Assembly (NCBI GenBank): GCA_964016885.1 | Contig: CAXHJY010000912.1 | Span: forward strand, 77,216 to 141,215 | Length of the DNA stretch: 64,000 nucleotides | Direction of reading: 5' to 3' | Source: Eledone cirrhosa | Lineage: Eukaryota | Shown here: piece by piece, positions 1 to 64,000 of the stretch | Layout of the letters: each line of letters starts with the position of its first letter | Position numbering within the stretch: the first letter of the stretch is position 1 | The notes under the pieces: model-generated | What the model was told of the DNA's origin: nothing | Database searches by the model: none | Seen by the model: the letters and a program-made list of their open reading frames with translations, nothing else | Position numbers and translations under genes: made by a program

Positions 1-45
1 ACAACAAATAATAACAAACTACATTATTTATCTGCCTCCTTCTTA

Positions 46-260
46 GGGCGGTGGATTGGCAGAGTCATTAGAGCTTCAGACAACATGCTTTGTTGCATAT
101 AGGAGTGTCCTTTTATGTTCTGAGTTCAAATCCCACCGAGGTTACCTTTGCCTTTCACCCTTATGGGGTTGATAACAAAATACCAGTAATGCACTGAGGT
201 TAATTTGATAGACTTCCCCTCCCCCAAACTGTTGGCCTTGTGCCTAAATCAGAAACCATT
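46..260 (+). mobile_element. tRNA-derived SINE (family A; central domain resembles Meta/MESC-type SINE domain)
   Basis: GGTGGATTGGCAGAGTC head, B-box-like GAGTTCAAATCC, GCCTTTCAYCCT..GGGGTYGATAA..TACCAG core, GGCCTTGTGCCTAAA..AGAAAC tail; about 20 related copies in the window. Confidence 0.85.
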
Positions 261-695
261 ATTTATCCTAAATATTACTGCATGTCATGTGTATTTTGTA
301 ACAAATACACAAAAGAAGTTGCACCCCCCCCCCCACCTCCAGTTGTGTCAAGGGCACAACAACCATTCTAGTATTGATCTACACAAATGCAGCCATACAC
401 TCTGTAAAATTGTTGGTGATAGGTAGAGTATCCAGCTCTAGAAAACCTGCCAAACAAAGGACCAGGAGAGTTCATCAGTTGTGACAAAGACATGATAACT
501 TCCCTAGTACTGGGTGTCATGAGAAAATACATTCGGTAGAGCACAGGAACATATGTAAGCATGATGCAGAGCCCTGGACTACCTGGAGGTCAGTGACTCC
601 GATTAAGTATTGACTTGATCTGTGATGACCCGTCCAACCTTTACTAGAAAGGAAATTAGATGTTACATCATGATGATATGCAAGCTATTAATAGT

Positions 696-879
696 TGTTT
701 CTACTTTTGGCACAAGGCCAGCAATTACCCAGTACATTACTGGTATTTTATTTTATCGACCCCGTAAGGATGAAAGGCAAAGTTAACCTCGATTGGATTT
801 GAACTCAGATCGTAAAGGGACGTAACTATGCTGGAAAGCATGGCGTCCGACCCTCTACCGATACTGCCAATTCACCGCC
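696..879 (-). mobile_element. Family A SINE, short-tail variant, with target-site duplication
   Basis: Reverse complement of family A; flanked by direct repeat GCTATTAATAGT at 684-695 and 880-891. Confidence 0.9.
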
Positions 880-1729
880 GCTATTAATAGTATATTAAAT
901 TTACATACATATTTCTTACAACATACAGATGTGGTCTACCAACCCATCCAGGGAGGAGGTAGTAACTCTGAATAAGAATTAACTAGGACAGAAACAATCC
1001 ATTTAACCTACTTCGGCATGGAAAGCCGACATGATGATGATGATGATGATGAAGAATGGTGGTGATGGTGTTGATATTGCTGCTGATGATGATGAATGTC
1101 ATGTTATTGTTCTTGTAAAGAACTGAATGCTCTACTGTTGAAACCAAAGGAAGGTCTGTCAGAGTTATCGTCATCATCATCATCAACAGTCCTGCACTAT
1201 ATTACATTGTATTATACTGCAATGACCTGTGTGGTCAACTTCAGTGAAGATTTAATAATGAAGATTAGCTTCAACAAATGTCAATACATGAGAAACAAAG
1301 GGTTAATTTGAGATGGGCTTATTATTATAACAACAACAAAAATTGTTGAAATACACAGGATAGAATAGAATAGAGGAAATATATTTAGTAACAGAACTGA
1401 GCTAATATTATCTGCATAAATTAAATTAACATTAAGAATATTATTCATAAAGCAACATTAATATTAAATTAAAACAATGTTGATTTCCTTTTGGGATGTT
1501 TACCAACAAAACAGGATACACCAATAAATAAATCTACAGAGAGGCCCCTCAGTGCAATTGTTTCCTCTTCATCTTCTGCATGCATGCATGCTTAACAGTG
1601 TCCTATATTTAAACATTTGTAATATCTAAACAGTATCTTTTATATTCACACTTTCTGGTAAATTATGTGTATATTATATTACACACACACACATCATCAT
1701 TTTACGTCCGCTTTTCCCTGCTTGCAAGG

Positions 1730-1731
<2 letters not shown>

Positions 1732-1822
<91 letters not shown>
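1732..1822. repeat. (CA)n microsatellite
   Basis: Direct inspection. Confidence 0.98.
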
Positions 1823-1825
<3 letters not shown>

Positions 1826-2269
1826 TACACACATATATATATTTCCAGATTTTATGTACCACAAGAGCATGAAGAACCCCCTTAACCATTATGAAATGAT
1901 AAATATTATTAGTTGCTTAATTGTAAGCTAAGTGCCATGTTGGTGTACATCAATTTAGCTTAAGATAGCCGCAAGCCAACAGACATTTATCTTAGATAAG
2001 TGGAATGTGGGCAGTTTATTCCAAGTGGTAGCTGTATGCCAGAAATGTGGCTAACTAACAGACTACAACTTATGTATATACTATTTAGTGCTATATAAGA
2101 ATGTATTTGTGAAGGTTTCTCACCCCTACTTACACACAGAGGTTTTCTTAAATCTACTTGCTTATTAACCTTTTTGATACCGTCCTTTGTTCTATGATAC
2201 TAAACTGATTATTTTTAATTCACTTGAATTATTTTTGAATATTCATATTTATCTAAAAAAAACTTACAA

Positions 2270-2482
2270 TCATAGTTTCATGGGTTTGATTCCTGGGCTG
2301 GGTTGTGTGTTTACGTTGCTCCAGTATACTCAGCTGAATATGTGTATCAGCAATAGACGGGGGCTTAGCCTGCGATGGACTGGCGTCTTGTCCAGGAGTA
2401 AGTCTTGTACTCTCAGTTGCTTCATGCCATGACACCAAGATAAGCACCGGTCTGACAAGCCTCCTGGCTTGAGACAGACTTT
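2270..2482 (+). mobile_element. SINE remnant (family B, tail type CCTGCGATGGACTGGC)
   Basis: TTGCTCCAGT..ACTCAGCTG segment followed by CCTGCGATGGACTGGCGTC; related copy at 8340-8575. Confidence 0.7.
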
Positions 2483-4723
2483 AGAAAATTGTTTGTTAAC
2501 CCTTTTTATGCCAAAGTGCCTAAACCCATTCCTGGTTCTATGAGAAACTGTTTGTTTTAAATTTATCTAAGACCCTTTCATCATAATAATTGTTTCTGCT
2601 TTTGGCACAAGGCCAGCAATTACCCCAGTGCATTACTGGTGCTTTATTTCATTAAAATAATATTGCAAGTGTATTGTCTTTATCTAAAAAAAACATCCAA
2701 CATAATTTTATGTAAGAACCTTTGTAAAGTTATGCTTCAATCACCAGATTAATAATTATTTCTTTAATTAATAATAATCATTTCTGAGAAAATTACTTAT
2801 ATTACTAAATCCCTCAGAAATATGGCAACAAAAACAGTATGTTTAAATTTGAATAAAAATGGAATCCTTTCAAAGCACACCAACAACCAGTTGTACATTT
2901 TGAATGATACAATTTCAATGCAGTCACATACATATTCTAATAAGATTCCCTGTCTCAATAAAAAAAAAAAAAAAAAAAAATTTTTTTTTTTAATTCAGTT
3001 TAAATGTCATACACACAATGTCTCTTTCTTTCTTATAAAGTTAGTTGTGCCTCTTCACAGCCAATCTATCATACTTGTTTTTTAATTCAATACACCCTCC
3101 AAAATGGATTCAGAAACTGAAAAGCATGAGGAGACAGAAACCACTGGTAAATATATGGGAGAATAGATTATGGTCCATTGCCAAATATTAGAATAATGAA
3201 TAGATATGCAATCATTTTAAACTCAGCAAACTAATAGTTCATTTGCACTAATTTATTTTTCATTTAATATATGTGTGAAATGTTTAGAATTTGAGTCAGA
3301 GCTTTCCTAATTTTCCCACTGTCATTACAATATTTAAAATATAATTATTGATGCGTTTAGTTTTGTTAGTAACATGAAATTAATGAATCATCATCATCAT
3401 TTCATGTCCATCTTCCTTTCTAGCAAGTGTTGGAGCAACAAACCAAGCCAATACACAACTAGAGCCAGGGGCCTGCAGCTCACGTGTATACATTTCTGCA
3501 CTCTGAGTGCATTTTCTTGTGACATCAGCACTAGGGAAGTTGTCATGTCTTTGACACGGGTTTCATTGGCAAGCTTTCTATGGGGGGTGCCCTTCCTATC
3601 ACCAACCAGTTTATATAATGTATTGGGCATGTTTACCATGTAGATCACCAACACTAGAAAGGAGAGGTTGTCATGTTTTTGACACCTTGGTATGGGGTGG
3701 ATAGATTGTTACAATCCAAGAGTGGCCAGGTCAGAGCAACTTTATGTTACCCACATGGTCCATATATATAGCATGGTTTCTATAATTGAATGCACTTCAT
3801 AATGCCAACCACCTTACAGGATGTGCTGGGTGCCTTCTTTTCCCCTGGCAACACTGTTACCACTGAAATAAATATAACATCGCATATCACCAGTTACATG
3901 TAGAGTTGTAGGATCTGAAATATACTCTCATACCCAAATATGTAAGTGATACACAAACCTCCAGCCTGTCTTGGAGGTGAGTAGGTCTGCTTCAGTACTG
4001 ACTTGGTCTAAGTAGACCTATCCAACCCTTGCTAGCAGGGAAAGCGGACATTAAATGATGATGATGGTGTGTGTGCGTGCGTGCGTTTGTGTGTGTGTGA
4101 TCACCATGGAGGGTATAGAGGACCAGGGAAATATGGAAGTTTGAAAAGCTAAGGTCAAAACTGACTATAAATGAAGGAGACAGACTGACTGCCTGCCTGC
4201 CTGCCTTACTTAATGATTCTCAATGAAGTACTAATTTAAATATCATGAATTTCCTGTTGACAGAAAATGGTCAACAACTTTCATATATACTATCACACAT
4301 TCTCTCAAACACACACAGAAATAGGGTGGGTCTATCCCCCACCCACTTATGTATATCAGTGTAGAGAATGCAATGACATTATAAATAAATATGCAATGTA
4401 CTAATGTACAACACCAAATTAATTCACTTTGAATTGCCAGAAAGTAACACACTTAACCATAAATCTGTGAAGAGGGAGAGTAAACGAAGGAGTGGATGTC
4501 ATATGTAGATTAAGTCAAATCTTTCACACATTACAGATAAGAGGGAAAAAGAGAAAAAAAATGTTCTGGAGTAGGACACTGGTTTAAACTAAACCAGTTA
4601 ACCTTTCTAGACAAAAAAAAAAAAAAGACTATGGTTGATATATATAATTTGATGAAGAGACAACTGGAGCAGGTAAAATGAAGTGCCTAGTCTAAATAAC
4701 TCCATCTACCTCAGTTTATGAAG

Positions 4724-4726
<3 letters not shown>

Positions 4727-4807
<81 letters not shown>
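4727..4807. repeat. (GA)n microsatellite
   Basis: Direct inspection. Confidence 0.98.
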
Positions 4808-4811
<4 letters not shown>

Positions 4812-5103
4812 AACTCCAGTCAGTACAGAACTGATACTTTACTGATCTCGAAATGACAGACAGTGAAGTTGACCGTGGCAAGTTTTGAGCTCAGAGCACA
4901 CAGAGCTGGAGCAAATAGTACAGAGCAGAGCAGCATTCTATCCATCATTCTAACAGATTTGTCAATTCACCACCTATAATAACTTATATTTCTTTTACTA
5001 GCAATTATAGCTGAATCAAGACAGAAATAATGAAATCACTTACTATGCTGGCCATTCTCATATACAAGAAAAGTTCTATTCATAAAAGATGAGGAAGCTA
5101 AAA

Positions 5104-5391
5104 GATGGTGGTGATGGTGACAATAGTAATGGTGATGGTGACAATAGTAATGGTGATGGTGACAATAGTAATGGTGATGGTGATAATAGTAATGGTGATG
5201 GTGATAATAGTAATGGTGATGGTGATAATAGTGATGGTGATGGTGACAATAATGGTGGTGATGGTGACAATAGTGATGGTGATGGTGACAATAGTGATGG
5301 TGATGGTGACAATAGTGATGGTGATGATGGTGACAATAGTGATGGTAATAATAGTGATGGTGATGGTGACAATAGTGATAGTGATGGTGAC
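5104..5391. repeat. 21-bp compound trinucleotide minisatellite (GGTGATGGTGACAATAGTRAT)n
   Basis: About 13 imperfect tandem units. Confidence 0.9.
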
Positions 5392-6639
5392 TTTCCTTAT
5401 GTCACCATCATATGTAAAATTGCTGCTGAAGATGATAGTGGTTTTCATGCTTGTGGATGTTGATAATGATGAGAATGATGATGAGAATGATGACGATAAT
5501 GATAAAAATAAAATGCTCAAATTTAAAGGAATTGTTGTTATTAAATTTTTGCCACCACCTTTAGAATTAACATCTGGTTTCAGAAAATTTTCAACAGGAA
5601 AATGAGAAATATTTAAAAAGAAAAGTGAAAAGAAGAAAAAAAATGAAAAGAAGAAGAAAAAAATGAAGTTATAACTCCAAATAACATACACAAGTTGTGA
5701 ATGAGAAACCATATTTTTCTCCCCTTCTAACCAGTGTTAAATAGAGAAATCATGAGAAATCATTGTTCTCTACGAGTTTTCCTTCTTCCCCTTTCCAAAC
5801 TAACTGCGGAGCAATGATTTCTTTAATTAACAAGCAAATAATTAATACATTTGTTTTCTCTCTCTCTCTCAAAATGAAGAACAAAAAGTCTTTTGAATAT
5901 TAAACAACACTAGACAAAAGAAAATAATTTTTTAAAAACAAATGAAAAAAAGAAACAAAAAGAAAGAAAATAAAATCACCCGCAAAACAAAATTGCCGCT
6001 GGGCTTGGAAAGGAAATCACACAAGAAGGAATCTGATTCACTTATTGTAATTAAAGCCAGGTAAATTATTTTTCTTCATATACAAAATGGTTCAACAGAA
6101 GAGGTAGTACAACATCTTTTAGTTTGTAAACATGAAAACACTGCTCAACAAATGTAAGAAGTTTTTCTATAATTTATACAGATTCCATCAAGATTACAAG
6201 TGGGTGTGATGGATCTTCTATGGGTTTCAATGACAATAAGTGTTACAGTAGTTTGATCAACTGAATGTGAGGTGTGTTAAATTAACATATATGTAACCAA
6301 TTATTTCACAGATATGGGCAACCTTAATGCAATTCCCACCCAAGCCGAATCTACATGATGCTGAATAATTGTTTCTACTTTAGGCACAAGGCCAGCAATT
6401 TGATGGGGAAGGGAAAGTTGATCAACCCCGGTGCATTACTTTATTTTATCGACTCCATAAGGATGAAAGGCAAAGCTAACCTCGGTGGGATCTGAACTCT
6501 ATGCCACAAAGCAGGGTGTCTGACAAAGCCAGATCTTTGAATTACAGGCTGTCATACAGTTTATGCCTACATATCATTATTTCATGTCCACTTAAACATT
6601 TCAATATACATAACAGTTGTACCTAAGACATAACAGCGC

Positions 6640-6940
6640 CCCTAGTGTTGGTGATATACACACCCAGTACACAATGTAAAGTGGTTAGTGATAGGAAAGG
6701 CATCTAACCATAGAAAGCTTGCCAAACAAAAGGTTGAGAGGATTCTTCAGTTGTGTCAAAGATGTGACAACCTCTTCTGTGCACTCATTAGAGCCTGAGA
6801 CCATATGTAATCAAGATGCAAACTCCTTCTCCACCACCTGCCTGGGAGGTCAGTAGGCCTGCTTCAGTACTGACCTGGTTCAGGTAAACAAGTTCAACCT
6901 TTGCTAGCAGGGAATGTGGCCGATAAACGATAATGATGAG
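6640..6940 (+). mobile_element. Non-autonomous retroelement with RTE-type 3' tail
   Basis: CCCAGTACAC..GTAAAGTGGTT..TAGGAAGGGCATC body and CAACC.TGCTAGCA.GGAA...(GAT)n tail; related copies near 390-680, 3390-3700 (minus), 3960-4065, 15775-15925, 54050-54245. Confidence 0.65.
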
Positions 6941-7019
6941 ATACTCCCCCACACAAACAAACAAACACAAACATCATCACCATTGTTTAACATCCGTTTC
7001 CCATGGAACACCACCTTTA

Positions 7020-7200
7020 CTGTTGTTGCTATTTCTTTCACCCTCTTGTTGTGGGTGTAGTAGGTTTATCTGAGATCTCAGATAGAATATCCAGATGCTT
7101 CTTGAATGCATTTACATCTTTGTGTAAACCTCTCAACATTTGGGACAGAACTTTCAACAATTGTGTACCTTTGGCACTACACAGTGATGACCAGTTCAGG
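7020..7200 (-). mobile_element. CR1-group LINE 3' end fragment (degenerate)
   Basis: Minus translation KGTQLLKVLSQMLRGLHKDVNAFKKHLDILSEISDKPTTP resembles the CR1 ORF2 C-terminal pattern GPxLFNxLPxxLR...FKxxLDxxLxxxPDxP. Confidence 0.6.
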
Positions 7201-8339
7201 GATTGGTATAATTACACAATGGCATTAGGGCATCTAATTTAAATACTTCAATATTCAAATACTGCCAAGATCAACTTTGCTCTTCATACTTTCAAAGTCG
7301 ATAAATAAAGCACCAGCCCAGTACTGAAGTTGATCCTCCCTTCCTCTTGCCTTCTTTCATTGTAAAAAAAAAAAAAAACAATAAAACGGAGGGGGGGGGG
7401 GGGTTAGAGAGAGATGGGTTCCATCCACCAGGTTTAAAATGACCAAGATATGCTATGTACCAATATGGTGCCTCTGCAACCCTATCAGGAGTTAAGGGTA
7501 CTATACTGTTATCTTATAATTACACAGAAACACAAACACACAAACACACAAGCACACTGTAATATTAAATGAAAGACCAGTAAGTAGATTCAGTGCTAGT
7601 TTCCATAATACTACATGTTGTTGTTGTTGTCTGCAAATGCCCTTAGAACTATCATTGATAGAACTTAGATAAACACCTCTGTTCTAAAACAAGGTGTGTG
7701 ATGGCACTTATACATGCCAAAAAGAAAAGAAAAGAAAAAACAAATATAAATAAATAAATAAATATTTAGAAAAAAAAAGAAAAAGAAACTAAGCCATAAA
7801 GAATGTATGCCGAAAACAATGTTATTTGATAATGAGAATAAGTTTTTGGTAATAGGTGTAAAGTGAAAAACTTTATAAATTAAAAGCAGGCTGATAAGAT
7901 TATTATAGACAGGAAAACTGCCACAATAAATGTTTGGCAATAATCTATTTACAATTTGGTGAGTATTATAGAACAGGAAGTTAACTCCAAAGTAAATCTA
8001 CACTGTGGTGCAGTTTCAATCTCCAGTTACAGCCATTTTATTTCACTTATATAGATATAATGTTCTTTAGCAAATAATAAATCTATATATATAAATTTGA
8101 GTGATTTCCATCCGTCACACAATGTGTGTGTGTGAGTTTATTTGTATGTTTATGTACATATAAATGTATGCATATGCACACATATACACATATATGCCAG
8201 TTTGATGATAACAATTCTAGTAAATGTGTGTGTGTGCGTGTGCATTTTACCTTCCATTTTCCAAACTTTTTTAACAAGGTTACCTTTGTGTCAAGTCTAA
8301 AAGCAACCATTACATAGTGTAAGAGCAACTTTTGAGAAC

Positions 8340-8575
8340 ACATGGCATGTGGCCTAGTGTTTAGTTTGTTGATCTCATGTTCATAAGGTCATGACTTCGA
8401 TTCCCAGATGAGTGGTGGTGCATTGTGTGTTTGAATATGGCTTTTCATTTCACATTGCTCTAGTTCACTCAGCTGAAAATGAGTGCCAGCAGCTTGTGGT
8501 TAACTCTGCAATGGACTGGCATCCCATCCAGGAGGGAAGCTTGTACTCTCAGACACTTAAAACCATATGGAACCA
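8340..8575 (+). mobile_element. tRNA-derived SINE, family B (CORE-like), degenerate
   Basis: TGGCCTAGTGTTTAG A-box-like head, TTCGATTCCC B-box, TTTCACATTGCTCTAGTTCACTCAGCTG. Confidence 0.7.
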
Positions 8576-10034
8576 GTAAAAGCTTTTACCTTTGTCCAAA
8601 CCATGCAAGCATGGATGTAAAGAAAAAACAAAAGCAAAGCAATGATGATAACCCCCCCCCCTGCTATCTTACCAGTGACAAAATTCTACTGCAAGAAATT
8701 GTGGAAATGTTGATACCATGAAATAAATGAAAAGTTATCATAACAGAGAGAGATTAAATGGCTGTTAAAATACCTCCTCTACACTCAGCTGCTTCAGTTT
8801 CAACATATGGTCTCAGATCAAGCAATATTTATCTCCAGAGGGGGCAGGTATGGCTGTGTGCTTATGCACAGGCTTCTGTCTCCACACCTTCATGTCAACA
8901 TTGTTTAATGCCATGTGGTGTTTATGTCATGCGGCTTAGTAATCAGACATAAATCAGCAATAGACACAGCAATACAAGAAGGGAATCCAACCACAGAAAA
9001 ACCTGCCTCAAAAAGGTTAGGTACATCCATGCCAGTATGAAAAAAACAGACACAATAACAAAGATGATAGTGGTAGTTACACCAAAGCTCTTGACCATCA
9101 TGAAGATAATGGTGATAATAACAGTGATGCTGCTGGTGATGATAAGGGTGATGATAGTTACACCACAGCTCTTGAGTTCAGCTCCAACTCCGGCATTCCA
9201 TCCATCCAAGGGACAATGAAAACAATACTATTTATGTAATATGATATACTATAAGATTAACACCAAACAACCATACAAGATTCTCCCCTTTCACAAAAAT
9301 GAGAACCCCCCCCGTGTCTCACAATAACTAAATCTTTCATTCAAGTGCCCAATCACTTTCAACATAGAAGGATGAACAGAATCCAGAAGAGCTGTTTGCC
9401 ATAGAAACACTGCTGTCTTCACTTCACCACTACCACCATCACAAATGACTTCAAACTGCAATTAATTATTCCACACAAGCATCTATGTCTTCTTTTTAGT
9501 TCATTTTAAGACACCATACTATCACTGTGGGAGAAATAAACAGTCTATAGGGTATTTCAACCAATCAGTTGTGCAGCTCAAATATAAGCTCTACAAATGG
9601 CTGCACAATAAATAGATAAATAAAGCAAACAACAACCAACAACAAAAGATATTTACATTGCAGTAAATATATTTTAGACATTTTACTAAAATCTCTAGCA
9701 ACATTTTAGATTTGATTTTGTTGTCTAGGTCCATACATAAACGCGTGTACGCGCGCGCGCTCTTACTCTCCTTCATATTCTTTTTCTCAAAGAGGAAAAA
9801 AGAAAATTCACACAGTATTGTGATAAAATATCCAAGTTATAAAGGAGGGGTAAGAGTAAGATCCTTGAATACTGGAATACCCAGGTGATGTCAGTGAATA
9901 GGTTAATATATATATATATACACACACACATATATAAATATGTATATATATATATATATATATATGGCAGAGAAAAAGACAATGGTGATATATATATATC
10001 ACCATTGTCTTTTTCCCTGCCAGCAAGGGTTTGG

Positions 10035-10082
<48 letters not shown>

Positions 10083-11823
10083 CAAACTGCAGATGATTAA
10101 TGGCTGTAAAGAAGTTGGGAAGGAAAAATATAACTATCTTTGATAACAATGAGGAGTGGGAATGAATACAGAAAATAAAGCATGAATCATAAGTTAGCAT
10201 AGCATATCATAGAGTATCGTATCATATCATATGATATCGTATGACATCACACCACACCAGAGCATATCTTATAATGGTATTGTATCAATTATTAAGATGG
10301 GCAGAAAAACTAGAAATCTACACTAGATGCTTATAGCATTTAGCCTTCCCCTGCTTTGTTCTGATATCAAATCTGATTAGAATCGACTTCACCATTCCTT
10401 CCACTGCCATGTCATTTAATAAGTACCAGTAATTAATTCAGGGCAAAATTTAATTGCTTATATCACTTTTCTTTTTAAAATGTGTGACCTTTGTGTTCAA
10501 ATTCAGAAGGGAAAAAAGGTTTTCTAATTTTGGCACAAGGGCAGTGATGGGGTAAAACAATTGAATTGACTCCAGTACTTATTTGAGTGGTTTTCTTTAG
10601 CAAACCCAGACAATAATAGCTGTAACTGTATGCTGCAAAGCATCTCCGATGCTCTACCAATCCACTTGTTTCTAAAAATAATAATAATAATAATATACAA
10701 TAAATATATAAAATATAATAATATACAATCAATCAAGAGAACCTCAAGAACTAGAAATTTTGAGATTTCAAAGTAAGAAATCTGCACAAGTACTCATAGT
10801 TATTTCCATTATGTAAATTTAAATAAACCATATTATTGAGAGAGTAAAGAACACAAGATTGAAATTATGCCATATTTACCATGGCAGTAACCCAAGACAA
10901 GCATTTATATATGCACGTGTATATATTGAGTTTATGTAGAGAAAGAAATAGATAGATAGATGAATATATAGAAAAATAAAGACATACAGGTATATAAAAA
11001 AAATAGAAATATAGAGAAAAGATAGTGAATAATTAAAATCCTGTTGAAATTCTGTAATTTTCTTAAACTGTGCAATGTTGGAATTGCTACAAGGATTCTT
11101 AATCATTAATACACCAGAATTTGAATACTAAAAATGTTAAAACAAAATCATAAGATAAGGAAAACCTTTTAAAAATTGTACTTGATATTTAGAAAATATA
11201 CTAAAAGTGTTCTGCATGGTTAGAAGCAACGTACATACACAATGAAAAATGGCAAAGATTTTCAAACTGATAAGTATAATTGCATTGCTTTGGCCTCCTT
11301 AGAGCAGGAAGATAAATAAATTGTGGTTGAAGAAAAGATTGCATTAAAAGACCAAAAACCATAACAATAAAAAGAAGAGAATAGAATAAAACTTAAAACA
11401 AATTAGCATAATAGATAAGCCACTAATTAGTGGCAATTAAAAAATTACAGAAAGAACTCACAGTGATGTAGAAAATTAATGAAAAACTAGTCTGATAGTG
11501 TTCATTCAATCTATTTTCCCCATAATCTACTTAATGGAATTTAATTTGCAATTCATCTGGAAAAAAATAAGCTGAGTTACTTGCCCTTTGAAAGAGATAA
11601 ATATAAAAGAGAATAGGCATAGGGTGGTATATAATCTGTTTAGCACTAAGGAGGGTGCTGCTGTACATATTTTATTTACAAGTGACTATTGTAGAGATTA
11701 ATTGAATAAAAGCATGTTTGATTCACATAATATCTGACAAGAAAACTCTATTATATTATTAGGTGGATATAAAATAATGATGTATCATATAATATGCCTC
11801 TTTACAAGTTGCTTCTCCTACCA

Positions 11824-11854
<31 letters not shown>

Positions 11855-12173
11855 CAGAGAGAGAGAGAGTGTAGAAACCCAACCCAATTGTGACTACTGG
11901 ATAAGATGTCTTTTAGCTCAATAGGGGATAACAGTAACCAAAGCCACAACTATCCCATTATTGTTATATAAGGAGACTAACAAAGGAGATAGTTATGTAT
12001 AAAATATATGAAAGTATGAAGTATTATTGTAACAGATCATTGATACAGTTGTATTACATTTAATACGTCTCACAGTTTACCCTCATTTGGCAAGTAATTA
12101 TGTGATCTCGGATCATGTGTTAAGACAAGAACAATTGCCTCATCGTAATCCATGTATCCGTTAAAAGCACAAC

Positions 12174-12275
12174 TACAAGGGTTGGCTGAAAAGTTCATAG
12201 GCTCGCTATGAAGGAATGATGATAGAGCTTTGAAATCTTGCATGCATTAATTCCAACTCTTCTTATTAATAATTA
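12174..12275. mobile_element. Mariner-type terminal fragment
   Basis: TA + CAAGGGTTGGCTGAAAAGTTC, similar to the mariner TIR at 13777-13805. Confidence 0.5.
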
Positions 12276-12276
12276 C

Positions 12277-12968
12277 CGCAGGGTTTAAGGGTCAATGCTG
12301 TTGATGATAAGAAATGTTCGAGAAGATTGTGAGGGCTTGGATAGAGAATGTGAGCAAAGACTGTATGCCTTCCAAGAAGACTACACTATCTCAAAAGGCC
12401 AAGACGAACCAAGAATGGTTGAAGTACAATCTCCATGATCACATTACCCCAAACATATATCCTCCTAGCTATCCAGACCTGAATCCATTAGGCCACTACT
12501 GTACATACTCAAATATAAGCGCCCCTCCATATTTCATGTCTGAAAAATCCAAACCCTGTTTATAAACTGAGGCAGCTGATCAAAGCATTGTTTAGATGGC
12601 GTATATAAGCCAACCTCTCATTTTACGATCAATTTTTTTAGTCCCATATTCCTCAGCTTATTTTAGAGTATATACAGTAAATATGGGGTGTTGTTGAAAG
12701 GGAAGTCAAACAATACCCCCATAACACAATAAAATCTCTGAAGTCTACCATAACCGGCACAATGTCCAAAATAGATGAAGATCCTCTGATTCAGGCGTGT
12801 CAGACCTCGTATTGAAGCAGTCATCAATGCTAACAGTGGATTCATTGAGTAGATATGTCAAGAAGAGTATCAAGATTATTCATAGCATCCTTTCTTCTCA
12901 AATAAAGCTCTTCTTTTGTGACTTATGTGTGTTTGACTAAATTCATACAAAGAACTGTAGCAATCCTG
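12277..12968 (+). mobile_element. Degenerate Tc1/mariner-superfamily transposase remnant (maT/DD37D-like), interrupted by a MITE
   Basis: Fragments QGLRVNA, VRAWIENV, FQED, KAKTNQEWL, PPSYPDLNPL, then IWGVVEREV...HNT, RIEAVINANSGFIE*; catalytic spacing about 37 residues allowing for a frameshift. Confidence 0.8.
12499..12677. mobile_element. Tc1/mariner-superfamily MITE (Tc2/pogo-like TIR), TA TSD
   Basis: Imperfect TIRs CTGTACATACTCAAATATAAGC / GCTTATTTTAGAGTATATACAG flanked by TA on both sides. Confidence 0.8.
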
Positions 12969-13007
12969 TATATAAGTTTGTATATATATATATACATATA
13001 TATATAT

Positions 13008-13804
13008 AGTAATCCCCCTGGAGTATCTAACTGTAATCTTAGCTCTCTGCAGCGATCAAACTTTTTTCTTCATAATTTTATATACATGTCCTCTGTTTCA
13101 GGTCGTCAAGCAATGAGCACAGAGCAACGAACAAACTTGAAGTTTCTGGCACAGTTGGGGAAAACTCCATCAGAAGCACTGGGATTGCTGCAGCAAGTAT
13201 ATGGAGATGAGACGATGTCACGCTCACGTGTTTTTGAGTGGTGCAAGAGGTTTAAAGAAGGACACGAGGACGTGGAAGATGACCCCAGGAGCGGAAGGCC
13301 CTCAACAACCAGGACTGAGGTCAATGTTGAGCGCGTCAGGCAGATGGTGCGTAGCGATCGTCGGCTGACTGTTCGACTGATGGCAAATGAGCTGGGCATG
13401 AATCGGGACAGCGACTGGAATATTCTCACTGAAGATTTGGACATGCGGAAAGTCTGCGCGAAGATGGTGCCAAAACTGCTGAACAATGACCAGAAGGGTC
13501 GACGCATGCAAGTGCACCAGACTTGCTAGGGACAGTCATCACTGGTGATGAGTCATGGATCTTCGAGTACGATCCGGAGGGGACCCGTTTTGAAGACATG
13601 GACGACATCAAAAAGGCTGTGACGACGGAACTGCGGAGGATCCCGGAAGAATCCTTCCAGGAGTGCATGCAAGCATGGCAGAAAAGGATAGAAAAGTGCA
13701 TTACACTCCAGGGGGATTACTTTGAAGGAGAAAACTCAGTGTGAAGTTTGGGTTTGAAATAAATCTTTTGTGACATCAGTCCTGGAACTTTTCTGACACA
13801 CCTC

Positions 13805-13805
<1 letters not shown>
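13008..13805 (+). mobile_element. Mariner element, internally deleted and 5'-truncated (non-autonomous)
   Basis: Transposase motifs and right TIR CAGTCCTGGAACTTTTCTGACACACCTCG followed by TA. Confidence 0.92.
13113..13744 (+). pseudogene. Mariner transposase pseudogene
   Basis: HTH region MSTEQRTNLKF...WCKRFKEG...RSGRP, KMVPKLL (WVPREL-like), ITGDESW..YDPE joined directly to GTRF...GDYFEG; frameshift near 13520; second and third catalytic Asp regions absent. Confidence 0.92.
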
Positions 13806-13852
<47 letters not shown>

Positions 13853-13903
13853 AAATAAAATAAAATAAATAAGTCAAATGTTTAAAATTTGGCTTCGTTT
13901 ATT

Positions 13904-13958
13904 ACTGCTATATATATTTCGGTGACAGCCATCTTTAGCTGTGACCTCTTCAGGCAGT
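13904..13958 (-). ncRNA. Minimal type I hammerhead ribozyme, intact core
   Basis: Minus strand ACTGC CTGAAGA GGTCACAGCTA AAGA TGGCTGTCACC GAAA TATATA TA GCAGT: stem I ACTGC/GCAGT, CUGANGA, 11-bp stem II, GAAA, short stem III with palindromic loop, UA cleavage site. Confidence 0.8.
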
Positions 13959-14096
13959 TCGAATTAGTGTGGTAGAGACGAGTACACATGTTGTTGAGGT
14001 GTATAACTTTGTCAATACTCTGATATGCATATCAGAGTATTGACAAAGTTATACACCTCAACAACATGTGTACTCGTCTCTCCCACACTAATTCGA

Positions 14097-14151
14097 ACTG
14101 CCTGAAGAGGTCACAGCCAAAGATGGCTGTCACTGAATTATATATAGCAGT
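14097..14151 (+). ncRNA. Hammerhead ribozyme copy with core mutation (GAAA to GAAT)
   Basis: ACTGC CTGAAGA GGTCACAGCCA AAGA TGGCTGTCACT GAAT TATATA TA GCAGT. Confidence 0.65.
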
Positions 14152-14312
14152 AATAAACGAAGCCAAATTTTAGACATTTGACTTATTTATTTTATTTTAT
14201 ATTACTCCGGAGTAACCAAACCAACCTGCGCACTTCGTCGAGTGCTCCAATCTGCATACTGAGGTGTTGGTATACAACCAACATATACTCAAAATTTATG
14301 TGTATGTATGTG

Positions 14313-14351
<39 letters not shown>

Positions 14352-15525
14352 TGTGTCGTGTGTGTGTGTGTACCCACACACATACACAAAGAAAGAGAGG
14401 AGTGAGAGATAAAAATATTTTTTTGCATTGAATAAATCAGGTATTGTCCAAACTCTGAATTGATCAAAGAATGATGTACTCTGCTGTCCTATATTGAAAT
14501 ATTATTAAATAAATGAAAAATTATAAGATATTGAGTGATGCCATTCTTTGCAATGAATATTAAAACTGCTACAATTTCCAAGAAACCTATTTTCATCTAC
14601 TCATTTATTTTGTTCTTCCTTCTTTACTTCTCTTCTTCTTTACCATCTTTCTGTAGAAGATTTGTGAATGAGTATAGTGACCTAGTTATATATAAATATA
14701 AGAAGATATTCTTATATTTATTACTTTCCTCGTTGCCCATAAAATATTCATAATTTTACAGCAGCAACTCCTCTCTATTAATAGGTTCCACATCTCACCT
14801 CACAGACACAGAACTGCAAATAGTTTAAGTATGCAATAAAAGTAAATTTAGAGTCGAATGCTTTTTGTGTTTTAAATTAACAATAAGCAAAATGCACTTG
14901 TCATTTGTCCAGTTCTTGGCCAATATTTCACTGATGATAATAAGCTAAACATTTTCAAATATTTTAAATGTTTTATAGTTCTCAGCAACTGTTTATTAAC
15001 CCCTTAAGTATGGACATACATACTATACTACATATTCTTAAGTGATTGAAAAGATAATATTATTGCTCTTATTTATTATTATGTACATTAACAAGAACGA
15101 AAGAAAAAAAATTAAATTGCTACTAAAGTGTTGTCCACCTTTAAAACTATATATATACATATGATACACATACATACATATATACACACATATATATATA
15201 CACATATACATATATATATATACACATACATACATATAGATACATACACACATATATATATATACACACATATATATATATACACATATACATAAATATA
15301 TACACACATATATACATACATACATGTATCATCATCATCATCATTGCCATCACTTCTACGTCAACTTTTCCATACCGACATAGGTTGGGTGGGACATTTT
15401 AAGGCAATGTTTTACAGCCAGATGCCTTTCCTGACACTAACCCTTTTAGATGCTTCTTACGACATGCAGGGAAACAATGTTACTACACTAAACCAGTTGT
15501 GTGTGTGTGTATGTGTGTGTATGTG

Positions 15526-15584
<59 letters not shown>

Positions 15585-15586
<2 letters not shown>

Positions 15587-15728
15587 AGGCACATGGCTTA
15601 GTGGTTAGAGCATTGGCCTTGCAATCGAAAGGTTGTGAGTTCAATTCTCAGACTTGGTGATGTGTTGTTTCCTTGAGCAAGACACTTTATTTCACATTGC
15701 TCCAGTTTACTCAGCTGTAGAAATGAGA
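15585..15728 (+). mobile_element. tRNA-derived SINE, family B (CORE-like domain)
   Basis: TGGCTTAGTGGTTAGAGC A-box, GAGTTCAATTC B-box, CCTTGAGCAAGACACTT CORE-like motif. Confidence 0.8.
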
Positions 15729-16226
15729 TGATAGGGACTGGGGTCCATATCATTCCACTGCAAAGTGTTCGTAGAGGTGCCACGGCAAAAAAAGCACCCA
15801 GCACTCACTGTAAATGAGGTTGGTGTTAGGAAGGGCATCCAGCTGTAGAAATCAAGCCAAAATCAGTTTCCGTCCCACCCTTGCAAGCAGGGAAAAAGCG
15901 GACGTAAAATGAAATGATGATGATATATATATACGTGTGTGTGTGTATGCATATATACATGTGCGTGTGTACACATCTACATATATATAAAATGGCTGTT
16001 TATAAGAATTAAAAAGCTGATGCCAGTCTTAATACCAATCATGCATTCTGAAAAATATTACCCAAAGGTATCAGCCATTAATCTTGTCCTACAAAGAGTC
16101 CAAAATTACCACATTAATGCAGCACTGATAAACTAACTATAGCATATTTTACTAGATTCGCAGAAGATTGAATGCACTAGACGACACAATAATCCTCCTT
16201 GCTTTCATGTTATGCTTAGATATGTT

Positions 16227-16463
16227 TAACCATTTTCAAACCAACCTGCCCAAAACTGCATGTTTCTATAAAGCAAAACCACCCATTTTAAAAGGTTTCT
16301 AATTAAATTTAAACCTCCAAACATAATTTTATATAAAAACAACTTTGTTATGTCACAAATACCATCTTAATGAAATTATAATTTTAGTAAATCCTTCCCA
16401 AATTCTTTATTAAATAATTAAAATGCATAATATTCCAATAGAAATATGGTAACAAAAGGTTTA
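16227..16463. mobile_element. TTAA-flanked MITE, second family (degenerate)
   Basis: TTAACCATTTT...ATATGGTAACAAAAGGTTTAA ends; related copies near 2497, 42549, 44024, 44770, 52148-52576. Confidence 0.6.
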
Positions 16464-16719
16464 AGATAGGAAATTTTGTTTTTAGGCCAGTTTTAAGTAT
16501 GCTAGCCATTCAAAGTTGATTTAAAAAAAAAAAGTACTTGTATAGTACTGGGGTAGATTCTTCCTCTACATCTCTTACTCACTTCCATCCTTTGACTTTC
16601 TATCCTTCTATGTAAGAAATCTTCTGCTGTTTAAAAAATGTTCTAGAAATGCTGTATGTCTATGTGGTGCCCCTTTGACTCCCTCAGGAGTTACGGGTCC
16701 AGACATATATGAGCAAGTA

Positions 16720-17584
16720 CTTTATATACTCAGATATAAGCTGAGAAAAATCAATGGTAAAATATGGACTGGAGTGTGTGTGTGTGTGGGGGGGGGGGTC
16801 CCCCGCCCTATATTTAAGGTCAATATTTTGCCGGTTTTCACCAACTTCAAATTCTATGTAAACAGGATGTTAAAATATCTGGAGTGATTATTTTACAATG
16901 AACCATTGTCTTTATACACTTACATTGTCATTGGTGTTATCTATGCATTCCTTTGAAAATATTTCCGACAAATATTTATAATTTGTACTTTTTAATACAT
17001 AAGTATTCCATAAACACACGAACAAACATGCAAAGCAGACATATGTGTACACATACATACAGACTTAATAGTACTTTTTCTTTCCATCTTAGGTAATATT
17101 GAAATCTGATTTTATTTTATTGTTCTCACTCTCTCTCCTTTCTCACTCTTGCCTTCTCTTTTACTCACTCTACTTCTCCTCTCTCTCACATGCTGTCTCT
17201 CCTTCCTTCACTATGAATCCCTATAGAAAGTTCTCTTGTTCAATCTCTTGCTTTCAAAGTACTCCCAGCATGTGAGTGGCCGGAAATATACAAAAATTTC
17301 AGAAACTTGTTGAAATTTAACGTAATGGAAATGCATTACATAATGGAGTGATGAAATAAAAATTATACTCTAAACAACACTTAAAATATTTTAAACATCA
17401 AAATGTGAAAAACTTCATAAATATATTTCATACTGATGAAAATTTCAAAACCACATCTTCTAAACATAATATGTTCATTAGCTGCCTCAGTTTAAAAAAC
17501 GGGATTTGGATTTTTACAAATAGGGGGTTGGCTTATATTCAGATCAGCTTATATTCGGATCAGGTTATATTCAAGAACACATGG
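16720..17584. mobile_element. Non-autonomous Tc2/pogo-like DNA element (about 865 bp)
   Basis: TA + CTTTATATACTCAGATATAAGCTG left end; repeated GCTTATATTC subterminal motifs and ATATTCAAGAACACATGG + TA right end; same TIR type as 12499-12677. Confidence 0.65.
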
Positions 17585-20500
17585 TAAGTCTTATGTAAGG
17601 GTTATTATTAGGTCAACATGGTTTCTAGTTTTACCTGACTGTATGTCAGCTTGTGTAAGAGACTACTACAGCTTCACACTGACTGATACTCTAACAATCT
17701 CATAAGTCCATCATTCTGGATTGGTACTCTGTTTATTAACCCTGAAACAATGACAAGCTAAGTTGACCATGATGTGATTTGAAGTCAAAGAAGAGAGCCA
17801 GAACAAATACAAGGAATTTAACCTGCTGCTCTAACAACTTCTGTTAGTAGTTGTTTATGCTGTTAAAGCTCATACTTATTACATAGCTTTATCTGGCCTC
17901 CAATGAAATTGTGTGTCTCATAGGCAGTTTCTAAGGTGTTTTAATCATACGAAGACCACAGTCCTTTCTATCATAAAAGGACCAGTGTTGAATGTTTAAA
18001 TCACATCACAAACACCAGTGCTCTATAGACAAGGTGCCTGTGTATACTCCATTGGAAATATAATTCCTTCCCGCTAAATGGTGGGAGGAAAAAAAGAAGC
18101 ACGGAGCTGTAGAAATAATAGTTTTTAGAACAGTTGGAAAACATCCAGATTCATAACCTTGACTGAATTCCACCCACACAGAGAGAGAAAAAAAACATAC
18201 GGAAGAAGAGGAATATCTAGTGTAATAATTACAATATAATAGCAAATTATTAATGATTTATGGTAAAACTAGAACTAGTGATAATGTACATACAACATAG
18301 ATTTGGTGTCTAAATACTTCAATAGTCAGCCAGTGTAAAAGTGTACTGGCTACTTGAGATCAAGGTTAGATGGATGATTTTTGAGACAACAATTAATTCT
18401 GAAACAACATCTATGATTGCCTTAATTAGGAAATATTGGCAGAGTTCAGGAGAGAAAGTATCACATCAAAAGTGAATAAGATTCAATGTTAGTTAGTTAG
18501 TTAATGAATCAAAGACAGTACTTAACGTGAAGTATAGCAACTTATATAATAAACCTCATGGCAGAGAGGAAGTGGTAAACTTTTCCTTGTATGGCAGGTA
18601 TGGCTGTGTGATTAAGGAGTGCACTTCGCTATCACATAGTTTCGGGTTCACACACACTGTATGGTACCTTGAGTAATCTCAATCATTACTTAATGAATGA
18701 AATTTGGTAGGTAGAAACTGATTATATATCACTCACACACACACATATAATCATCATTGTGTGTGCATGCTTGCACAACCATGCAAGCATGGAAAAATAT
18801 ATGAAATTGTGCGTGCGTGTACCCATACATATATATTATATCTCATAACTCGGCAGTTCAACACAAAGAGTTCGATAAGTACGAGACATGATAAAATATG
18901 TACTATGATCAATATGATCATCTAAATTACTCACAAGGTATTGGTCAACCCAAAGCTATGGTAGGAGCATTTGCTCAAGATGTCACATAGTGAGACTGAA
19001 CCCCAAACCATTCAGTTTCTATACAAAGTCAAACTAAACAGCCATATCTGCACATGTTATGTATGAAAAAATATAATGCTCCTCTTTGCTCCAAAGCTTC
19101 ATAGAAAACTCATATAGCAACCCATTCATTCAGACATTTGCTTTTATCACAGATTTTCTTTAGGCGTAGAGTTAAATATTTCAATCCCAAAAAGGCTATT
19201 TTACAAACTACTACTACTAATACTACTAGTAGTACTACCACCACTACTGCTACTACTATTGAATTTGCCTGCATATAGAGAACTTGTTTGTTTACTTAAT
19301 ATATGCATGTGTATATTTTACTTTTAAAATACAGATATCATAATGTAAGATATTTAAATGATGCAATTTATTTAAGGAATGTTACTTGCTTTGGCTTGGG
19401 AAAAAAAAAAGAACTTTTTCGTTCTTGCATTGTAAAGGCTAGAAATTCTTCTAACTTACCAAACACTAATAGAAATTACATCTCTTAATACGAACTCTCT
19501 TAAAAAACAACCAGTTTATTGCTTTTAAAGAATGCAAACAGGAGAGAAAGCACAATAAATTTTATTGAAATATATACAGGGGCATATCTACATGGCTTGC
19601 AGAATCTACGAAATATAGCAGAAATATATTAAGAAGGACAATAATAATGAATAAAATGGAAATAAAAATGTAAATATCTAAACCTGATGGATTGCTATAT
19701 TATATATAGGATGGAGTTTAAAAACAAAAATAGGATTGGGGTATTGAATTTCATAAAAGAATTATTGTTAAAATGTAGATAAATTTTATACAGTTCTAGT
19801 TTGACACATTGCTTTACAGACCAGAATCAATTAATTTTATAATATTAAATAAATAAATTTTTTGAGGAGGAAAAAATAAAGAAAAATTGGAAAAGACTTC
19901 AACAATAACACATTATCAAAAGTCCATAATAATTTTGTCAAATTAAGATATTCCACTGGCTTTGTTAGGATGTGAATTTAACAAACGAGGGTGTGTATTA
20001 AAAAGAAAAATATGAATGTCAGTGTATTATACAAGTGTGAGCGCATGTATACACACATGAATATGCACACAAGTTATACTCTCTTTTTAAATTTGTGACA
20101 AATAAAGGATTCCTATTGGCTACACAGAAAGAAGAAAAAACAACAACAAAAAGTTATGATCATATGATTTACATAATGTAATATTTCAAAAATGGTAAAA
20201 TTTGAATTTTTCCAAGTAAAATGAAAATAAACAAATAAATAATAAAACGTCTTTATTCCGCAGGGTGTGTGTGTTTTTTGTTGATTTTTTTACTTTTTCT
20301 TTCATCCTTCTCCTTTTGTTCATTCTTTGATTATTTTCTTTTCCAGAGAATACAAAATGAGTATTGTATAAAAGAACAAATTTATTGAAGTATGAATCAG
20401 ATGGAATGAAAACAAACTGAAGAAAGCAAGCAAAGAATGGCACTAGGTGAGAAAGACAATTAGAGGAGACAAGCCTGAGGAATGCTGTTGACAATGATGA

Positions 20501-20700
20501 TGATAATGATGATGATGATGGTGATGGTGGTGATGACGCTGGTGATTTGACAATGACGATGATAGTAATGGTAATGGTGGTGGTGGTGATAATGTCAGTG
20601 TAATGTTGACAATGTTAGTGGTGGAGTTGGGGATGATAATGATAAAAATAATGGTGATAATGATGATGATATTAACACTGATAATATCAATAGCTACAAC

Positions 20701-20749
<49 letters not shown>

Positions 20750-22323
20750 CAGGTGTTTTATTAATTGGAGGAGGGGATTGAAAAGACAGCAAAAGAAAAA
20801 AAGATAGAAAAATAAATATAAAAGGAAAAAAATGCTTCAAAATAGCACTTTTCTTATATCATTTCACTCAGTAATGTTAGCCACAAGATATACCTGTAGT
20901 TACCTACTCGCTATTCAGACTTTTCTATTTATTTATTTATTTATTATTATTATTTGTTCTTAAGTACGAAACAATTCAATTTCAGTGAAAACACAGTTAG
21001 CAAGTCAATATTACCTTAAGACATTTTCATCAATGAAAAAATAAAAATAAAATAAATATTAAAATAAAAAAATAAAGAGATAAAACATAAAATTTAAAAA
21101 AGGTAAAAAAAAAATATAAATTAATAAAAATGAAAATATAATAATACACACACACACACACACACACACACATATGTATATAAAATAACGGTTCTGTATT
21201 AAAGAACTCATACATGTTAAATCAAGAAATTACAGAATTCAGATTCCAGGGACCTCTCCCTCCCAAAGACACACCAAACCAATCTATAATTCAAGGCCTA
21301 TTATTCATTAGAAGCCAAACGAAGGATAGAATACACCGATCAAGTATATGGCTTCTTCAAAGCAAGTCACCGTTATTTGAATTGAGTGTATAACAGGAAA
21401 CTTTATCTTCAACCTGCGGCTCCAATAAATAAATAAATAAACAACTACAACCCTACCTCTCTCCCTAATATAATTGTAAGCAAGGTTGGAGGTTTTTTTC
21501 TGATCACTATCACTATCCCACACCACCTTTATTTATTTTTGGTTTTATTATTTTTTTTTTGGTTTTTGCCATCTTTAACTAAATGAAGTTTTAAAATTTT
21601 TGTTGAGCTCAAGGAGTTCTCAAATTAGAAAGTTAAGCACTTCAAGAAGTGAAAATATTGAGAAGTTCATGATGACTAGCTTCGTTAAGTTAACAAGAGG
21701 GAAGGGAAGGGAGAGGGGGAGGGGGCTTGGTGGTTGTGGTGATGGGGGGGGGGGGGGGGATCAGTCATCAAGCTCTAATAATATCTTATAGTAACTAGAT
21801 TTGATTGGTGAACTGAGTTTTATAATGATATTCATCCATCCAATAACTATAGGCCCTGAAATCCTGATTGATGGAGTTGTCAGAGAATTCAAAATCTGAC
21901 AGAGTCCATCTCCTGCTAGGTTTAAGCATAGCCAATTACTTCCAGAGAAGATGAAGGAGAGAATGTTTGAAAGAAAGAGATAGGAAGTACAAGACTGGTA
22001 CTTTATCATCCTCGAAAGGATGAAAGGCAAAGTTTACCTCAACAAGATTTGAACTAAGATCACAGGAACTTCAGCATTCAATGACACTGCCAATTCTCTG
22101 TCTCTATATTGGCATAGAATACAAGATAAAATGCTTACTAATTTATATAGTCATATATAAACCATATACACGTCACCTTTTCCCCACAAAAATAGCACAG
22201 AGGGGAGGGGAGGGCAGTATGTGTCTTATCTACTAAACTTAATGAATCCTCAATTCAAAATATATGGTATATACATTTTAAATGCTGCATGTAGGATGGA
22301 TGATGTGGTGTGTGTGTGTGTAA

Positions 22324-22493
22324 AGAGTCAGGACCCCGACGGCTGAGCTCCGGTTGTTCGGATCTAGCTGCTGAAACGACCGGAGCTCAGCCGTCTGGGC
22401 CCTGACTCTGTTCCTATTACTCACTACACTACCCTAAGTATTGAGTACTTTGGTGCATTATGGTCCACCTGGTATCTTACCACACCCTCCTTT
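22324..22493. mobile_element. GC-rich fold-back with unpaired extension, probable Penelope-like terminus
   Basis: 35-bp stem 22324-22358 / 22375-22409, 16-nt loop, about 85 bp extension, flanked by microsatellites. Confidence 0.5.
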
Positions 22494-22516
22494 ATATATA
22501 TATGTGTGTGTGTTAT

Positions 22517-22821
22517 TAAAAACCAAGAGATAGCTCTAGGTTTCCATACTTAAATTTATTATATTATATAACATCCATAATGTACATTTCATTGTTATTA
22601 TGACTTATTATGTAATGGTTTACACAAGCCTAATATGTCATCATCAGGCAGATGTAAATAATGTCTATGGTATGTGAATTTACATTTATCTTATGATGAT
22701 GCATTAGACTTGTGTAACCATTAGGTAATAATGGTCTAATATCTCTGAAATGTGCATTAAGGATGTTATATAATATAAATATACTGAAGTATGGAAACAT
22801 AGAACTGTCACTTCATTTTTA
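22517..22821. mobile_element. Old inverted repeat (about 143-bp arms) with degenerate hammerhead motifs, probable Penelope-like terminal repeat
   Basis: Arms 22517-22659 and 22678-22821 align as reverse complements despite many substitutions. Confidence 0.6.
22571..22655 (-). ncRNA. Degenerate type I hammerhead ribozyme motif
   Basis: Minus strand ACATCTGC CTGATGA [long imperfect stem II] GAAA TGTACA TT ATGGATGT; palindromic TGTACA stem III; stem I mostly paired. Confidence 0.5.
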
Positions 22822-23122
22822 AATACAACAATACTCCATCAGATACCATACACATAATACCAATTCTTGCAAAATACATGGCAGATTCATTGTAAATGTA
22901 TGTAGAGTGAAAATGCAACTTATCTACTGGTATGACATATATACAGTAGTTATCACGAAATGCTTTCATTTACACAGGAAAACTTTGTAAACTTTAAAAA
23001 ATTAACCTTATATTTATTAATAAGAGATAATTATCTTAGATGCTAATGTGTTCACATGTATTCAAACTTAGATTTTTAAAAAAATTAAATAAAAAAGAAA
23101 TCACATTTAAGAAATTGGAAGA

Positions 23123-23171
<49 letters not shown>

Positions 23172-24791
23172 GCAATGAATGAATAAAGTTTTTGAAATAT
23201 TATTAAACATTATCCATGTTATTTCTGTAGTCTATTGAATTTAAATTCAAATCTGATTTCATTTTAGTGATAAGAAGTCAGAATAGAATGGCGAAATTTG
23301 TGTAAACACTTTAAAAGCAGAATGTTTGTGCAGATATGCAAAGTGAATATTGAATGTGAATATGAAAAAAATAAAATGTTTTATGTTTGTTTACTTTAGA
23401 TATCTGCAGAAACATAACATTCTGTTTTATTGTAATTTCAAAAGGGCACGGAATGGAAACAAAGCAATGGCTGTGTGGTAACAAAGTTTATTTTGTTAAT
23501 ATGTGGTTCTAGGTTAGAGTGGTAGATTGGCAGAATTGGTAAAGTGTCAGATAAAATGCCACTCCTCCTTCTGGGGTATATAAAATTAAGTACCAGTTAA
23601 GTGTTTGGATTGATTTATTCAACATTGCCCCCTTTGCCACAAATTTGCTAGGCTTCTGTCTAAATTAGAAACCAATATGTAGTTCTAGCTTCAATCTCAC
23701 CATGCAGCTCCTTGGGCAAGCCTTACAGCAGCCAACATTTTGTGGATGATATTTGGTACATGGAAACTAACTGTGTGGATCCCCACTGACCATTACACTC
23801 TCTAGGGGAGATATGGCAGAGGTTAGTGTGTCAAAGAAAAATTGCTTGAAGTATTTTATTCTGCCTTGGTTACAAGCTTTTATTTTACATCTAAGACTTT
23901 GCCACTCTATGATAAAATTTGAAAGACAGCAAAAATTAGCAAAGTCAAGTGTAGAATAAAATACTTAGTAGTATATGTTCAGGAAATCAGCGCTCTGAGC
24001 TCAAGTCTTGCTGCAGTCACCTTTGCTTTTGATCCGTTTGGGGGCCAGTAAAGAAAGAATGAACTCACTGCTAGTGCAGCTGTCACATCCTGGATGCTAT
24101 GCTCGATAAAGAGGGCAAGGCTCAAGATGATGCCTGTATCTGATCACAATGACATAGTCACTTAAATTCAGTAACAAAAGCATCGTATACAATACCAAGT
24201 CACCCTCTACCACAAGTAATAGCTATAGTCTTTGTTGTTTAGCTCTAAGTCAGCCTTGATCAAGTAGAGCTATGGTCAAAGACATTCAAGATGTGATCCA
24301 ATATTTTGTATATCTAGATCTATATTATCTATTTAATGTGCCCTTTCCTTTTTTAAAAATTATAGGGTGTGATGTGAGGGAATTTAGCTGCTATTTCTAA
24401 CAGGCTGGGCGATGGCATAGACACACAAGTAGCCTGTGGTGGAACAACAACCAATAATACATCTACTATTACTACCACCACCACAAACATTACAAAACCA
24501 CATGTAGAATAACATGCACGCATGCATGTTATTCTACATGTGCACATACACACACATACACAAACAAACATGGATTTTAAAAAATGCACGCCTGTTCTAC
24601 AAGCATTCTCTGCAGTGACATCCTTGTCCACAATCATATAAGAAAACCCACATCTTTAATCTTTGGCATTAGATGGTGTTTGAAAGGGCAATTAAAACAA
24701 GCTATGTTTATTTTTCAGTTTCAAGATAAATTATCAGAAGTAAAGACTATAAGTATAGTTCAACATAAGGAAACAATTAACCCCTCCTTTT

Positions 24792-24830
<39 letters not shown>

Positions 24831-24875
24831 CCTGTTGGGCCTATGTATGCTTGTATGTATATGTATGTATGTATG

Positions 24876-24950
<75 letters not shown>

Positions 24951-25133
24951 CATACATTGGCCCAACAGGAAATAATAGACACATACACCTATGTATGATG
25001 TCTGCAGTGAGTGTAGCAGAAAAAATACATTAAAATCAATCAATGTCACAGGGTAGAATAAATCTTCATACATTCTTTATGCTGAGATACTCATTGTGAT
25101 GTCACCATGAAATTAGAGTTTTATTTCGTTATA

Positions 25134-25233
25134 TGAGAGAGAAAGAGAGAGAGAGAGAGGGGGGAGATAGAGAGTGAGAGAGAGCGAGTGAAGAGAGAGA
25201 GAGTGAGAGAGCGAATGAAGAGAGAGAGCGAAT

Positions 25234-25299
<66 letters not shown>

Positions 25300-25590
25300 A
25301 AGAGAGAGAGTGGGTGAAGAGAGAAAGTGAAGAAAGGAGAAAAAAATAGAGAGAGAAAACTAGTAAAGAGAATGGAGAGAGAGAAAGTGAAGAGAATGGA
25401 GAGAAAGAAAGTGAAGAGAGTGGAGGTGAAGAGAGTGGAGAGAAAGAGAGTGGAGAGAGAGAGAACGGGTGGAGAGAGTGAGAGTGAAGACAGCGTAGAG
25501 AGGGTGGAGAGAGAGGGGTGGAGAAGGAGATAGATATAGGGATAGAGATAGCAGGAGAGATAAAGAGTGAGGAGAGGAGAGAAAGAGAGT
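25134..25590. repeat. Compound purine-rich (GA)n low-complexity tract
   Basis: Direct inspection. Confidence 0.95.
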
Positions 25591-26929
25591 ACACACCCAC
25601 ATAAACAGGTTCTTGCAATAATTACAGCAACAAATTGCATAATAACACATTGATTGATGCAGTTTAAAATAAAATAAAAAAGATCTGCTTTCGTACAAGA
25701 CTTGGCATAGTGTCAAAATTACACAATTCAATACTGAAAACTATGAATAATTATACCAAAATTGGTACAGCATTTACTGAGTATTAAATAAATCTTTGCT
25801 GAGTTTACAGTAAATTTTACAACACTGACTGAATACAGATCAATGAGATTATGCTAGTTCAAGGTAGACGCATATATATATATATATAAGGACTATAACA
25901 TGCGTCATTACTCAATAAATATAGTGAAGACCTAACAAATCGTCCTTTGTATTATTAGTATATATACATATATAAAGCAAAGTTTTTGATTGTTGTGGAA
26001 GAGGTTGATAAATATGACAAATACCAATAATTTTGGTTGAATATATATAACTTTACTTCACTTCAGCAACAAGGAAAAAAATATGATTACGTCAAATAGT
26101 AAATATAAAGTTTGATGATAGTATTCACAAATAAATATAGTGTTCAAAAAGGCTTCTGTGTTGTGCTGGAATCTCCTTGTTTAATATGTGATGTCTGATT
26201 AAAAAGTGACAAGATGTTCCTCATAAAAGAGGCTTTCAGTATTAAGCTCATCACCCATCTGGTCAGCGGCACTGAACTACTGATGGAATCAGAAGAGCAC
26301 CATTGTAGAACCACAGCATTGTGTTGGGAATTTTAAACTGGGCAAAGTCAATCCCTCTCCAGGTTTGAGCACAGCCAATTAATTCCAGAAAAACAGGTGG
26401 GGAGAAGATAAACCACTTAATCGACCTCGAAAGGAAGAAAGGCAATGTAGATTTCAGTGGGATTGGAGCCCAGATTGCAGAGAGCTGAAACAAATGCTAC
26501 AAAACATTTTATCTAATGTTCTAATGACTCTGCCAATTCAGTCTCCACTGATGCAAAAAAATACTTGAACACATCAATCAGTGTTGTATACTTGAGTCAC
26601 TGGGTGTTTTAGGTCTCACAACAAAACACCCTCATTCAGGTAATTCTACAAGGGTTGATCGAAACCTCAATACTGAAACCAGTTTTTTAAAACGATGATG
26701 ATGGTGATGATGATGACTACATTAGAACAAGGCCAGAAATGTTGCAGCTTGACTGCAAGAATGAAAAGAAAAGTTGACCTTGGTGGGATCTGAACTTAGA
26801 ACATAAAGACTCACAATGAATGCCATCAAAAAGAAGGACTGGTGTCAGGAAGGACATGCAGTTATAGAATACTGTCTCACTACTTCCTCACCATGGAAAA
26901 AGCAAATGTAAAAAAAACCATGATGATGG

Positions 26930-27320
26930 TGATTCAGTATCAGTAGGTTGCCAGACATGTTGTGAAGCATAGAGTTATGGCCCTTTAGGTTCTAAGTTCA
27001 AATCCTGCCGAGGTTAGCTTTGCTTTTCATACTTATGGGGTCATTAAAATAAAGTACCTGTAATGCACTGGGGTCGATTTAATCAACTTTTCCCTCTCCT
27101 CAAACTGCTAGCCTTGTGCCTAAATCTGAAACTATTATTATTATTATTGGTGGATTGGCAGTATCGGTAGAGCATCAGACACCATGCTTTACAGCATCGA
27201 GTTATGGCCATTAACGTTCTGAGTTCAAATCCTGTCAAGGTTAGCTTTGCCTTTCATCCTTCAAGGGTCGATAAAATAAAGCACCAGTAATACACTGGCC
27301 TTGTATCTATAGTAGAAACC
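26930..27320 (+). mobile_element. Two tandem family A SINE copies
   Basis: Two successive GTTCAAATCCTG..GGTTAGCTTTGC..GGGGTC..TAAAATAAAG units separated by (ATT)n. Confidence 0.85.
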
Positions 27321-28634
27321 ATTATTACCATTGGTGGTGGTATTAGTAGTAGTAGTAGTATCAGCAACATATCTCTTTTATTGGCCGAAAGGGGGTACAA
27401 AATTGGGGACAATACCAGAACAAAAAGAAACAAACAAAAGGAAAACAGTAGATTTAACACAAATGTTTAAAAGCCTTGTATGTATGTAGTAGGTGCAGTA
27501 TTTAATTGCTGTGCTAACGTTTAGCTGACAATGGTTTTATTACTCAAGTACACACAGTACTATATATAATATAGCTACAGGAGATGCTGTGCTGTATGGA
27601 TGATACAGTAAAACAGTGTCAGTTGTCTTGACAAGCAATTCGATATCCTTGAAAGCAAAGACTAATTGTTATCTTCTTTTGTAATAAGCAGGATGAGCAT
27701 TATAGAAAGTAACACTAACCAAACAGAAAATAACAATAATAATAATAAATTTAGTCCCCATTCATTATACAAACAATAGTGTGTGTGTGCGTGCGTGTGC
27801 GTGTGCGTGTGTGTGTGTGTGTGCGCGTGCGCGTGTGTTCTAAACTTATGTAATTAATGAAGCAATTACTCAGAACGTGTTATTGAAATATAATTTAAAA
27901 TTAGACATACACTCACACAGATATATATATAAACAGAGATAAACACACAAATATTAATGTATACATATACACACATACATATAGTGATACACACACTCAC
28001 ACAATGATACATATGCATACACCCATACAAAAGAAAATACAAGTCAATAAATGAGACTTTTATATGGCCACTTGAACGGCTAGAAATAGCAGTTAAATTT
28101 CCCTTAAATCATGTGCTACACCTAGTTATGGTTATCACCTATTTAAGTGTGAGCCATACATAACACAGGAGGTTTCGTGGGTGTGTTGCAATGGTAGAGG
28201 TGCCCCAGTCCTTATCTATCATGTTAGCATTTATTTCCAATGACAGGAGACAAGAATTGAATCGAGAATGCACCAAACGGGAACAGATATGACAAAGCAT
28301 AAGATGTGGAACTCCAAAAATGTTACCAAATTCATCATATACATTGGATAATTAGGTCATTAATTTTCAGTTGATTGGAAATTACTGTGTAATGAAATAA
28401 AACAGTCTTTATTTATTATTTTGTGGGCTTTCTCCATGAGTGACCCTTGGAGGTATACCCACTTTGAGGGAATTTGTTGTTTTGATATTTTTTAAATGTT
28501 TATTTTTCTAGTCTTCATTATAAACCTTTCTTTCACACAAACAAAACCTACACTATACTATCCTATACCATCTTTATTGTCCTCTTAATGTAGGGCCCTG
28601 TGTGGCTAATAAAGAAATCATTATTATAATTTTA

Positions 28635-29155
28635 AGGGTGGTGGATTGGCAGAATCAGTAGAGTGTCGGACATCATACTTTGCAGCATAGAGTTAAGGCC
28701 CTCTACGGTCTGAGTTCTAATCCTGCTGGGGTTAATTTTGCTTTTTGTCCTTGTGGGGTCAATAAAATAAAGTACCAGTAACACACTCGGGGTCAATTTA
28801 ATCGACTTTCCCCTCTCCCCAAAATTTGGGCCTTGTGCCTATGGTAGAAATCATTAGTATCATTAATTCAGCCAAGGTTAACTTTGCCTTTCATCCTTAC
28901 GGGGTCGATAAAATAAAGTACCAGTAATGCACTGGGATAATTACTGACTTGTGCCAAAATAGAAACAATTATCATTATTATTAGTTATTGTTATTGTTTT
29001 TGTTGTTATTATTATATTGGCAATATCGGTAGAGCATCAGAAAACATGCTTTGCGGCATAGGGCATGGTTCTTTACATTCTGAGTTCCAATCCCGCCAAG
29101 GTTAGCTTACAGGGTCAATGCAATAAGGCACCAGTAACGCAGTGGGGTTGATTTG
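28635..29155 (+). mobile_element. Cluster of three family A SINE copies
   Basis: Full copy 28635-28852, 5'-truncated short-tail copy, third deleted copy. Confidence 0.85.
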
Positions 29156-29165
29156 GGACACCATG

Positions 29166-29719
29166 CTCTCTATATCTTACCATTACAAATATTCAAGGCT
29201 AGGTTTCCAACTTGAGGATACCTACCTCTCTACATCTTACCATTACAAATATTCAAGGCTAGGTTTCTAACTTGAGGATACCTACCTCTCTACATCTTAC
29301 CATTACAAATATTCAAGGCTAGGTTTCTAACTTGAGGATACCTACCTCTCTACATCTTACCATTACAAATATTCAAGGCTAGGTTTCCAACTTGAGGATA
29401 CCTACCTCTCTACATCTTACCATTACAAATATTCAAGGCTAGGTTTCCAACTTGAGGATACCTACCTCTCTACATCTTACCATTACAAATATTCAAGGCT
29501 AGGTTTCTAACTTGAGGATACCTACCTCTCTACATCTTACCATTACAAATATTCAAGGCTAGGTTTCTAACTTGAGGATACCTACCTCTCTACATCTTAC
29601 CATTACAAATATTCAAGGCTAGGTTTCCAACTTGAGGATACCTATCTCTCTACATCTTACCATTACAAATATTCAAGGCTAGGTTTCTAACATGAAGATA
29701 CCTACCTCTCTACATCTTA
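29166..29719. repeat. 60-bp minisatellite, about 9 copies
   Basis: Unit CCTACCTCTCTACATCTTACCATTACAAATATTCAAGGCTAGGTTTCYAACTTGAGGATA, near-identical copies. Confidence 0.97.
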
Positions 29720-31904
29720 TCTGTTGTGGAGACCTAGAAATAGGTCATGGGCACTGGCCTTCCCACCCTAATTATAACAGTTTTAAAAAATAATAATTCA
29801 TAAAATATTAACGAAGTAAAATTAAAAATACTAACAAGTTCAATTAACATTTCCACATTATTTTCTGATCTGAAGAACACACGTGCGCACAACCATTGCA
29901 CATAAAAACCTGAAATGATGCACTGTAAGCATGCATACAGTGCTATTCCTTTTGTATATCTTTAGAAGGTTTAACTAATTTAAACTTTAAAAATCACAGG
30001 CGAAGTTTTCCAATGATAAAACAAATAATAATAATAAAGACTATGAGTATTATTTCATTACAGGTAATTTCCAATCAACTGAATTAATGGCCTAATTATA
30101 CTGTAAACAACAATCAAAATTCAATTTCTTAAATTAAAAAAAAAAAGCATTTAAAAATATTTCTCTAAAATTCAAAACCACCTTAAATTATGTTACCATA
30201 TATAAATTACACAGTATTTAATGAAAGAAAACAGATTGTTGCCTTGAGTTAGGTATTAAAAATAAACATTGTAAACATCATCTACATAAATTAGTTCAAA
30301 TTGAGAAATTATTTCCCCCCCCCCCTCCCCTTTTTTGTTTCTTTGTATGAACATGATTAGTTTAATATATATTCGTTTAAAAATCACACACATACACACA
30401 CCAATTTATACAGGCACTAAAGAAAAACAAGATTTCTTTTCAAATATATAGAATATCTAACTAAATATGATTAAATATATTAAAGAATCCATCTAAATTA
30501 ATTCAAGACATAAATGCTGGAAAAGCATTATACACACATGATTATATATAACTACTGCCGCCATCACTCACAATCAAGTATGACTTGGTAGTGTGTACCA
30601 TGCTTTCACTAAGAGTTTGCATTGCCTATGCAGTTTGTGAGTAGACACCTTTTCAACCTTCCCATCTTTGATCCAATGAAACATTAAGAATGTGGTAGCT
30701 AGAAAGGAAGATGTCTGCACCTGCACTAGACTAGTCTTTTTTTTTTTTTATTGGCCCTAGAGGGATATATGGCAAATGAAATTAACCTAGGATAGGGCTT
30801 GAACTGAGAACAAATATTCAACACTCTTATGACTTCGCCAAATTGACCACCCATATGTGGGTTTGAGCAGTTTGTGTCAGAAAAGACAACTGGCTGTAAA
30901 ACATTGTCTCAAAAAGTCTCATCTAACTCATGTCTGCATGGTAAACTCCATATAAAAATGGTGCTGATGATGATATATTACACACACACACTATCATCAT
31001 CATCATCATCGTTTAACAACTATTTTTCATGATTGCATGGGTTAGATAACTAAAACATTCTGAGGACAGACTTGTCAGGTGCTTAGCTCCTTCTAGTATG
31101 CTTTGTTCTGGCTTGATTTCTATGGTCGGATGCACTTTACAGCATATACTGAGAGCATAGTTTCTACAGCTGTATGAATGTATATATGTGTTTGTCTCTG
31201 TGTGTGTGAGTCTGTAATCTTACATGAAATATCAAATGCATTTTGAATAAATAATGAAAGATTCAGATGTGGTTGTGAAGTGTAATTATTATAAAGAGTC
31301 TCCATTGGTCTGTTCTGATCATGTGATGGTGTTGAATGGTCAGTGACCAGTGTTTCTTGGTTGCTGACCACCACAAAAAAGTTAGGCAGCCTGGTGTAAT
31401 TAAATAAATGCCATATTAACTAATTTCAAGCCACTGATTCTTGCCACCCAACAAAGATCACCATAGCCCCACCTGACACATTTGGTGGTGGGGCACATAC
31501 ATGTATACCTAAATGGAAGGATGCCTGTATTAATCACACAGTGACATCAGACATGTAGACATCAGAGGTGAGATGGATTTTGTCAGTCTGCCTTGCAACT
31601 AATCTCAGAATGACCAATGTCTTATAAGTGAATGTGGTAGATAGTATGTGTGAGGAAATAAGTTGTGTATATGCATGTCAGTTGCCACAAGTGCTTTTAT
31701 ATTTACACTGTTTACATACCCACCTTCAAAATATGGAGTATAGGTTGGCATAAAGAAGGGCGGCATCCAGGAACCATATTGATATACAGAGTTTCTAGGA
31801 CATTTTAAAACCTGGCAGAGACCATCTCCTCTCCAGATCTGAATACAGTAGTAAGATATATATATAGAGAGAGAAAGGAAGTGAGAAAGATATATAGTGA
31901 AAGA

Positions 31905-32062
31905 ATCAACCCCAGTACTAGACTGGTACTATTTTTATCGGCCTGAAATGGATGAAAGGCAAAGCTGACTTCGGCATGATTTGAACTCAGAGAGCAGAGA
32001 GTCAGAACAAATACAGCAGAGCATTCTATCTGATGTTCTAACAACTCTGCCAATTCACTGCC
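31905..32062 (-). mobile_element. Family A SINE
   Basis: CTGGTACTATTTTATCG..GGATGAAAGGCAAAG..TTTGAACTCAG..CTGCCAATTC. Confidence 0.8.
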
Positions 32063-33037
32063 TCCCAGAGATATAAAAACTGCCTAAAAAAAAGTGTAGT
32101 CCAATCCATGCCAGCATGGAAAAGTAACTGGACTAAATAGATGTAAAACCGATGATGACAATGGTGTTGGTGGTGGTGATGATAACGATGAGGTAGAGGA
32201 GGAGGAAAGAAGAGTTAATAATATTAAACTGGAAAAAAATGAAGATCTTTTAGGATTTTAATTATATTTATCTATCTATAAATAGGAGTTTAAGTGTTTT
32301 AAGTCAGTAATTTACCTGTTGTCAGAGACAAGGTGTGTGTGTGTATGAAAGAGAGAACAAGATAGAAACATGAAGACAGCTGTGAATGATGTGAAAATCT
32401 TAGATATCTGTGTGTGTTGTTACATCATGACATTAAACATTGTCTTAAAGGGCTTGTGAATGAATGCCATTGTGTTGTAAATCAACATGTTGGCTATGTG
32501 AGTCAAATCAGAAATGATAGGCATAGCAATCTTATTATTTATGTCAAGTCTAAGGCCAGCCAGCAGTTATTGTTAGAGTTCCACTGCTGCTGTCATCACC
32601 AACACAACACTTGCTGCTGTTGCTGCTGTATTATCAACCTAAACAACCATTGTGCTTGTTACAGTCATTGTAGGTATTAAAGCATACTATTGAGAGAGAG
32701 AAAGATAGATAGATAGGGAAGGGATTGAGGGGGGAAAGATAGGGAGAAGGGGGGGATATATAGGAGAAGGGGAGGGAGTGTGCGTGGGGGGGGGGCGGGA
32801 GAAAGAGAGAGAGAGAGAAGAGGTGATCTGATACTAAATAATAAGTTGATAGAAATTAGTTTATGCTTATATGCTGCCATGGACCAGCTGCAGGCAAAAT
32901 TTTTCATGGAATCTGTCAAATCAACAAGCCAGCTTATCAAAGTTGAAGGAGGTGGAAAAGGAAATACAAGAAGTAGAAAGAGTAGAAGGGTAACTAATGT
33001 CAAACATACATATACTAAATAAATAAATTAATAATAA

Positions 33038-33530
33038 TTGTTTCTACATTTGGCACAAGGCCAACAATTATCCAGTGTATTACTGGTACTTTATTTTATC
33101 GACCCCGAAAGGATGAAAGGCAAAGTTAACCTCGGTGGGATTTGAACTCAGCTCTGATTTAGGCACAAGGCCAACAATTTCAGGAGGAGGGGAAGTCGAT
33201 TAAATCGATCCCAGTGTACTAGTACTTTATTATAGACCCACCCCGTGAGGATGAAAGGTAAAGTTAACCTCAGCAGGATTTGAAATCAGAATATTAAGGG
33301 TAGTAACTCCATGTCACAAACCATGGTGTCTGACAGATGCTCTACTTATACTGCCAACAATTTGGAGTAAAAAGGGACTGTTGGTTGAATTGAGTCCAGT
33401 ACTTGGCTGGTGCTTTGTTTTTTTTGACCCTGGATAGATGAAAGGTAAAGTTGACCTCAGTATTAAAGAGTCAGAACAAATACCACAAGGCATTTGTTTG
33501 GTGCTCTACCAATTCTGAAAATCCTGCTTG
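33038..33530 (-). mobile_element. Cluster of three family A SINE copies
   Basis: Repeated GGATGAAAGG.AAAGTT.ACCTC units in the same orientation. Confidence 0.85.
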
Positions 33531-33789
33531 GTGATGACGGCTACAGATGCAGCAAATGAACCCATAGCTTTGTTTCTTCTCTGTATGAAATCTTTTGCCA
33601 AATATTTTCATCAATAAAATCATACATATGAATGGATGATATGAATCTATTATTTTAGAGATGGCGATCGATTGGCTGTACTAGTAGAGTGGTGGGCAAA
33701 ATGCTTTGTGGATTTATTTACGACGGTCTACATTCAAAGTTCAAATACTGCCGAGGTCAACTTTGCCTTTCAATTTTACTTTACATTAT

Positions 33790-34036
33790 TCCTTCTTCTT
33801 CGCCCACTTATTTCTGAGAAGGTCATGGGGGCAAAGTCTTGAAACTATTTCCAGCGGGTCCTGTCAAAAGCAACCGTCTCAAACTGATCTGGCCGGATCC
33901 TGAAGCGTGACAAGCAGAGCAGAGTTCATGGACATTATCCAACCATCTTGCTCTGGGTCTTCCCCTGGGTCTCTTGCCGGTTGGTTTTGCCCGTAAAATC
34001 TGTCCAATGATTCTTGCCTGAGACATTCTAATCCAG
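33790..34036 (-). mobile_element. RTE-clade LINE 3' fragment
   Basis: Minus translation RMSQARIIGQILRAKPTGKRPRGRPRARWLDNV (RTE C-terminal RGRP..W.D motif) and (GAA)n tail. Confidence 0.8.
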
Positions 34037-34067
34037 GATTGAAAATATAAATATTTCATGCATAAGT

Positions 34068-34230
34068 GAAGGAATGGCTGTGTGGTTAAAGAAGTCTGTT
34101 TCATAACCATATTGTTTCAAATTTGATTCCACTACTTGCCACCTTGGCTAAGTATCTTCTACTATAATCTCAGGGCAACCAATGTCTTTGGGGTGTATTT
34201 GGTAAATGGAATATATACAGAAAACAATTG
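34068..34230 (+). mobile_element. tRNA-derived SINE, family C (degenerate)
   Basis: TGGCTGTGTGGTTAAAGAAG head, CACCTTGG.TAAGT.TCTTCTACTATA, ATTTGGTA.ATGGAA; related copies near 18595 and 23467. Confidence 0.65.
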
Positions 34231-34268
34231 TGTGTGTATCTGTCCCCACGTGTCATAGCACCATTTAA

Positions 34269-34489
34269 CCCTTTAGCATTTAAACCGGCCATATCCAACC
34301 AGAATTCTCTCACCTCATTTTGTTCAAACCAGCCATAACTGACCACTCATACTGATGTTAAGGTGCTGTTCTCAAAATAAAAGATATCAAAACCTCATAG
34401 ATTCGATATTATGTGAGATAATAATGTGAGATGAAGTGTTTACCATAAAAATACAATAGTAAATATAGGGTAATGTAAATGTTAAAGGG
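34269..34489. mobile_element. piggyBac-type MITE (TTAA TSD, CCCTTTAGCATTT TIR)
   Basis: TTAA-CCCTTTAGCATTTA ... TAAATGTTAAAGGG-TTAA; five further related copies. Confidence 0.85.
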
Positions 34490-34744
34490 TTAAGCAAGTA
34501 ATATTCTTGCATAGAGAATATTTTCTATAGCTTAAAGGTTCAGCAATTATCAGCAGTATAAGGACCATACTTGAAAATATAGTATAGGTCGGCATGGAAA
34601 AGAACATACAGCCATAAAACACTGTCTCAAAAAGTCTTGTCCAATCCATGCCTGCATCAAAAAGCTTGGATGTACTAAACAAGCTTGATTAAATTAACTA
34701 CACTTTTCTCTTTCAAATGTATATGGCCTTGCGCCAGCTTAGAA

Positions 34745-34775
<31 letters not shown>

Positions 34776-35517
34776 ATACTGTCATAACACAATGTGTTGC
34801 TGATCTATTTATCTACAACCTTTCAACAAATGTTTTTAAGAAAACATAGTTACATGGCCCATGTCAATGGTGGTATTGGTGTTAGTTTCATTCACCACTG
34901 CTGCTGCCATCACCATCACCACTACTACAATAAAAAGCCAGCTTTCAAATGATAAAAAGACTGATAAGAAAGACTAAGAGTTTTTTGGAGTTTTTTGTTT
35001 CTTTTTGGTTGGTCATATAATGACAAACAAAAACACAAGAGAATATGCAGAACCTACCCGGTTTTCCCCCCATCTGTATAAAAAAAAAAAAAAAAAAAAT
35101 AACAGTAGCTGCCAAAATAGCTAAACCATACATGCCTCCCTTTAAAACAACAAACTCTACTCTCTTTGGTTACATTGCTGCTTTGAAAGGGGGAAAAGTA
35201 TCCAAACAGTGACTTGAAATTTTAAAAATGTTCATTAGAAAAGAAAGGGAAGAAAAACCCCTAAAAGGATGGAAGAAAGAAAAAAGAAAAATAATAAGAA
35301 GGGTATTGGAGTCTTAATGAAGGAGCTCTTTAATAAAATTGGGTTAGTTCAATTTGCACACGCTTGAATATTTAGGCTGTACTTTAAATTATCATATTAA
35401 ATTTCTAGAAAGAAAAAAGAAAGAAAATGACACCTTAAAAAAGTGGTTCACAAAACCTTTTAACTAATAGTGACCCCTTTTCCTTAAAATAAATTTTCCT
35501 GGGCCTCTACCCAAGAA

Positions 35518-35840
35518 CAGTGGTAATCCACAACCTAATTATCCACTACCAAGGATCCTTTTTATTAAAATCGATTTCCCAGGCACCACTTATAGTTCAC
35601 AGAACCTTTTCTCTACCAAAGACCCCTTTCAATACAAGCCTCCTAGAACCCTTGTTATGCAGTGAGAACAATTGAAAGAAAATTGTTTATAGTTAGGAAA
35701 GAAACAGTATCCTATAACGTGTGCATTTTATGTTTTTAACAAAGTACTTGAGATTTTGAACTTAGCTCACAGACCCATAGTACCACCTTTGCAGACACCC
35801 AAGAGTCTAGAGTCCGTAGACCCCAGGTTTGGATCTATTG
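35518..35840. mobile_element. Degenerate hAT (Charlie-like) MITE
   Basis: CAGTGGT..CAACCT start, repeated GACCCC motifs, GTCCGTAGACCCCAGGTTTGGATCTATTG end. Confidence 0.45.
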
Positions 35841-37508
35841 TCATAGAATAGTGTTCTAAAGGACAAAATAATAAGTTATGTGACCTAAAGGAGCTCCCTT
35901 TTACATTCTTTTATTAACTTTTCATTCTTTTTTAGAAGGAAGTGGGGTAGCATCAGACTTCTTATGACAACATTTGATGGTGATAGCCAGAACCCCCACC
36001 CTCAAAGAAAAACAAACCCAAACACACATATTTTGATGATCTGAAGTCCTTTAGATGTGGCCATGTGTATGTAGAATGAAGAGCCTTCAAAGGATTAACA
36101 ACTTAATGAAATCCATAATCCTTTAAAAGATATGTATCTTCTGATCTGCCATGGTATGTCATCAAATGAAAGGGAGGGAGATAGACCTTTTGTTATGCGT
36201 GTGTGCGAATATTTTTCTTCTTATTTGACTATACTCTATAAGCAAACAAACATCAAAAGTACAGTTTGGATAAATGCCAGCACATGCTACAAACTTCACT
36301 TTTTTGTTATTGTACTTCCTCAGGATTCCACACAGAAACAGTAGCACTCGCGGTGACTTTAGTTAGTTGAGAAAAACAACTTTGGAGTTATATACTACAG
36401 ATAACAAGGTGTGGTTTTTGTTCAGCAAGTCAATGTTTGTGATTGATCATCATCATCACCACCATATGTTTGTTTTCCATGTTAGCAGGTAACATTCCCT
36501 CTATTTTTTTCCAACCACTGAGTGGAACCTTTGATGCTTTGAACAAAAACATTTTTAAATTCAAAGCTACGGCATGGCACCAATAGAATGACTGCATGGC
36601 TGTGCACCTGCACAGCTTAAAGGAAGGTCATTACATTCTAGCCAGTTCTTATTTAAAGTTACTGATCTCCTAGACAGGTTTTAGGATATCTTAATCCAAA
36701 TGTGTGATTTTTGGCATGGTTCCTAACACCAACCAACACATGGCTGGTGTTGGGTGTGTTTTATCATGGCAACAACACAAGAGAGGGTATCTTGCTCATT
36801 GCAAAGTTATAAAATGCTCTCCACTCTACATTAATATCAACGGGGTCGATAAAATAAAGCACCAGTAATGCACTGGGATAATTGCTGGCCTTGTGCCAAA
36901 AGACAAACTTGATTCATAGTGTAACTAAAAAGGAAGTGATAATGAAAAGAGTAAAAAAGGACAGAATTAGTATGTATGTTACAATTTTTCACAATAGTAA
37001 AATATATCATTTTCCAGTAGTAAAGATATTATAAACATTTGTATTAACAAATCTGTATTTTTGTTAATATTTCCTGTTAAATCCTTGCAAAGAGTTAAAT
37101 TTTGATGTCAATTATATTAGACATTGGCACTTAAAATACTTAATATATTTTCATGACATTTTAATCTTATATATATACACACACACACTCTCTCTCTCTC
37201 TCTCTCTCAATGTTCTTTTCAATTAAGGTAAGATTTATAACCCTATTAGAACTTGATGTAGTCTTGATGTGAATATACCATAGAAGCAAAAAGAAATTTG
37301 TTTTGTTTTTTTTTCTGAAAAAGTGGTATCTTATTACATATCATTGAGTATTCAAAAACTACTGTCAGTTATATAATGTTGAACAATGAAAACAAATAAG
37401 ACAAGGTTTAGTTGTGAATTAAACCATTGTTTTAAGATTGCTCCAGCTTCTGAAACGATCATAAAACAATGAATTAATTAACTACTAAACCCCATCTTAT
37501 GTGTTTCA

Positions 37509-37712
37509 TTGTTCAAAACCATGGATGCACATATAAATTTTGAAGTTGAGCACCCAGATATCACAGGATCCCTCTCTCTACTCGACTTTACACTAAGAAT
37601 CTCAAAGAAGGGAGCAATATGCACTAAATTTTGCAGAAAGGATGCCTACAGGGACATATTTCAATACCACAACTCTGCCTTTCTCTACAGAACCAAAATG
37701 ACCAATGTATGT
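37509..37712 (+). mobile_element. Penelope-like reverse transcriptase C-terminal fragment
   Basis: HINFEVEHPDITGSLSLLDFTLRI...TKFCRKDAYRDIFQYHNSA...TK matches the PLE pattern I.FT.E....L.FLD..I....T..YRK......L...S.HP...K. Confidence 0.75.
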
Positions 37713-37714
37713 AA

Positions 37715-38575
37715 TGAATTTCTGTATGTTGATGATCATAACTGAATATGTGGAAGAACTAGAGAATAAATTCTGGCTATGGAAACAGAACTTAGACTCA
37801 AAAGGGCCGAGAGTAACTTTAGCAAAAACGAAAATGTTAATAAGTAGGAAAGAATATAAGGGTACCTATCTCCTCAGGGAAGTGGTCTTGCTTGGTATGT
37901 ACAAAAGTAGTGCCATATACAGTGTACACTGATGGTATAAACCTTTTCCAATCCCAGGTAGGACCCATAGAAGTGGTTGATAGCTTCTGTTATCTAAATG
38001 ATATAATTAGCAGTGGAGGAGGGTGATCGGAGTGTATAGTAGCTAGAATAAGGTCATGATGGAAGAAGTTTAGGGAACTGCTACCCCTGCTAACAACAAA
38101 AGGTTTCTCCTTGTGAATGAAAGATTGGCTGTATGATGCCTGTGTGAAGTGCCATGTTACATGGTAGCGATACATGGGCAGTAGATGCAGAGGACATGCA
38201 GAGGTTGGAGAGAAATGAGGCAAGTATGTTTCGATGGATGTACAATGTGAAGGTGCGAGAACAACAAAACATGGATAAACTGAGGGAGGAACTGGGTATA
38301 AGAGAAACCAGAAGTAGTGTGCAGAAGAGGAGACGGTGTTACTATGAGCATGTGATGACTCATGATTGCTGAGTGAAAAAGTGCCAAATGATCCCAGTGG
38401 AAGGATGCTGCAGTAGAGGAAGACCAAGGAAGATCTGGATGGAAGTGGTGAGAGCTGATCTCAGATTGCTAAAACCTCACAGAGATGACAAAGGAATGTA
38501 ATAAGTGGAGAGATGCTGTACTGAGAAGGAATTGTCCAACTCATGCACTCCTGGAACAACATATGATGATGATGA
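37715..38575 (+). mobile_element. RTE-clade LINE, 5'-truncated, degenerate RT C-terminus
   Basis: FLYVDD, WKQNLDSKG.RV.LAKTK, WKKFRELLPLL, MLHGSDTWAV...LERNEASM.RWM, RGRPRK.W motifs; (GAT)n tail. Confidence 0.9.
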
Positions 38576-38596
38576 TATATATAAATACACATATAT

Positions 38597-38704
<108 letters not shown>

Positions 38705-39181
38705 CTGGGTAGCATATTTTATAAATTTGCTTACTCCAAAAGATATATAGCAGGGAAAACAGTGAGATGGGTGGGTAGTTTTGAAGAGTTCTTATATAGA
38801 TAAATGTACACTACTTGATACTCTGATCCCATCCAAAGGAGGAAGAGGATATAATATATAAAACAAATATAGAGCAACAGAAACTGTAAACAAATCAATG
38901 TAGTTTTTATATTGCTATATTATTTGTGAAAAAATTCAAACCTCTTCAGATTTTTTTCTACTCCCGTCATATTTCTCTATTTCATTTAAAACTAAAGCTA
39001 TCAGACAAAAAAAATATTAGTAACTTTAAAAAATATATCTAGAAAAAATAAAATAAAAGTTATTTTCTTCCTTTTTTTTTTTTTAAATCCAGAAAATTTC
39101 TAAATATTGATTAATATTACTTTAATATATTCCTTCGAATAAATTTTCAAGAAATAATGTCAACCTTCAAGAAATACATCA

Positions 39182-39229
<48 letters not shown>

Positions 39230-39321
39230 CAAAAATCACATTTAACTAAATAGTAATGACAAAATATAATATCAATGATGATGATAATAATAATAATAAA
39301 TGTACAAAACTTAAGAGGGTG

Positions 39322-39378
<57 letters not shown>

Positions 39379-40089
39379 GTGTGTGTGTAAAAAATGAAAG
39401 AATTAGCAATAAACAGAGATTGATTTGTTAATATCAAATTGCATAGCAAAATAGATTTAGTGATGGTGATGATGATAGTGGTGAGGAGAAAGAAGGAGGA
39501 AATATAGAAAAAAGATAAATAAAAAAAATAACCCAGCAGATCAACAAAATGTAAATGAAAAAAAAAAAAAAATGAATAAAATGAAATAAAATAAAATACA
39601 ATTGCTGTTGATAAGAAATATTTCAATAAATCAAGGTTTTTATTTTACTTTTCCATAACTTATAAAAAAAATATTTTGAAAAATATACGACTGAAAATTT
39701 TTTTTTCCATAGTTGGCGTGGAAAAAATAATTTATAGATAACAACCCAAGCATAGGGGTTTTTACTTTGAAATATTGTTTTGTAATGGTAGTGGTGGTGA
39801 TGGTATGTGATGGTGATTTGGTATTGGTGGTGCTGGTGGTCTGTGAAGATGGTTAGTTAGGGGGCTAAAGATTCTTGGACAGTAAATAACTATCAAGAGA
39901 GGAGAAGTGAAAAATAAAAAGATCAGCTAAATGAATGAAATGGAGAAATATATGGATAGATGGGGATAAGGTGACATCAGAGCAATATAGAAGAGAGAGA
40001 GAGAGAGCACTTTATTTCTCAGATTAAACACATAACATTAACACACAATACACACAAAAAACTCACATATACAAAAAAACTCACAATCT

Positions 40090-40173
<84 letters not shown>

Positions 40174-41695
40174 TAAATGCATAAAAGATATGTACAAAAA
40201 TACTTAGAAATGGCAGGAGTGATATAGGATGTATGATGAGTGAAAATTGAACCATATCAATTTTCCTCTTCTAAATAGTTTATTATTACACAGATTTTTC
40301 TTTCAAAAGAAAGAAGTCAAACCACCCACCACAAAATGACAAATCATGTCTCTGGCTTTTTTTTATTATTATTATTTTCCCCCTTAATATAATATATATA
40401 TATGAAAGAACCCCAGAAGTTTTGAAAACAGCTTCATTTTATACAAGATATCACAATCTTAAAATATTTATTACATTCTAAGTCAGCGGTGGTGGTGGTG
40501 GCAGTAAGCTGCTCCTTTCACAGACCTTGTCAATGTATGCCTTGATTTTTTTTTTCCCCCTGATCAGATTTCCCACAAATCATCCAAAGCTGAATGCCTT
40601 ACTTATTACACACATAAATGCACATACAGACACACAAAAATACACATACACAAACACATAGAAATACACAAATACAAATACACATGCAGTTGTGATGTTT
40701 TATGATGACTTTGAGAGAAATTTCTCATGGGTTTATTTCATATAGCAATTTGTGAATAATAACTTCCTTGGTTACAGGTTTCCAGTGGGTTAATCATCAC
40801 TGCTTCACTGTATGACAATGAAGCATCTCTGTAAATTGATTTAAAGGGCTTCATTGGAAGAGCATCATTTTTTCACCGATACTTACATTTTTTGCCAATA
40901 TACACTGGTAAAAATTATAGATACCATTTCCATCCACTAAATTCCACTCGCAAAGTATGGGCCTGAACATAGGTAGGTACCCACCTGTTAGAAGTTCATC
41001 TTATACATCTTTTATAATAAACACATCTCTCCATAGAATTGCTTTTCTTGCCATAGGCAGTGATTGTGCTGCACTATATTTTTCTTTTTTTAATTCATGA
41101 CCTTATGTTTATCAAAACTTCTCCATCCAAGCTAAATTCTTTTTATGTAAACAACTGCTTACTTACGAAGCATTAAGAAAGTTTGAAATTTGAAATGCGA
41201 GGGTCTCATTGCAGAAATAATTGGTCACTATAAATATTTGAGAAAATCAAGTAAACTAACAGTGAAAATGGGGAAAAAGTGGACAGAAGTGCAGGCGTGT
41301 AATTGGACCTTGCAGGCATCTGTCTACAATTTGCCATCTCCAAAGGAATTTTACCCAATTTTCTCAACTATTATTTACAGTGATCAACTATATTATAGTT
41401 ATTTCTGCATTTGGGACACTCACATTTCATATTCTCTTTGTTGCAGTATCAACCACACACAATGTGCAAATGTTGGACCTCTGTCAGTTCAGTTGTTCAA
41501 ACAACAAAACAACCTACTCGTGAAATTAATATGCAAAAAGGCTGAGCATTTCCATATGCATGTACCTATAAAGTAGTTCTCGTGGAGATTTAGCATAACA
41601 CAGGGTGTAATATGAATATCCCTTTCAATTACAGGTACAACTCATTTTTGCCAGTTGAATCAACTGGAGCATTGTGAAAGAAAGTGGATTGCACC

Positions 41696-41741
41696 AATTT
41701 GTTCATGATAAGTGGTGTTCGTAAACTGAGGTTCCACTATA
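41696..41741. mobile_element. Solo Tigger/pogo-like transposon end
   Basis: GTTCGTAAACTGAGGTTCCACTA-TA resembles a reversed CAGTGGAACCTCGGTTTACGAAC-type TIR; no partner end found. Confidence 0.4.
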
Positions 41742-42787
41742 TATCTACAGACACACTGAGTATGAGTGTAATTGAACATAATATGGTTTGAACAGAGAAG
41801 AATTTTCTGTAAACGAATCAAGTAAAATATACACCAGAAGGAAATAATAGAATTTGAACCTACATCTTGGAAAACTTTAGTAGTAGAAGAGGTAGGAACC
41901 ATAGAATTCTTAACTACTCTCACTTTACATGTTAAACATCAGATTAGACCATTAAAGTTGAAAACTCACAGCTGTTAACCATATTTGAACTAATTCTCCT
42001 TCCTGTAAGGAGTCAGCTTCTGGAATAAACTAGGCCATTTAAATCTCACAATAAGATGGTTGTTGCTGTATACCCCCCCCCCCCATTCCAACCCTGACCC
42101 CCCAATCTACCTCTCCCCCACCACCCCCTGCTTCTCTTCATCTCTTGTTATATAGCATTTCTTCTTTTCCTTGTTACACAGATGGAAATGTGAAAGATTT
42201 GAAGAGAAGATATTTGAAAACAAATGACCGAAAATGCCTACTGAGGAGAAAGAGGAATGCTGGGAAAGCAGACCCCCCCCCCCAATATTTCCTCTATTTT
42301 GGATATGTGCAATGTGTGAGTGAGTGTGTGCATGTGTGTATTACAAATGATAACTAACTGGCAGTGAGTGCAGTGTGAATCTTAATGAGAAAAGCCATAA
42401 CCTCAAAAGTTTAATTTGATTTAGCGAGGAGATAAGTAAAAAATCTATTAGAATGATTTCCAAGAAATATGTCTCAGTTATTGTAATGCAATGCTATCTA
42501 CATCCAAATCGCATCATAACCATTTAATATACTAAGACATTTTATTTATTAACCCATTTGATAACGACCTACTTGGAAGCAGTTTGGATTTACGATACAA
42601 AATTGCTCATTTTAAAATATACTTATATTAAAACCTTTCATCAAATTTTTTTTATTTATGTAGTGTTCAGATTAGTACTGAAAATATCAGATTAGTATTG
42701 AAAAAACTTTGTCATTGAATTATATTTGAAAATTAATTGAAACATATGCAGTGAATTTCATTAGAAATACGCAAACAATAGGCTTAA

Positions 42788-42984
42788 CCCTTTAGCATTC
42801 ACATTACTCTATATGTACTATTATATTTTCATGGTAAAGGCTTTACCTCGCATAATTATCTCACATAATATCGAATCTATGAGATTTTGAAAGTATTTAT
42901 TTTGAGAACAATACCGTAACATCAGTTTCAACAGAAAAAGGTAGAGTATTCTGGCTGGTTTTGGCCGGTTTGAACATTAAAGGG
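42788..42984. mobile_element. piggyBac-type MITE
   Basis: TTAA-CCCTTTAGCATT ... TAAAGGG-TTAA; opposite orientation to the 34269 copy. Confidence 0.85.
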
Positions 42985-43050
42985 TTAAGAAATAAAATAA
43001 AATAAAATAAAATAGAGACATAATTTAAAATAATTCCTTAAGTTCCTTAA

Positions 43051-43230
43051 CCCTTTAAACTGGCTGTATCTGGCAGAATTCTCTCACCTCTTTCTAGCCC
43101 CTTATATTGACTTTAAGGTATTGTTCTCAAAATAAATAATATCAAAATCTCGAAGAAATGATATTATATGAGATAAAGTGTTTACATTGAAATACAATAG
43201 TAAATATAGATTAATGTAAATGCTAAAGGG
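43051..43230. mobile_element. piggyBac-type MITE
   Basis: TTAA-CCCTTTA ... AAATGCTAAAGGG-TTAA. Confidence 0.85.
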
Positions 43231-43563
43231 TTAACAGAGACAAAATAATTGTTTCTTATATAGGAACAAAGTCAGTAATTTGCAGGATGGGAACAATAGA
43301 TTAAATCAACTCTAGTAATTAACTGATACTTTATTTTCTCAACTTCAGAAGGAGAAAAGGCAAAACTGATCTAGGTGAGATCTGAACTCAGAATTTAAGA
43401 AGTTGGAACAAACATTACAAGGCATGTTGTCCAATGCTCTTCTAACACCGTTTCTCAACCGAATGAAATAACATGTTTCATATGCATAAGTTATAGTCTT
43501 TAGAGCTCTAATGTAAGGATTTAATGTAAAGAAACCAGAAACTAATTGTCATTATTCAATTAG

Positions 43564-43646
<83 letters not shown>

Positions 43647-44107
43647 TATAGACCTGGGAGTGAAGTGCACAGAAAGAGAGTGGAGAATCTCGAAAATATT
43701 GTGAAACCAGATTCAGAGAAAAGATAGATCAAGAAAGGTGAAATTAAGAAAGAAGAAAGGAAATAGAGAAATTAATGTAGAAAAGGGATGGACTTCTTTT
43801 TTTTCCCTTTCTTTTATTTAAAGAGGTTACAACATAAACCTTACAGGACAAGGGAAAGGTCAAGTAAAGAACATCATGTAGATGGAGAAAGAAACAAAAC
43901 AAACTATACAATAACATAAGAATAGTGAATAGGAGATAAACAGTTGAAAAGCCAGATAAATTTCTTACAAACAGGCAGACCATAATTCTTATTGATAACA
44001 GATACTTCAATGCTACAGGCATTTTAACTCCTTTGTTACCATATTTCTAATGAAAGACACTACCCACAAGTTTTCAAATAATCAAGAATTTGGTGGGATT
44101 TAATAAT

Positions 44108-44202
44108 TGTTTCTATTTTAGGCACAAGTCCAGCAATTACCCAGTACATTACTGGTACTTTATTTTATCGACCCCGTAAGGATGAAAGGCAAAGTTAACC
44201 TC
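44108..44202 (-). mobile_element. 5'-truncated family A SINE with TSD, nested in a TTAA MITE remnant
   Basis: Direct repeat GATTTAATAAT at 44097-44107 and 44203-44213. Confidence 0.85.
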
Positions 44203-44490
44203 GATTTAATAATATAGCTTAAGAATGTCTTGTTAGTATGCTTCCTTATAGTTTGTTAATTCAAATGCTTGTGTTAACTTTACTACGGTACATATTGTAA
44301 ACATTTACAGTATTGTGAATATTTGCTGTATTAGAGTAAAGACTTCAATTTTTTTATGTGAAGCAGTCATAGTGTTACTTCATATTTTCCAAGAATCTCT
44401 CCTAATGTGGTTTCATGTGGTACATGATGTTAAGAGTTAAGATGGTATAATTTGAAGGGGGTTTGCCTGCTATTGTGTCTAGGTAAATAC

Positions 44491-44695
44491 AGGGTACAAC
44501 TATACTACATTGTGATAGCTACTTATAGCTTGGTAAGACAAGGGTACAATTATACTACATTGTGATAGCGACATAGCTTGGTAAGACAAGGGTACAACTA
44601 TACTACATTGCGATAGCTACACTTATAGCTTGGTAAGACAAGGGTACAACTATACTACATTGTGATAGCTACTTATAGCTTGGTAAGACAAGGGT
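44491..44695. repeat. About 50-bp minisatellite, 4 copies
   Basis: Unit AGGGTACAACTATACTACATTGTGATAGCTACTTATAGCTTGGTAAGACA with small indels. Confidence 0.95.
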
Positions 44696-45297
44696 CAACA
44701 ATATGGAAACTATTGCAGCAATAAAAGGGATTATATACAAGATGATTCAAGTGAAATAAGTTATTCACTTAAACCCTTTTGTCACCATATTTCTAATGAC
44801 AGACACTGCATATGGTTTTCAAATAATTTTGAAAATAATCAAGATTTTTGAGAGATTTAGTAATACATCTAACTGGTGTTTGAAACAAAGGTTGGTACAT
44901 CAAATTATGAAGGAATGTCTTTAGATAAATATAAACATTTATTATAAAACTACGGGTGGTATCAGGTAGCAAATTGCCAGAGCCATTAGAGCATCAAATT
45001 AAATGCCTTGCTATTTGTTCTGACTCTCTGCACCCCGACTTCAAATCTTGCAAGATATCAACTTTGCTTTTCATATTATCAGGGTCAATAATTAAAGCAC
45101 CAGACCAGCTGATGCAGTAGATTGGCAAAATTGACAAAGAGTCAGATGGGACTGTATCTGATCCAGCTGCACATATTCTGAATTCAAATCCTGCTTTCGC
45201 CTGCCATGCCAGGAATTGCAGATAGTATCAGTAATGGAAAGACCATTAGAAACACAGTTCCTTTGGTCTGATCTGTCGATCAGCTCTTTTCCTTTAA

Positions 45298-45478
45298 CCC
45301 TTTAGCATTTACATTACTCTATATTTACTATTGTATTTTCAAGGTAAAGAAAGGCTTTATCTCGCATAATATCGAATATATGAAATTTTGATATTATTTA
45401 TTTTCCAGTTACAGCCAGTTTGAACAGAAAGAGATGAGAGAATTCTGGCTGGATGCAGCCGGTTTAAATGCTAAAGGG
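45298..45478. mobile_element. piggyBac-type MITE
   Basis: TTAA-CCCTTTAGCATTTA ... TAAATGCTAAAGGG-TTAA, perfect 14-bp TIR. Confidence 0.9.
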
Positions 45479-45716
45479 TTAACTCTGCTAAAGCAAGACA
45501 GCCTCTTATTTTCCCTAGTAAAATAATTTAAACAAAAAATTAAAGGCCTTTAAGAGCACCAGCAAAAGTGCAGATTCTATAACAATACAAGATTCAAATT
45601 GAAATGAAGGACGTGCAATGGAGATTAAATCTGAAAAGGTGAATTTGCCAATGTATTTTCATATGAAGAAGTTTAGAAAGTAGAAGTACAGTGTAAGAAA
45701 GCAAATCCTACAGGAA

Positions 45717-45773
<57 letters not shown>

Positions 45774-46028
45774 GGGGAACTGACTGAAATGAAATTGGCA
45801 CAAGGAACATAACCATGCAATGATAATAACAATAACAACATTAATAATAATAATAAAAGTATAAACAAATAATAATTTAAAAATAGTAATACATTAAAAT
45901 AAAAGAACTTATATAAAAAAATATAACTGAATTGCCAGTTAAAATCAAGTTAGTGGAAAATGACAATAAGTAGCGCAGAAAATAAAATACCTTTTTTTTT
46001 TTTTTTTTTTTCCAAATTTGAAAGTGCA

Positions 46029-46034
46029 TATATA

Positions 46035-46114
<80 letters not shown>

Positions 46115-46169
46115 TATATATATATATTATATATATATATATATATTATATATATATATATATATATCT

Positions 46170-46200
<31 letters not shown>

Positions 46201-46408
46201 CTATATATATATATAATATATATATATATATCTATATATAATATATATATATATATCTATATATATATATCTATATATATATAAATCTATATATATATAT
46301 CTATATATATATATATATCTATATATATATATATATCTATATATATATATATATATATCTATATATATATATATATATATCTATATATATATATATATAT
46401 ATATATAT
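46029..46408. repeat. Long compound (TA)n tract with periodic TC interruptions
   Basis: Direct inspection. Confidence 0.97.
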
Positions 46409-47804
46409 CCTAAAATAAAAGCTAGTAAAGTTTGACAAGAACACAGCTGCAATATTGCAAAGCTGATGACATCCCCACTACAAATAATAATAATAATAAT
46501 AATAAGAGTATTCATTTTTTTTAAAGTCATCTTTATTAATAATAATATTGATCTGAATAAATATTTTATGAAATCAGCAAGACTTTGCAAACCCTTTAAG
46601 CTATGCGAAAATGTGAAATAAATAAATAAAAAAAAAAAAATGAAATAATAAATAAATAAATCAAATGTAAAAATCATGTTTAATATATATTTTTAGACCT
46701 GCCATCTAATTTACATTCCTGGAATCCAAAAGCCCAGATATAAATGGTTTATCATTAGCAATTGGGAGGGGATGGGATGGGATGGGATGGGATGGGAGGA
46801 TTAAAAAAAAAATAACAAAAAATAAAATAGATAGTTTTTTTTAAATAAATAAAAAATAGGAAAGATATATAAATATATAAATTGAAAAATATATATTTTA
46901 CAAATGAATAAATAGCAAGATTTTTACTTAAAAAGGAAACTTGTTCAGTGAAGACAAGAGTAGAATTGTGAATGTTGCTACAACAGGATAACGTTGTTGT
47001 TGTTATATGGATGAAACAACAACATATTATAAAGTGAGCAGTACATATAGATTTTATTAGAGAAAACTAAAAATGTATTTTTCCACCAAGAATTTACAGA
47101 TTAAAAACATTCAACAATGTATGTATGTATCCATGTGTGGTTTGTTATGTTGTTGGGTGTTGTGAGTGGGTGTGTGTGTTGTATTGTGTTGTGTTGTGTT
47201 GTGTTGTGTGTACGTGTTTTGCGATATTAGTGTTGTGTGTGTGTGTGTTTTGCGACATTGTTGTTGTTGGAGTCTGTTTGATTTTATCATTTTCATTTTA
47301 AATTTAACCCCTCCCCCCGACTCAAAACCACCACGTCACCATCATCACCCACAATCACTGCCACAACCAACACCACAACAATCATCCTCGTCACCACCAC
47401 CATCAACACCACGACCACCATCACCATCAACATCACTACCATAACCACCATCATCACCACCACAACCATCACCATCAATACTACCACCACCACAACAACA
47501 ACCACCAACATTACTATCATTGTCATCATCATCTTTTAACAAGCACCAATCTGCTATACATTCTTTAAGATGCTGCACTTAAAAAATGTTTGCAGCTGCA
47601 TATTTATTAGTGCAAGTCGTATATCCCTAATAATTTTAAAGTCAGGAAAGAACCTCCAACCTCCCCACAACCATCACCTACACACTCTTCCTAAAACACC
47701 CCCATCAAGATTTTGAATAATAAATGAAGTCGAAATAAACACTTTGACATGCTAGGTTTCTAACATATGACTGTGTGTGTGTGGGGGGGGGGGGGGCCAG
47801 AAGA

Positions 47805-47839
<35 letters not shown>

Positions 47840-48139
47840 AGCAGGAACCAAAATAGTCCTAGAGAAGCATTGAGAGGAAGAGGATGAATTGGGGGGTGGG
47901 GAGAGAGAATGGTTAGTGGCATAGTGTTTTAGAGTGTTGGACTTGGAATCCTATGGTTGTGGGTTCAATTCCTGGACTTGAGTGGCATATTGCGTCCTTG
48001 AACAAAAGACACTTCATTTTGTTTTATATCGCTTTTGAAGATAGGGAAGGAAGGAGACCAGCTAAACATGCATACGTTTGAGAGGCGTAAATTTTATTTC
48101 ATTTTCTGAATGACGGTAGGGGGAGGGAGGGGTGTGTGA

Positions 48140-48580
48140 CCGGCTGTAAGTGTGCATACGATGTGTGATGCTGCATGGTAGTGAGACATGGTTAGTAAAT
48201 GAAGAGGATATGCAAAAGCTGGAGAGAAATGAAGTGAGCATGCTTCAATGGATATGCATGACACAGCATGGATGAATTGAGAGAAGAACAGGATATTAGA
48301 AGAATCAGATGTGGTGTGCAAGAGAGAAGACTGCACTGGTATGGACATGTTATGTATATGGATGATGATTGCAGGCTGAAAAAATGCCAGTAGAAAGACA
48401 CCACAGTAGAGGAAGATAGAAGGGGGGAAATGGACGGAGGTGGTGAGAGCTCACAAAGGTGACAAAGGAATGCAACGAGTAGAGGGAGGGAGGGAGGCTG
48501 TGCTGGAAAAGATCAATCATACACATGAAAACATGGAAAAAGTGGATGTTAAATGATGATGATGGTGGTGGTGGTGGTGA
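48140..48580 (+). mobile_element. RTE-clade LINE 3' fragment (same family as 37715-38575)
   Basis: MLHGSETWLVNEEDMQKLERNEVSML.W, RCGVQERRLHWYGHVM; (GAT)n tail. Confidence 0.85.
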
Positions 48581-49299
48581 TGTGAGGGGTAAGGGTCAAA
48601 AGTTTTAAAGTGGCTCAAAACAATACAAAATAAAATCCTAACATATATATACACACACACACATACACACGCAGATATATATATAATCCTACACACACAC
48701 ACACACACACACATAAGTACATATACACATGTGCCTGTACACACACACACGCAAGACTACATTGTGTTAATTTAGTCATTCCAAGGAGAGAGATGAGACA
48801 ACAGGGAAAGGATGGGGGGGGGGGGAGGATATAGAACACACGGGGATGAGGGGGAAATAGTAATAGTAAATCTGGCATCCCACCCAACCACACACTGCCA
48901 CATTTATTTTATTTATTTAATTAATTATTTATTCATTTTTTGTTTGGTTTATATAGAAATTAGTGATAAAAAGAGGGAAATATTGCCAGATTACTGCATC
49001 AAAGCCTAGCTTTATATAGGTCCTATGTTACTATCATGTAGATTAAAACAGGCAAAGAAATATAAATCACACCACACTTATCTGTCTTATATTCTTAAAT
49101 GTCTTTTATATGCCTATTGTTGTGTTGTTTTTCTTTCAGGTTTAGTGTGAGGAGCAACAAAGTAACAATGTAACACGAAACATGTCTTTGCATATTCCAA
49201 ATGCCAAGATATGATGGTTAGTCAGTACAGACACACACACATACTGACTTAAGCACACACACACATATATACACACATACTGACACAAGCACACATATA

Positions 49300-49366
49300 C
49301 AGAGTGTCCAAAAAATGTATACACATTAGAATGGTGAAGTGTGAATACATTTTTTGGGACACCCTG
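49300..49366. mobile_element. Tiny Tc1/mariner MITE (67 bp), TA TSD
   Basis: TA-CAGAGTGTCCAAAAAATGTATACACA ... TGTGAATACATTTTTTGGGACACCCTG-TA. Confidence 0.8.
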
Positions 49367-50750
49367 TATACATAAGCACATGTACATGTGCCCATGCACA
49401 CACACACACACACAAAACCTTGTTTCAATTGAATTCTCTCTCTAGTAAACAGCCCCCACACCACCCAACCCAACTTTCCTCACCTGTATGTGTTTGTACT
49501 GATAGAGCAAGCAAGAACTTCTTCCCATAACATAACTGTATGGGCTGAGTGTGGAGGGGAGGGAGGAGGGGGCAGTGACTTCATCATCCAACATAACAAA
49601 CAACAACAATAATAACAATAACAACAACAGCAGCAATAATAGTAACAAGAACACACACAGAACAAAAAGAATACAAGCAAACAACAAAAGTGTTTAGTAA
49701 ATTCAAGTCATAATTTTTGGAAAGACTAGTCTCTGGGGGATATTGAGAGAGGGGGAGAGGAATGGCAGGGAGTGATAGAGAGATGAAGAGAAGAGAGGGG
49801 AAAAAAAGAGAGAACTGGGAAGGGTGGAGAGAGAGATAGGGAGAAGAGAAGAGAGAACAAAGAAGGATGGAAAGAGAAAGGGAGAGGAAGGACAGACTAG
49901 GCAATAGAGGGAGAGAGGGGGAAGACTGGAGGGAGAGAGAGAGACAGAGAGAGAGAGATGGTGAGAGGGGAAGGCAAGGGAAAATGGGAACAGACAGGGT
50001 GGGTCTAGGATGAAGTGAGAGCAAGGAGAAGGTAAGAGATTGGATGGGTGCTAGATGAGATGAAGAAGAGGAGCAAACGAGGGGAGTGCAAGGAGAGGTG
50101 GAGAGCTAAGACAAAAGGAGGAGAGACAGGGAGGGGTGCTGCATGAGGTGAGAATGATAAGAAGGAGGAGGTAATCATGCTATCAATCTAGATCAGAGAT
50201 TTTTGCTGATTTTATTTTTCTGTGTCTTTGAAGTTCTAGCTAGATATGCTGTGGAAAAGCTTCAAAACTGAGAAATAAGCTGTTGGAAGCTAACAAATCT
50301 GTTAGGTAATGATGTCATCAACATGATGGTTTGCAGGCCCTCAATGTGTGTGTAGGAAGGAGGGGGGGGGGGGGAAGAGGGTGAGAGAGAATTTGAATGA
50401 GTGAGTGCAGGCTGTGTGTGTACGTACACATGTGGAGGGGTGAATGGATGAGTGAATACTTGCGAGTGTATGTATGCCTTTGCCTTATGCGTGTGTAAAT
50501 GTGTGCAGATGTACGTCTGTATGTGCCTATATGTATATAGATATATAGATATACACACACATACATACATACACACACGCACATACATACACACACGCAC
50601 ATACATATATACACACACGCACATACATATATACACACACGCACATACATATATACACACACGCACATACATATATACACACACGCACATACATATATAT
50701 ATATACACACACACATATATATATATATATATACATACATACACACATAC

Positions 50751-50814
50751 TTGAACACAAAGTTATCACATTTATTAATCTACTGTGATCCATTTTTATC
50801 TTGGCCGACGCCAT
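50751..50814 (-). CDS. Candidate short coding exon of an unidentified minus-strand gene (MASAKIKMDHSRLINVITLCS)
   Basis: TTTTTACTTTTAAG-ATGGCGTCG start/acceptor context, one open frame of three, CAA/GTATGT donor; no homology recognised. Confidence 0.3.
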
Positions 50815-51031
50815 CTTAAAAGTAAAAATGCAAGGCTATGTCTATCTCAATATGTATATGTCTACAAAGGCTGTCGGTAGTTTATGCTGTTGAACTTGGT
50901 ACCTCTCCAGCCACTACCACCACCACCACAACCTCGCACTTTTGTCACATCTTCGAGCAGAATAGCCATCACCTAATTGGAATAACACACAGGTTCCAAC
51001 CGGTTGTTTGTTTGTTTGTTTGTTTGTTTGT

Positions 51032-51136
<105 letters not shown>

Positions 51137-51401
51137 TGTGTGTGTAATCTTATCTTTTGTTATTTAGATGATAAATAATTGTTTCTAGAATAATAAAGCA
51201 AGACTTTTGAAATTATTGGTGCCACCAACCAATAAACCAGAGCAAGGAAATAATTATATATATATTTTTTCTTCCTTTTAGTACAAACAAACAGGTCCAA
51301 CAACTTTTTTTTTGACACAGACAATTAGAAGAGAATGGTCAGATAAACAATATGAAAGGGAGATGATAGAGAGAGAGAGGGGGGGGGTTGAATATTTACA
51401 T

Positions 51402-51454
<53 letters not shown>

Positions 51455-51516
51455 AGAAGGGGGGGGGGGGATATTTACATATATATATACACAGGGAGAG
51501 AGAGAGGGGGGATATT

Positions 51517-51562
<46 letters not shown>

Positions 51563-52610
51563 AATATCCCCCCTCTCTCTCTCCCTGTGTATATATATGT
51601 GTATATATATATATATTTATATATATATATATACACCCAGAGAGAGAGAGACTCTTGCATTGATGTTAGCCCCTCACCCCACCCCACCCAATACAGACAA
51701 AAGAGAAAGAAAATCAACTTTGAAGGTGTATAACAAATATAATGGAAACACATTGTTTTTATTTGGTGGGAAGTGGGGAAAGAGTCACAAGCAAAAGGTA
51801 GCTGCTTTTGTCAATTCAACTTGTGATTGAATACTTCTGATCTCCAAATATAAGTGATTTTGTCAAAAGCTATCATCATCATCATCATCATCACCAGCAG
51901 CAGCTTTCAGCTTAACATGAATTTTCTCTGCTTCCAGATTGTTCTACTGGTTTATCACCATATGTCCATGTATGTTTGTATTAGACATTTGTACTATTTC
52001 TCTTATTGAAAATGACAAGCATCACAAACATGGAATAAGTGGTGAAGACAAATAAATATTAATTACAATATAAACCTGTTGTAGACCTCCTCTTCCTCCT
52101 CCTTACTTTCTTACACAGGCAGTTGACTGTCATCAACTTGGTGTCTTTAACCCTTTCATTGACATGTCTCTTGTGAAAGACACTGCTTATGCTTTTCAAA
52201 TAATCAAACATTTGCAGAGACTTTGTTATTATATATGAATAACTTCCCCATTATTAATCTTATATCTGGAACAAAGATTCTTACAGAAAATTATGATGGA
52301 AGGTTTTAAGATAAAGCAAACAGTCTTGTGACATAGAATCAGGGGTCATTACTGCTCGTGGTTCAACAATACTGTTTATTTTAAAGTAATTTATGTATGT
52401 CAAAAAAGAAAAAGACCTCCCACTATAATTTTAAATAAGAACCTTTGTTAAACAGCATCTTAATAATGAAAAAGTTATTTATATTGGTAAATCCTTCCAA
52501 AGTTTTGATTATTTTGAAAATGATTTAAAAATCAGAGACAGCATCTTTCATTAAAAATATGGTATTGAAATAGTTAAACAAATAATACAAGAGTTCTTTC
52601 ACTATTGAAA

Positions 52611-52949
52611 TGAAGGTGCATGGCTTAGTGGTTAGAGTGTAGGGCTTACAATCGCAAGGTCATGAGTTTGATTCTCGGACCAGGCTTTGTGTTGTGTTCT
52701 TGAGCAAGACACTTTATTTCATGTTGCCCCAATTCAGTCAGTTGTAGAAATGAGTTGCAACATCACTGGTGCCAAGCTGTATTGCCCATTACCTTTCCCT
52801 TGTCCAACATCAGTGGCATGGAGAAGGGGAGACCAGTATGTATGGGCAACTGCTGGTCTTCCACAAACAACCTTGCCCAGGCTTGTGCCTCAGAAGAGGA
52901 ACTTTCTAGGTGCAAATCCCATGGACATTCATGACCAAAGGAGGTCTTT
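52611..52949 (+). mobile_element. Near full-length family B SINE (CORE-like) with long tail
   Basis: TGGCTTAGTGGTTAGAG head, CTTGAGCAAGACACTTTATTTCA, tail GAGTTGCAACATCACTGGTGCCAAGCTG... Confidence 0.85.
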
Positions 52950-53386
52950 ACTCTTTCACTATTATTCAATAATGAGTAAGTGGCTGGCATTCCACAGACA
53001 TTAACCTTTAACATAATTTTCAAGGAGATTCAGTATTACACAATGTGTAACAAGACTAGCTCTTTGAAACATAGGTACAATCCATCTGACAGACTTCCAA
53101 ACACTTCCACCCACAAAGTTTGACTAAACCATCTGCTTATGAAGCAAACTTCTTAACCATTTGGTCACATTGCATCCACATTATTAGATAGTGACAAAGA
53201 AAAATAAGTTGTCCCTTTGTGGTTTAATAACTAAGCTGATGACTCGTTCACAGAATCATTTGTATTTTCAAAAGATGAATCTCTGAGGGACTAGGGAAAG
53301 TTAAATGGGGAGGGGAAAAAAAAAAAAAAATAACATCTTCAGTTTAGACAGAGGCATGTTTTAGAGTTGGCAGCCTTAGTGTATCA

Positions 53387-53553
<167 letters not shown>

Positions 53554-54660
53554 TTGGTGACGGTGGAGGAATAAGTCATAAGTCATGCGAGGTATGGTTG
53601 GTTGGCAGAGCACACGGAAATATGCTGCTTGTGAGATTATGGTTAGCAAAATTAGTTGGAAGTGAACGGGTACAGTTAGTTCAATGGTGCATATGAAACT
53701 TGCAGGGGAGCTTTCTGGTCTATCTGCTTGCATTTCCTAATGATACATGCAGTTGTCATAGCTGAAGCTAAGTCACTGAAGCTTGACTTGCAGTCAGAGA
53801 GCTACGTTGCGACTGCTGGTGAATATATTACAATATCCTTCTCACATTCTGTAAAGAGAGAGCTCTCAATTGCTTCAATGGAATTTTTGGTTACATAGAA
53901 ACAAGAGAAGTAGATTGGACATGAAAATTGCAATAACAGATTGGGTCTTCCCTCAGTTTTGACAATGAACATCAAGTTGTTTGATCAATTGAGTGTCAGT
54001 CTCGTTTAGTGTTAATGCCACACACAACAAATAAAGGAATGTGCCATGAGAAAATGTACCTGGTACACACCATAAAGTGATTGGCATTAGGGGAAGGGCT
54101 TCCAGTCATAGAAATGATGGCGAAAAGGAAGATATGAGCAAGACACAGTCATCTGACCAGCTTATCTAGCCTGAGAGCATGACAACCAGTCTAAACCATG
54201 CAAGCCTGGAAAATAGTGTAAAACATTGATACTGATGATGATGATGTAAGCAGTTGAATGTCCCAGGCACATGTACAATCTCTAGGTAGAATTAGTATAA
54301 TACTGGGGTGAAAAAGAGAGAGAGAAGGCTAAACCTTTGAATTACAAATACAATCCATCCAAAGGGCTTCCATATAATCTCCACATATCCAATCTCTCTC
54401 ATAAAGTAAAATACACATGCTGAAATTGCTATGCAGTGAGATCAAACCCAGAACACTATGATTGTGAAACAAACAATTTAACCAACAAGCCAAGCCTACA
54501 TTCCAAAGAGACTTTCAAATAGACACACAAAAAAAGTCAAATTTTAGTTTTGTCATAATCAAGCATTCAGTAATACACTGGGAAATTGCTGGCCTTGTGC
54601 CTAACGTAGAAACAATTATGACATGAGACTGTTTGTTTCTTCCACCACTCCTTCCCTTTC

Positions 54661-54730
<70 letters not shown>

Positions 54731-55191
54731 TGCGTGTGTGTGTGCGCGTGTGTGTGCGCGCGTGTGTACTTCTAGGGTGTATGTATACATAAAATCAAAT
54801 TCCCATTAAAAAAAAAAAGAAGAAAAAAAGGGAGAAAAGAAGTAAAAGTAATTATAATAATGTATTGATTAGTTTTACAAGGAAATTCATTCATTGTTTT
54901 GTGGTGATGCAAGTGATTGTAATAGTGGTGAAAGTGGTTTGTATACAAATTATAAAAACCCGCTAGTTTATTAGTTAAGATGTGATAGGAATCTTACAAA
55001 CATAGTCTACTAGAAAACAATAGCGATATTATTTAGTGTAAAAGTGAGGTCAAAAACTTGTGATAAAGAAATTAGACCTTCGAAAGTTGTTGAGTTTTTA
55101 ATTACAGAGGAAATGATGCAGAATTACATACAATAATACAACACAGTAAGGGTTATATATATAGATTCACAGATCCACACAATAGCGCGCG

Positions 55192-55239
<48 letters not shown>

Positions 55240-55335
55240 TGGAGTGAGAGAGAGAGAAATATACATACATGTGAGTGTGCATGTATACACACACACACAT
55301 ACATACATGTGTGTGTATATACACACATACATGTG

Positions 55336-55378
<43 letters not shown>

Positions 55379-55699
55379 GGGTGTATACATACATGTGTGA
55401 GTGTCTGCATATATAAAAACATATATATATGCTATTGTGTGGATCTGTGAATCACTTTGTAAGTTATGTTGATGAGAATGATGATGATGATGGTGATGGT
55501 GATGGTGATATTGGTGATATTGGTGGCAGCCTTTGCAATATTATAATTGTAAATAAAGGGATTATAATGGATGTGGTGGTGGAGGAGCTGAAGGTAGTGG
55601 TGCCAACATTACTAGCCATAATGGTTATAAAAAGTTAAGAAACTATTTAATATAGTTTAGCAATTAAAATTTAAAATGGGGCTAACAAAATATCCGAAA

Positions 55700-56135
55700 C
55701 ACTTGTTCTGCAGTACATGATCAATTACGCCCCTTTATAGTCTGAGTTCAAATCCCGCTGAGGTTAACTTTGCCTTTCATCCTTACGGGGTCGATAAAAT
55801 AAAGTACTGGAATAATTGCTGGCCTTTGTGCCAAAAGTAGAATCAATTATTAGGTGGCATATAGGGCAGTGGATTGGCAGAGTCAGTAGAGTGTCGGACA
55901 GTATGGTTTACGATATAGAGTTGCAACCCCTTTTATGTTCTGAGTTCAAATCCCGCCACAGTTAGCTTTGCCTTTCATTCTTACAGAGTTGATAAAATAA
56001 AGCACCAGTAATGTACTGAGGTTGATTTAATCGACTTTCCCCTTCCCTAAATTTATTGGCCTTGTGCCTAAAGTAGAATCAATTATTAGGTGGCAAATAG
56101 GGTGGTGTATTGGCAGAATCGGTAAAGCATCAGAC
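55700..56135 (+). mobile_element. Head-to-tail multimer of family A SINE
   Basis: Three units joined by the same spacer AGAATCAATTATTAGGTGGCAWATAGGG. Confidence 0.85.
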
Positions 56136-56724
56136 ATGTTTTATGCCCACCAATGAATACAATAATAAATATAGAGTAATGTAAATGCTAAAGGGTTAAA
56201 GTAATCAGTTTTGTATCATAGAAACAGGGACAATTTGGTATAAGGAGGCTGAAAACATTATATGGAGTAGGATATAGGTAAAATGTTACAACAGTTCAAG
56301 AGAGCTTTCTTTCTTTTCCATATAAAAATGTTTGTGGTAATTTTGGGATACAATATCATATATAAATATTTAACTTTTAAAGATAAAATATCTAACTACT
56401 ATATACCACATGGTATGTATTAAAATGTTGGTAACACACACTAACACACAAATGTAGAATACACACACACACACAGTCAGAGATAACTTCCCACTCTCAT
56501 TCACTAACTCAGTCATACCATTTCCCTCATTATATTTTCTAAGTGTTACACATCCACACATGTAGTATATCAAAGCAGCTTTTTGTTTTTATTAACAACA
56601 GGAAGTGCTAAATGCACTACTTATTGTTAATAATTTTGGTGTAAAACAAAATTGCTTGTGTATTTTGTTGGCCTTACAACGACAGACAGACTTATGTAAT
56701 TCAAAACTTTAAAAGGATTCTCTA

Positions 56725-56768
<44 letters not shown>

Positions 56769-56779
56769 TGGAGCGAGAG

Positions 56780-56838
<59 letters not shown>

Positions 56839-57309
56839 ATAATACATTTTAATAGTTGCTGGCTTTTTGTTGTTTTAATCTGCCATCTCCATCCTACAAT
56901 ACATCAGCTGTTGAAAACAACAATAGCAAAACAAACTTACAGCCTTTATCAATCTGTGTATGAACCACAGAAAAAGGACCACAAAAAATGGGTTACATGT
57001 ATGTATATGCATGCGCTCACGCATTTGGTTAAATATATGGAAGTGAAACAATCTTATTTATACCAGAAACTAAACATTTCTATAAGCCAGTGGTTGGGTT
57101 GGGAGATTTATTTTGTCACAGAAACTTTACATGATATGCCTATACTTATACTTTATATACAACACCCACTTTAATAAGACATTAAATGAAACAAAAATTG
57201 TTTTAGATAGAGAATTTATTCATATTAAAAAAAATAAATAAATAAAAACACACAGAAGCCAATACAGCTTAGCACCAGTGTCATCAGAACTACATATTTC
57301 TAGCCGAGT

Positions 57310-57540
57310 AGACAGGAGCAATGTGAAATATGAAGTGTCTTGCTCAAGGATGCAATGTACTACCTAGTTCAAGAATTGAACTCACAACATTATGATTGTG
57401 AGCTCACCACGTACATTCACACACATATAGATATTAAAGTAGACTGGAGCCATATAAAATATAAAGTGTCTTGCTCAAGGATGCAATGTGCCACTTGGTT
57501 CAAGAATTGAACTCACAATTCTATGATTGTGATCTCAGCA
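57310..57540 (-). mobile_element. Tandemly duplicated family B SINE 5' fragment
   Basis: AAGTGTCTTGCTCAAGGATGCAATGT...TTCAAGAATTGAACTCACAA occurs twice about 130 bp apart. Confidence 0.75.
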
Positions 57541-57808
57541 TATATAGATATTAAATATTTTAGCAAACCATGTAGCCGTCCGAGATATTGCAAACTAAAA
57601 ACTAGTTATGTAACGAAGTACTAATAATTAATAACCAGTTACAATTATAAAAATTTGCCAATGTCTGCCCAGATAATCAATCTCACATACATCCATACAT
57701 AGATATATAGATACACACATACATTGCATGCATATATACATACACACACACACAAGTGTGCCAAATAGAACATGCTGATGATGGATGATACAACAGAACT
57801 TTGAAAAC

Positions 57809-57908
<100 letters not shown>

Positions 57909-59469
57909 CGTGTGTGTGTGTGCGTGCGTGTGTGTGTGTGTGTGCGCGCGCGTGCGTGTGTCCATCTTTATGTTCACAGTCCTTAAAAATAGTGCAGTTT
58001 GTTTTTGTCTTCTAACACAGCAGGTTGACAGGGATCGATCAAAAATATATATCAAAGTTAAAACTGGGGATTGTATGATCTGATCGAATAGGCTGTTAAA
58101 AATGGTCTCCCAGGATGGTTGCAGTTAAAAAAACTGAAACTAGTAAAAGAATAAAGAGTAAAAGGATGTGTATGTATGAGTGTTGCCCATGATCAGGCAC
58201 TCACTCATTGTTAACCAGTTAACTTGTCAAGAAATACTTCTTTTTTTTTTTTTGTGTGTGTTTTGTGTTTTTTATTATCCTGTAGGAGATGACACCAAGA
58301 AACAGCTAATTCAGCTTATCAAAACCAGGCTGGTAACATAAAAAACAAACTATAAAAATACTGAGAAAGCCATAGTAATTAAGTTTGTTGATGCTCACCT
58401 TTCAATCTGTAGTAGTTAGTGATTAACTACTGATAAAATGGTAGACAACAACACTTGAAGTAGTCAGAAACATTATATTACCATTATAGAAGAAACAGTT
58501 AGTTGTTCTATTGGTATTATATACAAACTAACTGTAATAAATGTATCTTATCTTTGTATGTGAGTATACAAAATATTATGTAGAAAGAAAAAAAGGAATA
58601 TGCATGAGTGTGTGAGTAATCATCATCACCACTTAACACATGCAGTTAGGCAGGTTGTGTGCTGCGGTCGGACGGCCAGGTGACCAGGTCCTGCTAAAAC
58701 ACTCCATTTTGGCTTGGTTTCTATGGCCGGATGCCCTTCCTAATATCAGGAGAGGGAGAGCGAGAGAATATACATTCTTTACAGAAGTCCGTCCACATAC
58801 ACACACATTCAGGTTCTCATACTAGAAGCAAAGCTTGCAATTTAGCCTCAAATCATGTTGGATCAATCAGAGATTCATGACCAAAAATATTCAGATCATG
58901 ACCATGACAAATTGTATTTTCAGATATAGTATGTCCTCCCTTCTTTTAAGATGGTAGGGTGAGATTTAAGGAAGATTTTAAGCTGCCATTTCTAGCTGGT
59001 CAACTGACCATGTACTTGTTAATTCCTTGTTTAAGCAAACGATATCATAGCCCAGTTCATCCCAAAATTATTAGGTCGTCAAGTATAAAATTTGCAGAAA
59101 TTTGTAGGAAAAAAAACATATTTCTACAAATTTCATACTTGATGGCCCAATATTTTGTGATGAAATGTTAATTCTAATAAGATATTAAATAAAACAAAAA
59201 AGTCATTTTTCCATGCTTGCATAGATTATATACATAACTGATATGTTATAATATATATAATTGATGTATATTATAGTGGTAGTAACACAAAAAAAAAAAA
59301 ACCAATACAAACCATGAAGTGCTTGGTGTTTGCAAGGAAATCCAGCCATAGAAACCATGATAAAATGCAACATATAAGCTAGATAGTCATCTGACCTGTC
59401 TGTCTAGCCCCCAAGAACATGACAACCCATCTAAATAGACAAAATAGTGAAGATGTCATATATATTTAA

Positions 59470-59656
59470 TCCTTTAGCAATTACATTACTCTGTATATAC
59501 TATTGTATTTTCAAGGTAAAAAGGCTTTACCTCATATAATATCGAATCTATGAGATTTGACATTATTTATTTTGAGAACAACTCCTTAAAGTCTGTATTG
59601 AACAGAAAGAGGTGAGATAATTCTGGCCGGATACGGTTGGATGAAATGCTAAAGGG
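59470..59656. mobile_element. piggyBac-type MITE
   Basis: TTAA-TCCTTTAGCAATT ... AAATGCTAAAGGG-TTAA. Confidence 0.85.
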
Positions 59657-60047
59657 TTAAAATAACATAAAATGGATTTTTATTAAATTTCATTAAAAAA
59701 AAAAAAAAAAACTTAATCTGATAGAACACCAGAAATTTGTTTGTGGAACCATGTTCTGGAAATCACTACTATACCAGTAGAACTGCACTAGTTTCAACAA
59801 GAACAGTTACTACCAAGAGCACCAACGCAGTTATCGTTTGTGAGGAGATATACTTAGTCCCATTAAATATAATTACATAAATTGTTTCTCGTTTCCTTAA
59901 ATAGAAAGAAGAGCAACATAACAGAAGAGATTAAGGAGAAAAATATCTTATATCTTGCTACAAGAAGCATCTAAATGATCTTCCTGTTTTACTGTCCTCA
60001 ATGAATTGCAGCTTTTTATCTAAGCAAATTTTATACACACACGCATG

Positions 60048-60153
<106 letters not shown>

Positions 60154-60782
60154 TGTGTGTGTGTGTGTCTGTCTGTCTCTGTGTGTGTGTGTGTGTGTAT
60201 ATGTGTGATTTTATATGAGAAAACCCACCCTGGTACATAAAAATAAGAACAAAAAGGCAAATATCTCAATTTAAAAGAGAAAAAAAGGTTTGTTGTTATA
60301 ACAAAAGGTAATCTGGTCATGCACTGAAAAATTCCATGTTTGTACACAACAAGTGTAATAATCCCTCAGCATTAATTGAAAGAAACAAAACAAAATAACA
60401 ACACAATTTAAATAAATGGGATAAGTCCATTATTTCTTAAACCTATTTGATATATGAATACATTTGTATTCTCTATAATGTACTAGTAATCAATTGGTTA
60501 TTGATCTAATATGTTAGTAGCCAACTGTATCTTTTTTAAAGATTTTGCTTTTGTTTTAAATATAGGGTAGCAATAGTGAATGGCAGTCTGGATAGCTAGC
60601 AAACCACCTACTCATCAGATACCAATATTAAATTAATTGTTTTTACATTAACACTCAAACAAAACAAACACTATGTTGGCTTACTTTATAGGAGGTTCTG
60701 TATGTGAAGGCCCATAGTTTAGTGGTTAGGGTGTTTGGCTCACTTTATTTTATGTTGCGCCAGTCTACTCAGCTGGCAAAAA

Positions 60783-60995
60783 TTAGCATTTAAACCAGCC
60801 ATATCTGGCCAGAATTCTCTCACCTCTTTCTGTTCAAACTGCCCATAACTGGCCACTCATACTGATGTTAAGGTATTGCTCTCAAAATAAATAACATCAA
60901 AATCTCATAGATTCGATATTATGTGAGATAGTTATGTAAGATAAAGCCTTTACTACAAAAATACAATATTATAGAGTAAAGTAAATGCTAAAGGG
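60783..60995. mobile_element. piggyBac-type MITE (left end clipped) nested in a family B SINE
   Basis: High similarity to 34269-34489; SINE sequence on both sides (about 60706-60782 and 61000-61055). Confidence 0.8.
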
Positions 60996-61953
60996 TTAAT
61001 TCAAAGTGGGCATATTTGTGGAATGCTCAGTCTCTTGCACATTAATTTCACAAGTCTGGATCTCAGGATGCTGAACCGCACAAAAGAGATGATGAAAGTG
61101 ACAAAAGAGAGAGTACTGCACTCAAGAGGGTTTTTCTAAATTACGCAAGTCTGGATTAGTGTCATCACTGTCACCATCATTACCATGACCAAGACAACCA
61201 CAATCACCATTAATATCATTATGATGATGATGATCATCATCATCATGATCCTCAATTATCACCATTAAGATCATCAATCATAATCATTACCATCATTATC
61301 AGATTAAAACAACAACCCTCAAATCATATTACTAAACAGAACTTATTCTTACTCTCATTGCCGAATGACACATATCAGTATCCAGTGTATGCTATTCTTA
61401 TATGCCAAGATAAAAACAAGAATACGTAAGGAATATAGGAAGAAATTAATCAATCATATGTTGATTCATTCCTTCCTCCCCACATTTACCTCCTCACTAT
61501 AATAAAGAATGAATATCACAAATTGCTTGCCAGGAGCAAATATAAATCTACTTCTATCCTCCAGCATCAATTTCCATTATATATATATACAAACGTACAC
61601 ACACAAATGTTAGTTCATTTTCAGCTTCCTTGCATTATGTGCATGTACACTAGCACTCACATACATATATACACACAGACACAGAAATGTCCATTCACTT
61701 TCAGCATCCTTGCATTATGTGTGTGTATGTGCACACACACATACACACACAGAGATGCCTTAATCATAGTAACCAATTTGCAAATCTACAAGCCGTATAT
61801 TAATTTAGAACCAATACTAGTTGGTCATACAATAAATAATAAAAAAAACTCTCCCATTTATAGAAAGACAGTTAATAATAACCGAACGAACACTATGATA
61901 AAACAAAAACAAAAAACACATACATCAATATATTTGTCATGGTTTTAAAAGCT

Positions 61954-62027
<74 letters not shown>

Positions 62028-62778
62028 TAGAGAGAGAGTGAGAGAGAGCTAGAGAGAGAGTGAGAGAGTGACAGTGAGAGAGTGACATAGTGAGAGAGTG
62101 ACAGTGAGAGAGTGACAGAGAGAGAGGGAATGAATGAAGTGCCATAAATAATAGACCACTTACAACATGTTAGGGTTCATAACTGCACAGGTTTTTTTTT
62201 AAAGATACACAAAGAAAAAAAAAATTTGAATTTACAGTTCACACCTATTCACGTTTAGCTACCCTCCTACGTGTTTGCATCTCATAGGAGGTTTTTTTGC
62301 ATGTTTTGATGTTAGGGGTGCATAGTCCAACAATGACCAGGAATCAAAGTTCTCATCTTATGACTGTGACGACTAAGCCATGTACCTGAACAGTTTTAGC
62401 CAGCCTCCTGTGAGGTTGCATCATATAGGTAGGTTTTGGTATGTTTTAATGATAGGAGGATCCTAGGTCTATATCCCTGTCCAACTTTTTTTACAAGAGT
62501 TCTGCAAATCCACCCATCAATTGGTAGTTTATTGACCTCAGAAAAACATGAAAAGCAAATTCAAAGTCAACGATAGCAGGATTTGAACTCAATGCACAAA
62601 GAACCAGAACTAATTTCACAGGTCATTTTACTCCAACACTCCCATAACTGCATGTAAAGCCAATTTGGAGAAAGGGAGGGAAAGGAAAAGTCAGTGGTGG
62701 TGGAAGGTCAAGAGAAAAATTAAAGTAATTGTTTTGTATTTCCTAGGAAACAACTTACAAGGCTTAACATCAGTTGTT

Positions 62779-62913
<135 letters not shown>

Positions 62914-64000
62914 TAAATGATCTGATATATTTTACAAAAATAGTCTGGAGAGAAAATAGTCAATGTATAATGAAATCTTGCAAAGCTTTCAGAACCATTT
63001 GAACAATATCTATAAGGATATGTTTAGTGTGTGTGTGCGTGCATGCACACGAGTGAGAGAGAGATTATAGCATTCACCCAAGATGGGTTGAAACCAACTC
63101 CCCACAAACAGAGAGCCGACTAGTAGACATTCAACGGAAAGATCATCAACCAGTTAAGATTCTAACGGCACTACAGCATCCACACCACACATAATGAAGA
63201 CCAGATATTAATTCAAAATCCAAACTTTATGAAAAATGGAAGACAATGTAAGAATATTATAAGATATAATGATAAGAAACTGAGTGATGAAGATCGAGAT
63301 ATTTTGCAATTAAAAAACTGAGAAGTAAGACATCTGAAAACCAAAAAGAATGGCGCCGATTGTCAGATCAGACCAAGGAAACAATGTTTTTAATTGGTCT
63401 TTCTTTTGTTGCTATTATCTGCCAGTCAAATCTACCAGCAGGAGGAGGTGGGATTTGAACTCGGAACCAGATGTCATATACCAACCACAAAAGCATCCTG
63501 TCCTACTCTAACAATTCCATCAATCTACAACCACCACCCTCATCTCAAGTCTGGTACTTTATTGACCTCAATAGGGATAAAACGGCAAAATTGACTTCAG
63601 TGGGGTTTGAACTTAGATCACAGTGATGCCAGAACAAATATTAAGGTATTTAATCCACTGTTCTAAAGACTGCCAATTTGGAGAGAAAAATTGGATAAAG
63701 TTAAAAGACTGAAACAAGTTTATTTATTTAGCAGACCAATTCTAGTAAAATATGGAAAAACAATACATCACAAGTTCATTGAAAGATATTGAGCATCCAA
63801 GGATAGATCCTGGAAAAGAACTTTCACAAGCGTATCGTAAAATGATTCAGTGGCTGCTGATTCTAGTTCACAAAACAACAGGAAATGCTCCTGTGCGTGG
63901 CCACTTTTCGATACATATCGCAGTGACACAGAGCATTGATCCTGATGCGAAATGTCTATTGTGGAATCGACGATGGGATATAATTGTGTGGGTAAGGTGT

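Follow-up and report, generated by a model that had tools for sequence, protein, structure and literature searches.

A folded-back piece of an abundant hammerhead family in Eledone cirrhosa DNA, most likely left by a Penelope-like element insertion

In the window analysed here, the whole stretch of 64,000 nucleotides of Eledone cirrhosa DNA, we confirm a palindrome with hammerhead motifs on both strands and find it to be a piece of a repeat family of very high abundance. We consider it very probable that this piece, 5'-truncated, mirror-duplicated and placed between two microsatellites, belongs to a high-copy hammerhead family and is most likely the dead by-product of one insertion of a Penelope-like element (PLE), whose ribozyme would not cut a read-through transcript. 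A preliminary description of the same DNA had noticed the palindrome and its ribozymes without recognising that they form a truncated, folded-back insertion from a high-copy family, tailed on one side only, a pattern already in print. The arrangement has already been described in other animals and is probably inert here, the tail of about 95 nt being the only oddity of the stub.

When the letters were compared base by base outward from 14027/14028, the centre of the loopless palindrome, the arms paired with five mismatches over the first 173 pairs (13973/14082, 13937/14118, 13921/14134, 13917/14138 and 13882/14173), which bears out the arm length, centre and mismatch count given in the preliminary description. 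A sixth mismatch is pair 174, and arm pairing is lost beyond pair 177. No inverted repeat of the window is longer than the palindrome (177 nt, 97%, spacer of 0 nt), whose arms diverge by 2.9% at 13855-14200. The element had been taken to end at 14200, which is wrong: on the right, family sequence continues to 14299, so that the insertion extends from about 13848 to 14299 and holds about 270 nt of element length. No further copy of the palindrome arm was found by blastn within the window, where T-rich matches only were returned. The runner-up among palindromes of the 64-kb window has 71 bp per arm and is largely simple repeat; it lies at 51469-51610, its centre is a (TA)n tract, and it is made of G, GA and TA simple repeats plus a short unique stretch that recurs once just upstream. 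Two other repeats were seen in the window, a tandem array at 29036-29839 with about 13 copies of a 60-bp unit (core 96-98% alike) and an inverted pair of 145 nt (34351-34495 / 42782-42926) whose members, 86% complementary and 8.3 kb from each other, probably represent a dispersed repeat.

Table 1. Features of the folded-back insertion and of the DNA next to it (positions in the window)
Feature	Position	Strand	Remarks
Decayed mariner, left end truncated	13005..13805	+	Pfam HTH_48 E=1e-07, HTH_32 E=2.5e-08 in 12906-13526
(TA)21 microsatellite	13806..13847		Left part of likely target; starts at TA closing the mariner end
Left arm	13848..14027	-	Inverted 5'-truncated copy of element 3' region; TATTT repeats into (TA)n; without tail
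Intact minimal type I hammerhead motif	13904..13958	-	Predicted cut between 13909 and 13908
Open 48-codon frame through hammerhead	14027..14173	+	Stop 14171-14173; mirrored 13882-14028 on -
Right arm	14028..14204	+	Element 3' region, direct orientation, truncated at 14027/14028
Hammerhead twin	14097..14151	+	A15.1 to U at 14138 (private to right arm); U at position 11.1 (14134, common in family)
One-sided tail of about 95 nt	14205..14299	+	Family sequence to family 3' end; non-repetitive
AT/TG microsatellite	14298..14371		Right part of likely target site

The hammerhead core nucleotides together with the three stems are present in the minus arm only. From 13958 to 13904 a 5-bp stem I, CUGAAGA, stem II, GAA, the A15.1-U16.1 pair and A17 make up a complete core, and a hammerhead descriptor run on both strands of the 64 kb matched this stretch only, while shuffled windows gave 0.1 matches each (20 Markov shuffles). 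In this sense, both the descriptor search and the fold confirm the complete core that had been claimed for the minus-strand arm. Stem II, first given as 11 bp, does cover 11 positions but consists of 10 pairs plus a C.C mismatch. Stem III has 2 bp within a self-complementary stretch that is indeed present, but is 8 nt long (AUAUAUAU) and not the 6 nt of the palindromic TATATA first reported. The plus-strand twin (14097-14151) has lost the A15.1-U16.1 pair through the change at 14138, and the GAAA to GAAT change described for it holds. Covariance models, named beforehand as a way to check the motif, did not support it: Rfam returned no hammerhead match over the window at gathering score (0 matches), and none among 44 matches over 13700-14400 at E<=10, all of them below the gathering score and the best being generic miRNA hairpin models. 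We rejected these sub-threshold miRNA-model matches at the palindrome as generic hairpin likeness. Stem changes between the arms comprise two one-sided compatible changes and none two-sided, and no compensatory double change in the hammerhead stems is visible in the two arms and the family data, which are per-site tables and not whole sequences. The hammerhead is conserved family-wide: of the variable sites listed (40 of 91 rows), 4 are in its 55 nt and 33 in the remaining 205 nt.

Sequencing runs were aligned to 13996-14306 (311 bp) at 80% likeness, four of the 22 listed being used (X1, X5, X20 and X4). X1 is possibly the source of the assembly and hence not independent, X5 is another sample of the same organism and of unstated kind, X20 consists of RAD-seq raw reads under the same species label, and X4 is another organism. 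The records that matched the reference were 3228 contigs in X1 and 198 in X5, 7419 reads in X20 and 38 contigs in X4 (summed depths on the 311-bp reference are not copy numbers), and these thousands of records, X4 included, indicate an abundant repeat common to at least two organisms. Among the loose ends listed, 536 X20 reads, 4 X5 contigs and 2 X4 contigs run on 5' of 14027 into one other sequence, which they share (agreement of the X20 5' consensus beyond 14027, 0.87). Thus the family continues there, and the centre of the palindrome is the truncation point of this copy and not a family feature. At the opposite end, depth reaches 14299 in 4/4 runs and AT repeats come after it in 4/4; the AT-repeat loose ends behind 14299, among those listed, are 565 X20 reads and 39, 2 and 1 contigs of X1, X5 and X4, respectively. 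Therefore the element includes 14205-14299, and the family has its 3' end at 14299, against (AT)n. At least 12 X1 and at least 4 X5 contigs leave the reference at 14184 with AT repeats within 30 letters, which indicates that the end point of the left arm is approximately that of some other copies too. Family depth declines toward the 5' side, as for truncated long elements.

The same runs show how the two arms have aged. The arm mismatches sort as expected for arms aged separately, with the family-majority letter carried by the minus arm at three of the five (14082, 14138 and 14173) and both letters common at one (14134, in a CpG, where C accounts for 37% of X1 depth and 1701/3948 X20 reads); 14118 is absent among the 40 of 91 variable-site rows listed. 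Since the family keeps A at 14138 (99.98% of X1 depth, 3866/3910 X20 reads), the broken GAAU of the plus twin is private decay. Three further candidates were discarded. A short 80-bp subfamily drawn from X20 end pile-ups (14090, 14093, 14169 and 14296) was rejected, 4/4 of them being at AATT sites with flank agreement of 0.35-0.38, and we attribute the pile-ups to restriction cutting of the RAD library. The support for three 'opposite strand' joints (3 reads, 1 contig and 6 reads) was too thin for use, and the single metagenome pattern match, on a contig that looks bacterial and has a short repeat outside any hammerhead context, was put down to chance.

As regards the site of insertion, the mariner of Table 1 is an unrelated neighbour, at whose right end lies the (TA)n that harbours the PLE stub. 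The mariner contains a 17-bp inverted match (13008-13024/13705-13721); its right end is intact, about 17 bp of its left inverted repeat are left, and (TA)n stands on both sides of it. Between the flanks of the insertion no direct repeat of 7 bp or more was found. The left arm may have lost its tail after insertion. Three small hairpins lie in the tail region (14202-14290). One is a perfect palindrome of 14 bp at the point where the arms cease to be symmetrical (14202-14215), and another, an AC-rich stem-loop close to the 3' end, resembles the priming region of the anole element. The 14-bp palindrome was considered as a Hydra-type stem III and set aside, as no hammerhead core stands before it.

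A PLE (EN+) was recognised by an ORF with RT and GIY-YIG, a sense-strand type I hammerhead in the terminal repeat, 5' truncation with an inverted copy, a tail of 30-40 bp and an AT-rich or (TA)n target. The stub shows the terminal-repeat hammerhead on the sense strand, the 5' truncation with an adjacent inverted copy and the (TA)n target, whereas its one-sided extension is about 95 nt vs 30-40 bp and RT or GIY-YIG sequence was not recovered, the window having only about 270 nt of element. The stub is most likely a folded-back PLE insertion whose PLE membership is incomplete, the parent RT/endonuclease ORF not having been recovered. Such insertions have been described as comprising an inverted 5'-truncated copy and a tail of 30-40 bp, with (TA)n as target and no TSD to be seen (Craig et al., 2021, PMC8557442); the same tail length is given in PMC3846280 and PMC11167929. 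Arkhipova et al. (2013, PMC3846280) explain repeats that meet head to head in a junction palindrome by self-priming of the antisense strand, and according to PMC11167929 a PLE nicks an AT-rich target and is primed internally, near the RNA 3' end. The stub resembles EN+ PLE insertion units (PMC3846280, PMC8557442) in its palindromic head-to-head junction, one-arm extension, hammerhead in the repeat and lack of a discernible TSD in a microsatellite target; it differs in the longer extension, in having about 270 nt of element only and in the parent ORF not recovered.

The form of the ribozyme points in the same direction. Cervera and de la Peña (2014, PMC4209133) found minimal hammerheads in pairs, one on each strand and 100-700 bp apart, and attributed them to truncated PLEs. 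The metazoan PLE hammerheads presented there share with the stub the full core, short stem I, long stem II, small palindromic stem III, dimer-type fold and opposite-strand pair, while the stem II of the stub is longer (10 pairs and the C.C mismatch vs 7-8 bp) and its fold is without the unpaired base between A9 and G10.1. This hammerhead form and the insertion pattern support the connection with Penelope-like terminal repeats made in the preliminary description (PMC4209133). Among Hydra-clade PLEs (Penelope-13_HM and Hydra-1_Obim, within Files S1 and S2 of PMC8557442), insertion in (TA)n and a hammerhead within about 200 nt of the 3' end are common with the stub, and Penelope-13_HM, listed in File S2 with a hammerhead on both strands, also shares the inverted 5'-truncated copy. 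However, Hydra-clade stem III starts with AC, stem II has 3-7 bp and the motifs lie in the 3' UTR (PMC8557442), whereas the stub motif differs and is possibly in coding sequence. Marks of this clade are the Hydra-type hammerhead of File S2, an EN without CCHH and the CxCX5C linker, the last two belonging to the ORF that was not recovered for the stub; by eye, the stub motif differs from all the File S2 motifs, Hydra-1_Obim included, and its core-stem II 13-mer gave 0 matches in the supplement text of PMC8557442. We therefore place the stub in no particular clade. For the giant squid, PMC6962438 lists 235 hammerhead loci and Penelope elements. Neither the family of the stub nor its tail of about 95 nt was found in our literature searches, none of which was aimed at tail lengths and whose scope left Repbase and most supplements aside.

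The insertion model that we favour is based on what was observed: the copy is truncated and mirrored, its 3' ends are unequal, with only the right arm extending to 14299, and it is flanked by microsatellites. According to the model, the element endonuclease would nick the (TA)n/(TG)n tract, and reverse transcription would start at the family 3' end and stop after about 270 nt at 14028. The cDNA end would then fold back or re-prime on itself and be copied outward again, the second copying stopping about 95 nt short, in the TATTT run, and joining (TA)n. Repair would unfold the hairpin into the head-to-head palindrome, whose arms would have drifted 2.9% apart after insertion. That there is a hammerhead in each arm reflects nothing more than the location of the motif within the terminal repeat.

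The open frame that runs through the motif is possibly the end of the parent ORF, which we take as a hint from the pattern of family changes. Nine of 17 changes are synonymous in the 14027 frame (25% expected, p=0.013 uncorrected) and 0/17 in the other open frame, the count comprising 17 changes among those listed, at 15 sites in 14047-14096, with the private site 14082 dropped. An in-frame stop in the 5' family consensus, 9 codons upstream of this frame, counts against coding, and the 48-aa peptide had no match in Pfam or protein searches. It is unlikely, in our opinion, that the stub represents an undescribed PLE lineage with a tail of about 95 nt, a hammerhead inside the ORF end and insertions that routinely fold into perfect hairpins, which, where transcribed, would make up a sizeable class of dsRNA, edited by ADAR or diced, that silences the family. 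The synonymous bias in the frame through the motif and the higher number of A>G/T>C sites in X5, whose kind is unstated, than in X1 (23/51 vs 13/39, p=0.18; vs X20, p=0.15), a difference short of significance, are weak hints toward such a lineage. At 14151, X5 shows T>C in 14% of depth (23 contigs) vs 0.02% in X1 and about 2% in X20; this would read as an antisense A-to-G change if X5 were RNA, and an 8-nt insertion variant adjoins it.

Type I hammerheads in short abundant repeats are also known from non-LTR retrozymes (Cervera and de la Peña, 2020, PMC7229834), which are head-to-tail tandems of 150-450 bp, whereas the copies of the stub are head to head, truncated and single. A short non-autonomous hammerhead element, either a retrozyme-like monomer or a SINE-like derivative, moved by a PLE enzyme and folded back in the same way, would agree with the very high copy number and with the fact that no ORF was recovered, and retrozymes have been argued to derive from PLE terminal repeats (bioRxiv 10.64898/2026.07.22.740005). 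We nonetheless regard it as quite improbable. No tandem unit was found at the locus and no head-to-tail tandem or further copy in the window, there is no go-back joint among the joints listed (though the 311-bp reference may be shorter than the unit), the synonymous bias 5' of the hammerhead suggests coding ancestry, and the fall of depth toward the 5' side is that of truncated long elements.

A mirror copy could also be of host origin, if a single truncated copy had been inserted first and DNA repair had later made the inverted duplication. The unrelated palindrome of 71 bp per arm at 51469-51610 suggests that host processes may build such structures; at the stub, however, the centre coincides exactly with the truncation point of the element, the duplication takes in none of the flanking host DNA and the left arm has an end point that occurs in some other copies too, which makes this history very unlikely compared with folding back during insertion.

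What the folded-back PLE insertion would do if transcribed can be approached through predicted energies. Stem III of the minus-arm monomer is predicted to be unstable (+2.7 kcal/mol), and a homodimer is predicted at -37.8 vs 2 x -15.3 kcal/mol (-30.6) for two monomers, with the 8-nt palindrome giving an 8-bp intermolecular stem III. The minimal hammerhead found here is predicted to need a second sense copy as partner. In the experiments of PMC4209133, single minimal hammerhead motifs gave no cleavage and dimers low cleavage, and these data and the predicted homodimer agree with the dimer-type hammerhead proposed in the preliminary description; the anole PLE motif cleaved only with protein (PMC11167929). 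As the arms lie head to head, the antisense copy is transcribed before the ribozyme on either strand. The hairpin is predicted at -330.7 vs -257.9 kcal/mol with the hammerhead stems enforced for the whole region (ahead by about 73), and at -254.0 vs -188.9 kcal/mol when the hammerhead has just been completed (ahead by about 65). Since the antisense arm comes first, the hairpin is favoured by 65-73 kcal/mol and the hammerhead needs a partner, dsRNA is the likely product: as predicted, the ribozyme would not cut the read-through transcript, and the product, if transcribed, would be about 175 bp of dsRNA. The original proposal was that a transcript either self-cleaves or folds; dsRNA of similar length is indeed predicted, but the choice is lopsided in favour of the hairpin. 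Its siRNA part was already published, as PLE inverted repeats gave matching siRNAs in transgenic Drosophila (PMC3681739).

Independently of how it arose, this copy could have been recruited to control a host transcript, either through cleavage or as a hairpin that is edited or diced. On the plus strand AT skew is 0.029-0.082 and positive in 8/8 blocks, which fits minus-strand transcription, and the intact motif is on the minus strand; the Drosophila siRNAs from PLE inverted repeats (PMC3681739) would fit as well. The intact copy may be on the host sense strand, but no host exon was found in the frames scanned and GC skew is also positive, in 6/8 blocks. The excess of A over T on the plus strand in all eight 8-kb blocks (simple repeats masked) is possible inside a long minus-strand intron, with no exon identified. 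By Pfam, no host exon was seen in 247/820 stop-to-stop frames of the window (filtered by GC, complexity and composition), where only mariner HTH matches were above the cut-offs and three sub-threshold matches were ignored. Moreover, one intact arm of two is the outcome expected of neutral decay, cleavage is disfavoured by the predicted folding energies, and the insertion is young, as its arms are 97% alike, so that we give co-option very little credence.

Physical support for the fold-back at 13848-14299 is indirect. Among the records listed from X1, X5, X20 and X4 none crosses 14027/14028, and X20 depth is 0 over 13996-14006, as would be seen if the palindrome were an assembly or library fold-back artefact of one arm. 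RAD libraries sample few loci, and short-read contigs break at perfect palindromes. The missing X20 cover at the centre is thus expected from a reduced-representation library and from contigs breaking there, and speaks neither for nor against the locus. The arms differ by five substitutions, most of them sorting a family letter from a private one, and the arms end at different, family-typical places, so an artefact is extremely unlikely. Finally, that the palindrome itself is the mobile unit, MITE- or foldback-like with a fixed centre and a ribozyme per strand, as its compact, self-contained look and terminal inverted T-rich ends might suggest, has a practically negligible probability and is largely refuted, because family reads leave the reference at 14027 with a different sequence, the right end lies 95 nt beyond the symmetry and neither a fixed palindromic unit nor a TSD of 7 bp or more was found at the locus.

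As a dead insertion, the single locus described here matters little. A clean PLE junction, with zero spacer and its centre at the truncation point, is of use for testing how the inverted copy forms, and a one-sided extension of about 95 nt would widen the known tail range, if found genome-wide. Furthermore, many such hairpins transcribed in a heavily editing animal could, if true, constitute a notable source of dsRNA.
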